Of a stretch of 64,000 bases of DNA, positions 1 to 64,000 are shown piece by piece (positions within the stretch are counted from its first letter, which is position 1; each line of letters starts with the position of its first letter). The DNA comes from Bacillota bacterium (GTDB taxonomy: Bacteria; Bacillota; Clostridia; Christensenellales; UMGS416). Location of the stretch: NCBI GenBank assembly GCA_023435705.1, contig JAEYRH010000009.1:264572-328571 (forward strand). Direction: 5' to 3'. The notes beneath the pieces were generated by a model. It was not told the DNA's origin. It was given only the letters and a program-made list of their open reading frames with translations, and did not search any database. The position numbers and the translations under genes are program-made.

Positions 1-446
1 TCTTTGCGCGGCTTTCGGGCTTGGGCAGGGCTGCGGCCAAGCAAAAAGCGGAGGAGCTTTTTGCCCTGGTAGGCATGCAGGCAGACATGGGCAAGCGCGT
101 GGTGCACTATTCCGGGGGCATGAAGCGGCGGCTGAGCCTGATGGCGGCGCTGATTGCAGACCCGGAAGTGCTGGTGCTGGATGAGCCCACCGTGGGCATT
201 GACCCGGTGCTGCGCGAGGTGTTCTGGCAGGAATTCCGCCGCAGGAAAGCACTGGGCAGGGCTGTGATCGTGACCACTCATGTGATGGATGAAGCTGGCC
301 GGTGCGACCGGCTGATGCTGCTGCGCGACGGTGTGGTGATTGCCGGCGGCGCGCCGGACCGCCTGCTCAAAGACACAGGGCTGGCCACCGTGGAGGAGGT
401 CTTCCTCCACTATGCCGTGCAGTCCGGCAAGGAGGGCGCCATATGA
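1..446 (+). CDS. ABC transporter ATP-binding protein, C-terminal part (5' end outside window)
   Basis: Frame is open from position 3 (FARLSGLGRAAAKQ...). ABC signature YSGGMKRRL and Walker B VLVLDEPTVGID are present. TGA 444-446 overlaps the next ATG (ATGA). Confidence 0.9.
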   Translation, partial: FARLSGLGRAAAKQKAEELFALVGMQADMGKRVVHYSGGMKRRLSLMAALIADPEVLVLDEPTVGIDPVLREVFWQEFRRRKALGRAVIVTTHVMDEAGRCDRLMLLRDGVVIAGGAPDRLLKDTGLATVEEVFLHYAVQSGKEGAI

Positions 447-1558
447 GGAGTTTCGTGGTTGCGGGCCGCCTGATCCGCCAGATCACAGGCGATAAGCGCA
501 CGTTGCTATTGATTCTATTGGCTCCGGTGCTGATCCTTTTCATCCTGCACATCGTGCTTACCAGCGGCGTTACCAATGCGCGTATCGGTGTGGTCAACAC
601 CGCCGGAGCAGATCTTGCGGTGCTGGAGGAAAACGCAGTGGTCACCTATCCGGCCGATGAGGCGGCCGCCCTGGCGGACTTGAAAGCAGGCAGGATTGAC
701 GCCTTGTTGGTCACCGGGGAGGATGGCGACCGGCTGGAGTTGGAGGGGTCTGACCCTACGTTATCAGCGCTTGTGAAGGGCACCTATGCCAAATATGCTG
801 CCCAAAAGGCCGCGGACGCGATGGAGGAGATGATCACGCCGCTGCAGGCGCTGGTTGATAAGATCCCCAACGGGTTGAAAAGCCAGCTCACGCTGCCGGA
901 TTTCTCCGCGATGCAGCCCAAGCAGCCAGAGGTCACCGCCCTTTATGGGGAGGACTTTGAGTTCTTTGACAACATCGCCGCAGGCATCATGGGCTTTATC
1001 ATTTTCTTTCTGGTCTTTCTGCTTTCCGGCATCTCCTTTCTGAGGGAGCGCATCAGCGGCACGCTGGAGCGCGTGCTGGCCTCCTCGGTGTGCCGGTGGG
1101 AAATTGTGCTGGGTTATCTGCTGGGTTTCGGGCTGTTTGTGGTGCTGCAGACCGTGATCATCCAGAGCTTTCTGCTGTATGTGCTCAAAATCCATTTCAC
1201 CGGCAGTTTCTGGTCCATCCTGCTGGTAAACCTGTTGGCTGCCTCCACGTCGCTGGCACTGGGAACGCTGCTTTCAGCCTTTGCCCGCAACGAGTTCCAA
1301 TTGTTCCAGTTTATTCCGATCATTATCATCCCGCAGGTGCTGTTCAGCGGCCTGTTTGACCTGCGGGATGCGCCTGCATGGGTGCATTGGCTCTCTCAGG
1401 CCTTCCCGCTCACCTACACGGCCAACGCATTGAAAGACCTGATGATCCGTGGAAAAGACCTGGGCGACGTGTGGGTGAATCTTGCCGTATTGGGCGGGTT
1501 CACGGTGCTGTTTATGCTGCTGAACATTTTGGTGCTGCGGAAATACAGGAAAGCATAA
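443..1558 (+). CDS. ABC-2 type transporter permease
   Basis: ATG 443 is translationally coupled to the upstream ATPase gene. 371 aa with an N-terminal TM helix, a ~170-aa external loop and a C-terminal cluster of hydrophobic helices, the usual ABC-2 layout. The longer 302 start lies inside the ATPase gene. Confidence 0.85.
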   Translation: MRSFVVAGRLIRQITGDKRTLLLILLAPVLILFILHIVLTSGVTNARIGVVNTAGADLAVLEENAVVTYPADEAAALADLKAGRIDALLVTGEDGDRLELEGSDPTLSALVKGTYAKYAAQKAADAMEEMITPLQALVDKIPNGLKSQLTLPDFSAMQPKQPEVTALYGEDFEFFDNIAAGIMGFIIFFLVFLLSGISFLRERISGTLERVLASSVCRWEIVLGYLLGFGLFVVLQTVIIQSFLLYVLKIHFTGSFWSILLVNLLAASTSLALGTLLSAFARNEFQLFQFIPIIIIPQVLFSGLFDLRDAPAWVHWLSQAFPLTYTANALKDLMIRGKDLGDVWVNLAVLGGFTVLFMLLNILVLRKYRKA

Positions 1559-1582
1559 GTAAGTTCCTTGCATATGGACACG

Positions 1583-1618
1583 GCCTCTCCCCATCGCAGG
1601 GAGGGGCTATGTTTTTTT
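1583..1618 (+). terminator. Intrinsic terminator after ABC-2 permease
   Basis: 9-bp stem (1583-1591 pairs with 1599-1607, one G-U) with a 7-nt loop, followed by a T7 run at 1612-1618. Confidence 0.6.
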
Positions 1619-1638
1619 GAAATCATCATGCATATTGC

Positions 1639-1666
1639 TTGACACTCTGATCATACTGTATATAAT
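1639..1666 (+). promoter_or_regulatory. Sigma-70/SigA-type promoter of the GntR-ABC operon
   Basis: TTGACA (1639-1644), 16-nt spacer, TATAAT (1661-1666). Both hexamers match consensus. Confidence 0.55.
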
Positions 1667-1679
1667 GTAGATGCACAGT

Positions 1680-1698
1680 AAACACAATGTTTGTGTTT
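1680..1698. promoter_or_regulatory. Candidate operator (inverted repeat) for the YtrA-type GntR repressor
   Basis: AAACACAA-TGT-TTGTGTTT, perfect 8-bp arms, located between the -10 box and the GntR start codon. Confidence 0.4.
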
Positions 1699-1711
1699 GA
1701 AAGGGACCCCA

Positions 1712-2086
1712 ATGAACCTGATCATCTCCAACGCGTCAGACGCGCCGATCTATGAGCAGATCACCGGGCAGATCAAAAACCTGATCATGCGCGGTGAACT
1801 CACGGAAAACGAGCTGCTTCCCTCCATCCGCAGCCTGGCAAAGGAGCTGCAGATCAGCGTGATCACCACCAAGCGGGCCTATGAGGAGCTGGAGCGGGAG
1901 GGCTACATTGTGTCGGTGCCGGGCAAGGGCTCCTATGTGGCGGCGCAAAACCTGGAGCTGATGCGCGAGGCCCGTATCAAGATCGTGGAGGAAAAGCTCA
2001 GCGAAGCCGCGGCTGCGGGCCGCTCCATCGATTTGCTGCTTCAGGACATGCAAGACATGCTGAAGCTTTTCTATGAGGAGGACTGA
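1712..2086 (+). CDS. GntR family transcriptional regulator (YtrA subfamily, short C-terminus)
   Basis: 124 aa. Winged-HTH PIYEQITGQIKNLIMRGELTENELLPSIRSLAKELQISVITTKRAYEELEREGYI. ATG 1712 preferred over TTG 1691. First gene of a GntR-ATPase-permease unit. Confidence 0.9.
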   Translation: MNLIISNASDAPIYEQITGQIKNLIMRGELTENELLPSIRSLAKELQISVITTKRAYEELEREGYIVSVPGKGSYVAAQNLELMREARIKIVEEKLSEAAAAGRSIDLLLQDMQDMLKLFYEED

Positions 2087-2087
2087 C

Positions 2088-2966
2088 ATGGCAGAGATTC
2101 TGAAAATTGAGAAACTAAACAAAGCTTTTAAGGAGTTCTCGCTCCACGATGTGGACCTTTCGTTGGAGCGGGGCTATATCATGGGCTTCATCGGTCCCAA
2201 CGGCGCCGGCAAGAGCACCACGATCAAGCTCATCATGAACCTGCTTCGCCGTGACAGTGGCACGATTCACGTGTTTGGGCAGGATAATTTGGCCCACGAA
2301 CGGGAGATCAAGCAGCGCATTGGCTTTGTTTATGATGAAAATGTGTTTTATGAGGAGCTGACTGTGGCAGAAATGAAGGGCATTGTGTCTTGCTTCTACA
2401 GCCGGTGGGATGAGCAGGCATTTCAGAAGCGCCTGAAAGACTTTGACCTGCCGCCCAAGCGCAAAATCAAGGAGCTTTCCAAGGGCATGAAGATGAAGTT
2501 CTCGCTAGCGGTGGCTCTTTCGCACCACGCCGAGCTTTTGATCATGGATGAGCCCACCTCGGGCCTGGACCCCATTGTGCGCAGCGAGCTGCTGGAGATC
2601 CTGGGCCATGAGATGCAGGATGAAAACAAGGCGGTCTTCTTTTCCACACACATCACCGGTGACCTGGACCGCGTGGCCGACTTCGTGACATTGATCGATC
2701 GGGGCCGGATCGTGTTTTCACAGCCGAAGGATGACATCATTGACCGCTACGCCGTGGTGAAGGGCCCGCTGGAGCTTCTTGATGGCGACACGCGCAAGGG
2801 CTTTGTGGCCGTGAAGGAGAACCGTTTTGGTTTTGAGGCGCTTGCCACAGACCGTCAGGCCGTGCACCGGCAGTTTGGTGACAGCGTTTTGGTTGAGAAG
2901 CCCACACTGGAAGATGTGATGCTCTATTTCACAAGGAGGCACACCGATGCTCAGCTTGATTTATAA
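2088..2966 (+). CDS. ABC transporter ATP-binding protein
   Basis: ATG 2088 lies 1 nt after the GntR stop. Walker A GPNGAGKST, signature LSKGMKMKF, Walker B LLIMDEPTSGLD. Confidence 0.9.
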   Translation: MAEILKIEKLNKAFKEFSLHDVDLSLERGYIMGFIGPNGAGKSTTIKLIMNLLRRDSGTIHVFGQDNLAHEREIKQRIGFVYDENVFYEELTVAEMKGIVSCFYSRWDEQAFQKRLKDFDLPPKRKIKELSKGMKMKFSLAVALSHHAELLIMDEPTSGLDPIVRSELLEILGHEMQDENKAVFFSTHITGDLDRVADFVTLIDRGRIVFSQPKDDIIDRYAVVKGPLELLDGDTRKGFVAVKENRFGFEALATDRQAVHRQFGDSVLVEKPTLEDVMLYFTRRHTDAQLDL

Positions 2967-3606
2967 AGACCTGATGGTGCAGAGGAAGACGCTGTTGTGG
3001 GGTTTTCTTTACGTCCTGATCTTTTCCTTTGCCTTCAGCACCGGCGGCAGCGCGATGTTCACTGCCGGGGCTTTCGCCGTGGCTTATCTGCTGATCCAGA
3101 CGCCTGCCGCCCATGACGACAAATGCAACGCCGACCGCATGCTCAACAGCCTGCCCATCAGCCGCGGCATGATCGTCACGGCAAAATACCTCTCCGTTGC
3201 GGTCTATGTGGCCATCGGCGTGGTGCAATACATCGCCGTGTATGCGATTGTCAGCCTTATTGGCCAGCCGTTCCCCGTTTATCCGGCCTCTTGGGAGGCT
3301 TTTGCAGGGCTGTTGTTCATCACAGCGTTTTTCGCGTCAGTCTATTATCCAATCCTGTTCCGCTTTGGTTTCCTAAAGACCAGATATCAGACCATCATCC
3401 TGTTCGCTGGGCTGTTCGCGTCCGGCAGCGCGGTGGTGCTGGCCTTGAAACAGGAAGACAGCCTGCCCTTTCTGGGTTCCCTGGGCGAGTTTGTAAACGC
3501 ACAGCCCGCTTGGCTGATCGGATGTGGCGTGGCCGGCATCCTGCTGGCGATGCTGCTGGTGTCGTGGAGCCTGTCAGTCCGGTTTTATACCCGCAGGGAG
3601 TTCTGA
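2947..3606 (+). CDS. ABC-2 family membrane protein (partner of 2088-2966)
   Basis: 219 aa, about 6 hydrophobic helices. N-terminus MLSLIYKDLMVQRK is typical of ytr-type ABC-2 permeases. Overlaps the ATPase gene by 20 nt. Confidence 0.75.
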   Translation: MLSLIYKDLMVQRKTLLWGFLYVLIFSFAFSTGGSAMFTAGAFAVAYLLIQTPAAHDDKCNADRMLNSLPISRGMIVTAKYLSVAVYVAIGVVQYIAVYAIVSLIGQPFPVYPASWEAFAGLLFITAFFASVYYPILFRFGFLKTRYQTIILFAGLFASGSAVVLALKQEDSLPFLGSLGEFVNAQPAWLIGCGVAGILLAMLLVSWSLSVRFYTRREF

Positions 3607-4740
3607 TTTTCGGGATGCATTTCCCTTTTTGTCCTCATACATCAGCGAGTCGATGTGATGGAGAAACGCCTCTGCGTCCATCCTGCAGGAGGGCTCATAC
3701 ACCGATCCCCCGATGCTCATGTTGAGGCGGTAGGGTCGTGTGCCGCTGTCATTAAATTCTTCAAGGCGCCGGCGGATCCGGGTGATGGTCTTGTCCAGCA
3801 GGCTTTGCCGGCCGATATCCATCAGGATCAGGAATTCGTCTCCGCCGTAGCGTGCGATGATGTCATTGTGCCGCACACAGCTTTTCAGCAGCTCCACGGT
3901 GTCAGTCAGCGCGTTGTCGCCGGCGCTGTGGCCCAGGCTGTCGTTGATCACCTTAAAATTGACCATGTCGATCAGGATGGCCGCAAATGGCCCGTGACGG
4001 TCCACTGCCCGGATCCGGTCGCTCAGCGTGCGGTCAAGGATGCCCCGGTTGTAGGCGCCGGTGAGATAATCGGTGTCCAGCCGGCGGTCCTGGATGTTGA
4101 AATACAACAGCAGTATGGACAGAGCTGTGCTGGACCAGATCAGGTTTGTGCCCATGATCAGTGATTGGAGCACACCGCCGATGACCGGTGGCAACGGAAA
4201 CAGGATCAATGCTTTGAAGTAGCGTGCTTCGATTTTCTTTCGGTTCAACAGCAGCAGCACCGTGGCGTAGAGCATGAGCACATAACTGGGGATTGTGTGC
4301 AGTAAAACCAATGGCCCGCGGTGATAGGTGTTTTGGCCGTCGATCAGAAACGTCCAGCCGGTAAACACCGTCGCTGCGGTTAGCAGCGCATTGGCTGCGA
4401 CCAGGCATATCAAAGGATTGGCGGTTTTTTTCAAACGGCCTTCGTCGCGGAAAATCTGGAAATCCACATAGAGCAAATACAACGACGCGATGATGGGGGA
4501 GATCAGGTAAAGGGCGATGTTGGTCGCCCAACTGAAGATGTGGAAGAGGGACCCCGGGTGGCCTTCCACCAGCCGTGTAGCGGTATCCAGAGCAAGGATC
4601 AGCGCCACGGAGATCGCCAGACACAGAAACAGTTTATGCTGCAGAAGGTTATGTTCTGCCCGGCGCCTTGTGTTGCCGATGATGAAAGCAAGAAACAAAA
4701 TACAAAACAGGCTGATATCAATATCTCTTGCAATCGTCAT
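3574..4740 (-). CDS. Membrane-anchored diguanylate cyclase (GGDEF domain)
   Basis: 388 aa. ~220-aa polytopic N-terminus, then DYLTGAYNRG...ARYGGDEFLIL. RHND I-site lies 5 residues upstream of GGDEF. Confidence 0.9.
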   Translation of the reverse strand: MTIARDIDISLFCILFLAFIIGNTRRRAEHNLLQHKLFLCLAISVALILALDTATRLVEGHPGSLFHIFSWATNIALYLISPIIASLYLLYVDFQIFRDEGRLKKTANPLICLVAANALLTAATVFTGWTFLIDGQNTYHRGPLVLLHTIPSYVLMLYATVLLLLNRKKIEARYFKALILFPLPPVIGGVLQSLIMGTNLIWSSTALSILLLYFNIQDRRLDTDYLTGAYNRGILDRTLSDRIRAVDRHGPFAAILIDMVNFKVINDSLGHSAGDNALTDTVELLKSCVRHNDIIARYGGDEFLILMDIGRQSLLDKTITRIRRRLEEFNDSGTRPYRLNMSIGGSVYEPSCRMDAEAFLHHIDSLMYEDKKGNASRKSELPAGIKPD

Positions 4741-5900
4741 GACATAACACCAGCCGGGTATGATTGCACGGGCACAGCGGAGCCGGTCTTTTTTTTGTCT
4801 TCATAGAGCAGACGGTCCAGCAATTTGAGCAGCTCCTTCGCGTCCAGATTCAGTCCCTTGTGATATACGGTGCAGCCCACGCTGACAGACAACCGGTACG
4901 GCTTGCCGCTTGTTTGGTTGAACTCCTCCAGCCCGAGCTGAATGCGGCGGACTGTCTCCAGCAGGTTGTCTTCCCTTGAGATGTCCAACACCACCAGGAA
5001 TTCATCACCTCCATACCGGGCGATGAAATCATGCTCCCGCAGAGATGCCTGGAGAACCCTCACGGTGTCCAGAAGGGCATTATCTCCAGCCACATGGCCG
5101 TGGGTGTCGTTGATGGCTTTGAAGCCGTCCAGATCGATCAATATCGCGGAGAACGGAAAGCCCCTTGCGGCTTTTTCCCTCAGGTATTGGTCCAGCAGGC
5201 GCCGGTTGAACACGCCGGTCAGATAATCGGTATCCAACCGTTTGTCCTGCAGATTGAAATGCAGCATCAGCGATGAAAGTGTCAACCCGCATTGTGCCAT
5301 TGACAGCCCAACGGTCATGCTTTGCAGGATGCCGCCAATGAACGGCGGCACAATGAAGAGCACCATTGTGAAAAAATGCCTTCTCTCCAGCCTATGACGA
5401 TTTCTCATGATGAGCCAGAACGAATATAGCATAAGAAGAATGCTGACGGAGAACTGGACAAAAAACAAAGGCCCTCTGCTGTATGTGTTTTCCGGGCTCA
5501 CTGTGAAATACCAGCCGGTGAAAACGCTGCTTAGCGCGAGGGCACCGTTTGCAAACAGGCATGCCAGTAATGCCAACCGGTAGCCCCCAAGACGCGCCTC
5601 ATTGTGGAAGATCTGGTAATCTGCATAGAGGATCCACAGACAGGGGATGGTGGGCACTCCCAGATAAAGCAGCATGTTGCTAATCCAGTTGGCGTAATAG
5701 GCTGCGTCACCTGGCACTCTATCCACTATCCTGGAAAGACCGTCGAACACCAGCATGGCGGCTAGCGCGCCGATCAACATGAGAAATAACCGGTGCTGCG
5801 TAAACGCACGCTCCATGCGCTTGGTGGTGTTTGCCCAGATAAACACCACAATCAGAACCGATATGATATCGATATCGATCTCGTTGATGATTGCACTCAT
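4737..5900 (-). CDS. Membrane-anchored diguanylate cyclase (GGDEF domain), paralog of 3574-4740
   Basis: 387 aa with the same architecture. ARYGGDEFLVVL with REHD I-site. Its stop overlaps the downstream paralog's ATG (ATGA at 4737-4740). Confidence 0.9.
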   Translation of the reverse strand: MSAIINEIDIDIISVLIVVFIWANTTKRMERAFTQHRLFLMLIGALAAMLVFDGLSRIVDRVPGDAAYYANWISNMLLYLGVPTIPCLWILYADYQIFHNEARLGGYRLALLACLFANGALALSSVFTGWYFTVSPENTYSRGPLFFVQFSVSILLMLYSFWLIMRNRHRLERRHFFTMVLFIVPPFIGGILQSMTVGLSMAQCGLTLSSLMLHFNLQDKRLDTDYLTGVFNRRLLDQYLREKAARGFPFSAILIDLDGFKAINDTHGHVAGDNALLDTVRVLQASLREHDFIARYGGDEFLVVLDISREDNLLETVRRIQLGLEEFNQTSGKPYRLSVSVGCTVYHKGLNLDAKELLKLLDRLLYEDKKKTGSAVPVQSYPAGVMS

Positions 5901-5989
5901 GCCAGTCTCCTGTGAGCTGTTTATGAATTATATCAGAACCGTCATGAGATTGCATCTGGAAAATGGATTGGTATGCAAATGCGAATAGT

Positions 5990-6023
5990 GCCAGAAAGGG
6001 CGAGCCATTCAGATGACTCGCCC
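5990..6023 (-). terminator. Intrinsic terminator after the 4Fe-4S protein gene
   Basis: GGGCGAG (5998-6004) pairs with CTCGCCC (6017-6023), 12-nt loop. On the minus strand it is followed by TTTCTGG. Confidence 0.5.
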
Positions 6024-6040
6024 GCTTGCCTTGGCTAGAG

Positions 6041-6802
6041 TTAGCCGATGATTTCGCCGTTGGTGTCGATTGTGACCACCTGCCAGGGGATCATCACCCC
6101 GGCGTTCATCATCGCTTGCTTTGCTGCGTGCACGATGCCGCCGCAGCAGGGCACCGACATCCGCAGCACAGTCAGAGACTGAATCTCATTTGCCCGCAGG
6201 ATCATCTCAAGCTTCTCGGCATAATCTGCGTCGTCCAGCTTGGGGCAGCCGATCAACGTGACGCGGCCCTTCATCCACTTGCTGTGCACATTGGCATTGG
6301 CATAGGCAGTGCAGTCTGCCGCCACCAGCAGGTGGGCATTGTTGAGGTAGGGCGCAGTGGGCGGCACCAGCTGGATCTGAACCGGCCACTGCCGCAGTTC
6401 TGACGGTTGCTCGCCGGCTGGGGCGGTTGCGGCTGCTTCCACCGGTTGGGCGGGTTTGCGCTCGATGGACCGGGCGTGGGTGCCGGGGCAGCCGCAGGCA
6501 AGAGTGCCGTGGCCGCCATGGGCAGCTTGGGCTTTCGGCGGCTCCGCCGGCTTGTTCTTCTCTGCCAGGTGCTTTTCAACAGCCGCCGCGTCAAACGCCG
6601 CCGCTTCCCGCTCCTCAATGTGAATGGCATCCACCGGGCAGGCCGGCAGGCATGCGCCCAGGCCGTCGCAATAGCTTTCGCTGATGAGTCTGGCCTTTCC
6701 GTCGATCATCTGGATCGCGCCTTCGTGGCACGCGTTGGCGCACAATCCGCAGCCGTTGCATTTTTTTTCGTCTATGGTGATGATGTTTCGTTTCATTTTC
6801 AT
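6041..6802 (-). CDS. 4Fe-4S dicluster domain protein with Cys-rich C-terminal domain
   Basis: ATG 6802 is preceded by GGAGGC. Two ferredoxin motifs, CNGCGLCANAC and CDGLGACLPACP. Ala/Pro-rich linker, then a C-terminal domain with CTAY...GCPK...VPCCGG. The ORF-track start at 7120 runs through an AT-rich promoter region and is rejected. Confidence 0.8.
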   Translation of the reverse strand: MKMKRNIITIDEKKCNGCGLCANACHEGAIQMIDGKARLISESYCDGLGACLPACPVDAIHIEEREAAAFDAAAVEKHLAEKNKPAEPPKAQAAHGGHGTLACGCPGTHARSIERKPAQPVEAAATAPAGEQPSELRQWPVQIQLVPPTAPYLNNAHLLVAADCTAYANANVHSKWMKGRVTLIGCPKLDDADYAEKLEMILRANEIQSLTVLRMSVPCCGGIVHAAKQAMMNAGVMIPWQVVTIDTNGEIIG

Positions 6803-6905
6803 GCCTCCGTGTTTCTGATGGTTGTATTGTACCTTCATTCTTTGTTTCCATCGGTAACTTGGGCAACAAATCTTGTTTGTGATGAAAAAAATCCAGATAT
6901 ATATC

Positions 6906-6940
6906 TTGACGCGATATATCACGATGTAATATAATCGTGA
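6906..6940 (+). promoter_or_regulatory. PadR promoter overlapped by an inverted-repeat operator candidate
   Basis: TTGACG (6906-6911), 18-nt spacer, TATAAT (6930-6935). TCACGAT-N8-ATCGTGA (6919-6940) spans the -10 box. TCGTGAT recurs at 6955-6961. Confidence 0.5.
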
Positions 6941-6991
6941 TGTAGTATAACGAGTCGTGATATAACGCACTCTGTTATAACGGAGGAACCA

Positions 6992-7324
6992 ATGGAAATT
7001 GATAAGTTGAAACACGAATACCTGCCCATGTCGGAGACGGCGTATTACATGCTTCTTTCGCTGGGCGAGGTGCGCCATGGCTACGGCATCATGCAGCATG
7101 TGGAGGAGCTCACAAACCACCGCATCCGCCTTGGCGCAGGCACCGTCTATGGCACGCTTTCCCGAATGGAGAAAGATGGCCTGATCCGCGCGGTGGCAGA
7201 GGTGGAGCGGCGCAAGCTCTATCAGATCACCGCTGCCGGCGTGGGATTACTCAAAGCAGAAGCTGCTCGAATCAGGGAGCTATATGAAAATGGAAAAAGG
7301 GTAAGAGGTGATATATATGATTGA
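6992..7324 (+). CDS. PadR family transcriptional regulator
   Basis: 110 aa. YYMLLSLGEVRHGYGIMQHVEELTNHRIRLGAGTVYGTLSRMEKDGLI is a classic PadR winged helix. Confidence 0.9.
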   Translation: MEIDKLKHEYLPMSETAYYMLLSLGEVRHGYGIMQHVEELTNHRIRLGAGTVYGTLSRMEKDGLIRAVAEVERRKLYQITAAGVGLLKAEAARIRELYENGKRVRGDIYD

Positions 7325-7856
7325 GAGGCAGACGAAAATTCTGTGGTGGTGGCCGTGGCAAACCGACAAGGTGGAGGCTTATCTGGAAACGCAGGCCGGT
7401 GAGGGTTGGGTGCTGGTGAAAGCCGGCTGGGCATGCGCGAGCTTTACCTTTGAGCGGCGCAACCCGGCCCGGGTGCGCTATTGCCTGGACTACCAGGAGA
7501 AGATGAAGCCAGACTACCAGGCGCTGTTTCAAGATGCCGGGTGGAAGATGGAGTATCACGGATCGGGCTGGTACATCTGGAGCATGCCATACGAAGGGGT
7601 GCGGCCGGCGATCTATACCGACGATGGCTCCTTGATCAGGCGCAACAATGCCATCCTGGCTTCGGTGAGCGCGGTGCTGGCTGCGCAAATGCCCATGGCT
7701 GTCGTTACGCTGCAAAACCTCGATGAAAAGTCATCGTTTATCTTGGCATTGGCCGTTGTTTGGGCTTTTTGCATGGCATTGCAGGCAGGAGTCGTCGTTG
7801 GCATGGCCGTGGGCATCAACCGGCTGAAGCATAGGAAAAGCAAACGGGCGCTTTAG
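7317..7856 (+). CDS. DUF2812 family membrane protein (PadR-associated)
   Basis: N-terminus MIERQTKILWWWPWQTDKVEAYLETQAGEGWVL plus C-terminal TM helices. The family usually follows PadR. Start is 7317 or 7308; both overlap the PadR stop. Confidence 0.75.
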   Translation: MIERQTKILWWWPWQTDKVEAYLETQAGEGWVLVKAGWACASFTFERRNPARVRYCLDYQEKMKPDYQALFQDAGWKMEYHGSGWYIWSMPYEGVRPAIYTDDGSLIRRNNAILASVSAVLAAQMPMAVVTLQNLDEKSSFILALAVVWAFCMALQAGVVVGMAVGINRLKHRKSKRAL

Positions 7857-7880
7857 CGGAGGGACAGATGAGGACGGTGG

Positions 7881-8042
7881 TAGACGGTAATGAATGAGTG
7901 CGAGTGGAGTCTTTAGTTCTGGTGGCCCTGGCAGTCTGACAAAATCGAAACTTACATTGAGGGATGCGGTGCCAGGGCTCTAAATTGTTTGATGGGTGCC
8001 AAAACTCAAGAAGGAATATGCAAGATCGCTGTTTACGGATAA
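7881..8042 (+). pseudogene. Degenerate fragment of a second DUF2812 gene
   Basis: Reads MNECEWSL-TAG-FWWPWQSDKIETYIEG, paralleling MIERQTKILWWWPWQTDKVEAYLET of the intact neighbour. It has an in-frame stop at 7905-7907, then unrelated sequence to TAA 8040-8042. Confidence 0.5.
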
Positions 8043-8075
8043 AGAACGGGGGCGGGTTGAAACCCGCCCCCGTTC
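8040..8075 (-). terminator. Intrinsic terminator after the GH3 gene
   Basis: GAACGGGGGCGGG pairs with CCCGCCCCCGTTC (8044-8075). On the minus strand it is followed by TTTATCC. Confidence 0.6.
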
Positions 8076-8084
8076 CAGATCAGA

Positions 8085-10247
8085 CTAATACTCCATTTCC
8101 AGCGCATTCCCGGTCACTTCAAACTTGCCGCTGACCGTTGCGCGGCCCATCATCTGCGCGGACAGTGCATCAGGCTGGCTGCCGCCGGCATACACAGTGA
8201 ACGAGCCGGGCTCCAGCACGGTGCGGCCGTCGTCAGTAATCACGCACAGGCGGCGGGCGGGCACCTCAAAGACCATCTCGACTTGCTCACCTGCCTGCAA
8301 TTCCACGCGGCGGAAGTCAGTGAGCTGCCAGTGGGGCACGCGGGTGCTGGCTTCGTCATCCTTCAGATAAAGCTGGACAACCTCGCCGCCGGCGCGCTTG
8401 CCGGTGTTTTTCACCTTTACGGACACTTTGACGGAATCGCCTGCCTTCACCGGCTCCTTGGGCAGCTTCAGGCAGCTGTATTCAAAGGTCGTATAGGACA
8501 GGCCATAGCCAAAGGAGTAGTTGGGCTCCACATTGAGGAACCGGTAGGTGCGGCCATCCATCGAGTAGTCGTGGATATCCGGCAGGCTGGCGTCGCTTTG
8601 ATAAAATGTGACGGGCAGGCGACCGGAGGGGTTGCAGATGCCCACCAGCGCCTCGGCGACGGCCACACCGCCAAACTGGCCGGGGTACCAGGCATGCAGG
8701 ATGGCGGCGGCCCGGTCCTTGAAGGGCGTCATATCCACGGGGCTGCCAGCCATCATGACGAGGATCACCGGTTTGCCGGTCATGAGCACCGCCTCAAACA
8801 GATCGATCTGCGCCTTTGGCAGCGCGATGTGGTGCTTGTCGGCATCGGTGCCGCCGGCGGAGCCTTCCTCGCCCTCATAGCGCTCATCCAGGCCCAGCAC
8901 CAGCACCACGGCGTCGGAACGCTCTGCCACGATCATCGCCTCGGCAATGCCCCAGTTGGGTTTCTCGCCCCAGGAGGCTTCCGGCGCCTCTCCACGGTGC
9001 ATGCAGCCCTGGGCATACCACACGCGGGCTTCCGGCATGATCATGCGCACGCCTTCCAGCACCGTGTACTGCTCGCCGGCGGTGCCGTGGTAATTGCCCC
9101 ACAGCGCGATGCGGTTGTCGGCGTTGGGGCCGATCACGGCGATCGTGTTGGTCTTGGAGGCATCCAGCGGCAGGATGCCGTTGTTCTTCAAAAGCACCAG
9201 GCTGCGGCGTGCCATCTCACGGGAAAGCTCCAGGTGCTTGTTGCAGCACACCACCTCGTAGGGAATGCTGGCGTAGGGAACCATGGGCTCGGGGTCAAAC
9301 ATGCCCAGCTTCAGGCGGGCCACCATGAGCCGCTTCACGCACACGTCGATGTCGGCTTCGCTGAGCAGGCCGCGCTTCACCGCGTCGATCAGCTTTTCAA
9401 ATGTGCAGCCGCAGTTGAGGTCGCAGCCTTCCTTGATGGCCATGGCTGCCGATTCGGCGCCGTCGGCGGTGATCTTGTGGTGCATGTGGAAATCGTCAAT
9501 GGCGCCGCAGTCGCTCACATAATAGCCGTCGAACCCCCACTCGCCGCGCAGCAGATCGCTCATCAGCGTGTGGCTGGCGCAGCAGGGCTCGCCGTTGGTG
9601 CGGTTGTAAGCACCCATCACCGAGTAGGCTCCGGCTTCCTTCACGCATTCCTTGAAGGCCGGCAGATAGGTCTCGCGCATATCTTTAATGGATGCTTTGG
9701 CGTCAAACTGGTGGCGGTCTGCCTCCGGGCCGCTATGCACAGCGTAGTGCTTCACCGTGGCCACGGTCTTCAGATACTTGGGGTCGTCACCCTGCAAGCC
9801 CTTGATGAAGGCCTTGCCCATGCGGGCGGTGAGCACCGGGTCCTCGCCATAGGTCTCATGGCCGCGGCCCCAACGTGGATCGCGGAAGATGTTGATGTTG
9901 GGCGACCACATCGTCAGGCCCTTATAGATTTCCCGGTCAAGGTGCCGGGCGGATTCGTGGTGCTTGGCGCGAGCCTCGTCAGAAATGGCGACGGCCACTT
10001 CATACATCAGGTCGTCGTCAAAACTGGCCGCCATACCGATGGCCTGGGGAAACATCGTTGCCACACCGCCACGGGCTACGCCGTGCAGGCACTCATTCCA
10101 CCAGTTGTATTCGGGGATGCCGAGCCTCGGGATGGCCGAGGACATATACAAGGTCTGGCTGATCTTTTCCTCCAGATTCATGCGGCTGACCAGATCAGCT
10201 GCCCGATCCTCAAAGGTTAACGTTGTGTCTTTGTACCTTTCCTGCAT
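8085..10247 (-). CDS. Glycoside hydrolase family 3 (beta-glucosidase / beta-xylosidase type)
   Basis: 720 aa. EYNWWNECLHGVAR, KHYAVHSGPE and GYYVSDCGA (position of the GH3 nucleophile Asp motif), with a C-terminal beta-sandwich region. No signal peptide. Confidence 0.9.
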   Translation of the reverse strand: MQERYKDTTLTFEDRAADLVSRMNLEEKISQTLYMSSAIPRLGIPEYNWWNECLHGVARGGVATMFPQAIGMAASFDDDLMYEVAVAISDEARAKHHESARHLDREIYKGLTMWSPNINIFRDPRWGRGHETYGEDPVLTARMGKAFIKGLQGDDPKYLKTVATVKHYAVHSGPEADRHQFDAKASIKDMRETYLPAFKECVKEAGAYSVMGAYNRTNGEPCCASHTLMSDLLRGEWGFDGYYVSDCGAIDDFHMHHKITADGAESAAMAIKEGCDLNCGCTFEKLIDAVKRGLLSEADIDVCVKRLMVARLKLGMFDPEPMVPYASIPYEVVCCNKHLELSREMARRSLVLLKNNGILPLDASKTNTIAVIGPNADNRIALWGNYHGTAGEQYTVLEGVRMIMPEARVWYAQGCMHRGEAPEASWGEKPNWGIAEAMIVAERSDAVVLVLGLDERYEGEEGSAGGTDADKHHIALPKAQIDLFEAVLMTGKPVILVMMAGSPVDMTPFKDRAAAILHAWYPGQFGGVAVAEALVGICNPSGRLPVTFYQSDASLPDIHDYSMDGRTYRFLNVEPNYSFGYGLSYTTFEYSCLKLPKEPVKAGDSVKVSVKVKNTGKRAGGEVVQLYLKDDEASTRVPHWQLTDFRRVELQAGEQVEMVFEVPARRLCVITDDGRTVLEPGSFTVYAGGSQPDALSAQMMGRATVSGKFEVTGNALEMEY

Positions 10248-10427
10248 GGTGAAGCCTCCAACCCATTTGCTTTCAACATCATATAACGGTCAACAGGCTG
10301 TTGGCAAGTGCTTGGCCGCGTTTTTGAGGGTTTTACCCAGTGAAAAGCGGCTTATATGCGCAAAGCATGGAAAAAGGCTTTCATGGTGTGGTAATCTTAC
10401 AGTATTACAGGATGGAGAAGGTTAACC

Positions 10428-11222
10428 TTGAGCAAAAGGAAGACTGTCTGGCAGATCCACAACGAAGCGATAAAAGCGCTGTTTGCCCATTTCGGCACGA
10501 TGTCACTGGTGTCGCTGGCGCTTTCCGGCGTGGCAGTGGCGCTTGGCCTGGCGGAGTTCATCGTGATGGTTGTGGTCAAGGCCTTCGCGGGAATCAACTT
10601 CCAATCGATTGTGCAGCTAGTGCAAGCCGGATCCTTTCAGGAGTTTTGGGCAATGGCGCAGCCTCTGCTGGAGGCGCTGGGCATCAATCTGTTGATTGGG
10701 GCTGTGCTGGGTGCGTTCACCGGCATCCTCCAGACTGCGTCAACCATCAGCGGCTACGATGCCTCTCTTCGTGTGCTTGCAGGTGAGCGTGCCGCTCTTG
10801 GGCCCATTGCCCGCAATTTCCGGCGGGGCTTCTGGCGCTTTGCCGGTGTGACTGCCTGGGTTGCCCTCTGGCAGTTTCTTTGGTCGTTGTTGTTTCTGGT
10901 GCCCGGCATTGTGAAGTCCTACAGCTACCGGCTGGCCCCTTTCCTGGCCCTGCGGCACCCTGAGCTGACCGTGTGGCAGGCGCTCCGAAAATCCATTGAG
11001 ATCACCGAGGGTCATAAAGCCAGCTTGTTTGCTCTGGACTTGATCCTGATGCTCTACCAGCTGGCGGCGCTGTTGGCCTCCCTGCTCGTGCCTGTGCTGG
11101 GATCGTTGGCGGTGCGGCTGCTGCTGGTCGCACCGATGACGCTGCTGGTGTTTTCTGTGGCATATCGGGATATTGGCCGGGAAGCTGTGGAGAAGGGGCT
11201 GCTGACTGCTGAACGTGGCTGA
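10428..11222 (+). CDS. DUF975 family integral membrane protein (paralog 1 of 3)
   Basis: TTG start after GGATGGAGAAGG. Core FWRFAGVTAWVALWQFLWSLLFLVPGIVKSYSYRLAPFLALRHPELTVWQALRKSIEITEGHKASLF. Confidence 0.8.
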   Translation: MSKRKTVWQIHNEAIKALFAHFGTMSLVSLALSGVAVALGLAEFIVMVVVKAFAGINFQSIVQLVQAGSFQEFWAMAQPLLEALGINLLIGAVLGAFTGILQTASTISGYDASLRVLAGERAALGPIARNFRRGFWRFAGVTAWVALWQFLWSLLFLVPGIVKSYSYRLAPFLALRHPELTVWQALRKSIEITEGHKASLFALDLILMLYQLAALLASLLVPVLGSLAVRLLLVAPMTLLVFSVAYRDIGREAVEKGLLTAERG

Positions 11223-11333
11223 ATTGGCCTTTAGGTGCGTTAAGAGATGAATTCTGTGAGTAATGTCGCTATAAACAATAACGTAACAGGTATATAATAA
11301 CGATACAATATAGTATGAAAGGGAGTGTGTACC

Positions 11334-12311
11334 ATGAAGGGTGGGCAAAAAACAGTCGGCCACATTTATCATGAGGCCGTGCAGCAACTAAAAACCAACT
11401 ACTTCCAGTATGTGGGAGTAGGTGGGGTTTTCACCGCCATGTCAATGGTGTTCTCCTCGATTTTGATGGCGGTTTTCTTTGCATTCTACTTCGTTTTTGC
11501 CATGCTGTTCTCAATGGCGCCGGCGTTGGCAATCCCGCTGTTTATGGATGACTACAGGGGCGAAGCAACCGCTGCGGTTGCGGGGTTCCTTGTTGTGGGA
11601 GCCATCGTGCTTTTCATTTTTCTGGCATTGTTCAGCTTGGCGGCGCTGCTTGTGGGCATTGCAACGGCCACAGTGGGTGTCAGCTCAAACAAGGCTGTGC
11701 TCCTCTTGGTGCGTGGTGACAAACTGACCTGGCAGGCTGTCTGGGGTGATTTCAAGAAAAACTGGAAGCGATACCTGGGCATTTCGGCCTGGTCGACGTT
11801 GTGGACTCTTTTGTGGTCTCTGCTGTTTTATGTGCCCGGCGTGATCAAATCTTTGAGTTACTCCATGGCGCCTTATCTGGTGATTGAGAACCCAGATATG
11901 ACGGTGCGGCAGGCATTGAAGAAATCCATGGAGATCACCGAAGGCCACAAAGGCAAGCTGTTTTTGATTCTGTTGATTCAGATCGGCTTTACTTGGGCGG
12001 CTTCCATCCTGGCGTCGTTTGGGATCATGTATGCCAGCCTGGCCGCGGCGATCCTCTGGATCCTCCCGTTCTATCTGGCGATGATGGCAATTGCCTATCT
12101 GGATCTCAAGCAGGCAGCCATCGAAAAAGGACTGCTGAAGGATTCCTGCCAGCTGGTTGAGCCCACCCCCGTCGTAGATTACCAGGCAGTCGATGGCACG
12201 GTGGATGCAAGCCACAAGGCCGCGCAGCCGGTGCAGGTGGGTGTGCCTGCCAGCCAAGCTGCCGCCGGAAGCGAATTCACCGGCATGGAGGAAGACAGCC
12301 CGCAGTTGTAA
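11334..12311 (+). CDS. DUF975 family integral membrane protein (paralog 2 of 3)
   Basis: ATG 11334 after AAAGGGAG. Core NWKRYLGISAWSTLWTLLWSLLFYVPGVIKSLSYSMAPYLVIENPDMTVRQALKKSMEITEGHKGKLF. Extra ~50-aa hydrophilic tail. Confidence 0.8.
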   Translation: MKGGQKTVGHIYHEAVQQLKTNYFQYVGVGGVFTAMSMVFSSILMAVFFAFYFVFAMLFSMAPALAIPLFMDDYRGEATAAVAGFLVVGAIVLFIFLALFSLAALLVGIATATVGVSSNKAVLLLVRGDKLTWQAVWGDFKKNWKRYLGISAWSTLWTLLWSLLFYVPGVIKSLSYSMAPYLVIENPDMTVRQALKKSMEITEGHKGKLFLILLIQIGFTWAASILASFGIMYASLAAAILWILPFYLAMMAIAYLDLKQAAIEKGLLKDSCQLVEPTPVVDYQAVDGTVDASHKAAQPVQVGVPASQAAAGSEFTGMEEDSPQL

Positions 12312-12379
12312 TCAACTCTACATGATGACTGGAGCTCGGGTGGGCAGCACGCTCACCCGAGCAGTCTGTGAGGGCATGA

Positions 12380-13222
12380 ATGGGCGGCAGGAAAACTGTA
12401 AGCGTTATTCTTCGCGAGACTGCTTGGCTATACAGGAAGTATTTCATAACCTTCTTTGTCACAACTCTGATTGCTTTCGGAGTGTCCTATCTTTTTCGTT
12501 ATCTGGATTCCAGTGTGACAAAGCTTCTCGGCTTGGATAACGACAACTTGAAGACACTGCTCGTCTATGAGAATATTGAGCGGGCTATTGTTGGGTGGGG
12601 CCTGGGGTCCGACATCGCGTTGCCGATCCTGTTTGTTGGCTTATTCATGGTAATGAGTGCAACCTTAACGTTGGATAAGCTCTTCTTAATACCGGGTGAG
12701 ACGTTCACTGTGGGCGCGTATGATGTGATGTTTCAGATATGTAAAGGTAAAAAAAGATGCCTGCGGGAAGCGGTGCTCAATTTCAGGCGCAATTGGAAGC
12801 GTTATCTTGGCATCTCCGCCTGGTCATCCCTTTTCATCCTGGTGTGGTCATTCCTGTTCGTGATTCCAGGCCTGGTCAAAACATATGCCTATCAGCTTGC
12901 GCCGTTACTCATCCTGGATTACCCGGATATGACTGTGCGGCAGGCACTAAAAAAGTCCATTGAGATCACCAAGGGATACAAGGGGCGGCTGTTTGGTTTG
13001 GCATTCCTGGTGAGTCTGCCGTTTGGAATCATTTCGTTGATTGCAGGTTTCCTGTTCATGGTATCCAGAGACTTATCCACCTATACCGCGATCATGGCAA
13101 TTGCAAGCCCGGTGATCAGTTTGGTCATGATCCAGCCTATCACATATATGATGGTTACAATTGCATACCTGGATCTCAAGCGGGTTGCCATTGACCGGGG
13201 CCTTCTGCCATCACAAGGCTAG
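12380..13222 (+). CDS. DUF975 family integral membrane protein (paralog 3 of 3)
   Basis: Core NWKRYLGISAWSSLFILVWSFLFVIPGLVKTYAYQLAPLLILDYPDMTVRQALKKSIEITKGYKGRLF. Visibly AT-richer than paralog 1. Confidence 0.8.
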   Translation: MGGRKTVSVILRETAWLYRKYFITFFVTTLIAFGVSYLFRYLDSSVTKLLGLDNDNLKTLLVYENIERAIVGWGLGSDIALPILFVGLFMVMSATLTLDKLFLIPGETFTVGAYDVMFQICKGKKRCLREAVLNFRRNWKRYLGISAWSSLFILVWSFLFVIPGLVKTYAYQLAPLLILDYPDMTVRQALKKSIEITKGYKGRLFGLAFLVSLPFGIISLIAGFLFMVSRDLSTYTAIMAIASPVISLVMIQPITYMMVTIAYLDLKRVAIDRGLLPSQG

Positions 13223-13611
13223 AAAATGTTCTCCGGCATGAACTTCTGCATGTCGTCCATATGCTCAAAGAAGAACTCCAATTCCTCCAGCTCCGGCAGG
13301 ATGAGCTCCGGTGTTCCGGCGGTGAGCATCGCTTCGACTCGTGTCAAGAGTGTTTCCACGTGCTCAGATTCTTCATGGTTCACAAAGGCTTCCCAAATGC
13401 TTTCCTTTTTATCCCACTTCTCCTTCAGTATGCGTACATGAACGGTGGCTTCCTCCAGATTCCCAGCCTGCAGGGCGGACTTGGCATCATTGATGTGCGG
13501 CAACAGCTCGTGGATGCCGGTGTGGATGAAACTGCCCACGCATGTGTTCAGGATTGCGATGATGACGAGTATGGTCAGTATGATAATGGTGGTCTTCAAA
13601 ATTGCCACCAC
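13219..13611 (-). CDS. DUF4363 family protein
   Basis: 130 aa. N-terminal TM helix then a helical domain (LEEATVHVRILKEKWDKKESIWEAFVNHEE...). Overlaps the upstream DUF421 gene by 16 nt, the usual pairing. Confidence 0.7.
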   Translation of the reverse strand: MVAILKTTIIILTILVIIAILNTCVGSFIHTGIHELLPHINDAKSALQAGNLEEATVHVRILKEKWDKKESIWEAFVNHEESEHVETLLTRVEAMLTAGTPELILPELEELEFFFEHMDDMQKFMPENIF

Positions 13612-14288
13612 TTTCTTTTCGCCTTGCCTTGCGCGAAGAATTGTTCAGTTTCATCCACGCTGGCATACAGCACGTTTGCCGGGGCTGACAGCCCCATCCC
13701 GGAGAGTTTCTTCAGCAGCCATTTCTCATCATGGCCAGACTTTCTCAGCTCGTCATACTGCACCGATCCATCTACAATGATGCTCCAGGGCAGTTTATCC
13801 GGCTGTACCTGCAGGTTCAGGTCTTTTGCCACAACCGGTTTCGCGCTCCCCTTCGGGATCACGCTGATCTGGCCGCTTGTTTCCAGGATTGCATACTCCA
13901 CATCGGAAAGTGAAAAATATCCGCTTGTCCGCAACTGCTCCATCAGATCGGAGAAACTGTAACCGGCTGATCGCATGGCGTCTTCCAGGATGGTGCCCTT
14001 GTTGATGATGATTGTAGGTGTGCCGCAGATGACCCGCTGGGCTGTTTTGCTCTTCAGCGTGAGTAACGTAAACAGTGCGTGCACCAATAGCAGTGTGAGG
14101 ATGGGCACCACGCCATGCAGCAGAGGGATGCCCGTTTCTGCCATCGGCACGGAGGCAAGGTTGGCAATCATAATGGCGATCACAAACTCATAGGGTTGCA
14201 GCTGGCCGACTTCCCGCTTGCCCATAAGCCTTACAGCCAAGAATACAATCAAAAACAGGATCAACGCCCGCACCGCGATCACAAACAT
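13596..14288 (-). CDS. DUF421 domain membrane protein (YetF/YdfS-like)
   Basis: 230 aa. MFVIAVRALILFLIVFLAVRLMGKREVGQLQPYEFVIAIMIANLA is the characteristic N-terminus. Confidence 0.85.
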   Translation of the reverse strand: MFVIAVRALILFLIVFLAVRLMGKREVGQLQPYEFVIAIMIANLASVPMAETGIPLLHGVVPILTLLLVHALFTLLTLKSKTAQRVICGTPTIIINKGTILEDAMRSAGYSFSDLMEQLRTSGYFSLSDVEYAILETSGQISVIPKGSAKPVVAKDLNLQVQPDKLPWSIIVDGSVQYDELRKSGHDEKWLLKKLSGMGLSAPANVLYASVDETEQFFAQGKAKRKWWQF

Positions 14289-14359
14289 GGTTTTCCTCCC
14301 ATCTGCTATTATAGGTTGGGATGGGAAAAGCGGGTTTATTCATTTTCATGTCTTGCTCA

Positions 14360-14396
14360 CATACAAAAACAGGGCAAGCTCCTGAGCTTGCCCTGT
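14360..14396 (-). terminator. Intrinsic terminator after the L,D-transpeptidase gene
   Basis: Perfect 12-bp stem ACAGGGCAAGCT/AGCTTGCCCTGT with a 4-nt loop. On the minus strand it is followed by TTTTTGTATGT. Confidence 0.75.
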
Positions 14397-14407
14397 TAAG
14401 GTTTGGT

Positions 14408-15049
14408 TTATCGAAGAATCGTGGGATCGGTGGGGTCGAAGGTGGCTCCCTCCGGCAATGGCGGCAGCGGCTCCAGGCAGACTGGCGTGGGCCCGCCGCT
14501 TAAAACGACTTTGACCACGGTGCCGGCAGGGCAGTTCACATAGATCCACATCGCGTCGCGCACGCTGAGGCGCACACAGCCGGCAGAAACGGGCTGGCCC
14601 AGGTTTAGATAGGAGTCCGGCTCCATCTTGTTGGAGTCCATTTTGGAAAACACCGTGGAGTGAAACCAGATGGGCTTGTTGAAACACACAGCGAACTGCT
14701 CATAGCTTTGAGGCCTGCCGTTTTTCGGCGGTGAATTGAGCCACCGCCGCCTCATGCTGATCTTGAACGTGCCCGGAAAGGTCTTCGGCGGCACACCGGT
14801 GGAGCACAGCATCTGCCGGTCGATGATTGTGTATTGGCCGGCTTCATCGCGGCGGAGCACTGTGGTGACCTGTGTTTCCTTGTCCACGATCAGCTGGTAA
14901 TATTTCGAGTCCACGATCGGGCGGACGTTCATGTTCGGGCTTGGCTTCAGCGGGCTCAGATAGGTGCTTTCCGCAGACACAGCGGGGCTGGGCGCCAACA
15001 GAAAAAGTAGCGCCGCCGCAAGCAGAACGGGAAGGATTTTTCGGTGCAT
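14408..15049 (-). CDS. L,D-transpeptidase (YkuD domain), secreted
   Basis: ATG 15049 gives the signal peptide MHRKILPVLLAAALLFLLAPSPAVSA. Catalytic region WFHSTVF...GQPVSAGCVRLSVRDAMWIY. Confidence 0.85.
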   Translation of the reverse strand: MHRKILPVLLAAALLFLLAPSPAVSAESTYLSPLKPSPNMNVRPIVDSKYYQLIVDKETQVTTVLRRDEAGQYTIIDRQMLCSTGVPPKTFPGTFKISMRRRWLNSPPKNGRPQSYEQFAVCFNKPIWFHSTVFSKMDSNKMEPDSYLNLGQPVSAGCVRLSVRDAMWIYVNCPAGTVVKVVLSGGPTPVCLEPLPPLPEGATFDPTDPTILR

Positions 15050-15149
15050 GTTTGGTTGATACCTCGCGGGGGAGAGTGCCCTTATCTTACCATTGCTGGC
15101 AAGACGATGCAACAACTGTGATGCAGGACCCTCCCCGCCATATGAAGAC

Positions 15150-16538
15150 TCACTGCCGCTCCGGCAGCAGGTCCAGCAGCTGCCCGATGGTGAGATCCGG
15201 GTTTTCCACTCCGGTCAGCATTGTGCTGACCAGATCAGTGTGGAAGTCCAGCACGGTCTGCTGTTGCACAACGCTGCGCTGATACTCGTAGTAGCATCGC
15301 AGGCCGCCTGAGCCGTCGTCATCCATCACCGTGAGGTAAAAGGGCTGTGATGATACGCCATTGCAATACCATTTGGTGCGCACTGGCGCGCCGTCCGAAA
15401 GCACGAGCCGCACCGGCTGAAAGGTCAGGCACACCGACTGGTAGGAGCCCACCGGGTCGCCTCCCCGATAAGCGTTGTCACATAGTTTCTTGACCTCCAG
15501 CATGTCAATCCCGGCGTGGCGGTAAACCTCTGTCTGCCGCGCTGCCACCTGCTTTGCAGCAGACAGGAAGCTTTCTGCTGCTGCAATCACGGTGCGGAAG
15601 ATTACCGGGTGCACCCTGGTGCCGCCGGAGCGCTTTTCAGCCAGGGTGCTGCGCCGGGCCACGGTGGAATAAATACTCACATCTTTTTGCCGCCCGTTTC
15701 GTTTGGACAGGCAGGTGCGCACACCCAGCAGAAACAGCACCTGCATCGGCAGGTTGTGTTCCTCGCAAAATGCCGCCAGCTTTGCCACATCCTCCGCCGA
15801 GATTATGAGCACCTCGTGCAGCGCGCGGGTGCGCAGCGTAAAGCCCGATGCTGCCTGCAGGCGGGGGTTTTTTTTCTTTTTCCGGTATGCTTCCAGCACT
15901 GACGGGCCGTTGATGTGGGTGTACCACGGCTCTTCCCTGCGGCACTCGGCGTGCCAGAATTCCAGGTCTTTCTGATACTGCTCGGTGTTTATGTAATCCA
16001 GGTCTTTGATTAGCAGCAGCTCGTGCTGTGCCGGCGGCCTTGGCGGTTCGGCCTCACCGGCTTCGGCGTGATAAAGATCCATCACATGCTTCATCAGCAT
16101 GCAGATGGCCCAGGAATCCATGATCATGTGGCTCACGCCCAGATAGACGCCGCACAGCCCATCCGGCGAGCGCACCACCCACATGCGGCTCAAAGGCCTG
16201 TTGAGCAGGTAGAAGGGTTTGGAAGCCAGGTGATAGAGGTGACGGTCCATCTGCTCTTGAGTCTTTCCTGTGAAATCCAACAAACCGATCGTGGGTTCAG
16301 CAGCAGGAAGAAAGTATTGCACCACTCGTTTGTCAACTTTCTTCAGGCGGATGCGCAGCGCGTCCACCTGCACATATGCTTGACCGATGGCCCGCCGGAG
16401 AATGTTGAAATCCAGCGGCCGCTCCAGCAGCATCAATGTAAAGATGTTGTTCACTTGCTTGTGCAGTGTGAACTTCTGGCTGTAAAACAGGATGTTTTGC
16501 GCGGCGGTCATGCCGTAGAAGGTTGGGGCTTGTTTCAT
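15150..16538 (-). CDS. Stand-alone NRPS-type condensation (C) domain protein
   Basis: ATG 16538 lies 8 nt after AAGGAGG. 462 aa. C1-like MTAAQNILFYSQ, C2-like VDALRIRL, C3 active site SHMIMDSW (HHxxxDG variant that keeps the second His and the Asp). Confidence 0.85.
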   Translation of the reverse strand: MKQAPTFYGMTAAQNILFYSQKFTLHKQVNNIFTLMLLERPLDFNILRRAIGQAYVQVDALRIRLKKVDKRVVQYFLPAAEPTIGLLDFTGKTQEQMDRHLYHLASKPFYLLNRPLSRMWVVRSPDGLCGVYLGVSHMIMDSWAICMLMKHVMDLYHAEAGEAEPPRPPAQHELLLIKDLDYINTEQYQKDLEFWHAECRREEPWYTHINGPSVLEAYRKKKKNPRLQAASGFTLRTRALHEVLIISAEDVAKLAAFCEEHNLPMQVLFLLGVRTCLSKRNGRQKDVSIYSTVARRSTLAEKRSGGTRVHPVIFRTVIAAAESFLSAAKQVAARQTEVYRHAGIDMLEVKKLCDNAYRGGDPVGSYQSVCLTFQPVRLVLSDGAPVRTKWYCNGVSSQPFYLTVMDDDGSGGLRCYYEYQRSVVQQQTVLDFHTDLVSTMLTGVENPDLTIGQLLDLLPERQ

Positions 16539-16562
16539 TTGGAGAACCTCCTTAGTCAAATC

Positions 16563-19500
16563 TCACTCCACAGACTTCAGTGATTCCACCATCGGGATCC
16601 GCTTGAGCCTTGGCACCATCACCAGGATCACAAAGCCGGTGAAGGCCATCGTGAGCAGAAATGACCAGCCAAAGCTGATGGGCTCGATGGCATTGCCAAA
16701 CATGATGCCGGCCTGCTCGATGTTTTCCATGATGTAGCGGTGCAGCAGCACGCCAAGCCCCAGGCCGATGGCCGCGCCCAACAAGGAGAGCAGCACGTTT
16801 TCGCGGAACACATAGCCTGACTGCTCCCGGTCGGTGAATCCCAGCACCTTCACTGTGGCGATCTCGCGGACACGCTCGCCGATGTTGATGTTGGTGAGGT
16901 TATACAGCACCACGAAGGCCAGCAGCCCCGCCGAGAGGATGATCACCAGCACGATGGCGTTGAGGCTCTTCACTGTTTGGGTGAAAGAATCGGCCAATGC
17001 AGAGTAAAATGTGACTGACGCCACGCCGCCGCCCCCGATCAGCTTCTGGGCCAGGGTCTCCTCGGCCTTGGCTGAGCTGTCAGCCAGCCGGATCATCAGG
17101 CTGTTCATCCTGGCCTCCAGTCGGAAAACCTGCCTGTAGAGAGAGGGTGAAATATAGATATAGTGAAACACATATTGCTCGGTGATCGCCGCCACGGTCA
17201 CCTTTTTCCGCCCGCCCAGGCCGTTGTCCAGCTCGATTGTGCCGCCTCGGCTCACGCCCAACTCCTTGGCAAGCTTTTCGGTGAGGACCACGCCGCTGTC
17301 ATCCAGTGAAATTGGCTGACGGCCCTCGCGGCTGCGCAGTGTTACATATTGTGCAAACGCTGCCGGGTCTTGCGGCACTACCAGGGTTGCGGCGATGTCC
17401 TCACCGCTGCCGCGGGCCTTGGCGTTCAGCTCCGCCGACTCCAGCCAAGACTGGGTGTTTGCATCCTGCCCCAGCGACTGTGCGGCGGCTGCCCTTTGGC
17501 CATCAGTGACGTCGGCTGAGAATCGAAGATTTAAGTCATAGGTGAAGATCTGGCTGAACTGCCGGTCCACCACCTGGCTGATGGAGTCGTTCAGGCCGAA
17601 ACCAGCCACCAGAAGCGCCGTGCAGCCGGCGATGCCGGCTACGGTCATCCAGAAACGCTTCTTATAGCGGAAGAGGTTGCGCATCGTGACTTTCTGGGAA
17701 AAGCTCAGCCGCCGCCAAAAAGAGCCCAGCCGCTCCAATAAAATTCGCTTGCCTGGTTTCGGGGCTTTTGGGCGCATGAGTGTGGCAGGGGCATCGGCCA
17801 GCTCCTTGCGACAGGCTGCCCAGGCGGTAAGTGTGGTCACCAGCACGCCCATCAGCAGGCTGACTGCCATCAGCAACGGCTGGGCAACAGTCTGAAGGGG
17901 AGGCATTTCATACTTCATGAGCCATGAACGGTAGATCACTTCGGGGAATACACTCATCCCAACTGCCAGGCCCGCAGCGCCGCCCAGCGTGCTGGCCACC
18001 GCAGCATAGCAGATATACTTGGCCGCGATGGCACCGTCGGAATAACCCAGCGCCTTATAGATGCCGATGGCGCCGCGCTGCTCATCCACCATGCGGGTCA
18101 TTGTGGTCAGGCAGACCAGCGCCGCCACCAGGAAGAAGAACACCGGGAACACCGTGGCGATGGCGTCCACCCGCCCGGCTGTCATGCCAAAGTCCTCGTA
18201 GCTCAGGTTGCCGTGGCGATCCAGCACAATCCACTGGGGCTTGCTGATGCGCTCAATCTCGTCCTCGGCTTTGATGATTTTCTCCTGCCCGGCGGCCAGT
18301 TCCGCCTCGCCTTTGGCGGTGGACTCGGCATATTCCTGTTTGCCGTGCTCATATTCGGCCCACCCGGAGGCAATGTCGGCCTCAGCTTGCGTAAACTTAG
18401 CAGCCGCTTCTTCCTCTTGCCTTTGAAGCTCAGCCTCTGATGCAGCAATCTTCTTGTAGCCATCGTCCAGCTGCTTGCGTGCTGCACGAAGTTTTTTTTC
18501 GGCACTGGATAACTGGCCCTGGGTGAAGCCATTGAGCTCGTTTGCTGAGTTGATGCCTTCTTCTGTGGCGGCAAGAAATTGTCGGTACATCGCGATCATC
18601 TGTGTGAGGCGCTGCTTCTCCTCCGGGGATAAATCCGGGTTCTGCAAATCACTTTCCATGTCGGCGATTTCCTGCTTGGCTTGTTTGCGCAGGGAGTTGA
18701 TGTCTTGCACTGCGCCATCCATCTGCGCCAGCTCGTCGCTGTATTGTGCCTTGGCCTTGTTGTAATCAACCAGACCTTGTCTGTATTCCTTTTCTCCTTG
18801 TGCCAGGTCCTTTTTTCCTTGCTCGATCTGGTCGCGGGCCATTCTTGTTGTAATTTCGAAATTCGCCTTTTCGCTGGCCAGCGTGGACTCGGCCTTTTCC
18901 AGATCCACCCGGGCTTGCTCCAGCTTTTCCCTGGCTGCTGCTGTTTGCTGCTCAAACTCCTGCCTTTTTGCCTCATATTCTCTCTTCGCGTCATCCAGCT
19001 GGGCGGTCGCCTGGCCTTTGATCTCCGCAAGCCTCAGGCCGCTGCGGTCCAGCCCCATGTTTTCCAGGTCTGTAAGTGTTTTTTCCACCAGGCGGCCATA
19101 CGTTTCGCTGTAGCAGTTGAGCTCTTCGGCGCCCTTCACGGTCACTTGCACTTCGGTGTATACCGGGTATGCGAAATCTTCCTCCGGCACCATCAAAAAG
19201 AAACTCACCTTGCCGTTGCCGATGTCGGAGGAACCCTTGTCAAAGCACAGGTAAAGCGGGCTGACAGCCTTCCCTACAATGGTGAATGTGTCTGTTTTCA
19301 GCGTGCCGTCGGTGATGGCGGTTTCTTTTCCGGAGGATACCTGCAGTGTGTCTCCCACCTTAAGGCCTGAGTCCAGATACTTGGATTGCTCCAGCAGGCA
19401 TTCGCCGGATTTCTCCGGCAGGCGGCCCTCAGTCAGCACCACGCGGTTGACCGGCGCCTGCCCTCCCACGGGCATGCTGTGCAGCCGGAACACATACTCC

Positions 19501-19799
19501 ATGGAGCCCACAGTGCTTACGGCATCGGAAAAATAGGCGGGCTGCACCCGCTCCACTGTGCCCAGCGCAGCGATGGCTTCCACGTCGCCTTTGGTCAATC
19601 CCAGTGTGGAGAGCACGCGGATATCCATCATACCGTTGTCATCTAAGTAGCGGTCGGCGGTGTGCTCCATGTCTGGCGCGGTGGCCTTGATGCCGGCAAA
19701 AAATCCCACGCCAATGAGCACGATCAGAAAGATCGAGAGGAAGCGTGCCCAGGATTTGCGGACTTCCCGCACCAGATCCAATGAAATGGCGCTCTTCAT
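16563..19799 (-). CDS. ABC transporter permease with duplicated FtsX domains and a long coiled-coil ectodomain
   Basis: 1078 aa from ATG 19799 (alternative ATG at 19823). N-terminus MKSAISLDLVREVRKSWARFLSIFLIVLIGVGFF. Two FtsX 3-helix bundles (~res 550-670 and the C-terminal ~120 aa). ~260-aa heptad-rich insert. Confidence 0.85.
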   Translation of the reverse strand: MKSAISLDLVREVRKSWARFLSIFLIVLIGVGFFAGIKATAPDMEHTADRYLDDNGMMDIRVLSTLGLTKGDVEAIAALGTVERVQPAYFSDAVSTVGSMEYVFRLHSMPVGGQAPVNRVVLTEGRLPEKSGECLLEQSKYLDSGLKVGDTLQVSSGKETAITDGTLKTDTFTIVGKAVSPLYLCFDKGSSDIGNGKVSFFLMVPEEDFAYPVYTEVQVTVKGAEELNCYSETYGRLVEKTLTDLENMGLDRSGLRLAEIKGQATAQLDDAKREYEAKRQEFEQQTAAAREKLEQARVDLEKAESTLASEKANFEITTRMARDQIEQGKKDLAQGEKEYRQGLVDYNKAKAQYSDELAQMDGAVQDINSLRKQAKQEIADMESDLQNPDLSPEEKQRLTQMIAMYRQFLAATEEGINSANELNGFTQGQLSSAEKKLRAARKQLDDGYKKIAASEAELQRQEEEAAAKFTQAEADIASGWAEYEHGKQEYAESTAKGEAELAAGQEKIIKAEDEIERISKPQWIVLDRHGNLSYEDFGMTAGRVDAIATVFPVFFFLVAALVCLTTMTRMVDEQRGAIGIYKALGYSDGAIAAKYICYAAVASTLGGAAGLAVGMSVFPEVIYRSWLMKYEMPPLQTVAQPLLMAVSLLMGVLVTTLTAWAACRKELADAPATLMRPKAPKPGKRILLERLGSFWRRLSFSQKVTMRNLFRYKKRFWMTVAGIAGCTALLVAGFGLNDSISQVVDRQFSQIFTYDLNLRFSADVTDGQRAAAAQSLGQDANTQSWLESAELNAKARGSGEDIAATLVVPQDPAAFAQYVTLRSREGRQPISLDDSGVVLTEKLAKELGVSRGGTIELDNGLGGRKKVTVAAITEQYVFHYIYISPSLYRQVFRLEARMNSLMIRLADSSAKAEETLAQKLIGGGGVASVTFYSALADSFTQTVKSLNAIVLVIILSAGLLAFVVLYNLTNINIGERVREIATVKVLGFTDREQSGYVFRENVLLSLLGAAIGLGLGVLLHRYIMENIEQAGIMFGNAIEPISFGWSFLLTMAFTGFVILVMVPRLKRIPMVESLKSVE

Positions 19800-19800
19800 G

Positions 19801-20505
19801 CTACCACTCGATTCTCTCGGCATCCATCGGCCGGGGGTTGGTCTCGATGGCGTCCACCCGGCCGCTTTTGACGCGGATCACCCGGTCGCCGAGGGCAGTG
19901 AAGGCCAGGTTGTGTGAAATCACGATCACCGTGGTGTGGGTTTTGCGGCAGGTGTCTTGCAGCAGCTTCAGGATCGACTTGCCTGTGGTGTAATCCAGCG
20001 CACCGGTGGGTTCGTCACAAAGCAGCAGCTTGGGGTTTTTGGCCAGGGCCCGGGCAATGGCCACCCGCTGCTGCTCGCCGCCGGAGAGCTGCGAGGGGAA
20101 GTTGCCCATGCGGTCTTTCAGGCCCACGTCTTCCATCACCTGGCGGATATCCAGCGGGTCGCGGCTCACCTGCGCTGCCAGCTCCACGTTTTCCAGAGCG
20201 GTCAGGTTGGGCACCAGGTTGTAGAACTGAAACACAAACCCGACGTCGTAGCGCCGGTAGCCCACCAGCTGGCGGGCATTGTAGCGGCTGATCATCGCCC
20301 CGTCCACCGAAATGGTGCCGGAGGTGAGGCTGTCCATGCCGCCCAGGATGTTGAGGATTGTGCTCTTGCCCGCGCCGCTGGCCCCGCAGATGATTACAAA
20401 CTCGCCCCGGCCTATTGTGAAATCCACGCCGGCCAGCGCCTCGATCTCCACCTCGCCCATACGGTAGAGCTTGCGCACGCTGCCAAACTCAATAAAGTCG
20501 CTCAT
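19801..20505 (-). CDS. ABC transporter ATP-binding protein (MacB/LolD/FtsE type)
   Basis: 234 aa. Walker [10 protein letters not shown], signature [15 protein letters not shown], Walker [13 protein letters not shown]. Confidence 0.92.
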
Positions 20506-20521
20506 ATGCAGCGCCCTCTGT

Positions 20522-20749
20522 TCATTGCAGTTTTTCCCTCAGGTATTCCGACAGGTCGCCCACGGTCACCAGGTTCCGGATGTCGCCATCGGGGATTTCC
20601 ACCCCCAGATCCTGCTCCGTTTTGCCGACCAGGCTGATAATGTCATAGGAATTGAGGTTCAGGTCTGCCACGAAGCGTGTGGCTTCTGTGATGGACTCTT
20701 CCTCCACATCCACATACTCCAACAGGCTCTTGCGGATATAGCTAAGCAA
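20522..20749 (-). CDS. Free-standing acyl/peptidyl carrier protein (PP-binding)
   Basis: 75 aa from TTG 20749, 7 nt after GGAAGGAAGG. MLSYIRKSLLEYVDVEEESITEATRFVADLNLNSYDIISLVGKTEQDLGVEIPDGD... with Ser in LNSYD at the expected 4'-phosphopantetheine site. The first 111 aa of the 186-aa ORF overlap the ligase gene out of frame and are rejected. Confidence 0.7.
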   Translation of the reverse strand: MLSYIRKSLLEYVDVEEESITEATRFVADLNLNSYDIISLVGKTEQDLGVEIPDGDIRNLVTVGDLSEYLREKLQ

Positions 20750-22448
20750 TGCTTGCCCTTCCTTCCAGCACCACCTGGCGCTTAATTTTGCGGGTTGTTG
20801 TCTTTTCAAACTCGGTCTGGCTGATGCGTACCTCCTGCACGCGCTTATAGGCTGGCAGCCTGTTGTTGAGCCGCCGGATATCCTGCTCAAGCCGCTCCCG
20901 GAGCTCAGCCAGAGAAGCGTTGCCGGTGTGCTCCGGGTCCAGATAGACGTCGGCCACGATGGTCTCCTGACTGCCGGCGATTGATCGGGAATAAACCACG
21001 ACCTCGCGTACATAGCCGATCTGGCCGAGGATCGCCTCTTCCACCTCTTCGGGGCACACATTTTTGCCGTTTGATAGCACAATCAGGTTTTTCTTCCTGC
21101 CGGTCAGATACAAGAAGCCCCGCCGGTCCAGCCGCCCCAGATCGCCGGTCTTGAAATAGCCATCTTCTGAAAAGGATGCCTGGGTGGCTGCCTCATCCCT
21201 GTAATATCCCAGCATCACCGTGTCGCCCCTCACCAGCACCTCACCGTTGCCCTTCTCATCGGGCATGTCGATGCGCACGTCACACACCGGCAGCACAAGA
21301 CCCACCGAGCCGGCTCGCCGCCAGGCAGAACTGTTCGTGGAGATCACCGGTGCGCACTCGGTGATGCCATAGCCGTTCACCACATCGATGCCCAGGTCTC
21401 CAAAGCCTTTGATCAGTTCTTCACGCAGCGGCGCGCCGCCGCACACGATCTGGGCAAGGTTGCCGCCGAATTTCTCCAGGATGGGCTTGAAATAGAGCCG
21501 CCTCATGTCGATGCCGATTGCCCGCAACAGGTTACTAAACGCAATGCCATATCGGAGGTGGCCGGCCAGGTTTGCTTTTTCTGCCTCTTTCCAGATCTGC
21601 CGGTGCATTGTTTCCAGAAACAGCGGCACCATCAGGCTCATACCGGGCTTGAAGAGCCTGAGGTTGTCCTTCAGGTGCTTCAGGCTGTCGTTGAAGCACA
21701 CGGTGATGCCCGAATAAATGCCGCCCAGCACATGGCAGGTGCATTCATAGGAATGGCTGATGGGAAGCACCGAGATGGAGACCGGCTCTGCCTTGATCAT
21801 GTGCATAATGCCATGGAGCACCGCCATCACATTGCGTTGGCAAAGCATCACGCCCTTGTTTGCGCCGGTGGTGCCTGAGGTGAAGATGATCTCACACAGT
21901 GCGTCCGGGTCGATTGGCAGGGTGGGGTAGGGGCTGCCGGGCCCGTCCAGGATAGCGCGGCCTTCCTCGAGCAGCCGGTCAAAGGCCAGAAATCCCGGTT
22001 CTTTATGGCTTGTGCCGCCCATGACAAAGCAACATGTCACTGCGGGGCACTCGGGCAGAACCGACTGTATCATCGGAGCATACGCGGCTGTGCAGATCAC
22101 CGCGTCCGAATCGCTTTTCCGCAGCAGCTTTGCAATGTCGCCCGCCGGCAATTCCTTATCCAACGGCACAACAACGCCAAGGCCTCCCGCAATTGCCAGA
22201 TAGCTCACCACCCAGCGGTAGCAGTTTTCGCCCAGCAGAGCGATGTGCTTTGCCAGCAAGCCATGATGGAGAAGCGCCGCACCAAGGCTTTCCACATCAC
22301 GGGCCAACTGGCGGTAGGTGTATTCCTGAATTTGCCGCTCTCTGTCCAACTCCCGGAATGCGATCCGGTCTCCAAACAACACTTCCGATCGGTGGATCAG
22401 CTCGCGTGTGTTTTCCAGTCTTTGGCTGTGGTAGAGCTTCGGTTTCAT
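20742..22448 (-). CDS. AMP-dependent acyl ligase (long-chain fatty acyl-CoA/ACP synthetase type)
   Basis: 568 aa from ATG 22448. AMP-binding motifs IFTSGTTGANKGVML, GYGITECAP, FKTGDLGRLDRRGFLYLTGRKKNLIVLSNGKNV, C-terminal TTTRKIKR. Confidence 0.9.
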   Translation of the reverse strand: MKPKLYHSQRLENTRELIHRSEVLFGDRIAFRELDRERQIQEYTYRQLARDVESLGAALLHHGLLAKHIALLGENCYRWVVSYLAIAGGLGVVVPLDKELPAGDIAKLLRKSDSDAVICTAAYAPMIQSVLPECPAVTCCFVMGGTSHKEPGFLAFDRLLEEGRAILDGPGSPYPTLPIDPDALCEIIFTSGTTGANKGVMLCQRNVMAVLHGIMHMIKAEPVSISVLPISHSYECTCHVLGGIYSGITVCFNDSLKHLKDNLRLFKPGMSLMVPLFLETMHRQIWKEAEKANLAGHLRYGIAFSNLLRAIGIDMRRLYFKPILEKFGGNLAQIVCGGAPLREELIKGFGDLGIDVVNGYGITECAPVISTNSSAWRRAGSVGLVLPVCDVRIDMPDEKGNGEVLVRGDTVMLGYYRDEAATQASFSEDGYFKTGDLGRLDRRGFLYLTGRKKNLIVLSNGKNVCPEEVEEAILGQIGYVREVVVYSRSIAGSQETIVADVYLDPEHTGNASLAELRERLEQDIRRLNNRLPAYKRVQEVRISQTEFEKTTTRKIKRQVVLEGRASIA

Positions 22449-22628
22449 GAAACCCCACGGCCCCTTTGCAGGCATGCTACCTATACATATGAAGTGAGTA
22501 TGACTGCATTCCATGAGCGCAGCGTAAGTGGCATTGCTTGATTTCTTGATAAATTGGAATACGATATTACTTATATTATAAGAAGTAGTGGTATCAAAAT
22601 GGCGAAGTAAAGCGAGAAGGGCCCCATT

Positions 22629-22835
22629 GTGTCGCTGGTGTCCATCTGCTCGGTTGTGGTATTTTTGAGCCTCGGGTTTGTGTATGGTCTGTGGCATTCG
22701 GGCTGGATTGTGTTCTTCGCGGCACCGGTGACTGCCGCGATTCTCAAAGTGGTACGAACCCCTCCCGGAGGGGTAGGGGAGAGGGTTCTTTACCGCGTAA
22801 ACGCCTGCAGCTTGTCAATCAGCCCCAGCTCATAA
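22629..22835 (+). CDS. Possible small two-helix membrane protein or gene remnant
   Basis: GTG start. VSICSVVVFLSLGFVYGLWHSGWIVFFAAPVTAAIL forms two hydrophobic helices. The 3' tail overlaps a convergent gene. An in-frame ATG-GCG-AAG-TAA sits just upstream at 22599-22610. Confidence 0.25.
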   Translation: MSLVSICSVVVFLSLGFVYGLWHSGWIVFFAAPVTAAILKVVRTPPGGVGERVLYRVNACSLSISPSS

Positions 22836-23095
22836 GCCTTCCTCACCAACGGAAATTCTTCACGGCGGATGAAATAGAGCGTGGCGTAATTCCGTTGGAT
22901 CTGCGTGCCGTGAAACAGGTAATGCTCCACGGCCTGAAACCCCTCCTCGGTGCTCACGACACTCAGCGCATAATCCAGGATTTTGGATTCTGCAATTGTC
23001 ATCTCCATTGTCAGGCGCTCCATCAAGGCGTCCACGGCCGCTCTTGTGCCTGTTTCTGCCAGCCGAACGCATTGCTCCAGCATGGACTGGCCCAT
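22790..23095 (-). CDS. Hypothetical small helical protein
   Basis: 101 aa. ATG 23095 lies 24 nt after the hydrolase stop and is preceded by AAAGGA. All-helical composition. No family recognised. Confidence 0.5.
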   Translation of the reverse strand: MGQSMLEQCVRLAETGTRAAVDALMERLTMEMTIAESKILDYALSVVSTEEGFQAVEHYLFHGTQIQRNYATLYFIRREEFPLVRKAYELGLIDKLQAFTR

Positions 23096-23119
23096 ATGAT
23101 CAGATCCTTTCTATTTGCG

Positions 23120-23971
23120 TTAGCCACCTTCGTTTAGGAACCGGCTGATTTCTTCTGCCATCCCGATCAGCACATGGCCGGCTTCCGGCAGCACGCGGAG
23201 ATCAGCATGCGGCATAAACTTGGCCACACGCTTGGCAGTGTGGCCGGTGTGAAACATCGCGTCTCTGCCGCCAGCCACTGCCAGCACCGGCATCGCGAGC
23301 CGCTTGAGCTCGCTGTTTTGAAACAGCGGGATCAACTCCTTGCGGTAGTTGAAGTGCTCATCAATGAGCCGCTGATATTGCAGCACCACCTCCGGCAGCT
23401 CTTGCGCGCCGTTCACCTTGGGTATTAATCTGCGTTTCATCCCTTCCCCCAGCAGGTTGTACAGTGCGCTGGTGATCGGGAATGATATCTTCTGCGCCCC
23501 AATGCCTGCCGGGGAGAGCAGCACCAGTTTCTCCACCTTTTCAGGATATTGTGTGGCAAACTTCGCCGCTACATATGAGCCGAGAGAAATACCCACAAGG
23601 CATGCCCTCTTCAAATTCAGCGTTGCAAACACATCGTTTAGCCACAAAGCATGGTCTGTGCCGGCGAGGGGCAACTGCCGATCGTCGCTCATGCCCGGCT
23701 CGCCCGGCAGGTCCACGGCATACACACGATGCGTCCGGGCAAGCACCGGCGCATCAGCCATCCACATCACCGAGCTCATGGCGCTGCCGTGCAATAGCAC
23801 GACTGCTGGGCCATCTGTGGGGCCGCAGGCGATCACATGAGCCTGGCCGAAACGCGTATCGATAAGGGTCATCGAATTGGGCGCCATCCAGTGCGCCAGC
23901 AAGCCGCCGGTGAACCGATGGAGCACCTCTTTGCCCTCCGGTGACTTGAAAGCAGTTGTTTGGTTTTTCAT
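23120..23971 (-). CDS. Alpha/beta-fold hydrolase
   Basis: ATG 23971 after GAAGGGAG. HGSAMSS oxyanion region, nucleophile elbow GISLGS, C-terminal GHVLIGM (His). Confidence 0.85.
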   Translation of the reverse strand: MKNQTTAFKSPEGKEVLHRFTGGLLAHWMAPNSMTLIDTRFGQAHVIACGPTDGPAVVLLHGSAMSSVMWMADAPVLARTHRVYAVDLPGEPGMSDDRQLPLAGTDHALWLNDVFATLNLKRACLVGISLGSYVAAKFATQYPEKVEKLVLLSPAGIGAQKISFPITSALYNLLGEGMKRRLIPKVNGAQELPEVVLQYQRLIDEHFNYRKELIPLFQNSELKRLAMPVLAVAGGRDAMFHTGHTAKRVAKFMPHADLRVLPEAGHVLIGMAEEISRFLNEGG

Positions 23972-24100
23972 AAGGGTCACTCCCTTCAATCCATTAGAAA
24001 TTCCTCACAGTGACTAGGTTAAAGATAACATAAGTTAAATAGTTCGTCAATACTTCTTTTCTTTGATTGTTAAGAAAACATGAATGTCGTGCCAAAGATA

Positions 24101-24129
24101 TTGACAAACAAAACCCCCAGTGCTATTTT
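24101..24129 (+). promoter_or_regulatory. hrcA/dnaK operon promoter
   Basis: TTGACA (24101-24106), 17-nt spacer, TATTTT (24124-24129), immediately upstream of CIRCE. Confidence 0.5.
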
Positions 24130-24136
24130 ATCATTG

Positions 24137-24163
24137 TTAGCACTCGATACTGGTGAGTGCTAA
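24137..24163 (+). promoter_or_regulatory. CIRCE operator (HrcA binding site)
   Basis: TTAGCACTC-N9-GAGTGCTAA, a perfect match to the CIRCE consensus, 19 nt upstream of the hrcA start. Confidence 0.92.
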
Positions 24164-24181
24164 CACAAGGAGTGAACCCCG

Positions 24182-25246
24182 GTGGAACTGAGCCCGCGCA
24201 AAATAAGGCTGTTGCAAGCCATTATAGACGACTACATCGCAACGGCAGTGCCGGTGGGTTCTCGCACCATATCCAAAAAGTATATGTCGGAGTTTTCGGC
24301 GGCCACAATCCGCAACGAAATGTCCGATCTTGAGGAAATGGGCTATCTGGAGCAGCCGCACACCTCTGCCGGGCGCATCCCCTCAGACCTGGCCTATCGG
24401 GTCTATGTGGACAGGATGCTGCAAGTGGGCGATCTCACGCCCGATGAAACCAAGGTTGTGCGGCGCTATTTCAACAAGCGCATGGAGGAAATGGAGCAGG
24501 TCGTGAAAAGCGCCGCCAGGGTGCTGAGCGACCTCACGGACTATACTTCGTTGGTGCTTTCTCCCCAGCTCATGCGCACCACAGTGAAGCGCCTTCAACT
24601 GGTGCCGGTGACCAAGGGCACAGCCCTTGTGGTGCTTGTGACCGATGCTGCAGTGGTGAAGGACACAATCATCCGCATCCCCGACAGCATGGACAGTGAA
24701 GACCTGCACGGCATCTCCGAGGCGCTCACAAAGCGTTTTGAGGGCCGCAGCATCACGGAGATCAGCCTGCAGGCGGTCAATGAAGTGTTAAGCGACATGG
24801 CCGAGCACCGCCGGTTTTTCGAGACGCTCACCGATACGTTGAGCCGCACTGCCAATCAGGAATCCAATGACGTGGTGCTGGAGGGGGCCTATAACATCTT
24901 CCACCACCCCGAATACCGCAACGATGTGGAACGGGCTCAATCGTTCCTGATGGCATTAGAGACGAAAGACAAGCTGCAAGAGATGCTGGCCCGGTCCACC
25001 AAATGGGAGTTTACGATCACGATCGGCCGGGAAAATGAGATTGACGCGCTGCGCAATATGAGCGTGGTCACCGCTACCTACAAGTTGGGTGACCGGCCCA
25101 TGGGCTCCCTGGGCGTGATTGGTCCCACCCGCATGGATTATGGGCGGGTTGTAAAACTATTGCATTATATCAGCCGGTCGCTTGGCGAGTGCATGTCTGG
25201 CATGCTGGGCGACGGACCGTCAGAACAGGAAGGGAAACAGCTATGA
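24182..25246 (+). CDS. hrcA: Heat-inducible transcription repressor HrcA
   Basis: GTG start. MELSPRKIRLLQAIIDDYIATAVPVGSRTISKKY. 354 aa. First gene of the hrcA-grpE-dnaK order. Confidence 0.95.
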   Translation: MELSPRKIRLLQAIIDDYIATAVPVGSRTISKKYMSEFSAATIRNEMSDLEEMGYLEQPHTSAGRIPSDLAYRVYVDRMLQVGDLTPDETKVVRRYFNKRMEEMEQVVKSAARVLSDLTDYTSLVLSPQLMRTTVKRLQLVPVTKGTALVVLVTDAAVVKDTIIRIPDSMDSEDLHGISEALTKRFEGRSITEISLQAVNEVLSDMAEHRRFFETLTDTLSRTANQESNDVVLEGAYNIFHHPEYRNDVERAQSFLMALETKDKLQEMLARSTKWEFTITIGRENEIDALRNMSVVTATYKLGDRPMGSLGVIGPTRMDYGRVVKLLHYISRSLGECMSGMLGDGPSEQEGKQL

Positions 25247-25809
25247 ACCGAAAAAGAACTGCCCCGGAAGAGGAAATGTTGAAAGCCAACGAAGCAGCGC
25301 AGGATGCTGCCAACGAGTGCGCGGCCTGCGCAGAGGAAGACCAGATCGCCCAGGAAATGAAGCGCCTGACCGAGGAGAGCGAAAAGGCTGCAAAGGAACG
25401 GGATGAATTTCTGAACCTGGCCCAGCGCGTGCAGGCGGATTTTGACAACTACCGCCGCCGCAACCAAAATGCCCGTGAGGATGCCTTCAACGACGGCGTT
25501 CGCGACACGCTGCTGAAGTTCCTGCCGGTGCTCGATAACCTGGAGCGGGCCACCGCAGCCCAGGGAGAGGAAGGCGCTCTGAAGGAGGGCGTGCTGCTTG
25601 TCGTCAAGCAGCTAATCGGCATCCTCACCGCCGCCGGCGTGGAGGAGATCCCGGCGCAGGATTGCGCTTTCGATCCCAACGTGCACAACGCCGTGATGCA
25701 GGAGGCCGTGGATGGCTGCGCAAGCGGCCAGGTGGTGGGCGTGCTGCTAAAGGGTTATACGCACAAGGGACGCGTGCTGCGCCACTGCATGGTAAAGGTT
25801 TCCGAATAG
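25243..25809 (+). CDS. grpE: Nucleotide exchange factor GrpE
   Basis: ATG 25243 in ATGA overlap with the hrcA stop. [34 protein letters not shown]. Confidence 0.95.
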
Positions 25810-25888
25810 GAAACAAACTCCAACCCAAACGGGCTGGATTTTGAATAGAAATAGAAAGAACAGGCATCAAGCCAGGAGGTACATAGAA

Positions 25889-27733
<1,845 letters not shown>

Positions 27734-27771
27734 TACCTCTCACTCTCAACCACTGAAACCCTCACCCCCTG

Positions 27772-27810
27772 CCCCCTCCCCCATGGGATTGGGGGAGGGG
27801 GTAAGGTTTG
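27772..27810 (+). terminator. GC-rich hairpin after dnaK (possible attenuator or terminator)
   Basis: CCCCCTCCCCC (27772-27782) pairs with GGGGGAGGGGG (27791-27801), 8-nt loop, then TAAGGTTTG. Confidence 0.4.
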
Positions 27811-27825
27811 AAATGGGGAGTGTTT

Positions 27826-27972
27826 ACTCCCTCCGGCAGCTTCGCTGCCACCTCCCTCAAGAGGGAGGCAAGTTCGTCAGCGAACAAAATGTTAGGAGTG
27901 TACTTGTCCCCCTCTTGAGGGGGATGTCATCTTTATCGCAGCGTTGCGCTGCGATGTGAAGATGACAGGGGG
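27826..27972 (-). repeat. Modular hairpin repeat, copy A (inverted relative to copy B)
   Basis: The reverse complement shares four blocks with 30304-30457: CCCCCTGTC, a 27-nt identical block (27902-27928), a 22-nt identical block (27851-27872) and a 25-nt block with 1 mismatch (27826-27850). The variable inserts between blocks are themselves hairpins. Confidence 0.75.
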
Positions 27973-28003
27973 GGTCCATTCCAAATCAACAAGGACAACA
28001 CCA

Positions 28004-29038
28004 ATGACCAACTACGCCCTCCTGATCCAGCCCGGCTTCGGAAAGGCCGACCCGGAAGCAGCAAGGCAGCTTTGCCTTGCGGAGTTTGCCGCGCTTTCCC
28101 GTCTTTGCAGCCAACCGGCGGCAGAAACAGAATACGGCGCAATCGGCGGCGTGCCCGCCTTGGAGTTCCGCGTGGCAGGGCCTCTTTCGGAGGCGGATGG
28201 TGCACTCTTGCGGCGTTTGTCGTTTTTCTATGGGTTGTTTGAGGTTGCAGATTTAAATGGCCGGCGGGCGTTATTTCCCGTGGAGCTGCCGGACAGCCGT
28301 TATTTCCCCGACCACCTGGGCAGTATGCTGAAGTATGCCGGCAAAACCAACGAGCGCTTCACGCGCATGATGATCAACCTGGCCCTGTCCAGCTGCCAAA
28401 CCGGCAATAAAGGCGTGATACGCCTGCTGGATCCAATGTGCGGCAAGGGCACCACGCTGTTTGAAGCACTGACTGACGGCATGGATGTGTCCGGTGTGGA
28501 TATCATGCGCTCATACTGGCAGGAAACCCAGAACTATCTGGTGAAATTCCTGGAGAAGGGCCGCTATAAGCACAAAGCTTCCGGCGAGACGGTGCCGGAT
28601 AGCAATGGCCGCAAGCTGGGTGATGTGTTTCTGCTCACAATGGCCAACAACAAGGCCGATTACGATGCCGGCAACGGGCGCGCGCTGCGGCTGGTGCACG
28701 GCGACAGCCGGCAGGCGGCGCTGTTTTTCAAGCGGGCCAGCTTTGATCTGTTGGTGTGCGATCTGCCCTACAACGTGCAGCATGAGGGGCGCAGCTCCAG
28801 CGGCCACGAGGATCTGGCAAAGCTGCTGGATCGATGTCTGCATGGGTGGGTGGCGCTGATGAAGCCCGGCGGCAGCGCGGTACTGTCATTCAATGAGCAC
28901 ACGCTCAAGCGCACCGCCGTGGAAGAAGCACTGGAGCGCCATGGGTTCCAGGTGTTGCGGGAGGAGCCATTCAGTGGCTGCCCCCACCGGGTGGATCAGG
29001 GCATCAAGCGCGATTTTGTGGTGGCGGTTAAGCCATAA
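28004..29038 (+). CDS. SAM-dependent methyltransferase (UPF0020/TRM11-like, DLPY motif IV)
   Basis: 344 aa from ATG 28004. Motif I LLDPMCGKGTTLFEA, motif IV LLVCDLPYNV. The ORF-track start at 27944 lies inside repeat copy A. Confidence 0.8.
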   Translation: MTNYALLIQPGFGKADPEAARQLCLAEFAALSRLCSQPAAETEYGAIGGVPALEFRVAGPLSEADGALLRRLSFFYGLFEVADLNGRRALFPVELPDSRYFPDHLGSMLKYAGKTNERFTRMMINLALSSCQTGNKGVIRLLDPMCGKGTTLFEALTDGMDVSGVDIMRSYWQETQNYLVKFLEKGRYKHKASGETVPDSNGRKLGDVFLLTMANNKADYDAGNGRALRLVHGDSRQAALFFKRASFDLLVCDLPYNVQHEGRSSSGHEDLAKLLDRCLHGWVALMKPGGSAVLSFNEHTLKRTAVEEALERHGFQVLREEPFSGCPHRVDQGIKRDFVVAVKP

Positions 29039-29172
29039 TCATCATATATAGCAATGGAAATATCAGGAATGCCTCTGTCAAGCGGAAACAACGTTTGAAC
29101 CAGGAGGCTTTTTCCTGTAGAATACCATGGTATTGCAGATAAACATTCCCGGGAAGAGGATTGAATCAATTC

Positions 29173-30300
29173 ATGGCTGAGAAACGCGATTATTATGAAG
29201 TATTGGGTGTGGGCCGCGACGCCAGCATCGACGAAATCAAGCGGTCGTTCCGCAAGCTGGCCAAGCAGTACCACCCCGACATGAACGACGGCGACAAGGT
29301 TTCCGAGGCCAAGTTCAAGGAAGTGAATGAGGCCTATGAGGTGCTTTCCGACCCGGACAAGCGGGCCCGCTATGACCAGTTCGGCCATGCGGCCGATCAG
29401 CCGGGCTTTGGCGGCGGCGGCTTCAGCGGCGATTTCGGCGACATTGGCGATATCTTTGATATGTTCACCGGCGGGATTTTCGGTGGCGGCGGGCGCGGCA
29501 GGCCGAAGGGCCCCCAGCAGGGCAACCACCTGCGCTATGACCTCACGATCAGCTTTGAGGAAGCGGCCTTTGGCGTGGAAAAGGAAATCACCTTCACCCG
29601 GGAGGACAACTGCACGGCCTGCGGCGGCACCGGTGCCAAAGCCGGCACCAGCCGCAAGACCTGCCCCACCTGCCATGGCCGGGGCCAGGTGTCCAGCTCC
29701 ATCCGCACACCACTGGGCATGATGAGCACAAGCCGCCCCTGCACCGATTGCGGCGGCGAGGGCACCAAGGTGGAAAGCCCCTGCCCGGAGTGCTCCGGCC
29801 GGGGCCATGTGCGAAAACGCAGGACGCTTAATGTGAAGATCCCCGCCGGCATTGACAACGGCCAGCGCATCGCCGTGCGCGGCGAGGGCGAGCCGGGCAT
29901 CAAAGGCGGCCCCAGCGGCGATTTGTATGTGCACATTGCCGTGCGGCCCCACAAGCTTTTCCAGCGCGATGGTTACGACATTTCCTATGAGCTGCCGATT
30001 ACCTTCTCGCAGGCTGCGCTTGGAGACAAGATTGACGTGCCCTCATTGGAAGGACCGACTGCCTTCACCATCCCAGAGGGCACCCAACCGGGAACCACCT
30101 TCCGCCTGGAAGGCAAGGGCATTACGCGGCTACAAGGCGCCCGCGGCAAGGGCGACCTTTTCATCAAGGTGAAGCTTGAGGTGCCCCAGAAGCTGGACAA
30201 TAAGCAGAAAGACCTGCTCCGCGAGTTTGAGGCCAGCCTGGCCGGCAAACAATACAAGGAGAAAAAGGGGTTTATGGACAGGCTGAAGGAGATGTTCTGA
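29173..30300 (+). CDS. dnaJ: Molecular chaperone DnaJ
   Basis: [13 protein letters not shown]...HPD J-domain, G/F region, four CxxCxGxG zinc motifs. Confidence 0.97.
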
Positions 30301-30303
30301 TCT

Positions 30304-30457
30304 CCCCCTGTCGCATACTGCGACATCCCCCTCAAGAGGGGGACAAGTGAACCCAGTTCAGTGATCTGCTTGCCTCCCTCTTGAGGGAGGCTGGTCGCAA
30401 TCTGCGATTGCTGCTCGCCCTTGCGACCTGGGTGGCAGCGCAGCTGCCGGAGGGAGT
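30304..30457 (+). repeat. Modular hairpin repeat, copy B
   Basis: Starts 4 nt after the dnaJ stop. Contains hairpins GTCGCA-TAC-TGCGAC, TCCCCCTC-AA-GAGGGGGA, CCTCCCTC-TT-GAGGGAGG and GGCAGC-GCA-GCTGCC. Has a 42-nt insert (30391-30432) that is absent from copy A. Confidence 0.75.
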
Positions 30458-30552
30458 TTTTGGCCGGACTTCGTGCCGGCCCTCGCAATAGCCATGAGAA
30501 GAATGTATCTATAAGTAAATGACATTACTGTATTGATCAAAGGAGCATCACC

Positions 30553-31494
30553 TTGGACTGGAAGCAAATCACCGTCGCCACCACCACAGCTGGAGCCGAC
30601 ATGGTCTCGGAAATCCTCATTGAGGCGGGTGCCGCCGGCACCGCCATTGAGGACAGGGCAGAGGTGGAAGCCCAGCAGCGCCTGCCCGGTGACTGGGACT
30701 ATATTGATGAAAACATCCTGAAGAACATGGCCCTGGAAGTGCAGGTGATGGCCTGGTATCCGGTGGACAGCAGGCTTGCTGACACGCTGGTCTATATCCG
30801 CCAGCGCCTGAGCGATGTGCTGGCGATGGATCTGGGCTTTGACGCCGGCACTCTGGTGCTCACCGCCGGTGACGTGAAGGATGAGGACTGGGAAAACAAC
30901 TGGAAGCAGTATTACAAGCCCTTTGAAGTGGGCAAGCGCCTGCTGGTGAAACCGATCTGGGAGAATGCCAGCGGCAACGGCAGGATCATCATCGAAATGG
31001 AGCCCGGCATGGCCTTCGGCACAGGCACCCATGAAACCACCTTTATGTGCCTGGAAATGCTTGATGAGGTTGTGCAGCCCGGCATTGATGTGTGGGACAT
31101 CGGCTGCGGCACCGGCATCCTCTCAGTGGCGGCAGTGCTGCTGGGTGCAAAAGGAGCCGTGGCGGTGGACCGCGACCCGGTGGCCGTGTCCGCAGCGAAG
31201 ATCAACTGCGAGCTCAACCATGTGGAAGGCCTTGTGGATGCGCGGCTCGGTGACCTGATGAAGGGCCTGGCCGGTCATCCCGACCTCATTGTGGCCAACA
31301 TCATCGCTGAGGTCATCATCGCAATGGCTGCCGATGCCTATGCGGCAGTCAAGCCCGGCGGGCTGTTCCTCTGCTCCGGCATCATCCTGGCCCGTGAGGA
31401 AGCAGTGAAACTGGCGCTCCTTGCTGCCGGTTTTACGATCCTTGAGGTCAAGCACATGGGCGAGTGGGTAGCGGTTTTGGCGAAGAAGCCATGA
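30553..31494 (+). CDS. prmA: Ribosomal protein L11 methyltransferase PrmA
   Basis: TTG start after AAAGGAG. MDWKQITVATT..., FGTGTHETT, DIGCGTGILS. Position after dnaJ is conserved in Firmicutes. Confidence 0.93.
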   Translation: MDWKQITVATTTAGADMVSEILIEAGAAGTAIEDRAEVEAQQRLPGDWDYIDENILKNMALEVQVMAWYPVDSRLADTLVYIRQRLSDVLAMDLGFDAGTLVLTAGDVKDEDWENNWKQYYKPFEVGKRLLVKPIWENASGNGRIIIEMEPGMAFGTGTHETTFMCLEMLDEVVQPGIDVWDIGCGTGILSVAAVLLGAKGAVAVDRDPVAVSAAKINCELNHVEGLVDARLGDLMKGLAGHPDLIVANIIAEVIIAMAADAYAAVKPGGLFLCSGIILAREEAVKLALLAAGFTILEVKHMGEWVAVLAKKP

Positions 31495-32822
31495 ACCACA
31501 AGCGCGCCGCCATGGTCACCCTTGGCTGCAAAGTGAACTGGTATGACTCTCAGGCCATGGCCGAAAGCCTTAAGGCTGCTGGCTTTGTTTTGGTTGCCGA
31601 TGGAGAGCCTGCTGATGTCTACATTGTGAATACCTGCGCCGTCACATCAGAGGCGGAGCGGAAATCACGCCAAACGGTGCGTAAACTGCTGCGGTTGCAC
31701 CCCGGTGCCGCCGTGGTCGCTGTGGGCTGCTCGGCGCAGAAAGACCCGCATGGTTATGCCGCCATGGAGGGTTTGGCCGCCGTGAGCGGCATGGAACGCG
31801 GGGCAGTGGTGGATCTTGCGGATCGGGCTGCAGCCGGTGAGCGCGGCATCCTGGAGAAGGCTGTGCCGGTGCAGGTGTTTGAAGACCTGCCCGCCGATGC
31901 CCAGCAGGGTCACACGCGGGCTGTGTTGAAAATTGAGGATGGTTGCGACGCCCATTGCGCCTATTGCATCATCCCTGGCCTGAGAGGGGAGCCAAGGAGC
32001 CGCTCGCTGGCTTCCATCCGCAGGGAGGCGGAGGCACTGGCCGTGAGAGGCTTCCGGGAGATTGTGCTTGTGGGCATCAATCTTGGCCGGTTTGGCGCGT
32101 GCCTGACAGGGCCTGTCACTCTGGCCGATGCCGTGAAGGCTGCCAACGTGCCGGGCATTGCCCGCATCCGTCTGGGCTCGCTCGAGCCCGACGCAGTGAA
32201 TGCGGCGCTGTTGGACAGGCTGGCCTCGATCCTCCCGCTTTGCCCCCATTTTCACCTGTCACTGCAAAGCGGGTCGGCAGAAACGCTGAAACGGATGGGC
32301 CGCCGCTACAATCCGAAGCAGTTCATGGACAAGCTCCGGATGATCCGCGACCGCTGGCCCGATGTGGGCATCACCACCGACGTGATCGTCGGGTTTCCCG
32401 GTGAGACTGAGGAAGAGTTTGCCGAGTCCTGCGCCTTTGTGGCCGCAGCCGGTTTTCTGAAGGTGCATGTGTTTCCCTATTCCCGCCGGGAAGGCACCGC
32501 CGCCGCCGAGTTGCCCGGCCAGCTGCCGAAGGCAGTGAAGGAAGCCCGTGCCGCTGTAATGAAAGCTTCAGCCGCTCCTGGTGCACAGGCGTTTCTCGGC
32601 GGGATGATCGGCAAGACTGTCACTGTGCTCTTTGAGGAGGCGGTGAACGGGCAGCCTGGCTGGCTCCGTGGTTATACCTCCAATTATGTGGATGTGCTCG
32701 CCCCCGCAGATGGGCTCAAGCCCGGGGAGTTTGGCTCCGTGCGGTTGAAAGAGGCGGAGGGCGATGTTATCATTGGAGAAATCAACCAATCCTGCGGCGG
32801 AGGAGGAACTGTAGATGCCTGA
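31491..32822 (+). CDS. mtaB: tRNA t6A37 methylthiotransferase MtaB (radical SAM)
   Basis: ATG in ATGA overlap with prmA. UPF0004 N-domain TLGCKVNWYDS, radical-SAM CDAHCAYC, C-terminal TRAM-like region. Confidence 0.9.
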   Translation: MNHKRAAMVTLGCKVNWYDSQAMAESLKAAGFVLVADGEPADVYIVNTCAVTSEAERKSRQTVRKLLRLHPGAAVVAVGCSAQKDPHGYAAMEGLAAVSGMERGAVVDLADRAAAGERGILEKAVPVQVFEDLPADAQQGHTRAVLKIEDGCDAHCAYCIIPGLRGEPRSRSLASIRREAEALAVRGFREIVLVGINLGRFGACLTGPVTLADAVKAANVPGIARIRLGSLEPDAVNAALLDRLASILPLCPHFHLSLQSGSAETLKRMGRRYNPKQFMDKLRMIRDRWPDVGITTDVIVGFPGETEEEFAESCAFVAAAGFLKVHVFPYSRREGTAAAELPGQLPKAVKEARAAVMKASAAPGAQAFLGGMIGKTVTVLFEEAVNGQPGWLRGYTSNYVDVLAPADGLKPGEFGSVRLKEAEGDVIIGEINQSCGGGGTVDA

Positions 32823-33156
32823 TTGTATCTTTTGCAAAATCGCAAATGGATCCATACCATCTTCAAAAGTATATGAGGACGACAATTACTTTGCGTTCCG
32901 TGACATCAGCCCTGCGGCGCCGGTGCATGTGTTGGTGATTCCCAAACAGCATGTTGCCAATGTGTTGGAGGGCGCCGCTGTGCCCAGTCTCATCGAGGGC
33001 CTGATGGAAGTGGCAGCAAAAGTTGCCCGGCAGGAAGGGCTGGAGGAAAGCGGTTTCCGCCTGGTCGTCAACACCGGTGATGACGGGGGTCAGTCAGTGC
33101 ATCACCTGCACCTGCACATCCTGGGTGGAAGGAAGCTTGCCTGGCCTCCCGGCTGA
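32815..33156 (+). CDS. HIT family (histidine triad) protein
   Basis: 113 aa. CIFCKI, HVLVIPKQH and the HHLHLHILGG triad. Confidence 0.92.
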   Translation: MPDCIFCKIANGSIPSSKVYEDDNYFAFRDISPAAPVHVLVIPKQHVANVLEGAAVPSLIEGLMEVAAKVARQEGLEESGFRLVVNTGDDGGQSVHHLHLHILGGRKLAWPPG

Positions 33157-33185
33157 TTGACAGGCCATGCGATATCGGTTATCCT
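33157..33185 (+). promoter_or_regulatory. Candidate promoter directly after the HIT stop codon
   Basis: TTGACA (33157-33162), 17-nt spacer, TATCCT (33180-33185). The predicted start falls at the left arm of the structured element. Confidence 0.4.
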
Positions 33186-33189
33186 GATA

Positions 33190-33387
33190 TTGCAACATAC
33201 CAAATCCCTGAGAGGTGATTCAGTCCGGACGGCGCAGGCGCGCCTGCTGGAGCAGAGGGGACATCGAAACTGCACACGATGCAAACTGGCCTGTCGGCCT
33301 GTTTTGTGGTGCGTTTGATGATCCGCTCTGTGAGGTTTGAGGAATAAGCCGCAGAGCGGGAGCTCTGCGGCTTTTGGTATGTTGCAA
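33190..33387 (+). ncRNA. Candidate structured RNA element (riboswitch-like leader, sRNA or MITE) bounded by a 15-bp inverted repeat
   Basis: TTGCAACATACCAAA (33190-33204) is the exact reverse complement of TTTGGTATGTTGCAA (33373-33387). The interior has several short hairpins. A 9-bp terminator hairpin (33348-33371) is followed by TTTT. An alternative 8-bp pairing joins CCGCTCTG (33323-33330) with CAGAGCGG (33352-33359). Confidence 0.4.
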
Positions 33388-33410
33388 AGAAATGAAAGGA
33401 TGAAAACCAG

Positions 33411-34244
33411 ATGTATTTTGATTTTTCCAAATGGAGAAGGCCGGAGCCTTATGAGCCCGGCGAAGCTCAGTTCTGGACCGACCCTTACGTTGCAACCCAG
33501 ATGCTTCAGGCCCACCTGGATCCCAATACCGATGCGGCCAGCTTCCGGCCCGAGCGGATTGACGAAGTTTGTGCGTTTCTGAAAAGCAGGCTTGGGCTTT
33601 CTCCAGGTAAATCCATCGTGGATCTGGGCTGCGGCCCTGGGCTGTATTGCCGAAGGCTTGCCGATGCAGGCTGTGATGTGACGGGCATCGATTTCTCCAA
33701 ATCATCGATCGCCTATGCAATCGGCCAGGCGCGGGGCATGGCCAATGCCCCGAAATACCGGGTGGGTAACTATCTGGAATGGTTCGAGCAAGATCAATAC
33801 GACGCGGCAACGCTGATCTATGAGGACTTCGGCGTGCTGTCTCCGGCGGCCCGCAAGCGGCTTCTGGCCAATGTTTACAGCGCGCTCAAGCAAGGGGGGC
33901 TGTTCGCGCTGGATGTCGCCTCCAGCGCTGTATTCCAAAAGCTGCAACAGAAGCCTGCCCGGCATTGGGAGCACAGCTCCGGCGGCTTCTGGCGGCTCCA
34001 TAATCACCTTGTGCTGTATGAGAGGTTTTTGTTTCCGGATATTTCGGCCGCTTGCGAGCAATACGCGGTGACTGACAGCCGCACCGTGATCTATCGGAAC
34101 CACCAGACCTACTACCGGCTGGAGACCATCGCCGATGAGCTTTCTGAAGCCGGATTTTTGGTGGAAGACTGTTATTCGTCTCTTGCGGGCGAGGCTTGGC
34201 GTCCGGACTCTGAGCAGGTGGGCGTTGTCTGCCGCAAGCCATGA
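33411..34244 (+). CDS. Class I SAM-dependent methyltransferase
   Basis: 277 aa. Motif I IVDLGCGPGLYCRRLA, post-I DVTGIDFS. Confidence 0.88.
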   Translation: MYFDFSKWRRPEPYEPGEAQFWTDPYVATQMLQAHLDPNTDAASFRPERIDEVCAFLKSRLGLSPGKSIVDLGCGPGLYCRRLADAGCDVTGIDFSKSSIAYAIGQARGMANAPKYRVGNYLEWFEQDQYDAATLIYEDFGVLSPAARKRLLANVYSALKQGGLFALDVASSAVFQKLQQKPARHWEHSSGGFWRLHNHLVLYERFLFPDISAACEQYAVTDSRTVIYRNHQTYYRLETIADELSEAGFLVEDCYSSLAGEAWRPDSEQVGVVCRKP

Positions 34245-34264
34245 TGGAGTCGCAACAGTGATTT

Positions 34265-34309
34265 GGCGGCGGCCGGTGGCAGCATCCTGCCATCGGCCGG
34301 AAACCGCCG
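34265..34309 (+). terminator. GC-rich hairpin after the methyltransferase gene (no U tract)
   Basis: CGGCCGGTGGCAG-CATC-CTGCCATCGGCCG forms a 13-bp stem (one G-U), extended by GGCGG/CCGCC. Confidence 0.35.
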
Positions 34310-34340
34310 GAAAGAAAGCGGAAATGCAGTAAAAATCTAG

Positions 34341-34370
34341 TTGACAAGAGCTTTACAATGATAGTAGAAT
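34341..34370 (+). promoter_or_regulatory. Promoter of tRNA-Gly/tuf
   Basis: TTGACA (34341-34346), 18-nt spacer, TAGAAT (34365-34370). Confidence 0.55.
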
Positions 34371-34429
34371 GATATCCGGCTTCTCCGCTGCCGGAACTGC
34401 GGCGCTTTGGAGTTGCCATGCGGGTTTTT

Positions 34430-34503
34430 GCGGGTGTAACTCAATGGTAGAGTTCTAGCTTCCCAAGCTAGCTACGTGGGTTCGATTCCCATCACCCGCT
34501 CCA
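34430..34503 (+). tRNA. tRNA-Gly (anticodon CCC)
   Basis: Hand-folded cloverleaf. Acceptor GCGGGTG/CACCCGC, D arm ACTC-AATGGTA-GAGT, anticodon arm CTAGC-TTCCCAA-GCTAG, T arm GTGGG-TTCGATT-CCCAT, encoded CCA. Confidence 0.9.
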
Positions 34504-34558
34504 AACACTATTTAGCACTCGGCTGAGTTCCGGAGTAGCAAAAGGAGGAAGTTTCCAA

Positions 34559-35773
34559 ATGGCAAAGGCGAAATTTGACCGCAACAAGCCCCACGTTAAC
34601 ATCGGCACCATTGGTCACGTTGACCATGGCAAGACCACTCTCACGGCTGCCATCACGATGGTTCTGGCCAAGTTCGGCCGCGCTGAAGTCATGCGTTATG
34701 ACCAGATTGACAAGGCGCCCGAAGAGAAGGCCCGCGGCATCACGATAAACACCGCCCACGTTGAGTATCAGACCGAAAACCGGCACTATGCCCACGTGGA
34801 CTGCCCCGGACACGCCGACTATGTCAAGAACATGATCACCGGCGCCGCGCAGATGGACGGTGCAATCCTGGTTGTGTCCGCTGCTGACGGCCCGATGCCT
34901 CAGACCCGCGAGCACATCCTGCTGGCTGACCGCGTTGGCGTTCGCTACATCGTCGTGTTCATGAACAAAGTCGATATGGTCGATGACGAAGAGCTGCTCG
35001 AGTTGGTCGAGATGGAAGTCCGCGACCTGCTGAGCCACTACAAGTTCCCCGGTGACGATATCCCGATCGTGAAAGGTTCCGCTTTGAAGGCGATGAACGC
35101 CGCGATGGAAGCCAATGTGGATGTCACCACGCACCCCGACTGCAAGTGCATCTTCGACCTGATGGCCGCGGTTGACAGCTACATCCCCACGCCTGAGCGC
35201 GATGTGGACAAGCCCTTCCTGATGCCTGTCGAAGACGTGTTCTCCATCACCGGCCGCGGCACAGTCGCCACGGGCAGGGTGGAGCGCGGCAAGGTTAAGG
35301 TGCAGGACAACGTTGAGATCGTCGGCATGATGGAAAAGCCCCGCGCTGTCGTCGTGACCGGTGTCGAAATGTTCCGCAAGCTGCTGGACGAAGCACTCGC
35401 CGGCGACAACATCGGCGTTCTGCTCCGCGGCGTGCAGCGTGATGACATCGAGCGCGGCCAGGTGCTGGCCAAGCCCGGCTCCATCACCCCCCACACCCAC
35501 TTCAAGGGCCAGGTGTACGTGCTGAAGCAGGAAGAGGGCGGCCGCCACACTCCGTTCTTCAACGGCTATCGCCCGCAGTTCTACTTCCGCACCACCGACG
35601 TGACCGGCTCCCTGAACCTGCCTGACAAGGTGGAAATGGTGATGCCCGGTGACAACATCGAGATGGAGATCAAGCTGATCACCCCCATCGCCATGGATGA
35701 AGGCCTCCGCTTCGCTATCCGCGAAGGCGGCCGCACCGTGGGTTCCGGTGTCGTCACCAAGATCGAAGGCTAA
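34559..35773 (+). CDS. tuf: Elongation factor Tu
   Basis: [45 protein letters not shown]. Confidence 0.98.
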
Positions 35774-35798
35774 TCCGAGTCTGAAAATCGCAAACATG

Positions 35799-35835
35799 GA
35801 AAGCAGGAGTGTAATGCTCCCGCTTTCTTTGTTTG
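35799..35835 (+). terminator. Intrinsic terminator after tuf
   Basis: GAAAGCAGGAG pairs with CTCCCGCTTTC (one mismatch), 7-nt loop, then TTTGTTTG. Confidence 0.6.
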
Positions 35836-35853
35836 CATATGGTGAATACTCTA

Positions 35854-35882
35854 TTGACATCGTTGGCTTTACGTGGTAAATT
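35854..35882 (+). promoter_or_regulatory. Promoter of rpmG-secE-nusG
   Basis: TTGACA (35854-35859), 17-nt spacer, TAAATT (35877-35882). Confidence 0.5.
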
Positions 35883-35933
35883 AATCAGTGCGTCTGTTTT
35901 CAAGGCAGCGCAACACGACAGGGGGTGCAATCA

Positions 35934-36083
35934 ATGAGAGTGCGGATCACGCTGGCCTGCGGCGACTGCAAGCAGCGCAATTATGATACGATGAAAAACA
36001 GGAAAAACGATCCAGACAGGCTGGAGCTGAAGAAATACTGCCGCTTCTGCAAGAAGCATACTGCTCACAAGGAAACCAGATAA
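35934..36083 (+). CDS. rpmG: 50S ribosomal protein L33
   Basis: 49 aa and therefore not in the ORF track. [49 protein letters not shown], the zinc-ribbon (C4) form. Confidence 0.9.
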
Positions 36084-36118
36084 CCACCGGGGACCGGGGG
36101 AAGTTGCGAGGGATTCAA

Positions 36119-36412
36119 ATGGCGACAGAAAAGAAGGACGTGCATCCTGTGCAGAAGAAGGATGTCCTAAAAAAAGATAAGGCGAAGGCGCCCGCTTCCA
36201 AGAAGGCAAGAAAAGTTGACCTGAAGAAAACGGCGATTAGCATCGGCCACTTTTTTCGCGACGTCTTCTTTGAATTGAAGAAAGTCACCTGGCCCACCCG
36301 CAAAGAGTTCGTCTCGTATTCCATTGCGGTCGTGGTGTTTGTTGTGATTTTCGGCGCGATCATCTACGCGATGGACCAGTTGCTCTTGTTGGGCCTGAGG
36401 TTCATTGCCTGA
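36119..36412 (+). CDS. secE: Preprotein translocase subunit SecE
   Basis: Lys-rich N-terminus, then FFRDVFFELKKVTWPTRKEFVSYSIAVVVFVVIFGAIIYAMD. Lies between rpmG and nusG. Confidence 0.87.
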   Translation: MATEKKDVHPVQKKDVLKKDKAKAPASKKARKVDLKKTAISIGHFFRDVFFELKKVTWPTRKEFVSYSIAVVVFVVIFGAIIYAMDQLLLLGLRFIA

Positions 36413-36468
36413 CGACCGAGGCTCAAGTGAGGAGGTTGGGGCGCGCCTGAAAGGCAGCTCCCTTCGAA

Positions 36469-37005
36469 ATGGCGGATTTGGAAAATGCCAAATGGTATGT
36501 CATCCACACTTATTCCGGTTATGAGAATAAGGTGAAGGACAACCTTGAAAAGACAGTTGAAAACAACCCGGGCCTTCAGGAATACATCGCTGAGGTCAAA
36601 GTTCCCATGCAGGAGACCTTGAAGGTGGACAAACGCACCAACAAGCATGTCACCAAAATGGAGAAGCTTTTCCCAGGCTATGTGATGGTGAAAATGATCA
36701 TGAATGACAAGATCTGGTCCGTTGTGCGCAACACGCGCGGCGTCACCGGTTTTGTGGGTCCGTCTTCGTCCAAGCCTGTGCCGCTGACCGATGAGGAAGT
36801 TGTGGCAATGGGTGTGGAGCGCATCCCGCTGAAGCTCGATATCGAGGCGGGTGAGCAAGTTAAGATTATTTCCGGTGCGCTCGAAAACTTCATTGGCGTT
36901 GTGGAGGATGTATATCCTGACCGCCAGAAGGTGCGCGTAAAGGTTTCCATGTTCGGCCGCGACACGCCGGTCGAGCTGGACTTCGTGGAAGTCCGCAAGC
37001 ATTAA
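36469..37005 (+). CDS. nusG: Transcription termination/antitermination factor NusG
   Basis: KWYVIHTYSGYENKV NGN domain and a C-terminal KOW region (VKIISGALENFIGVVEDV). Confidence 0.95.
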   Translation: MADLENAKWYVIHTYSGYENKVKDNLEKTVENNPGLQEYIAEVKVPMQETLKVDKRTNKHVTKMEKLFPGYVMVKMIMNDKIWSVVRNTRGVTGFVGPSSSKPVPLTDEEVVAMGVERIPLKLDIEAGEQVKIISGALENFIGVVEDVYPDRQKVRVKVSMFGRDTPVELDFVEVRKH

Positions 37006-37115
37006 TCAGGCAAGCACCCCGTAAGGGGTTCGTCACTGCAGTGGGAGGGCACGCCGTTGGCGGAATAACGTGACGGCGACCCACTATTACCACAATCGCT
37101 CAGGAGGGAATTATC

Positions 37116-37544
37116 ATGGCCAAGAAGGTAACCGCAGTTGTCAAACTGCAAGTCAATGCCGGCAAAGCCACTCCGGCGCCGCCCATCGGCCCGGCTCTCG
37201 GCCAGCACGGCGTGAATATCATGGGCTTCTGCAAGGAGTTCAACGCCCGCACCGCAGAACAAGTGGGCTTGATTATCCCCATTGTGCTCACCGTCTATTC
37301 CGACAGGTCTTTCACGTTTATCACCAAGACGCCCCCGGCGCCGGTTTTGATCAAAAAGGCAATCGGTATCGAAAGCGGCTCTGCCCGGCCCAACACCGAA
37401 AAAGTTGCCAAGATCAAGAAGTCGCAGGTGCGCAAGATCGCCGAGACCAAGATGCCCGATCTCAATGCTGCCAGCGTTGAAGCCGCAATGAGCATGATCG
37501 CCGGCACAGCCCGCAGCATGGGCGTCACCGTCGTAGACGACTGA
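37116..37544 (+). CDS. rplK: 50S ribosomal protein L11
   Basis: [44 protein letters not shown]. Confidence 0.97.
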
Positions 37545-37613
37545 TCTCACTGGCTGATTACCCAAATAAGTGGGAGGAACCAAGTTCCGCTAACACCACA
37601 AGGAGGTTGCAAT

Positions 37614-38303
37614 ATGCAAAGAGGCAAGAAGTATCAGGATAGCGCCAAACTGATTGACCGCACCAGGCAATATGTCGCCGCTGAGGCGATGGCACTGGCA
37701 GTCAATACAGCCAAAGCCAAGTTTGACGAGACGGTGGAAGTCTCCATCCGCCTTGGTGTAGACCCCCGCCATGCCGACCAGCAGGTGCGCGGCACAGTCG
37801 TGCTGCCCAACGGCACCGGCAAGACCCAGCGCGTGCTGGTTTTCGCCAAGGGTGACGCCGCCCGTGCTGCCGAAGAAGCCGGCGCAGACTATGTGGGCGC
37901 AGAGGAATACGTCGAAAAGATCACCAGCGAAAACTGGTTTGAGTTCGATGTGTGCGTGGCCACTCCCGACATGATGAGGATCCTGGGCAAGCTGGGCCGC
38001 GTGCTCGGCCCGAAGGGCTTGATGCCGAACCCCAAGAGCGGCACAGTGACCAACGATGTGGGCCGCGCCGTGCAAGAGATCAAGTCTGGTAAGGTGGAGT
38101 ACCGCATCGACAAGACCAGCATTTGCCACGTGCCGATCGGCAAGGCGTCGTTCGGTCAGGAAAAACTGCTGGAAAACTTCCAGACACTGCTGGACGCCAT
38201 TGTGCGCGCAAAGCCTGCGGCTGCCAAGGGCACCTACTTGAAGAGCGTCGTCGTGCATGCCACGATGGGCCCTGGAATCAAGATCATGACGGCCGGCGGC
38301 TGA
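37614..38303 (+). CDS. rplA: 50S ribosomal protein L1
   Basis: 229 aa. [32 protein letters not shown]. Confidence 0.97.
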
Positions 38304-38346
38304 TCTGCCAAGGGCTTTCAGGGTAGGAGTAAAAGAGGCACTGTTG

Positions 38347-38390
38347 ATGGCGGGGTAAGAGGATGCCCCGCCATTACTTTATTCTTCTTT
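38347..38390 (+). terminator. Intrinsic terminator after rplA
   Basis: ATGGCGGGG (38347-38355) pairs with CCCCGCCAT (38366-38374), 10-nt loop, T-rich tail TACTTTATTCTTCTTT. Confidence 0.6.
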
Positions 38391-38558
38391 GTGTGTAACC
38401 ATTTAGTCTTGTTCAGCGCATTAATGCATGCATCTCGGTGAACTTCATCACAGAAGTTGGATCGCTCATGAGTTATTGTTGATATAAGTCAACGGACTGT
38501 ATTCATTTTCAGTGGCAGTATTGCGTGAGTGCAGTTAGATTGAAAGGGATGATGATTC

Positions 38559-38831
38559 ATGATCACTATTACTACAATTCTGGTATGGGTTCTATTTGGA
38601 GCCTTTGTTGGTTGGGTTGCCAGTATCATCACGAAGAATAACGCCCGCATGGGTGCTGCAGCAAACATCATTGTAGGATTGATTGGTTCGTTGATCGGCG
38701 GCTTCCTTGCTCCGATGCTGGGCGTAGGCTCTTATTCACAATTTAGCTTTGGCGGCTTTTTGATCTCGCTGGCAGGCGCGGTTTTATTATTGTTTGTTGT
38801 GAATCTGTTCCGGCGGGGCCGTCAAGACTGA
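38559..38831 (+). CDS. GlsB/YeaQ/YmgE family (transglycosylase-associated) stress membrane protein
   Basis: 90 aa. LVWVLFGAFVGWVASIITKNNARMGAAANIIVGLIGSLIGGFL. Confidence 0.85.
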   Translation: MITITTILVWVLFGAFVGWVASIITKNNARMGAAANIIVGLIGSLIGGFLAPMLGVGSYSQFSFGGFLISLAGAVLLLFVVNLFRRGRQD

Positions 38832-38856
38832 TTCTTTTTTCCAGTTAACGAGGATC

Positions 38857-38890
38857 ATGGTGGAGTTGAAACAGCTCCACCATTCTTTTA
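38857..38890 (+). terminator. Intrinsic terminator
   Basis: ATGGTGGAG pairs with CTCCACCAT, 9-nt loop, then TCTTTTA. Confidence 0.6.
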
Positions 38891-39026
38891 TACGCAGATA
38901 AGGATTCTATCAGACTTTTTCATAGAAGGTTAAAACTACCATTTCAGCCACGATGTGTCAACGTTAGTCCCCACACATCTGCAAATACTATCAGTGCTGA
39001 AAACATCATGGAAAGGATCATGAATT

Positions 39027-39284
39027 ATGTGGATCATTCTCTGGATTCTCTTTGGCGCCTTGATTGGCTGGATCGCCAGCATCATAACAAAGAACAACTC
39101 TCGCATGGGCGCCGGAGCCAACATCCTCATCGGCTTGCTTGGCTCGCTGGTGGGCGGCTTCATTGCCTCACTGCTGGGCTTCGGTGGGATCTCGGAGTTC
39201 AGCCTGGTAGGTCTCCTATTCTCTCTGGGCGGTGCGGTGCTGATCCTGCTGATTGTCAACATGTTTACCAAGGGCAAGAAATAG
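39027..39284 (+). CDS. GlsB/YeaQ/YmgE family stress membrane protein (paralog)
   Basis: 85 aa. ILWILFGALIGWIASIITKNNSRMGAGANILIGLLGSLVGGFI. The RBS region also resembles that of the upstream copy. Confidence 0.85.
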   Translation: MWIILWILFGALIGWIASIITKNNSRMGAGANILIGLLGSLVGGFIASLLGFGGISEFSLVGLLFSLGGAVLILLIVNMFTKGKK

Positions 39285-39346
39285 GCTGGTGCCACTTCAG
39301 CGGAGCGTGCATAGGATGAAGCATCTGCTTGATGGAGCTGATTCCA

Positions 39347-39841
39347 ATGCCCGTGTTGCCCTATGACCGCACCGCTGCTGTGGCCTATGCCCACCGTTGG
39401 GCCTTTGGCCGTAACCCACGTTATTATGATTATTCAGAGCTTGGTGGCGACTGCACCAGCTTTACTTCTCAATGCATTTATGCCGGTGCAGGTGTGATGA
39501 ACTATACCCCGGTGACGGGGTGGTATTATAGTAACGCAAACAACAAAAGCCCTTCATGGACCGGTGTGCCATACTTGTATAATTTCATTACCGGTAATGG
39601 CGGTGCTGGCCCATTTGCCACAAAGGTGCCCATGGAGGGCTTGCTGCCCGGTGACTTCTTGCAGTTGGGAGACGGCACTGGCCGATTTTACCATAGCCCG
39701 TTCATTGTGGCCGTGGGAAGCCCCGCCTCACCGGACAACATTTTGGTGGCTGCACACACTTATGACTCTGACAACCGCCCGCTTTCCACCTACACATATC
39801 GAGCTGTGCGGTTCTTGCATATTCTGGGTGTGAGACGATAG
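39347..39841 (+). CDS. Putative amidase-domain protein (Amidase_6-like, NlpC/P60-type fold)
   Basis: YDRTAAVAYAHRWAFGRNPRYYDYSELGGDCTSFTSQCIYAG...HSPFIV. Start is 39347, or 39329/39332. Confidence 0.7.
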   Translation: MPVLPYDRTAAVAYAHRWAFGRNPRYYDYSELGGDCTSFTSQCIYAGAGVMNYTPVTGWYYSNANNKSPSWTGVPYLYNFITGNGGAGPFATKVPMEGLLPGDFLQLGDGTGRFYHSPFIVAVGSPASPDNILVAAHTYDSDNRPLSTYTYRAVRFLHILGVRR

Positions 39842-39938
39842 TTGTCATTTCCGGCTCCTCCTGCGACATTTAGCGCAGATAACGTGGCAATGATGCTGTT
39901 CTGGCGCTATAATCATGCCATTGGGAAATGGAGTGAAA

Positions 39939-40415
39939 ATGATGAATTACACCGTCAAGCAGAAGATCATGGCTTTCGGCAAGCAGTACCGTGCCTTTGA
40001 CGGAAGCGGCAATCAAATTTATGAGATCCGCTCAATGATACTGTCACCGGAGCGGCGCAAGGAAGTTTATGACATGGCCGGCCGTTTGGTAGCCTGGTCG
40101 GAGTGGCCGGTGATGAGCGAACACGCATCACTTGTGGCTGGTGCCCATGGCGGTTCGCTGGAAGTGCCGTTCATGAGCCTCACGCCCGAGTGGAATGGCA
40201 GTTATGACAGCGCTGCCTTTAGCATCTCGGGTGATTTCTTCCGGCGCTATTTCGACGTGCGCGTCGGCGGAAGGCAAGCCGCCACGATCGGCAAGGAGTT
40301 CTTTGCCTTCAGCGACACCTATGAGGTGAATGTGGATGAAAGCATGATGGCACCGGAAATCGTGTTACTCCTCGTGGCAATCATCGACCACAAGTATCAC
40401 AGCGACAAGAGTTGA
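39939..40415 (+). CDS. LURP-one-related (DUF567, tubby/scramblase-like) protein
   Basis: MMNYTVKQKIMAFGKQYRAFDGSGNQIYEIRS...IGKEFFAFSDTYEVNVDE...LLLVAIIDH matches the family pattern as I recall it. Confidence 0.65.
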   Translation: MMNYTVKQKIMAFGKQYRAFDGSGNQIYEIRSMILSPERRKEVYDMAGRLVAWSEWPVMSEHASLVAGAHGGSLEVPFMSLTPEWNGSYDSAAFSISGDFFRRYFDVRVGGRQAATIGKEFFAFSDTYEVNVDESMMAPEIVLLLVAIIDHKYHSDKS

Positions 40416-40432
40416 AGTTTTTGTCTCATCCT

Positions 40433-40468
40433 GCCCGCAGAGGGATCCTTCTGCGGGCTTTTCTTTTT
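40433..40468 (+). terminator. Intrinsic terminator
   Basis: GCCCGCAGA pairs with TCTGCGGGC, 8-nt loop, followed by TTTTCTTTTT. Confidence 0.75.
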
Positions 40469-40697
40469 CTAAATGTTAGTCGACAAGGATGATAAATGCT
40501 GTTATAATTACTCTGACAGATAGAACACTATCACGCAGAGCACATGGAGCGTTTTGCAGCTACGTAAGTTGTCTAGGGCAAATCATAACCACCCACGCAA
40601 AACGTAACATGTAGTTTGGGTTTTGCAAACAGCTTAATTAAGTCAAACAAAAGATTCATCAAAATGAACAGTGTAATTAAAAATATTAATAAAACTC

Positions 40698-40726
40698 TTG
40701 AAATAAATCAATTGTATGAGTATAAT
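40698..40726 (+). promoter_or_regulatory. Promoter of the heterodimeric ABC exporter operon
   Basis: TTGAAA (40698-40703), 17-nt spacer, TATAAT (40721-40726), inside a ~290-nt AT-rich spacer. Confidence 0.55.
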
Positions 40727-40761
40727 TGCAGACAAAATGATCTGTTGGAGGGCTGTATGCC

Positions 40762-42561
40762 ATGGACAACGCAAAGAAAAAGGAGATGTTGCTCCCGCCA
40801 CTGCTGCGCATCCTGCGGGAGAACCGTCGATACAACGTGTGGCTTGTGTTCATGGCCGCGGCCATATCGCTGGACGCTGTGGGCCAAATCCTGATGGCTT
40901 GGACATTTTCCGGTATGGTGGATAGCACCATCGGTAAAGACATGGCCGGCTTTGGCGAGCATTTGCTGGGTATCGGGGGGCTGCTTGTGATAGGGCTGCT
41001 GATGGCAGCGCTGGCTCGCTATAGCACCGGCCGCTATTCCAGCCTCAGCGCCCGCAACCTGCGGATGCGGTTGGGGGCCAAGTTTACCCGGCTTTCCATG
41101 CCCTGGCTGGAGAAGCGCCGCACCGGTGACCTTTTGTCGTTGTTGGGCAACGATCTGAGCCAGTTTATCAGTTATCTGGATGAGCAGCTGCGCTGGGTGT
41201 TCAGCGATGTGGCGCGGTTTGCACTGTCTCTGGCTTATATGATTTATTTAAACCCCTGGCTCACGCTGGCCACAGTGGCCTATGTGCCCGTGGGTGCAGC
41301 CATCTCGATGTTGGCCGGCAAGCCTGTGCAGCGGTTCACCGAGAAGCAAAACAAAAAGCTTGGCGGCGCCAACGCCATCGCGCAGGATGCTGTCAGCGGT
41401 CACAGCGAGGTGAAGGCCTTTGGCATGCAGCCCTGGATCATGGAGAAATTCACCGGAGCGCTCGATGGGTGGAAGATGTCAGGCCTTCGGGTGGCCAACG
41501 CGCAGGTGCCAGTGGGAGTAGCAGCCACAGTCAATCTGGTGATCCCCTACTTGCTGCTGAGTGCGGTGGGCTTGACGTTTGTGCTCAATGGCAATATGAC
41601 CGGCGGCCAGCTGCTGGCCTTCCTCATGGTGACCAACGGTGTGATGAACCCGCTGATGTCGTTGACCTGGCGCATCACTGAAATGCGCCGCGCCGCCGGC
41701 GCGGCCACCCGGCTGGCCGAGGTGCTGGATGGGCCTGAGGAGCGCTCCGGCGGGGAGCGCCTTACAGTTGCCCCCGGTGAGCCGTTGGTCAGTTTCCGTA
41801 ATGTGAGCTTCTCCTATGCCCGCGACAACGGTGACGGCACCTCTACCCCCCAGCAGGTGTTTGCCGGGCTTGATCTGGACATCCATCCCGGAGAAAAGGT
41901 GGCTGTGGTGGGCCAGAGCGGCAGCGGCAAGAGCACACTGCTCCGGCTCGCGGCTGGGTTTTATGAGCCTGACAGCGGGCAGGTGCTGTTTGGCGGTCAT
42001 GCATTGAACCGTTGGGAGCTTCAGGCGCTTCGAAGCCACATGGCCTTGGTTGATCAGGACACCTATCTGTTTCCCGGCACCATCGGGGAAAACATCGCCT
42101 GCGGCGTGTTTGGCGACCGTGAGCCCGCTTCGGAGGATCAAGTTGCAGAGGCGGTGCGTCTGGCCAGGCTCGATGGCTTTGTGGCCGGTCAGGCGGAAGG
42201 GCTGCACACTGCGGTGGGCGAGAGGGGGAGCAAGCTCTCCGGCGGCCAGCGCCAGCGTGTGGCCATCGCCCGCGCGGCATTGCGCAACGCGGAGTTCCTG
42301 ATGCTGGATGAGCCCACCAGCGCGCTGGATGTTACGACGGAGAAGGAGATCCAAAAGGAGTTGGAGACGTTGATGCGCGGTCGCACGGCGTTGATTGTGA
42401 CGCATCGGCTGTCGATGGCGCTTTATGCTGACCGTATTGTGGTGCTGGATGGTGGCGCGGTGGCCGAGCAGGGCACACATGAGCAACTGATGGAGCGGAA
42501 GGGATTGTATTACGCGCTTTACAACAAGCAACTGGAGAACGCTGGAGGTGAGGCAGCATGA
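40762..42561 (+). CDS. ABC exporter, fused permease/ATPase (MsbA/MdlB type), subunit 1
   Basis: 599 aa. 6-TM domain then Walker [35 protein letters not shown]. Confidence 0.92.
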   Translation: MDNAKKKEMLLPPLLRILRENRRYNVWLVFMAAAISLDAVGQILMAWTFSGMVDSTIGKDMAGFGEHLLGIGGLLVIGLLMAALARYSTGRYSSLSARNLRMRLGAKFTRLSMPWLEKRRTGDLLSLLGNDLSQFISYLDEQLRWVFSDVARFALSLAYMIYLNPWLTLATVAYVPVGAAISMLAGKPVQRFTEKQNKKLGGANAIAQDAVSGHSEVKAFGMQPWIMEKFTGALDGWKMSGLRVANAQVPVGVAATVNLVIPYLLLSAVGLTFVLNGNMTGGQLLAFLMVTNGVMNPLMSLTWRITEMRRAAGAATRLAEVLDGPEERSGGERLTVAPGEPLVSFRNVSFSYARDNGDGTSTPQQVFAGLDLDIHPGEKVAVVGQSGSGKSTLLRLAAGFYEPDSGQVLFGGHALNRWELQALRSHMALVDQDTYLFPGTIGENIACGVFGDREPASEDQVAEAVRLARLDGFVAGQAEGLHTAVGERGSKLSGGQRQRVAIARAALRNAEFLMLDEPTSALDVTTEKEIQKELETLMRGRTALIVTHRLSMALYADRIVVLDGGAVAEQGTHEQLMERKGLYYALYNKQLENAGGEAA

Positions 42562-44315
42562 AAGCGACACTGGCCAATACCTGGAGATCTCTTCGGAGAA
42601 TGCTGCAATATACCAAAGGGAACCGGGTGCAGTTCTATTCGGGCCTGCTGATCGACTGCTCCGACAGTTTGGTCACAAACGCCGTGTTCAGCTATGTGCT
42701 CATGCTCGTGTTTGCCGGCATCGAAAGCAAGGATCCCTCTTCGGTCGGTAAGGTGGTGGTGTCACTGGCACTGGGGGGGATCCTGTTTCTGGCGGTTTTT
42801 GTGCTGGGGCCTTGGCTGCAGCAGCGGGCCAGTGTGAGGGCTGTGGCACGGCTACGGCGAGAGGTGATGGAGCAGACACTCAACCTGCCCACGGTGTGGT
42901 TTGATGAGAGGCATAGCGGCGATGTGATCTCCCGCCTGACTGCCGACATGCAAGCCGCCGAGCAATGCCTGGGCTGGCAGCTGCGGTTCCCCCTGAAGGG
43001 GCTGATTGCCGGTGTGGGCTGCACCATTATGATGTTTGCACTGGAGTGGCGCATGGCGTTGATCGCGCTGCTGATTGGTTTTTTCTCCGTTTGGGCGATG
43101 AGCCGTTTCGCCACGCCAATCAAGAGAGCTTCTGATAAGATCCAGGCTGGACTGGGCAAGGTGAGTGAAGCGGCTTCCGATTTGCTGGCAGCCGCACCGG
43201 TGCTGCGTGTGTTCAACCTGGCCCGCTGGGCTGGAAATCGGATGGACTGGGCCAGCGAAGAGGTTTATCGCCACACCCGCACCCGCGTGCGCTATCAAAC
43301 CAGCCAGGACGTGGTCAACAACTTCAGCGGATGGGTTATGTTTGTGGGGTTGGTGTTGATCGGAAGCCTGGGCGTGATCAACCAATGGTTCAGTTTCGCC
43401 ACATTGATGGCGGTGATCCAGTTGAACAATGGGCTGGGCATGTTGTTTCAGACCATCGGCGGCTCATTTTCGCAGCTGCAGGGCTCTTTGGCCGGCGCAA
43501 ACCGCGTGTTTGAGATGCTGGATGCTGAAAAGGAGGCCAGTGACGGCGAGGTGCTCGCGCCACTGGTGGGCAGCCCGGCCATCCGCCTGCACGATGTGAC
43601 ATTCTCCTATGAGGCGGGCCATGATGTATTAGCCGGGCTGAGCGCAACGGTGCAGGCTGGTGAAAAGGTGGCGCTGGTGGGCGGCAGCGGCTGCGGCAAA
43701 AGCACTGCCTTGAAATTGCTGTTGAACTTCTATGGTGTGAGCTCCGGCCACATCGAGCTTTTCGGCCACCGGCTTGACAGCGGCTCCACCGCCCTGCGGC
43801 GCAACGTTGCCTATGTGCCGCAGACATGCTATCTGTTTTCCGGCACCGTGCGCGAAAACATCGCTGCAGGCCGGCCTGGTGCCACCGACGGGGAAATTGA
43901 GCAAGCAGCCATGGCTGCACTCGCCCATGATTTCATCCTGGAGCTGCCCCAGGGTTACGACACCGAGGTGGGTGAGCGAGGCGCCCAACTTTCCGGCGGC
44001 CAGCGCCAGCGGATCGCCATTGCCCGGGCCATCCTCAAGGACGCACCGCTGCTGTTGCTTGATGAGGCCACTGCATCGCTGGACTCCCAGTCGGAAGCCC
44101 AGGTGCAGGCAGCGCTGGAGCGGCTCATGCAGGGCCGCACCGTGGTGGTGGTGGCCCACCGATTATCCACGGTGCGCAATGCTGACCGCATCCTGGTGCT
44201 GGAGGGCGGTGCGATTGTGGAGCAGGGTGCCCATGATGAGTTGCTGGAGATCGGGGGGCGTTATGCCGAGTATTATCAAACGCAGTTTGCCGGTGCGGAC
44301 GCTTTGAGTGCATAA
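42558..44315 (+). CDS. ABC exporter, fused permease/ATPase, subunit 2
   Basis: 585 aa. ATGA overlap with subunit 1. GGSGCGKST, LSGGQRQRIAIARA, LLLDEATASLD. Confidence 0.92.
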   Translation: MKATLANTWRSLRRMLQYTKGNRVQFYSGLLIDCSDSLVTNAVFSYVLMLVFAGIESKDPSSVGKVVVSLALGGILFLAVFVLGPWLQQRASVRAVARLRREVMEQTLNLPTVWFDERHSGDVISRLTADMQAAEQCLGWQLRFPLKGLIAGVGCTIMMFALEWRMALIALLIGFFSVWAMSRFATPIKRASDKIQAGLGKVSEAASDLLAAAPVLRVFNLARWAGNRMDWASEEVYRHTRTRVRYQTSQDVVNNFSGWVMFVGLVLIGSLGVINQWFSFATLMAVIQLNNGLGMLFQTIGGSFSQLQGSLAGANRVFEMLDAEKEASDGEVLAPLVGSPAIRLHDVTFSYEAGHDVLAGLSATVQAGEKVALVGGSGCGKSTALKLLLNFYGVSSGHIELFGHRLDSGSTALRRNVAYVPQTCYLFSGTVRENIAAGRPGATDGEIEQAAMAALAHDFILELPQGYDTEVGERGAQLSGGQRQRIAIARAILKDAPLLLLDEATASLDSQSEAQVQAALERLMQGRTVVVVAHRLSTVRNADRILVLEGGAIVEQGAHDELLEIGGRYAEYYQTQFAGADALSA

Positions 44316-44380
44316 TTTGTTTGTTTTTTTCAGGAGATGAAGTAGAATAAAAGCAAATCATGCATTTCAGGAGGCCCGCC

Positions 44381-45451
44381 ATGAAAAGACGCATCGGCAT
44401 TCTGACCAGCGGTGGGGATTGCCCCGGCCTCAACGCAGCGATCCGAGGGGTTGCAAAGGCGGCATATGAACTGTTTGACGCGGAGATCATCGGCTTTGCT
44501 GATGGCTACAAGGGCCTGATCGAGGGCGAATACCGCACGATGGAGAAACATGAATTCTCCGGCATCCTCACGCTTGGCGGCACAATCCTGGGCACCTCTC
44601 GCCAGCCTTTCAAAACGATTCGGGTGATCGCCGACGACAATGTGGACAAGGTCGGCGAGATGAAAAAGAATTATGAGAAGCTCAAGCTGGACTGCATGGT
44701 GATACTGGGCGGCAATGGCACGCACAAAACAGCCAATCTGTTAAGCCAGCAGGGCCTCAATGTGATCGGCCTGCCCAAGACCATCGACAATGACCTGTGG
44801 GGCACCGATGTGACCTTTGGTTTTCACACCGCGGTGGACATCGCAACCGACGTGGTGGACCGCATCCACACCACGGCCACAAGCCATGGCCGCGTGATGG
44901 TGATCGAGCTCATGGGCAACAAGGCCGGCTGGCTCACGCTCTATGCCGGTGTGGCCGGCGGTGCTGATATCATCCTGCTGCCTGAAATCCCCTATGATAT
45001 TGAGAAGGTTTGCCGGGCGGTGGAGAAGCGCCGCAAGCAGGGCAAGGACTTTTCCATCGTCACTGTGGCCGAGGGCACATTGAGCCGGGAGGAAGCGGCC
45101 CTGCCCAAAAAGGAGCTGAAGGCCGCGCTGGAGGCCCGCACAGTGCCTGTGAGTTATCGTGTGGCGGCGGACATCCAGAAGGCCACCGGCGCGGAGACCA
45201 GGGTGGTTGTGCCGGGCCACATCCAGCGCGGCGGCTCGCCATCGGCTTATGACCGGGTGCTGGCCACCAGGTTCGGTGCCTTTGCGGCGGAGCTCATCAA
45301 AGCCGGGCAATATGGCACCACGGTTGCTTTGGTCAATAACAGCGTGCAGGCCAACCCGTTGGCCGAAGTGGCTGGCAAGGCCAAGCTGGTGCCATCAGAC
45401 CATGAGCTGGTGCGCATCGCCAAGAGCATCGGGATCAAGTTTGGAGATTGA
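44381..45451 (+). CDS. pfkA: 6-phosphofructokinase
   Basis: ATG 44381 after CAGGAGG. MKRRIGILTSGGDCPGLNAAIRGV, GLPKTIDNDL, PGHIQRGG. Confidence 0.93.
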   Translation: MKRRIGILTSGGDCPGLNAAIRGVAKAAYELFDAEIIGFADGYKGLIEGEYRTMEKHEFSGILTLGGTILGTSRQPFKTIRVIADDNVDKVGEMKKNYEKLKLDCMVILGGNGTHKTANLLSQQGLNVIGLPKTIDNDLWGTDVTFGFHTAVDIATDVVDRIHTTATSHGRVMVIELMGNKAGWLTLYAGVAGGADIILLPEIPYDIEKVCRAVEKRRKQGKDFSIVTVAEGTLSREEAALPKKELKAALEARTVPVSYRVAADIQKATGAETRVVVPGHIQRGGSPSAYDRVLATRFGAFAAELIKAGQYGTTVALVNNSVQANPLAEVAGKAKLVPSDHELVRIAKSIGIKFGD

Positions 45452-45467
45452 CACTACGACACAGAAT

Positions 45468-45500
45468 AGCGGGTGGGCCTATAGGCCCACCCGCTTTTTG
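45468..45500 (+). terminator. Intrinsic terminator after pfkA
   Basis: Perfect 12-bp stem AGCGGGTGGGCC/GGCCCACCCGCT, loop TATA, then TTTTT. Confidence 0.85.
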
Positions 45501-45551
45501 AATAGCTTTTCCCTCCGGCTCATACACTGTTTATGACCTGGAGGAAAGCGC

Positions 45552-45860
45552 ATGATCCGGTTATTGAAGCCAGCCACCCTCACGCTGGCTGCGTTGAATC
45601 TACTCGACATGGCCATTACCGCTTGCCTGCTGGCCCGGTTTGGCAAGGCTGCGGAAGCCAACATGCTGATGCGGGAGATGTGGCAGGCGTCACCGGTTCT
45701 ATTTGTGGCGTTCAAGGCGCTGCTGAGCGTGGTATTCCTGGCTCTTGCCCGCAAAGCCGATTGGCTGCGCCGGTGGATGGTGTTTGCCGTGATGCCAGCC
45801 ACCGCCGTTTATCTTGTTGTGGTAGGGTGGGGTGTGTTTGTGCTGGTCAACATGTTGTAA
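45552..45860 (+). CDS. DUF5658 family small membrane protein
   Basis: 102 aa. LAALNLLDMAITACLLARFGKAAEANMLM plus further TM helices. Confidence 0.6.
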   Translation: MIRLLKPATLTLAALNLLDMAITACLLARFGKAAEANMLMREMWQASPVLFVAFKALLSVVFLALARKADWLRRWMVFAVMPATAVYLVVVGWGVFVLVNML

Positions 45861-45866
45861 AGGGGA

Positions 45867-46676
45867 TTAGTCGCTTGACCACGAATCCACAAAGCTCCTG
45901 GCAATCTCATCGATCACCTTGTTGGAGAGCACATATTCCACCAGGTCGCCATCCACATAAGCCTTATCAAAAGTCAGGCTGATTACCTGGTAGGAAGCTG
46001 TGCCACCATCGTCAATCACCGGGCCGCCTACGATCACGGAGACCTGCCGGCGGATGGTCATGCGCCGGGAGCTATCAGCGGACGGAGTATCGCACAGCAT
46101 GGTGATCACCCTTGCGTCCATCTTGTATGCCGGCGTTTCCCACAGCATCGGGGTGGCATCTTCCGGCATCAGGGAAAGCCAAGGTTCGTCCGGATAGGAC
46201 TCAATTTGTTCGATTAACCCCACTGCCCTGCCTGTGCTGTCCAGAATGATGGGCTGGAATTCTTCTGCGTCCAGCATGGTCCAGCCCCCGGGAAGCCGCA
46301 GTGCGCCCCAGGTTGTGGTGATTGCCTGGCTTGCAAGCTTGAGTGCAGGATACTTCGCAGGATCCTTGTCCTCCGCCACATCCAGCCAGGGGCCGGTGTA
46401 ACCCACCGACTTCGGCTCCGGCCAGGGTGTCAGCTCCGGTGTTTTTGTCTCAAAGTCCTCGGCAGGATCGTTGGTTTGCGCTGTGACTTGCGCAGAGCCC
46501 GCTGGCTCGCCGGTCATCATGACGGCAGTGGGCGCTGGGCTTGTGCTCCCCGTGGATGCAGCCGTGCCGGAGCACGCTGCCAGCACCAGCGGCAGCGAAA
46601 CCACCAATGCGATGGTCACCCAGCTGGCAAAGGCTGTCCTTGCTTTTTCTGTGGATTTGTTTGGTTTTTCCTTCAT
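45867..46676 (-). CDS. Hypothetical lipoprotein
   Basis: ATG 46676. Lipobox VSLPLVLAAC|SGT after a basic N-terminus, then a Thr/Pro-rich linker. No family recognised. Confidence 0.6.
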   Translation of the reverse strand: MKEKPNKSTEKARTAFASWVTIALVVSLPLVLAACSGTAASTGSTSPAPTAVMMTGEPAGSAQVTAQTNDPAEDFETKTPELTPWPEPKSVGYTGPWLDVAEDKDPAKYPALKLASQAITTTWGALRLPGGWTMLDAEEFQPIILDSTGRAVGLIEQIESYPDEPWLSLMPEDATPMLWETPAYKMDARVITMLCDTPSADSSRRMTIRRQVSVIVGGPVIDDGGTASYQVISLTFDKAYVDGDLVEYVLSNKVIDEIARSFVDSWSSD

Positions 46677-46778
46677 GGCAGAAGAATACTGCCTGTGGGT
46701 ATCGTTGTCAACCAAAACGGGAATTGCGGAAGGAATTTCCCAACCGGCGTCAAATCAATAGTCAAAGAGGCGATTGGT

Positions 46779-47621
46779 ATGGGGGAAGCGTTGTTTTATG
46801 AGCGTCTGCCAACAGGAGCAGTGAAGTGCCTGCTGTGCCCCCATGGCTGCGTGATCGGCGAAGGCAGCCGTGGCATTTGCGGTGTGCGGGAAAACAGTGG
46901 CGGAATGCTGCACTCCATGAATTATGGTCTGCTCACTTCCATCGCCGCCGACCCGGTGGAAAAAAAGCCGCTGCGGCATTTCCTGCCGGGCACGCGCACT
47001 CTCTCCTGCGGCAGTTTCGGCTGCAACCTGATGTGCCTGCATTGCCAGAACTGGCAGATCGCCAGAGGCAGGCCCGGCGCCATTGAGATGACTCCGCAGG
47101 CATTTGTGGCGATGGCCCGCGAGCAGGATTGCCCGTCGGTGGCATTCACCTACAACGAGCCCGGCATGTTTTATGAGTGGGTGCTGGAAGCCGCCCGCGT
47201 CGCCCATGCCGTGAGTTTGAAGACAATCCTGGTCACCAACGGATACCTGAACCGGGAGCCGCTGCTGCGACTCCTGCCCCACATCGATGCGATGAACGTG
47301 GATTTGAAGGCCTTCACCGAAGAGGGCTATCTCAAGGTTGGCGGCAGGCTCGCGCCGGTGATGGAGTATATTGAAACTGCTCAGGCATGCTCTCATGTGG
47401 AGGTCACGATGCTGCTTGTGCCCGGCATCATTGACACGGTGGAGGAAGTGGAGAGGGCTGCCAAGTGGCTTGCTGGCCTTTCACCGGAGCTGCCGCTGCA
47501 CCTGTCTCGGTGCTTCCCTGCTTTCCGGCACACGGCGGAGCCCACTTCGATCCCGTTTATGCACAAGGCGGCAGAGGCGGCTCGGAAGCATTTGAAACAT
47601 GTGTATCTGGGGAATGTGTAA
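46779..47621 (+). CDS. AmmeMemoRadiSam system radical SAM enzyme
   Basis: ATG 46779 after AAAGAGG. N-terminal CLLCPHGCVIGEGSRGICGVR auxiliary Cys cluster, radical-SAM CNLMCLHCQN, 280 aa. The ORF-track start at 46476 is rejected. Confidence 0.85.
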   Translation: MGEALFYERLPTGAVKCLLCPHGCVIGEGSRGICGVRENSGGMLHSMNYGLLTSIAADPVEKKPLRHFLPGTRTLSCGSFGCNLMCLHCQNWQIARGRPGAIEMTPQAFVAMAREQDCPSVAFTYNEPGMFYEWVLEAARVAHAVSLKTILVTNGYLNREPLLRLLPHIDAMNVDLKAFTEEGYLKVGGRLAPVMEYIETAQACSHVEVTMLLVPGIIDTVEEVERAAKWLAGLSPELPLHLSRCFPAFRHTAEPTSIPFMHKAAEAARKHLKHVYLGNV

Positions 47622-47675
47622 GCATCGGGAATATCGCAGGGTCATTCATGTTCATTGGATGGAGGAAAGAGAGAT

Positions 47676-49118
47676 ATGAGCATCATCGGCGCGGCGTTTT
47701 ATCCGCATCCGCCGCTTGTTTTGCCGGAGGTGGGGCAGGGCCAGGAGCGGGCTGCTGCCGCTACAATCGCAGGAATGGAGCGGCTCAGTGCAATGGTCGC
47801 CGAATTGAAGCCACAAGTCGTGGCCGTGGTGACACCCCATGGGCCAGCTTTTTCCGACGTGATCGCCGTAACTGACGCGAAGGAGCTGAGCGGCACAATG
47901 GAGCGCTTCCGCGCGCCGGAGGTGAGGCTCACAAAGCCCGTGCATCAGGCGCTGCTGAGCGCTTTTGAGGAAGAGTGGAGCCGTGACAACCTGCCGGTGG
48001 CGAGGCTGGATGGAGCGACACTCCGCAAGCTAGGCGCCAAAGCGGAGCTGGATCACGGAGCGCTTGTGCCACTCTTTTATTTGGAGAAGCAGTATTCAGA
48101 TTATGCCATCCTGCACATTTCACCCGGCGGCCAGCCATTGCGCAGGCAGTATCTGGCCGGCCAGGCGCTGGCCCGGGCGGTTGAACGCCTGGGGATTTCG
48201 GTGCTGGTGCTGGCCAGCGGCGATATGTCCCACAAGCTCAAATCCAGCGGGCCCTATGGCTTTGATCCGGCTGGGCCGCAGTTTGACAAGCTCATTGCCG
48301 ATGCCATCCGCTCCGGCACACCAGGCAGCATTCTTACCATTGACCCTGGCCTTGCCCGCAGCGCCGGTGAGTGCGGCTGGCGGCCGGCGGCTTTCGCGCT
48401 GGGGGCGCTGGACGGTCTGGCAGTGGAGAGCCAGCTGATCAGTTATGAAGGCCCTTTTGGCGTGGGGTATCTCACGGCACTTCTGTCAGCGAAGGAAGGC
48501 GCTGCACCGGGCTTTTTGGACGAACTGGACCGCGCTGAACAGGGCAGGGCTGCTGCAGCTCGCATGAATGAGGATGCCTATGTGCGCCTGGCGAGGGAAA
48601 CCATCGAGCGGTATGTCCGTGGTGGCCGCAAGCCTCAGTGGGCGGAGTTGAAGCAAGGCATGAGCGAGCTGGACACTCTCAGGATGGAGAAACGCAAGGC
48701 CGGTGCGTTTGTGTCGCTCCATTTGGAAGGTGAGCTGCGGGGCTGCATGGGCACCATCGTGCCGGTTTGTCAGCATGTGGGGGAGGAGATCATCCGCAAC
48801 GCTGTGACCGCCTGCAGTGACGACCCACGCTTCCCACCGGTGCAGGCTGACGAATTGCAGGGCCTTGCGGTGAAGGTTGATGTGTTGAGCCCCTTTGAGC
48901 CGGTGGCATCACCGGACGAATTGGATCCGGCGCGATATGGCGTGATCGTGGAGAAGCAGGGGCGGCGGGGTTTGCTGCTGCCGGCACTGGATGGTGTGGA
49001 CACCGTGGAGCGCCAGCTGGAGATCGCCTGCCGGAAGGCAGGGTTTGCCTGGAAGGCAGGCGATGGGGCAATCAAGCTCTTCCGCTTCACGGTGGAACGG
49101 CACGGAGAAGAGGATTGA
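47676..49118 (+). CDS. Fusion protein: LigB/Memo-like (class III extradiol dioxygenase B-like) domain + AMMECR1 domain
   Basis: ATG 47676 after GGAGGAAAG. N-half has FYPHPPLVLPEVG, TPHGP, LDHGALVPL, SGDMSHKL. C-half has AGAFVSLHLEGELRGCMGTI...DDPRFPPV...YGVIVEKQGRRGLLLP (AMMECR1). Confidence 0.8.
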   Translation: MSIIGAAFYPHPPLVLPEVGQGQERAAAATIAGMERLSAMVAELKPQVVAVVTPHGPAFSDVIAVTDAKELSGTMERFRAPEVRLTKPVHQALLSAFEEEWSRDNLPVARLDGATLRKLGAKAELDHGALVPLFYLEKQYSDYAILHISPGGQPLRRQYLAGQALARAVERLGISVLVLASGDMSHKLKSSGPYGFDPAGPQFDKLIADAIRSGTPGSILTIDPGLARSAGECGWRPAAFALGALDGLAVESQLISYEGPFGVGYLTALLSAKEGAAPGFLDELDRAEQGRAAAARMNEDAYVRLARETIERYVRGGRKPQWAELKQGMSELDTLRMEKRKAGAFVSLHLEGELRGCMGTIVPVCQHVGEEIIRNAVTACSDDPRFPPVQADELQGLAVKVDVLSPFEPVASPDELDPARYGVIVEKQGRRGLLLPALDGVDTVERQLEIACRKAGFAWKAGDGAIKLFRFTVERHGEED

Positions 49119-49203
49119 CCTGCCTGCAAGCTTAAGGTTCATGCTCTAGGTGAGAATTTATGATATAATTCTGAACTGCACAAAAGTGCAGTTTGGAGAT
49201 CGC

Positions 49204-49890
49204 ATGACACCGCAATCGGAATTCAGCATCCGTATTCTGGATAAAGGCCCCTATATCGTGACCGGCGGCGTGCCTCTTTGGGATTATTCGATCATATCTG
49301 ACCGTATGGGTACAGCCACCGACTACCGGCCAGACAGGGAGTATCCCCCGGCACAGACCTATTCGCTGTGCCGGTGCGGCAAGTCCAAACACATGCCATA
49401 TTGCGACGGCTCCCACAGCCAAGCGGGCTTTGTGGGCCGGGAACGTGCCAGCCGCAAGCTCTTCGCCGAGCAAGCTGTTGTCTTTCGGGGCCCCGGCCTC
49501 ATTTTGGAGGATGTGGAGCACTTATGCATGCTGGCGCGGTTCTGCCACCTGGGCGGAGACACCTGGACGCTCATCGAGCGCTCCGGCGATCCCCGTGCCC
49601 GTGACCTTGCGATCCGGGGCGCGGTTAATTGCCCGGCCGGCAGGCTGGTCGTTCGTGACGCGCAGTCCGGTGAATTGATTGAGCCGGAGCTTGAGCCCTC
49701 CATCTGGATGCTGCGTGATGACCTCACCGGCTATTCGGGGCCGCTGTGGGTGCGGGGCGGCATCCCGATCATCTCTGCTGACGGTACGACCTATGAGGTG
49801 CGCAATCGCGTAACGCTGTGCCGCTGCGGTCAATCGTCCATCATGCCGTTTTGCGACGGGTCGCATATTATGACTAGGTTCAAGGGATAG
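49204..49890 (+). CDS. CDGSH iron-sulfur domain protein (two CDGSH motifs)
   Basis: CRCGKSKHMPYCDGSH and CRCGQSSIMPFCDGSH. 228 aa from ATG 49204. Confidence 0.85.
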   Translation: MTPQSEFSIRILDKGPYIVTGGVPLWDYSIISDRMGTATDYRPDREYPPAQTYSLCRCGKSKHMPYCDGSHSQAGFVGRERASRKLFAEQAVVFRGPGLILEDVEHLCMLARFCHLGGDTWTLIERSGDPRARDLAIRGAVNCPAGRLVVRDAQSGELIEPELEPSIWMLRDDLTGYSGPLWVRGGIPIISADGTTYEVRNRVTLCRCGQSSIMPFCDGSHIMTRFKG

Positions 49891-49902
49891 GAGAATTTGT
49901 GT

Positions 49903-50427
49903 ATGAACCTTTGGCTGACCATGCCCGACGGAGCGCTGCAGCCCGGCTTTTTTGCCATGCTGGCTGCCTTCCGCGATATGCGGGAGGAGCGTTACCGTGA
50001 TATTTATGACGACCAGGCCTTTGACTTTGCGGCTTATGTCGCTGAGTTGAATGGGTTCAGCCGGGGAGAAAACCTGCCGGAGGGTTGGGTGCAGGCATCG
50101 GTGTTTTGGTTGACTGACGGCAGTCAGATCATTGGCACTGGCCGGGTGCGGCATATTGCCGATGAGGAACTGCTCCATGACGACGGAAACATCGGCTATG
50201 ACATCAACCCCCAATTTCGCAGGCAGGGGTATGGCACATTGATGCTTGCCCTGCTGTTGGATGAAGCGAAAAAGATGGGGATGGAAAAAGCCCTTGTCAC
50301 GTGCGAAAGTGACAATGAGGGCTCAAGAAAAATTATCGAGAAGAACGGAGGCGTTTATGCGGGGGAGTCTGTTTCAAAGGAGAACGACAAGACAGTTTTG
50401 AGGTTTTGGGTGGCGGCTGCCGAATAG
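49903..50427 (+). CDS. GNAT family N-acetyltransferase
   Basis: ATG 49903 after AGGAG. FRRQGYGTLMLALLLDEAKKMG acetyl-CoA site, EGSRKIIEKNGG. Confidence 0.8.
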   Translation: MNLWLTMPDGALQPGFFAMLAAFRDMREERYRDIYDDQAFDFAAYVAELNGFSRGENLPEGWVQASVFWLTDGSQIIGTGRVRHIADEELLHDDGNIGYDINPQFRRQGYGTLMLALLLDEAKKMGMEKALVTCESDNEGSRKIIEKNGGVYAGESVSKENDKTVLRFWVAAAE

Positions 50428-50446
50428 CAGACGGTTCGGTCTGGCA

Positions 50447-51259
50447 TCAGTTGGGTCGCAGCATCAACTGCCTGGCAGCCTCCCTGGCTTCTTTTTCATG
50501 CCCTTCCGGGATTGGAATCTCAACTATATCCTTAAATATTACCAGATAAGTATATTGGATTAGCAGGACAGGGCTCGTGCTGTTCTTCATTACCTCCGCT
50601 TTTTCCAACCTTGTGAATTTTCCGTCCCACCAAAATAACTGGCCGATTAGCCATACACCGCCATGTGATATAATGACTTCTCCAGAATCTTGCAGAATTG
50701 CCTTGCGTCTTTGCCCCCGAGACAATAAGTAAACACCGGCAATCAATACACAACAGCCCACAGCCCCAATAAGAAACAACATCGTATTCGCAGGGTAGAT
50801 TGCCCATAATCGTATCCCATTGATAAGGGCTATAATGGCAACCACAACGAAAAAAACCGGTGATTTTTTTACAGGGTTTGTACTGACTTTTTTCAAAGCT
50901 TGACGGCGCAATTTATCCAGTTCTGTCTGACCATAGCTCCAGCGCGCATACACATCTTCGTCATTGTCCATACGCCTGAACACATCAAACCTGCTAGAGT
51001 ACCACATGGACATAAAGATTCCAGTAAGCAAGAGCACCAACCCTAGCTGTGGACCTACTGTTTGAATAAATATTTGTATGAAACTCGTTTGCTGGCGAGC
51101 CAAGAAGAGGCTCGTTGATGCAACTTGTGTTTGGATCCTTATGAACATTGGGGCTATGATCAAGATGATTCCAACAACGACAATTGAGACGCTAGACAGC
51201 AAACCAGGGACACCTTTGCGTTTCATGAGCAACCTCAAAGTGCTGATTCTCAGACTCAT
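50447..51259 (-). CDS. Hypothetical membrane protein (4-5 TM helices plus a C-terminal soluble domain)
   Basis: 270 aa. Hydrophobic segments such as LLSSVSIVVVGIILIIAPMF and VFFVVVAIIALINGI. The stretch is AT-rich relative to its flanks. No family recognised. Confidence 0.55.
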   Translation of the reverse strand: MSLRISTLRLLMKRKGVPGLLSSVSIVVVGIILIIAPMFIRIQTQVASTSLFLARQQTSFIQIFIQTVGPQLGLVLLLTGIFMSMWYSSRFDVFRRMDNDEDVYARWSYGQTELDKLRRQALKKVSTNPVKKSPVFFVVVAIIALINGIRLWAIYPANTMLFLIGAVGCCVLIAGVYLLSRGQRRKAILQDSGEVIISHGGVWLIGQLFWWDGKFTRLEKAEVMKNSTSPVLLIQYTYLVIFKDIVEIPIPEGHEKEAREAARQLMLRPN

Positions 51260-51477
51260 TATAGCAAAAGATTACAATAAATGATATATGCGCCTGGTCA
51301 TGATACTTTGTTTGAGGGTCAATACGGCTGATCATTCAACTTCCTCGCCGCAGCCCATGCCTCTTCCTCTCAACACGGGGTAGAGTGATGGCCAGCAGGC
51401 CGAGTGCGGAGAGGGTGATGCCGGTGATATGCCGGAGTTTGCGTTTCGAGACAACATAGTACCCTCGTTGTGTACTA

Positions 51478-52269
51478 TCACTCTGTAAGGTAAATCCTAT
51501 TATAGAGAGCCTCAGCCCGCAGGTATGCCTCCCGCAGAAACACCGCCGGTTCTTTGAACCTGGAGTGTGTTATCATCACTTCCATCAACAGCGGCGCTTT
51601 GTAGCCCGATTGCTGTATCAGGCTGCAAATCTCATCGAAGTCAATAAACCCCTCGCCGGGCAGCACATGATCCACAAATTCCATGATCCTGTCTGACAGA
51701 TGAACCGCCAGCAGCCGATGCTTCCATTGCTCCAACAGCGTGAATGTCCTTGGGCCATCCACCTGGTCGTGTGACGAATCATAACAGAAACCGATATGCT
51801 CCGGGTTTGCTGCTGCCAGCGCGTTCGTCACCAAATCGGTGGCAATCCCCGGCATGACGTTTTCCAGCGCGAAACGGATGCCCGCATTCTTTGCGATTGC
51901 CTCCAAAGACGGTAGCATTGTGATAAGGTCTCTGTTTCGTTGTTTATATTCTTCTGGCTTGAAGTCAAATGCGCTGCAATGCAGCACAATCACCGGCGCG
52001 GAAAGCAACACGGCGGCATCGGCTACCTGTTTGGTAGTCTCCAGAGCATCCGGCATGTCCAGCGAGTCGCTGTGAATGGTATCCATTGAAAGGCCGTGCG
52101 ACTTCAGTTGGTCGTTCAGTTGCTTGGCTGTGAGGAGATTTATGATACCGCTGTGGTGGTAGTTGCTGCCTAGGGAGACATGCGTGAAGCCAGCATTTTT
52201 GATCAATGGTAATTGCTCGCGCAGGGGGATGGAATAGTCGAAGCAGGTCGATATGGAGATGTTCTTCAT
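51478..52269 (-). CDS. Sugar phosphate isomerase/epimerase (xylose isomerase-like TIM barrel)
   Basis: 263 aa. GFTHVSLG, ALENV, VHLSD and LMEV pattern typical of the AP-endonuclease-2/TIM family. Confidence 0.78.
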   Translation of the reverse strand: MKNISISTCFDYSIPLREQLPLIKNAGFTHVSLGSNYHHSGIINLLTAKQLNDQLKSHGLSMDTIHSDSLDMPDALETTKQVADAAVLLSAPVIVLHCSAFDFKPEEYKQRNRDLITMLPSLEAIAKNAGIRFALENVMPGIATDLVTNALAAANPEHIGFCYDSSHDQVDGPRTFTLLEQWKHRLLAVHLSDRIMEFVDHVLPGEGFIDFDEICSLIQQSGYKAPLLMEVMITHSRFKEPAVFLREAYLRAEALYNRIYLTE

Positions 52270-52292
52270 TTGCCCTTCTCCTTATAAAAGTC

Positions 52293-53405
52293 CTACCCCT
52301 CAAACTCAATCGGATCGGGCTGCGTGAGCTGGTGGTTGCACTTGAGGGCGTAATTGTCCGTCATGCCGGCCACGTAGTCGCACACAATGCGGTTGTAGGG
52401 CGCATTCTCTTCATCATAAAACCATGCCATCCGCGCCAGGTAGTCGCCAAACGCCCGGTCACAGGGCAGCGACTCGGCTGCCCATGCCTCCGGGATGCGC
52501 CCCAGCCTTTGAAGCCCTTCCAGGAAGTGCTCATAAATGCCGTCGATGATCTTGGCGCAATACTGTTGATAACGCACCAGCCTCGGGTGGTAATAAATGC
52601 GCTTGTAGTTAAAATCCCGCAGCGTCAGCATGAGCTCAAACCGTTCGTCGGAGAAGCCCATGCGGTTTGCCTTTAGGGAGTTTTCAATAAGATCCAATAC
52701 CAGGGTGTTGATGAGATTGGCGTTCATCTGCTCCAGGTCGGAGCTCAGGCCATGGGGCAGGTCTTCGGGCTTGATGAGGTTGGCACGTAGTGCGTCCTCG
52801 ATATCGCGGCCCAGATAGGCAATCTTGTCCGCAAAGCGCACGGCGCAGCCCTCCCAGGCAGCGGGGGTGGAAAAGCCGCCGGAGGCCGCCTTCTCCACTG
52901 GATCCAGCGGCAGGCCGTCAGGTTCCAGATATTGCTCAAACACCTCTCCGTTGTGGCAGAGGATCGCGTCACGCACGCCGAAGGTGAGATTCAAACCCCG
53001 GCCGTTGTTGGCCAGGCAGTCCACCACGCGGAGGCTGTGGGCTTCGTGCTGGAAGGCCTTCATCTTTTTCTTCAGCTCCCGCTCGCCGCTGTGGCCAAAG
53101 GGTGCGTGGCCCAGATCGTGGCCCAGTCCTGCTGCATAGGCCAGTTCCCCGTCGAGCCCCCAGCCGTTGCGGGCCAGGCCCCGGCACACGGTGGCGGCGA
53201 TCGTGGCCACATGCATCACATGCTCGATGCGGGTGCAGATGTGATCGTTTTCCGGTGCGAACAGAAATTGCGTTTTATGCTTCAAACGCCGGAACGGCAT
53301 CGAGTGGATAATGGCTGTCTGGTCGCGGAAATAGGGGCCGCGCACATCCTCGCCCCGGCTCACGATCCGGCTTGTGAGCTGCTCCTCGGTTAGCGTGTTG
53401 AACAT
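52293..53405 (-). CDS. dGTPase-like HD-domain triphosphohydrolase
   Basis: FRDQTAIIHSMPFRRLKHKTQF, TRIEHVMHVA, GLGHDLGHAPFGHSGE. 370 aa. Confidence 0.88.
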   Translation of the reverse strand: MFNTLTEEQLTSRIVSRGEDVRGPYFRDQTAIIHSMPFRRLKHKTQFLFAPENDHICTRIEHVMHVATIAATVCRGLARNGWGLDGELAYAAGLGHDLGHAPFGHSGERELKKKMKAFQHEAHSLRVVDCLANNGRGLNLTFGVRDAILCHNGEVFEQYLEPDGLPLDPVEKAASGGFSTPAAWEGCAVRFADKIAYLGRDIEDALRANLIKPEDLPHGLSSDLEQMNANLINTLVLDLIENSLKANRMGFSDERFELMLTLRDFNYKRIYYHPRLVRYQQYCAKIIDGIYEHFLEGLQRLGRIPEAWAAESLPCDRAFGDYLARMAWFYDEENAPYNRIVCDYVAGMTDNYALKCNHQLTQPDPIEFEG

Positions 53406-53593
53406 TGGCCCTCCCTAAACAGTCCTGCCGATCTTTACCAACTTCATTCGTTATCATTTTAACATGTTTTGTTCAATGGCAACAGGCCCGGCAGCCTGAA
53501 GCGTCGGTTCAGCCGCCTATCCCGACGACTCGGAGCGTTTGCCGTGCGGCGTGCTGCTTTTGTGCTATAATCAGGAAATCTGAGGAGGCCGTT

Positions 53594-55297
53594 ATGCCGC
53601 AATCCACTTATGAGTATGTATTATTGTTCGCTGCCCTGATCCTGGGCGCGGTTGTTGTATCAATCGTTGTGCGCCGAACGCAAAGCGCTCGCCGCCGCCG
53701 ATGGCTCGTGCGCCAGTGGGGTGAGCCGGTTGACCGGAAATACACCCCCAACGAAATGATCCATATCCGCAGTCAGGCATCACTGCTGTCGGGCGGATTT
53801 GCCGTGGACAGCACCACCTGGAACGACCTGGACATGGACAAACTCTATGAACGGGCCAACCACACGCTGACAGACGCCGGTGACCACATGCTCTACGCGA
53901 TGCTTCGCACGCCGCTCACCGATCCGGCGGAACTGGAGAAGCGGCGCAAGCTCATCGCTTGGGCCGGTGAGGACGAGAAGGGCCGCGAGCGCCTGAAGGG
54001 TATGCTCTATGACCTGGGGCGTGATGGCTCGGTGGATTTGCAGGGTCTGTTTTCCGGCGACTGGTACCGGGCTTCCAGGTTGGTTGGCTGTGTGGCGCTG
54101 AGCGCCGGGCTCGTGCTGGCCATTGTGCTGAGTCTTTTCGGTGTTGTGGCTGCGGTGATGCCTGCCATCCTGCTGGCCATCGCCAATATGATCATCGCGA
54201 TGCGCGCCCGCGCCGCCATCGGCAGCTATCTCAACCTCACGCAACAGATTCCGCCGCTGCTCAATACCGCCCGCCGCGTAGCCCAGGCCGGTGTGCCGGG
54301 ATTTGAGGAGGAGTCAGAACGCATGACAGCGCTCCTGAAACCGCTCAGAAGCATACTGCGCAGCAATCTGCAGGTGTTTTATAGCAGTGCCTACAGCTCC
54401 GCCGATGCGTTCCTATATTTCAAGCTGTTCTTCCTGCTGGAGCTGATCAGCTACTACCGGCTGGCCCGGGCGATTGCACGCCACCGGGAGGAGATCCTGG
54501 AGGCCTGCCGCTTTGTGGGCACGGTGGATGCGCTGCTATCCACGGCCAGTTGGCGTGAAACACTGCCGCAATGGTATGAGCCGGAGTTTGAGAACAGCGG
54601 GAGCAAGCCATCTCTCTCATTTGAGGAGATGACGCACCCTTTGCTCAAAGGTGCTGTGCCCAATGATGCGGAGCTCAACCACAATCTGCTGCTCACCGGA
54701 TCCAACGCCACCGGCAAATCCACCTTTCTCAAGGCGGTGGCGTTGAACGCCGTGCTGGCCCAAAGCCTTTGCACCGTTACGGCAGCCAGCTGGCAAGGTA
54801 GCTTCTTCCGGGTCTACACCTCCATGGCGCTGCGCGATGACCTGTTTCGGGATGAAAGTTACTTCATCACCGAGATCAAGACGTTGAAGCGCATGCTGGA
54901 TAACCTGGATGACGGCACACCTTGCCTGTGCATCGTGGACGAGGTGTTGCGCGGCACAAACACCGGCGAGCGCATCGCTGCGGCCAGCGAGGCATTGCTG
55001 CAGTTTTCCCGGCAGAATTGCCTGTGCCTGGCCGCGACGCACGACATCGAGCTCACCCACATTCTTGATGGCGTCTATGAAAACATGCACTTCACTGAGT
55101 TCGTGGAAGACGGCGCGATCCGCTTCGACTACAAGATTCGCCCGGGCCGCTCCCAGAGCCGCAACGCGATCAAGCTGCTGGAGTTGCTGGGATATGGCGA
55201 TGAGTTGGTGGCTGCCGCCAACCGAAGGCTGGAGAGTTTTGAAAAAACCGGCCGTTGGGCAGCCGCCGGCGAATATGGCCGGTCTGCCGGTCAATAG
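53594..55297 (+). CDS. Membrane-anchored MutS-related ATPase (MutS domain V only)
   Basis: ATG 53594 after GAGGAGG. N-terminal TM (YVLLFAALILGAVVVSIVV) plus a TM pair (~res 150-205). Walker A LTGSNATGKSTFLKAV, Walker B CIVDEVLRGTNTGER. No mismatch-binding, connector or Smr domains. Confidence 0.82.
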   Translation: MPQSTYEYVLLFAALILGAVVVSIVVRRTQSARRRRWLVRQWGEPVDRKYTPNEMIHIRSQASLLSGGFAVDSTTWNDLDMDKLYERANHTLTDAGDHMLYAMLRTPLTDPAELEKRRKLIAWAGEDEKGRERLKGMLYDLGRDGSVDLQGLFSGDWYRASRLVGCVALSAGLVLAIVLSLFGVVAAVMPAILLAIANMIIAMRARAAIGSYLNLTQQIPPLLNTARRVAQAGVPGFEEESERMTALLKPLRSILRSNLQVFYSSAYSSADAFLYFKLFFLLELISYYRLARAIARHREEILEACRFVGTVDALLSTASWRETLPQWYEPEFENSGSKPSLSFEEMTHPLLKGAVPNDAELNHNLLLTGSNATGKSTFLKAVALNAVLAQSLCTVTAASWQGSFFRVYTSMALRDDLFRDESYFITEIKTLKRMLDNLDDGTPCLCIVDEVLRGTNTGERIAAASEALLQFSRQNCLCLAATHDIELTHILDGVYENMHFTEFVEDGAIRFDYKIRPGRSQSRNAIKLLELLGYGDELVAAANRRLESFEKTGRWAAAGEYGRSAGQ

Positions 55298-55325
55298 TAT
55301 TCCTATCAACACAATCGGAGGAAGT

Positions 55326-55808
55326 ATGGGGAAACTGACTGAGCTGCGCAATGCTGTGAATGGAATCCTGTTTCAACAGGCTGATCAGGCCTTGCAGGCA
55401 GAAGGCTGGTCGCACCTCTACGGTGTGTCGCAAACAGCGGCGCTGCTGGCCTCTCATCGGGCCCTGGACGCAGGTACATGTGCCGCGGCGGGGCTGCTGC
55501 ACGACATCTATTCGGTTCGCACCGGCGAGGAGGCCGATCACGCACTGCACGGTGCGGCGGATGCTGCCCGGATCCTGGCTGCGATTCCAGGCTATGATGA
55601 GCAGGAGCGCGACAGCATTTGCCATATGATCCTGCGCCACAGCGATAAGGAGGCCATTGACTGCCCGCTGGAGGAATGCCTGAAGGATGCCGACGTGCTG
55701 GCCCACTGGCTGTTTGAACGGGAAAAGAAATTCAACCGGGCCAAGGCTGTGCGCATCCGCAAAGTGATAAAAGAGTTGGGGTTCGAAGGCAACGTGCGGG
55801 AGGAATAG
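55326..55808 (+). CDS. HD domain protein
   Basis: ATG 55326 after GGAGGAAG, 28 nt after the MutS-like stop. HLYGVSQTA...GLLHDI...HALHGA...ILRHSD. Confidence 0.78.
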   Translation: MGKLTELRNAVNGILFQQADQALQAEGWSHLYGVSQTAALLASHRALDAGTCAAAGLLHDIYSVRTGEEADHALHGAADAARILAAIPGYDEQERDSICHMILRHSDKEAIDCPLEECLKDADVLAHWLFEREKKFNRAKAVRIRKVIKELGFEGNVREE

Positions 55809-55887
55809 GATACTCCTTCGCCTGTTTGACAAACTACCAACACCAGACTTATAGTATTAAAGACTTGGAACAAATTGGGAGGCAACA

Positions 55888-56682
55888 ATGTCCCACTGTG
55901 CAGGATGTGCCAACAGCGGCAAGTGCTCGCCGGACAAGCAGTCACATTGCGGTGTTGAGAACAATGAGAATAACCAAATCGGCAAAGTCATCGCCGTGAT
56001 GAGCGGCAAGGGCGGCGTGGGCAAATCCACCGTTACGGCGCTGCTGGCCCGGGCTATGAAGCGCCAGGGCCTTAATGTGGGAGTGATGGACGCCGACATC
56101 ACCGGCCCCAGCATCCCAAGGCTTATGGGCGTGCAGGGCAAGACGGTGGACAACGGCATGTTTGGCCTGCTGCCGCCGGAGGATGAATATGGCATTCCAG
56201 CCATGAGCCTGAACCTGCTGCTTGAGAGCGAAGACCAACCGGTGATCTGGCGCGGGCCGGTGATCACCGGCGTGGTCACCCAGTTCTGGAAGGATGTGTT
56301 CTGGGGCAAGCTGGATGTGCTATTGATCGACCTGCCGCCGGGCACCGGCGACGTAGCGCTCACCGTGCTGCAAAGCCTGCCTGTATCCGGCGTTGTGCTG
56401 GTGAGCGTGGCGGACAGCATGGTCTCCATGATCGTGAAAAAGGCGCTCAATATGGCCCGCAAGCTGGATGTGCCAGTGCTTGGCGTGGTGCAGAACATGG
56501 TATACGCCAAGTGCGCCTGCGGCGACAAGGTGCCGCTGTTTGACGACTCGAGCGCCCGCGAGGCGTTGGCTGCTGAAGGTTTGCCCCTTCTGGCTGAGCT
56601 GCCCTTCATGAAGGGTCTGGAGAAGGGCAACACCGAGGCGGATGCCGCAATGGACATCGCCGCCACCATCCTGCTGCAATAA
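55888..56682 (+). CDS. Mrp/NBP35 (ApbC) family Fe-S cluster carrier ATPase
   Basis: N-terminal Cys-rich segment CAGCANSGKCS...HCG, deviant Walker A VMSGKGGVGKST, CACG motif. Confidence 0.9.
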   Translation: MSHCAGCANSGKCSPDKQSHCGVENNENNQIGKVIAVMSGKGGVGKSTVTALLARAMKRQGLNVGVMDADITGPSIPRLMGVQGKTVDNGMFGLLPPEDEYGIPAMSLNLLLESEDQPVIWRGPVITGVVTQFWKDVFWGKLDVLLIDLPPGTGDVALTVLQSLPVSGVVLVSVADSMVSMIVKKALNMARKLDVPVLGVVQNMVYAKCACGDKVPLFDDSSAREALAAEGLPLLAELPFMKGLEKGNTEADAAMDIAATILLQ

Positions 56683-56711
56683 CCGAGCAAATCCATAAAC
56701 AGGAGGCTCCC

Positions 56712-58487
56712 ATGCGCTGGAACCTGGACGCCATTTATCCCTCGTTCGAAAGCCCCGAATTCCGGTCCGACTGCATAGCGGTGGAAGCGATGGCCGAAGA
56801 GCTGAACAGGGCTTGCGCAAGCCTGGCCGGCAGCTCCGGCAAGGAGCTGCTCGCTGTAGTGAAACTGCTGGAGCGCTACCAGTTGGTGCTGCGCCGAGCG
56901 GCTGCCTACTGCTTTTTGATCCAATCGGTGGAGGCGGAGAACTCCGACGCGCAGGCGTGGATTGAAAAGCTGATGGCTACAGACGCTGAGTCGGTGCCGG
57001 CGGTCACGCTGTTCCGTCAATACCTGGGCGGCCTGGGCGAGGGGCTTGGCACCGTCATCGCATCGGAGCCGGCGTTGAAGGAATTTGAATTCTTCCTCCT
57101 GGAGAACCAGGCTGCCGCCCGCTACATGCTTTCTGCCGATGTGGAAAAGGCGCTGTCGCTGATGGAGATCACCGGCTCACAGGCCTGGTCCAACCTGCAA
57201 AACACGCTCACCAGCACGGTGACCGCCGAGCTGGAGCAGGACGGTGAAACCAAGGCGCTCACACTGCCGATGGTGCGCAACCTGGCCTATGATGAAAATG
57301 CTGATGTTCGCCGAAAAGCCTATGAAGCGGAGCTCAAGTGCTACGCCAAGGTGGACAGGGCTGTGGCCGCGTGCCTCAATGGCATCAAGGGCGAGGTGAT
57401 CGCCAAATGCCGCATGCGGGGTTTTGCCTCGCCGCTGGAGCAGACGCTCTTCACCTCCCGTATGGACCGCGCCACACTGGATGCGATGATCGGCGCGATG
57501 GAGGAGAGCCTGCCGGTTTTCCGGGGTTATCTCAAGGCCAAGGCCAAGCTCCTTGGGAAGGGCAGCCTGCCGTTTTATGACCTGTTTGCGCCGGTGGGCA
57601 GTGTGTCAAAAAAGTATACGCTGGAAGAGGCGCGGGCCTATCTTGTGGAAACATTCAAGGGCTTCAGCGGCAAAATGGCTGACTTCATCGACAGTGCCTT
57701 TGAGCATCAATGGCTGGACACCGAGCCCCGCGAAGGCAAGACCGGCGGCGCGTTCTGTGACTCCATCCATGCCATCGGCCAGCCCCGCATCCTATCCAAC
57801 TTCAACGGCAGCTTCAACGCCGTCTCCACGCTGGCCCACGAGCTCGGCCACGGCTACCATGGCCACTGCATGCAGGGTGTCAGCGTGCTCAACACCGACT
57901 ACCCGATGCAGCTTGCCGAAACGGCTTCCATCTTCAACGAGACGTTTCTATATGGCAACGCGATCGAAAATGCCGCCGATGAGAGTGAGAAGCTGGCGCT
58001 GCTGGAATCGGAGCTCATGGAGAGCACCCAGGTGGTTGTGGATATCCTGAGCCGTTATTACTTTGAGACGGAGGTGTTCCGCCGCCGGGAAAGCGGCACG
58101 ATGAGCGCCGAGGATCTCAAGGAAATCATGCTGGACGCCCAGCGCCGCGCCTATGGCGACGGGCTGGACCAAAGCCTGCTGCACCCCTATATGTGGCTAT
58201 GCAAGGGCCACTACTACATGGGTGTGAATTTCTACAACTTCCCCTATGCTTTCGGGTTGTTGTTTGGCCTGGGCGTCTATGGCCTCTATAAGGAGCAGGG
58301 GGGAGCATTCCTGCCGGTCTACGACAAGCTCCTGGCGGCCACCGGCAGCGAAGACATCGCCACCGTGTGCGCCTCGGTGGGAATTGACGTGCGTGACAGG
58401 GCGTTCTGGCGCAAATCGCTGGATGTGATCCGCGGCAAGGCGGAGGAGTTTGCAGCGCTGGCCGGGCGCGTCGGTGCAGTTTCGTAA
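56712..58487 (+). CDS. M3 family oligoendopeptidase (PepF-like)
   Basis: 591 aa. Zinc site TLAHELGHGYH with downstream E (AETASIFNE). Confidence 0.9.
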   Translation: MRWNLDAIYPSFESPEFRSDCIAVEAMAEELNRACASLAGSSGKELLAVVKLLERYQLVLRRAAAYCFLIQSVEAENSDAQAWIEKLMATDAESVPAVTLFRQYLGGLGEGLGTVIASEPALKEFEFFLLENQAAARYMLSADVEKALSLMEITGSQAWSNLQNTLTSTVTAELEQDGETKALTLPMVRNLAYDENADVRRKAYEAELKCYAKVDRAVAACLNGIKGEVIAKCRMRGFASPLEQTLFTSRMDRATLDAMIGAMEESLPVFRGYLKAKAKLLGKGSLPFYDLFAPVGSVSKKYTLEEARAYLVETFKGFSGKMADFIDSAFEHQWLDTEPREGKTGGAFCDSIHAIGQPRILSNFNGSFNAVSTLAHELGHGYHGHCMQGVSVLNTDYPMQLAETASIFNETFLYGNAIENAADESEKLALLESELMESTQVVVDILSRYYFETEVFRRRESGTMSAEDLKEIMLDAQRRAYGDGLDQSLLHPYMWLCKGHYYMGVNFYNFPYAFGLLFGLGVYGLYKEQGGAFLPVYDKLLAATGSEDIATVCASVGIDVRDRAFWRKSLDVIRGKAEEFAALAGRVGAVS

Positions 58488-58600
58488 CATGACTCACCGA
58501 ACTGGCAGCCGGGTGATATTATAATGAATCAGGAGATGCCCCATGCCGGGCCGCTTAGGGCGAAACACCTTAATTTCGCCTAAATTGCGCTCTGTATCGG

Positions 58601-58629
58601 TTGCGTGGCATTATGAGGCATGCTATAAT
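58601..58629 (+). promoter_or_regulatory. ftsH promoter
   Basis: TTGCGT (58601-58606), 17-nt spacer, TATAAT (58624-58629). Confidence 0.5.
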
Positions 58630-58681
58630 TTTTTACTATGGTGTTATCTATTGTTAGCACAGTTTCAGGAGGATCTGAATA

Positions 58682-60577
58682 GTGAAGAACTCATTCGCCC
58701 GCGGGTTGATCTTGTTGATCGGTATCATCGCCGTTGTGGTTGTGATGTCCGTTTTTGTGGGGGGTAACCTGAGCGCAAGCAAAGGTGAGAAGAAGGACAT
58801 TTCATATCGCGAATTTCTGGACAAGGTCAAAGCGGATGGCGTGAAAATCGTCAACATTGTGGAAGAAGATGGCGTCTTGGTAGGCCTGAAAACAGACACC
58901 AAGGTTGCAGACGCTGATTTTCCCAAGGCCACCTATGATTTCAAGACCCAACTTCCGAAGGACTATGAAAAGGACATCAACGGCATCTATGCCACCAAGA
59001 CCGGCAAGAAGGCAGACGAAATCACCAAGAACGACTGGGTGTTTGGCCTGAAATACCTGCCGCTGCCCAAGGAATCCTGGCTGACGATGTTGCTGCCTTA
59101 TCTGATCACGCTGGTGATCATCGGGGCGATGTATTTTCTGTTTATGCGCCAGATGCAGGGCAGCGCCAACAAGGCGATGAGCTTTGGCAAGAGCCGTGCC
59201 ACGATGGTGGAAGGCAACCAGCGCACCGTCACCTTCGCCGATGTGGCTGGCGCCGATGAGGAGAAGGAAGAACTGGCGGAGATCGTTGAATTTTTGAAAA
59301 ACCCCCAGAAGTTCATGGAGCTGGGGGCCCGCATCCCCAAGGGCGTGCTGCTGGTGGGCCCTCCCGGCACAGGCAAGACGTTGCTGGCAAGGGCTGTTTC
59401 CGGTGAGGCCGGTGTGCCGTTCTTCACGATTTCCGGCTCCGACTTCGTGGAGCTGTATGTGGGCGTGGGTGCATCCCGCGTGCGCGATCTGTTTGAGCGA
59501 GCCAAGCGCAATACGCCTTGCATTGTGTTCATTGACGAGATCGACGCGGTGGGCCGCCATCGCGGTGCAGGCATGGGCGGCGGACACGATGAGCGTGAGC
59601 AGACACTGAACCAGTTGCTGGTCGAGATGGATGGCTTCAACATCAATGAGGGCATTATCATCCTGGCCGCAACGAACCGGCCTGATATCCTGGATCCGGC
59701 GTTGCTGCGGCCCGGCCGCTTTGACCGGCAGGTCACTGTGACTTATCCCGACAGCCGCGGTCGTGAAGCCGTGTTGAAGGTGCATTCCCGCGGCAAGCCT
59801 TTGGCCCCTGACGTCAGCATGGAGACCATCGCCAAGATGACACCCATGTTCACCGGTGCCGATCTGGAAAACGTGATGAACGAGGCTGCCATTCTGGCTG
59901 CCCGCCGCAACCGTAAAACGATCACGATGGCCGAAATCGTTGAGGCGATCAACCGCGTGGCGATGGGCCCGGAAAAGAAGAGCCGCAAGGTGACCGAGCT
60001 GGACCGGAAGCTCGTGGCCTGCCATGAAGCCGGTCACGCGCTGGTGGCCTATCTGGTGCCCGGCACCGACCCTGTGCAGGAAGTTTCGATCATCCCCCGC
60101 GGCATGGCTGGCGGCTATACGCAGATGCTGCCCAATGAGGATTTTCATTACCGCACCAAGACCAAGCTCATGGGTGACATCGCCGTGGCAATGGGCGGCC
60201 ATGTGGCCGAGCGCATTTTGCTTGGCGACATCACCACCGGTGCGCAGAGCGACCTCAAGCACGCCAGCGACCTGGCCCGCAAGATGATCACCGAATATGG
60301 CATGAGCGATGAGCTCGGCCCGATCTATCTGGCGGAAGACAAGGAAATCTTTGTGGGCGCAAGCTTCGGCCGCACCCGCGAGTATTCCGAGCAGCTCTCC
60401 GCCAAGATCGACGCGGAGATCCACCGCCTGCTGGGCAGTGCCGAGCGTAGGGCTGCCGACATCGTGTCCGGTAATCTGGACAAGCTGCAGAGGATCATTG
60501 ACCGGCTGCTTGACAAGGAGAAGATCTCCGGTGAGGAATTTGCCGAGCTCATGAAGGAAGAGCCGGAGATAGCTTGA
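58682..60577 (+). CDS. ftsH: ATP-dependent zinc metalloprotease FtsH
   Basis: GTG start after AGGAGG. Two TM helices, AAA+ [23 protein letters not shown] region, HEAGHAL zinc site. Confidence 0.97.
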
Positions 60578-60579
60578 AC

Positions 60580-60607
60580 CAGTAGTCAGTAGCCAGTAGT
60601 CAGTAAC
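60580..60607 (+). repeat. Heptanucleotide tandem repeat (CAGTAGY-like) x4
   Basis: CAGTAGT CAGTAGC CAGTAGT CAGTAAC, starting 3 nt after the ftsH stop. Confidence 0.85.
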
Positions 60608-60611
60608 CAAT

Positions 60612-60642
60612 GGGGAGCAGAAGTGATTCTGCTCCCTTTGTT
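60612..60642 (+). terminator. Intrinsic terminator after ftsH
   Basis: GGGAGCAG pairs with CTGCTCCC, 8-nt loop, then TTTGTT. Confidence 0.7.
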
Positions 60643-60714
60643 ACGGAACTGCTCGATCAAACGACTCGATGTATGGGCGGGGCTCTGTACCCGCCCGAAT
60701 TCATATAATTCCGT

Positions 60715-60746
60715 AAGGACGGACATTTGTGTCCGTCCTTTTTATT
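60715..60746 (+). terminator. Second strong terminator-like hairpin
   Basis: AAGGACGGACA-TTTG-TGTCCGTCCTT followed by TTTATTCTTT. It is preceded by a third hairpin, GGGCGGG-N8-CCCGCCC, at 60675-60696. Confidence 0.6.
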
Positions 60747-60863
60747 CTTTACAAAAATTTTCACAGGAGTGTTGCCGACGGGCAGACGTGAAATGCACAT
60801 ATCATGTGCCTGAAGCATTGGTTAACGCACTGGTTATTGGGAGGAGTAGGGTTAGAGTTTTAA

Positions 60864-61805
60864 TCACCCCGTAAACTCCTGCGCCACCAGCACATAGCGG
60901 TCGCCGCCAGCTGCCACACCCACACCAATCTTCTTGTATGCTGCTTTCAGGATAATGGCGCGGTGGCCGGCGGAGTTCATAAAGGATTCGTGGCAGAAGA
61001 TCGCGTTATGGTTGCCAAAGGAAATGTTCTCACCCATGTGCTTGAACTTGATCCCCAGCTTGCGGGCTTGGTCAAAGGGGCTTTTGCCCTCCGGTGTATA
61101 GTGGCTGAAATAATTGCGGTCTCGCATGTCTTTGCTGCGGGAGACAGCCAGCCTGGTGCTCTTCGCGTCGGCAGTGAGCGTCTTCAAGCCGTTTCGAACC
61201 CGCACAGCGTTCACAAGGTCAAGGCTAATGCGTTGGTAGCAAAGCACGGCTTTGTCATCCAGAGCAGGCCTGTCCAGCAGCATTCTAGTCTCTGCAGCCT
61301 TCGGCACAACCAGGATGCCCGTCACGCCGCCGCCCTTCAGGATGTCATAAAACACGATGATGAACTTGTCTCCGGCCTCAAAATAGTCTTTCTGATCGGC
61401 ATCGTTGAGGATATGCACAAGGTTATCCCGGCGGATATACTTGAGCGGCGTGCCCAGGATGGCCCGCACAGCCGCTTTTGCGGCATTCTGCTTGATACCC
61501 CTGTATGAAAGGTATATGGAGTTGCTATAGGCTCCCACAACCGTCACACCCGCCACGCCCACCAGCAAAAACTTATTGTAATCCTTGGCGTATACATACC
61601 AATAAAACCCATATTCGTTGCGTTCGATCCGCGTCGGCTTGCCATATTTTTTGATATAATCCTTAATGGGCATTCCCACGATATCCAGCATGGCCGGCAT
61701 CTCCCCGTATTCCAGTATATCCACAGTGTATTCTTCGAGTTGTGCTCCTGTTCGGCTCAGGCGGATATCCTGTTTTGCATGCGCACAAAAAGACAGGACA
61801 ACCAT
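60864..61805 (-). CDS. CAP/SCP domain protein with CAP-associated N-terminal domain (YkwD-like); start uncertain
   Basis: C-terminal NYFSHYTPEGKSPFDQARKLG...GENISFG...MNSAGHRAIIL (CAP). Upstream GMPIKDYIKKYGKPTRIERNEYGFYWYVY. No signal peptide in any candidate start. Confidence 0.75.
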   Translation of the reverse strand: MVVLSFCAHAKQDIRLSRTGAQLEEYTVDILEYGEMPAMLDIVGMPIKDYIKKYGKPTRIERNEYGFYWYVYAKDYNKFLLVGVAGVTVVGAYSNSIYLSYRGIKQNAAKAAVRAILGTPLKYIRRDNLVHILNDADQKDYFEAGDKFIIVFYDILKGGGVTGILVVPKAAETRMLLDRPALDDKAVLCYQRISLDLVNAVRVRNGLKTLTADAKSTRLAVSRSKDMRDRNYFSHYTPEGKSPFDQARKLGIKFKHMGENISFGNHNAIFCHESFMNSAGHRAIILKAAYKKIGVGVAAGGDRYVLVAQEFTG

Positions 61806-61844
61806 TGTCCTGATCCGGTATCATCATCACCGTGGAGGAAGCAA

Positions 61845-62708
61845 ATGGAATGGCTTGACAGCATGAACCGTGCGCTTGAGTATCTGGAGCAGGGCATGGA
61901 AGGCACTGTGGACATCGACGAGGCCGCGAAGCTGGCGTACTCGTCAAAGTTTCACTTTCAACGGATGTTCTCCATGCTCTGCGGCACCACTGTGGCCGAC
62001 TATGTGCGCGGGCGCAGGCTCACGCTGGCGGCGCAAGACCTGGCGTTTGGCGACTGCCGGGTGTTGGACATTGCGCTGAAATACGGCTATGAAACGCCGG
62101 AAGCGTTTGCCAGGGCGTTCCGCAGGTTTCATGGCGTCACACCCTCGGAGGCGCGCGAGCCGGGGGTCACACTCAAGTCCATTCCCCGCCTCCGGCTGAT
62201 CGTATCGGTGAAAGGAGCAACCAACATGGACTACAGGATTATCAGGAAAGACCCTTTCCGGGTCGTTGGAAAGTTTACCCGTGTGACCACGGCCGATGGC
62301 CAGAACTTTCAGATCTGCCCCCGGTTCTGGTCCCAATGCCACGCCGATGGCACTGTGGAAGCGCTGTGCGGCATCGCCGACGAACCGGTGATGATGAGCG
62401 TGGTGGCCAACTTCAGCCCTGACATGTCGGAGTTTGACTATTATGTGGCTGTGCCGAAGAAGGAGGGCGGTCTCTCCGAGGGGGTCTCGGAGCTCAACAT
62501 CCCGTCGCTCACCTGGGCGGTGTTTGACGCGGTGGGCCGCCTGCCCAATTCCATCCAGTCGCTGATGCCCAAGATCTATGGTGAGTGGTTCCCCGCTTCC
62601 AATTTCGAGCATGCTGACGGCCCTGAGATCGAGGTCTACCTTGAGGGCAGCATGGATGACGACAAGTATCGCTGCGAAGTGTGGATCCCCGTGGTGAAGA
62701 AGGGGTGA
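61845..62708 (+). CDS. AraC family transcriptional regulator with GyrI-like effector domain
   Basis: ATG 61845 after GGAGGAAG. HTH AAKLAYSSKFHFQRMFSMLCGTTVADYVRGRRL...YGYETPEAFARAFRRFHGVTPSEAR. C-terminal GyrI-like half. Confidence 0.88.
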   Translation: MEWLDSMNRALEYLEQGMEGTVDIDEAAKLAYSSKFHFQRMFSMLCGTTVADYVRGRRLTLAAQDLAFGDCRVLDIALKYGYETPEAFARAFRRFHGVTPSEAREPGVTLKSIPRLRLIVSVKGATNMDYRIIRKDPFRVVGKFTRVTTADGQNFQICPRFWSQCHADGTVEALCGIADEPVMMSVVANFSPDMSEFDYYVAVPKKEGGLSEGVSELNIPSLTWAVFDAVGRLPNSIQSLMPKIYGEWFPASNFEHADGPEIEVYLEGSMDDDKYRCEVWIPVVKKG

Positions 62709-62849
62709 TACCCCTCACAGAATCTTCTTCCCCAGTTTCCCAGTAGGGGCCGGGCTCCGCCCCGGCCCGTCATAGTTGAAACATCTCGTTCAATTCCATA
62801 TCGTATAAATTTGTCCATATCAGTCCTGTTGCTGATGAGAGGAGAAGAA

Positions 62850-63974
62850 ATGAACCCAACAATCCAACCCAACGCAACTTTCCGCCACATTGTGCTGGAG
62901 GGCACCTCCTACGAGTGCGGCCTCGCCCTGGGTGAGCACATCAAGGCTTTTTCCGCCCAGGAGCGGGCGATGTATACGGAGCTTAAGCCCGAGCAGTCTG
63001 ACATGGCGCCGGAGGCGCTGCAGGCGCTGATGGCACTGAACGACAGGCACTGCCCCGGTGTGAGCGATGAGATCAGGGGCATGGCCGACGGCTTGTGCGT
63101 GCCGCTGCCAAGGCTCGCTGCCAACCTGATGTGGCACACGCCTGTGGGCTGCTGCAGCCACATTGCCGTGCTGGCTGATGAGACAGTAGAGAACCACACG
63201 CTAGTCGCCCGCAGCTATGAGTGGAGCACAGAGGATGCGCTCTGTCTGATCACCACCCGCGTGATTGGCAAGTATGCCCACATCGGTTTCTCCATCATGG
63301 GGTGCGGCCGGTTTGACGGCATCAACGAAAAGGGTTTGTGCATCACCATGTCAGCAGGGGCGCCGGGCAAGGAGCCCACCGGCGGTGGCTTCTTTTTCTG
63401 GGCGGCGATTCGCGCCGCGCTGGACAGCTGCGCCAACGTGGACGAGGCTGTGGCGCACATCTCGGCGATGCCCTCTTGTTTCTATGACAACCTGATCCTC
63501 ACCGATAACCTTGGCAACGCCGCGCTCATTGAAGACGCCTGCGGCCACCGCGCCGTTAAGCGCATCGGCCCGGGCAGCGCCGAGCGGCACCTGTTTTCCA
63601 CCAACCACTTCACGCTTCCAGGCATGGCGGAGCGGGGCAGTAAGCCCATGTGGATGTCGGTGGCGCGGCATCAGCGGATCGAGCGGGAGTTTGCCCAGCG
63701 GCCCAAGGCCAGCCGTGAGTCGCTGAAGGCGCTTTTGACCGCTCCTGTGCCCGATGGGTTGAGCTGCCACTACTATTCTGACTGGTTCGGCACATTGTGG
63801 TCGATGCTCTTCGATGTGACCGCCGGGGAGGTGGAAGCTTGCTTTGGCTCGCCTCGCGCCAATGCCTGGCACACATTCGGTCTGAATGACCCTGCCGGGG
63901 TGACCGAATACCCTGCAGTGCTGCCCAACGAAATTTGCGCAGACCGGCGCTTCTTTTCCACCCGGTGGGAATGA
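62850..63974 (+). CDS. C45 family peptidase / acyl-CoA:6-APA acyltransferase-like protein
   Basis: 374 aa from ATG 62850. LEGTSYECGLALGEH, GCCSHIAV (candidate Cys nucleophile), NEKGLCITMSAG. Confidence 0.7.
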   Translation: MNPTIQPNATFRHIVLEGTSYECGLALGEHIKAFSAQERAMYTELKPEQSDMAPEALQALMALNDRHCPGVSDEIRGMADGLCVPLPRLAANLMWHTPVGCCSHIAVLADETVENHTLVARSYEWSTEDALCLITTRVIGKYAHIGFSIMGCGRFDGINEKGLCITMSAGAPGKEPTGGGFFFWAAIRAALDSCANVDEAVAHISAMPSCFYDNLILTDNLGNAALIEDACGHRAVKRIGPGSAERHLFSTNHFTLPGMAERGSKPMWMSVARHQRIEREFAQRPKASRESLKALLTAPVPDGLSCHYYSDWFGTLWSMLFDVTAGEVEACFGSPRANAWHTFGLNDPAGVTEYPAVLPNEICADRRFFSTRWE

Positions 63975-64000
63975 CCGCTACACTTTATCCATAAGCATCG

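Follow-up and report, generated by a model that had tools for sequence, protein, structure and literature searches.

The main question raised by this locus is whether the AmmeMemoRadiSam system, present here as a radical SAM gene followed by a gene for a fusion of a LigB/Memo-like and an AMMECR1 domain, has gained two further components in the form of the CDGSH and GNAT genes that come next on the same strand. MEMO1 and AMMECR1 are both disease-linked, so that the triad of Memo, AMMECR1 and radical SAM enzyme is relevant to human disease; a further conserved component could have helped to explain what this triad does, and our surveys of 80 + 80 loci show none. We consider it probable (roughly 80%) that the locus is a standard two-gene fused AmmeMemoRadiSam module as typical of anaerobic Bacillota, and that the CDGSH and GNAT genes are unrelated, lineage-specific neighbours and not components of the system.

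The four genes form a block within the window (the whole stretch of 64,000 nucleotides that was analysed) that is flanked on either side by minus-strand genes (45867-46715 and 50447-51259). The genes, strands and spacings described in the earlier note agree with the ORF list (spacers of 54, 85 and 12 nt, in gene order; Table 1), and all of its motifs were recovered in the translations (GCNLMCLHCQN and the N-terminal CLLCPHGC...C of the radical SAM protein, PHGP, LDHGALVPL, SGDMSH, LRGCMGTI, DDPRFPPV and RRGLLLP of the fusion, and the two CDGSH motifs as two copies of CRCG..x..CDGSH in the 228-aa protein). The start codons are consistent with the homolog lengths of 280, 480 and 228 aa in a 91% relative (L001), and none of the four proteins occurs a second time in the window. 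The family scores of the locus are far above chance.

Table 1. Features of the AmmeMemoRadiSam locus and the genes downstream of it (positions in the window)
Feature	Position	Strand	Size or extent	Basis or remark
Radical SAM gene	46779-47621	+	280 aa	ORF list
Fusion gene (LigB/Memo-like + AMMECR1)	47676-49118	+	480 aa	ORF list
LigB/Memo-superfamily domain	47676..48515	+	fusion residues 1 to ~280	equivalent of the 'B' component
AMMECR1 domain	48576..49100	+	fusion residues 301-475	'A' component
Extended -10-like element TGATATAAT	49161-49169	+		sequence read directly; consensus-level match
13-bp hairpin	49170-49198	+		base-pairing involves GGAG (49195-49198), the ribosome-binding site of CDGSH; consensus-level match
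CDGSH gene	49204-49890	+	228 aa	ORF list
GNAT gene	49903-50427	+	174 aa	ORF list

The radical SAM protein scored 246.9 bits against TIGR04337 (cutoff 220) and 66 bits against PF04055, and contains the SAM-cluster motif C82-x3-C86-x2-C89 as well as an N-terminal four-Cys site (C17, C20, C24 and C34). Among 73 aligned orthologs the cysteines of the CX3CX2C motif are kept in 100%, and the four N-terminal cysteines are 96% conserved. About 60 C-terminal positions of the TIGR04337 model (349 positions) are absent from the protein; a truncation or frameshift was nevertheless rejected, because most orthologs stop at the same place (59/73 at most 9 residues from the end of the window protein), which makes 280 aa the majority length. 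A radical SAM protein of this length with an N-terminal four-Cys site is the usual form in fused systems.

The C-terminal half of the fusion protein is clearly AMMECR1 (PF01871, 150 bits over residues 303-475; TIGR04335, protein A, 124.8 bits with a cutoff of 99), with PH0010 (1vaj) and MM0484 (1zq7) as PDB matches. In an alignment of 96 sequences L354, R355, G356, C357, G359 and T360 of the motif LRGCMGT (residues 354-360) are invariant. The predicted structure of the complete fusion consists of two confidently packed domains (pLDDT 95, pTM 0.88). The identification of an AmmeMemoRadiSam locus was thus upheld, as both the radical SAM protein and the A component score above the NCBI curated cutoffs, and so was that of a fusion between a LigB/Memo-superfamily and an AMMECR1 domain, by Pfam scores and Foldseek. 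The earlier note had also taken the fusion as an informative clue to the coupling of the two parts, a point that did not hold: the architecture is widespread, with more than 7600 database matches (120 of the 120 among the matches listed having PF02900 plus PF01871) and confirmed loci in at least 597 species genomes, and has already been named by NCBI, several matches being called "AmmeMemoRadiSam system protein A" or "A/B". Fused LigB plus AMMECR1 is the standard, already known, Bacillota form of the system.

The N-terminal half is the less obvious part. It passes for LigB (PF02900, 121-123 bits over residues 6-265, cutoff 26.3) and stays below the cutoff for Memo (PF01875, 11.5 bits, cutoff 27) and for protein B (TIGR04336, 19 bits, cutoff 26). 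Of the family profiles named in the earlier note, TIGR04337, TIGR04335, PF01871 and PF02900 matched and TIGR04336 and PF01875 did not, and the possibility that this half is neither Memo nor LigB did not materialise. Within the fused family, 50 of the 96 members reach an E-value of at most 5e-6 against TIGR04336 (about the cutoff) and 23 of the 96 match a MEMO1 model, so that the N-half is a divergent homolog in the B position of AmmeMemoRadiSam. By Foldseek its nearest structure is TK2203 (5hee, TMt 0.83), the class III extradiol dioxygenases follow at TMt 0.72-0.80 and MEMO1 is more distant (TMt 0.52-0.55). H55, D126, H127, D183, H186 and C233 are invariant among the 96 sequences, and H11 and E258 nearly so. 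In a comparison with the 2-His-1-carboxylate Fe(II) site of aminophenol dioxygenase, H11 and H55 fall on the two ligand histidines and E232 on Glu251; the position of the Glu ligand is E in the window protein and E, Q or T across the family, while the neighbouring C233 does not vary. In a weak hhalign alignment (E = 0.012) D183, H186 and C233 correspond to D189, H192 and C244 of MEMO1. The fused B-like domain thus has a dioxygenase-type fold, yet retains a Cys of putative Memo type directly beside a carboxylate position that has degenerated.

The domain can be compared with two known groups. With the class III extradiol dioxygenases of the PCAD clade, its best matches in sequence and fold (TK2203, the HPCD-type 8iq8 and 2-aminophenol 1,6-dioxygenase 3vsg), it has both His ligand positions and the catalytic histidine H186 in common, but the family lacks a conserved carboxylate ligand, has the invariant Cys directly after that position, and is fused to AMMECR1 with a radical SAM partner in mostly anaerobic hosts. 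With MEMO1/Memo (PF01875; 3bcz, 7kq8) it shares the superfamily and the prokaryotic pairing with AMMECR1 and radical SAM, whereas its PF01875 score is low and its fold clearly less similar than to the dioxygenases. One could argue from the strong PF02900 score, the nearest solved structures and the aligned ligands H11, H55 and E232 that the N-half is a true O2-dependent extradiol dioxygenase of aromatic catabolism, the AMMECR1 fusion and the adjacent radical SAM gene being incidental. We regard this as very improbable: besides the variable Glu position and the Cys that aligns with Cys244 of MEMO1, half of the fused family scores as AmmeMemoRadiSam protein B, the AMMECR1 fusion and a neighbouring gene for an O2-labile radical SAM enzyme are seen again and again in hundreds of mostly anaerobic species, and no aromatic-degradation genes were found among the surveyed neighbour slots of the module.

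The relation of the CDGSH and GNAT genes to the module was evaluated in 80 species-representative loci, all of fused-type systems. The radical SAM gene was located inside the fetched locus in 68 of these and directly adjacent to the fusion gene in 65, with the order seen in the window (radical SAM before fusion) in a minority (5/65). A CDGSH homolog was found near the fusion in a single locus (L080), where it was rejected as an independent operonic recurrence because a 435-aa minus-strand ORF lies between the two genes. A GNAT of the window type was found near the fusion in 0/80 loci, and GNATs of any kind occupied 4 of 284 nearest-neighbour slots. Conversely, 0/80 loci around CDGSH homologs contained an AmmeMemoRadiSam module. 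Across independent lineages CDGSH and GNAT are therefore essentially not co-conserved with the module, an outcome that the earlier note had named as refuting its reading. When the closest two genes to either side of the module were sorted by Pfam, 160 and 124 different families were counted, and no family occurred more than 6 times in about 140; the fused module is a self-sufficient pair of genes whose surroundings differ widely from genome to genome. Compared with fused-type AmmeMemoRadiSam in general (TIGR04335/TIGR04336/TIGR04337, A and B joined), the window has the same adjacent genes with radical SAM and AMMECR1 scores above the cutoffs, and a 480-aa LigB plus AMMECR1 protein identical in form to thousands of others (e.g. 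in Acetobacterium woodii, Alkalibacter and Oscillospiraceae); it differs in the minority gene order, in the B-half that remains below the TIGR04336 cutoff and in the trailing CDGSH and GNAT genes, which are not a family trait. A full-text literature search for AmmeMemoRadiSam or AMMECR1 together with radical SAM or LigB returned passing mentions only.

Among near relatives the picture is more mixed. CDGSH and GNAT are retained only where the region as a whole is syntenic. Of 7 distinct near-clade arrangements, 5 include CDGSH and 3 include GNAT, the occurrence of one not depending on that of the other, and the radical SAM-fusion pair is maintained in close relatives while CDGSH and GNAT each drop out separately. 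The GNAT gene is missing from the 91% relative and from a 70% relative, and found in a 67% relative and, there without CDGSH, in a 69% relative. The GNAT start is overlapped by the stop codon of CDGSH in the 67% relative and by that of the fusion gene in the 69% relative, so that co-transcription of GNAT with the upstream genes is likely in this Oscillospiraceae-like genus. The affiliation is approximate, the one named relative in a PFK search being an Oscillospiraceae MAG at 73% identity. In one locus (L169) two unrelated genes separate the fusion and CDGSH genes. In the near clade, PFK and HD genes are kept alongside the module just as CDGSH and GNAT are, and the PFK identities of 85-92% indicate that these relatives are close; the adjacency of CDGSH and GNAT can thus be ascribed to a short divergence time, and their linkage to the module is no stronger than general synteny. 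In a sister clade the module is followed by glutaredoxin and SIR2 genes, a context of redox protein plus acyl-lysine enzyme that may be regarded as loosely parallel.

The spacer between the fusion and CDGSH genes holds a candidate promoter element and a hairpin (Table 1). TGGTATAAT is found at the corresponding place in the 91% relative, the RNA fold has a predicted energy of -24.4 kcal/mol (z = -2.1), and in two relatives the spacer measures 235 nt and contains hairpins. A promoter scanner that needs a -35 did not call the -10-like site in the spacer, no plus-strand terminators were detected between the four window genes, and an Rfam scan of the window and of loci L083 and L085 for riboswitches or leaders returned tRNAs only. 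CDGSH and GNAT probably owe at least part of their transcription to a start separate from that of the module.

The earlier note had proposed CDGSH as the electron donor and GNAT as a modifier, roles for which the surveys provide no comparative support, given that the near-clade linkage is no better than synteny either. A four-gene operon limited to this genus, in which the radical SAM cluster would be reduced by CDGSH and a product or substrate acetylated by GNAT, nevertheless deserves discussion. The shared strand, the short spacers, the lack of a called terminator between the genes, the recurrence of CDGSH and GNAT behind the fusion in near-clade arrangements (some with stop/start overlaps) and the glutaredoxin and SIR2 genes at the equivalent place in the sister clade are all in line with such an operon. 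Set against these are the results of both surveys, the separate loss of CDGSH and GNAT from close relatives that keep the radical SAM-fusion pair, the two genes inserted before CDGSH in L169, the equally conserved synteny of PFK and HD and the promoter-like element inside the spacer. Moreover, characterised CDGSH [2Fe-2S] clusters have potentials of about 0 mV, whereas reduction of a radical SAM cluster takes a far lower one of some -450 to -500 mV. We therefore consider the four-gene operon unlikely. Somewhat less likely still is that the fused module in this uncultured genus recruited two accessory partners, with CDGSH-Fer4_19-CDGSH as a small redox protein and the RimJ/L-like GNAT for acyl transfer; were this true, and the parallel in the sister clade functional, it would hint at a protein or protein-bound substrate whose redox and acylation state matter. 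Under the preferred reading of a two-gene module, the CDGSH and GNAT genes form a poor basis for inferring the substrate, and the locus gives no new handle on it.

For the two-gene module itself we infer a possible course of catalysis. The module comprises a PflA-like radical SAM enzyme and a single polypeptide joining B (a LigB/Memo-superfamily metal domain) to A (AMMECR1). A housekeeping ferredoxin or flavodoxin could reduce the radical SAM enzyme, upon which SAM would be cleaved to the 5'-deoxyadenosyl radical, and this radical might abstract hydrogen from the substrate, which the fusion protein would hold in place. The putative metal site of the LigB/Memo-like domain would be made up of H11/H55 and C233, with D183 and H186 assisting, so that ligands like those of Memo would sit in a scaffold resembling that of the dioxygenases; together with Cys357 of AMMECR1 it may complete an O2-independent conversion of a ubiquitous cellular substrate. 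Burroughs et al. reportedly proposed, in 2019, that this substrate is a nucleotide base or an isoprenoid.

The CDGSH protein scores 127.8 bits in total against PF09360 over two stretches, with a PF06902 hit below the cutoff in its middle (22.8 bits, cutoff 24), giving the architecture CDGSH-Fer4_19-like-CDGSH. Two sets of residues, C56, C58, C67 and H71 as well as C206, C208, C217 and H221, do not vary. The protein belongs to a very large, conserved and broadly distributed family, with homologs that are 50-57% identical in Chloroflexota, Nitrososphaerales and Margulisiibacteriota. With its two CxC-x-CDGSH motifs the protein is typical of prokaryotic multi-CDGSH proteins (PF09360 with a central PF06902-like domain), from which it stands out solely by its place beside the module in one clade. 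The GNAT protein (PF13302, 51 bits; PF00583, 42.8 bits) is an N-acetyltransferase of the Acetyltransf_3 (RimJ/RimL-like) type, and its gene has a GC3 of 0.646 versus 0.71-0.73 for the three genes upstream.

The radical SAM gene, the gene for the fusion protein (LigB/Memo-like N-half, AMMECR1 C-half), a gene for a double-CDGSH iron-sulfur protein and a GNAT acetyltransferase gene follow each other on one strand with gaps of 54, 85 and 12 nt, and the block is flanked by minus-strand genes (see table). Gene order, strand and the motifs quoted in the earlier note were all recovered in the ORFs and their translations. The radical SAM protein scored 246.9 bits with TIGR04337 (cutoff 220), the C-half of the fusion 124.8 bits with TIGR04335 (cutoff 99) and 150 bits with PF01871, and the N-half 121 bits with PF02900 (LigB). 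The CDGSH protein matched PF09360 in two stretches, with a below-threshold PF06902 match in its centre, and the fourth protein is a GNAT by PF13302 and PF00583. Among aligned orthologs the SAM-cluster motif of the radical SAM enzyme is fully conserved and its N-terminal four-cysteine site is 96% conserved. A truncated radical SAM enzyme was ruled out, as 280 aa is the normal length among the orthologs. The divergent gene upstream encodes a 282-aa protein with a lipoprotein-like N-terminus (LVLAACSG) and without a Pfam match; it is kept at this position in most near relatives (L001, L083, L085 and L170) and not in L169.

Features of the window around the radical SAM and fusion genes
Feature	Position	Strand	Remark
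tRNA gene	34430-34500		sole Rfam gathering-level match in the whole window
Lipoprotein-like gene	45867-46715	-	282 aa
Radical SAM gene	46779-47621	+	280 aa
Fusion gene	47676-49118	+	480 aa
Extended -10-like element	49161-49169		fusion-CDGSH spacer
Hairpin	49170-49198		13 bp
CDGSH gene	49204-49890	+	228 aa
GNAT gene	49903-50427	+	174 aa
Membrane protein gene	50447-51259	-	GC 0.448
Compositionally distinct patch	49903-52269		flanking genes GC about 0.60

The locus is a known, widespread module, which the earlier note described correctly. A search with the 480-aa protein gave more than 7600 significant matches, PF02900 and PF01871 were found together at 460-495 aa in 120/120 among the matches listed, and many matches are named "AmmeMemoRadiSam system protein A" by NCBI, UniRef and JGI. 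Scanning a single genome for each species confirmed at least 597 fusion loci, mostly in Clostridia and also in Negativicutes, Coriobacteriia, Spirochaetes and others, and public assemblies already contain the exact radical SAM sequence of the window as well as fusions more than 90% identical to its own. The fusion, which had been taken to argue for a physical coupling of the two non-radical-SAM components, is thus an ordinary architecture. In a Selenomonadaceae MAG (L075, 6001-7398) the fusion gene is split into ORFs 6001-6894 and 6919-7398, with no radical SAM gene in the surrounding 6 kb; the gene copy may be degenerating, or the assembly may have introduced a frameshift.

For the neighbours of the fusion gene we surveyed 80 loci, each representing a species and taken with 6 kb on either side. 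A radical SAM gene of the window type lay inside 68 of these and directly adjacent in 65, where the order was fusion to radical SAM in 60 and that of the window in 5. A CDGSH homolog was present in one locus (L080), a count with which a regex search for the CDGSH motif agreed, and was separated there from the fusion by a 435-aa minus-strand ORF; the window-type GNAT was present in none of the 80. A Pfam scan of the two nearest genes per side found 160 families in 138 proteins on one side and 124 families in 146 proteins on the other, the commonest being DAC/YbbR and Amidase_3 (6 each); GNATs of any kind occupied 2 + 2 of the 284 slots (about 1.4%), and the CDGSH family was not among the 25 most frequent. 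Since the neighbours are heterogeneous and the radical SAM gene is mostly adjacent, the conserved unit consists of two genes.

Contigs with fusions 65-91% identical to that of the window are from close relatives, as their PFK proteins are 85-92% identical.

Arrangement of the locus in near relatives
Locus	Fusion identity	Gene order
L001/L002	91%	radical SAM-fusion-CDGSH
L085	70%	radical SAM-fusion-CDGSH
L171	69%	fusion-GNAT, no CDGSH; contig begins just before the fusion and does not reach the radical SAM position
L083/L084	67%	radical SAM-fusion-CDGSH-GNAT
L169	67%	radical SAM-fusion-DUF4185-DUF386-CDGSH-hexapeptide transferase
L170	65%	radical SAM-fusion only

The CDGSH and GNAT genes are each gained or lost independently among these relatives. 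The upstream PFK and the downstream HD gene are conserved to the same degree, so that the linkage of CDGSH and GNAT is no stronger than background synteny. In L169 (6445-9387) the DUF4185 and DUF386 genes lie between fusion and CDGSH, and a hexapeptide-repeat acyltransferase, not a GNAT, follows CDGSH. In the next clade out (fusions 47-50% identical) glutaredoxin and SIR2 genes lie downstream of the module; in L086, L087 and L088 (5133-9114) they come after a gene for a 263-aa hypothetical protein or an unrelated Acetyltransf_1 GNAT. This arrangement loosely parallels the context of a small redox protein with an acyl-lysine enzyme in the window.

Seen from its own side, the CDGSH protein is one of a very large family that is highly conserved: homologs in Chloroflexota, Nitrososphaerales, Margulisiibacteriota and Saccharofermentanales share 50-57% identity with it. 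The fusion, the radical SAM enzyme and the window GNAT were found in none of 80 metagenomic loci that carry a CDGSH homolog; 44 of these loci span 5 kb or more. In two Clostridia-type MAGs one homolog adjoins a 2-oxoacid:ferredoxin oxidoreductase and the other stands alone. A 54% identical CDGSH-Fer4_19-CDGSH gene in a Saccharofermentanales MAG (L172, 5001-8246) is followed after 14 nt by a POR/TPP 2-oxoacid:ferredoxin oxidoreductase pair, a context that suggests a general electron-carrier role for this family. The potential of characterised CDGSH clusters is near 0 mV, versus about -450 to -500 mV for radical SAM clusters, and CDGSH would therefore be a poor reductant for the latter. The four-protein context of the earlier note, with CDGSH as electron donor and GNAT as downstream modifier, finds no support in the neighbour surveys or in the arrangements of near relatives, and there is only a slim chance that CDGSH and/or GNAT act as accessories of the module within this genus.

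The label "LigB/Memo-like" for the N-half was fair, and strict Memo membership fails: this half scores 11.5 bits with PF01875 (cutoff 27) and 19 bits with TIGR04336 (cutoff 26). A PDB search with the profile of the fused family returned TK2203 and extradiol dioxygenases, and a Memo structure was absent at E <= 10. The AlphaFold model of the fusion is of high confidence (pLDDT 95.1, pTM 0.88) and predicts a rigid two-domain protein; its N-half compares best with TK2203 (TMt 0.83), followed by HPCD-type and aminophenol dioxygenases (0.72-0.80), LigB (0.67) and MEMO1 (0.52-0.55), a ranking that agrees with the sequence order in placing LigB-like proteins ahead of Memo, and its C-half gave a TMt of 0.75 with PH0010. 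About the TIGR04336 cutoff is reached by 50 of 96 fused homologs, 23 of the 96 match a MEMO1 model, and some carry the annotation "protein A/protein B". By these matches the fused family straddles the LigB/Memo boundary.

The invariant residues of the N-half are H55, D126, H127, D183, H186 and C233, and those of the other domain form LRGC357xGT. The two histidines that bind Fe in aminophenol dioxygenase align with H11 and H55 of the fusion, and the Fe-ligand Glu of aminophenol and extradiol dioxygenases aligns with E232; position 232 is E, Q or T across the fused family, and C233 directly after it is invariant. In a weak hhalign alignment (E = 0.012) D183, H186 and C233 correspond to D189, H192 and C244 of MEMO1, whose sequence was checked against 7kq8. 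Judged by these alignments the active site looks hybrid, with a dioxygenase-like fold and a Memo-like ligand set. That the N-half is a true dioxygenase is argued against by the hosts, which are mostly anaerobes. In the O2-independent reaction that we propose, housekeeping reductants would charge the radical SAM enzyme, the 5'-deoxyadenosyl radical would attack a substrate bound by the fusion, and the Memo-like metal site together with the AMMECR1 cysteine would finish the reaction.

The fusion-CDGSH spacer contains an extended -10-like element, TGATATAAT, which is a consensus-level match only; the 91% relative L001 has TGGTATAAT in the equivalent position. The hairpin that follows pairs with the CDGSH ribosome-binding site, and these elements may give the CDGSH gene a promoter of its own or control its translation. 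In L083 and L085 the spacers measure 235 nt and contain hairpins, and an Rfam search gave no family match for the spacers. The GC3 of the GNAT gene is 0.646, lower than the 0.71-0.73 of the three genes upstream, and the gene adjoins a low-GC variable patch. The compositionally distinct patch also includes, besides the membrane protein gene, an AP_endonuc_2 gene (GC 0.519). Three different minus-strand genes fill the equivalent interval in L001, so the site between CDGSH and the HD gene is one of variable insertion.
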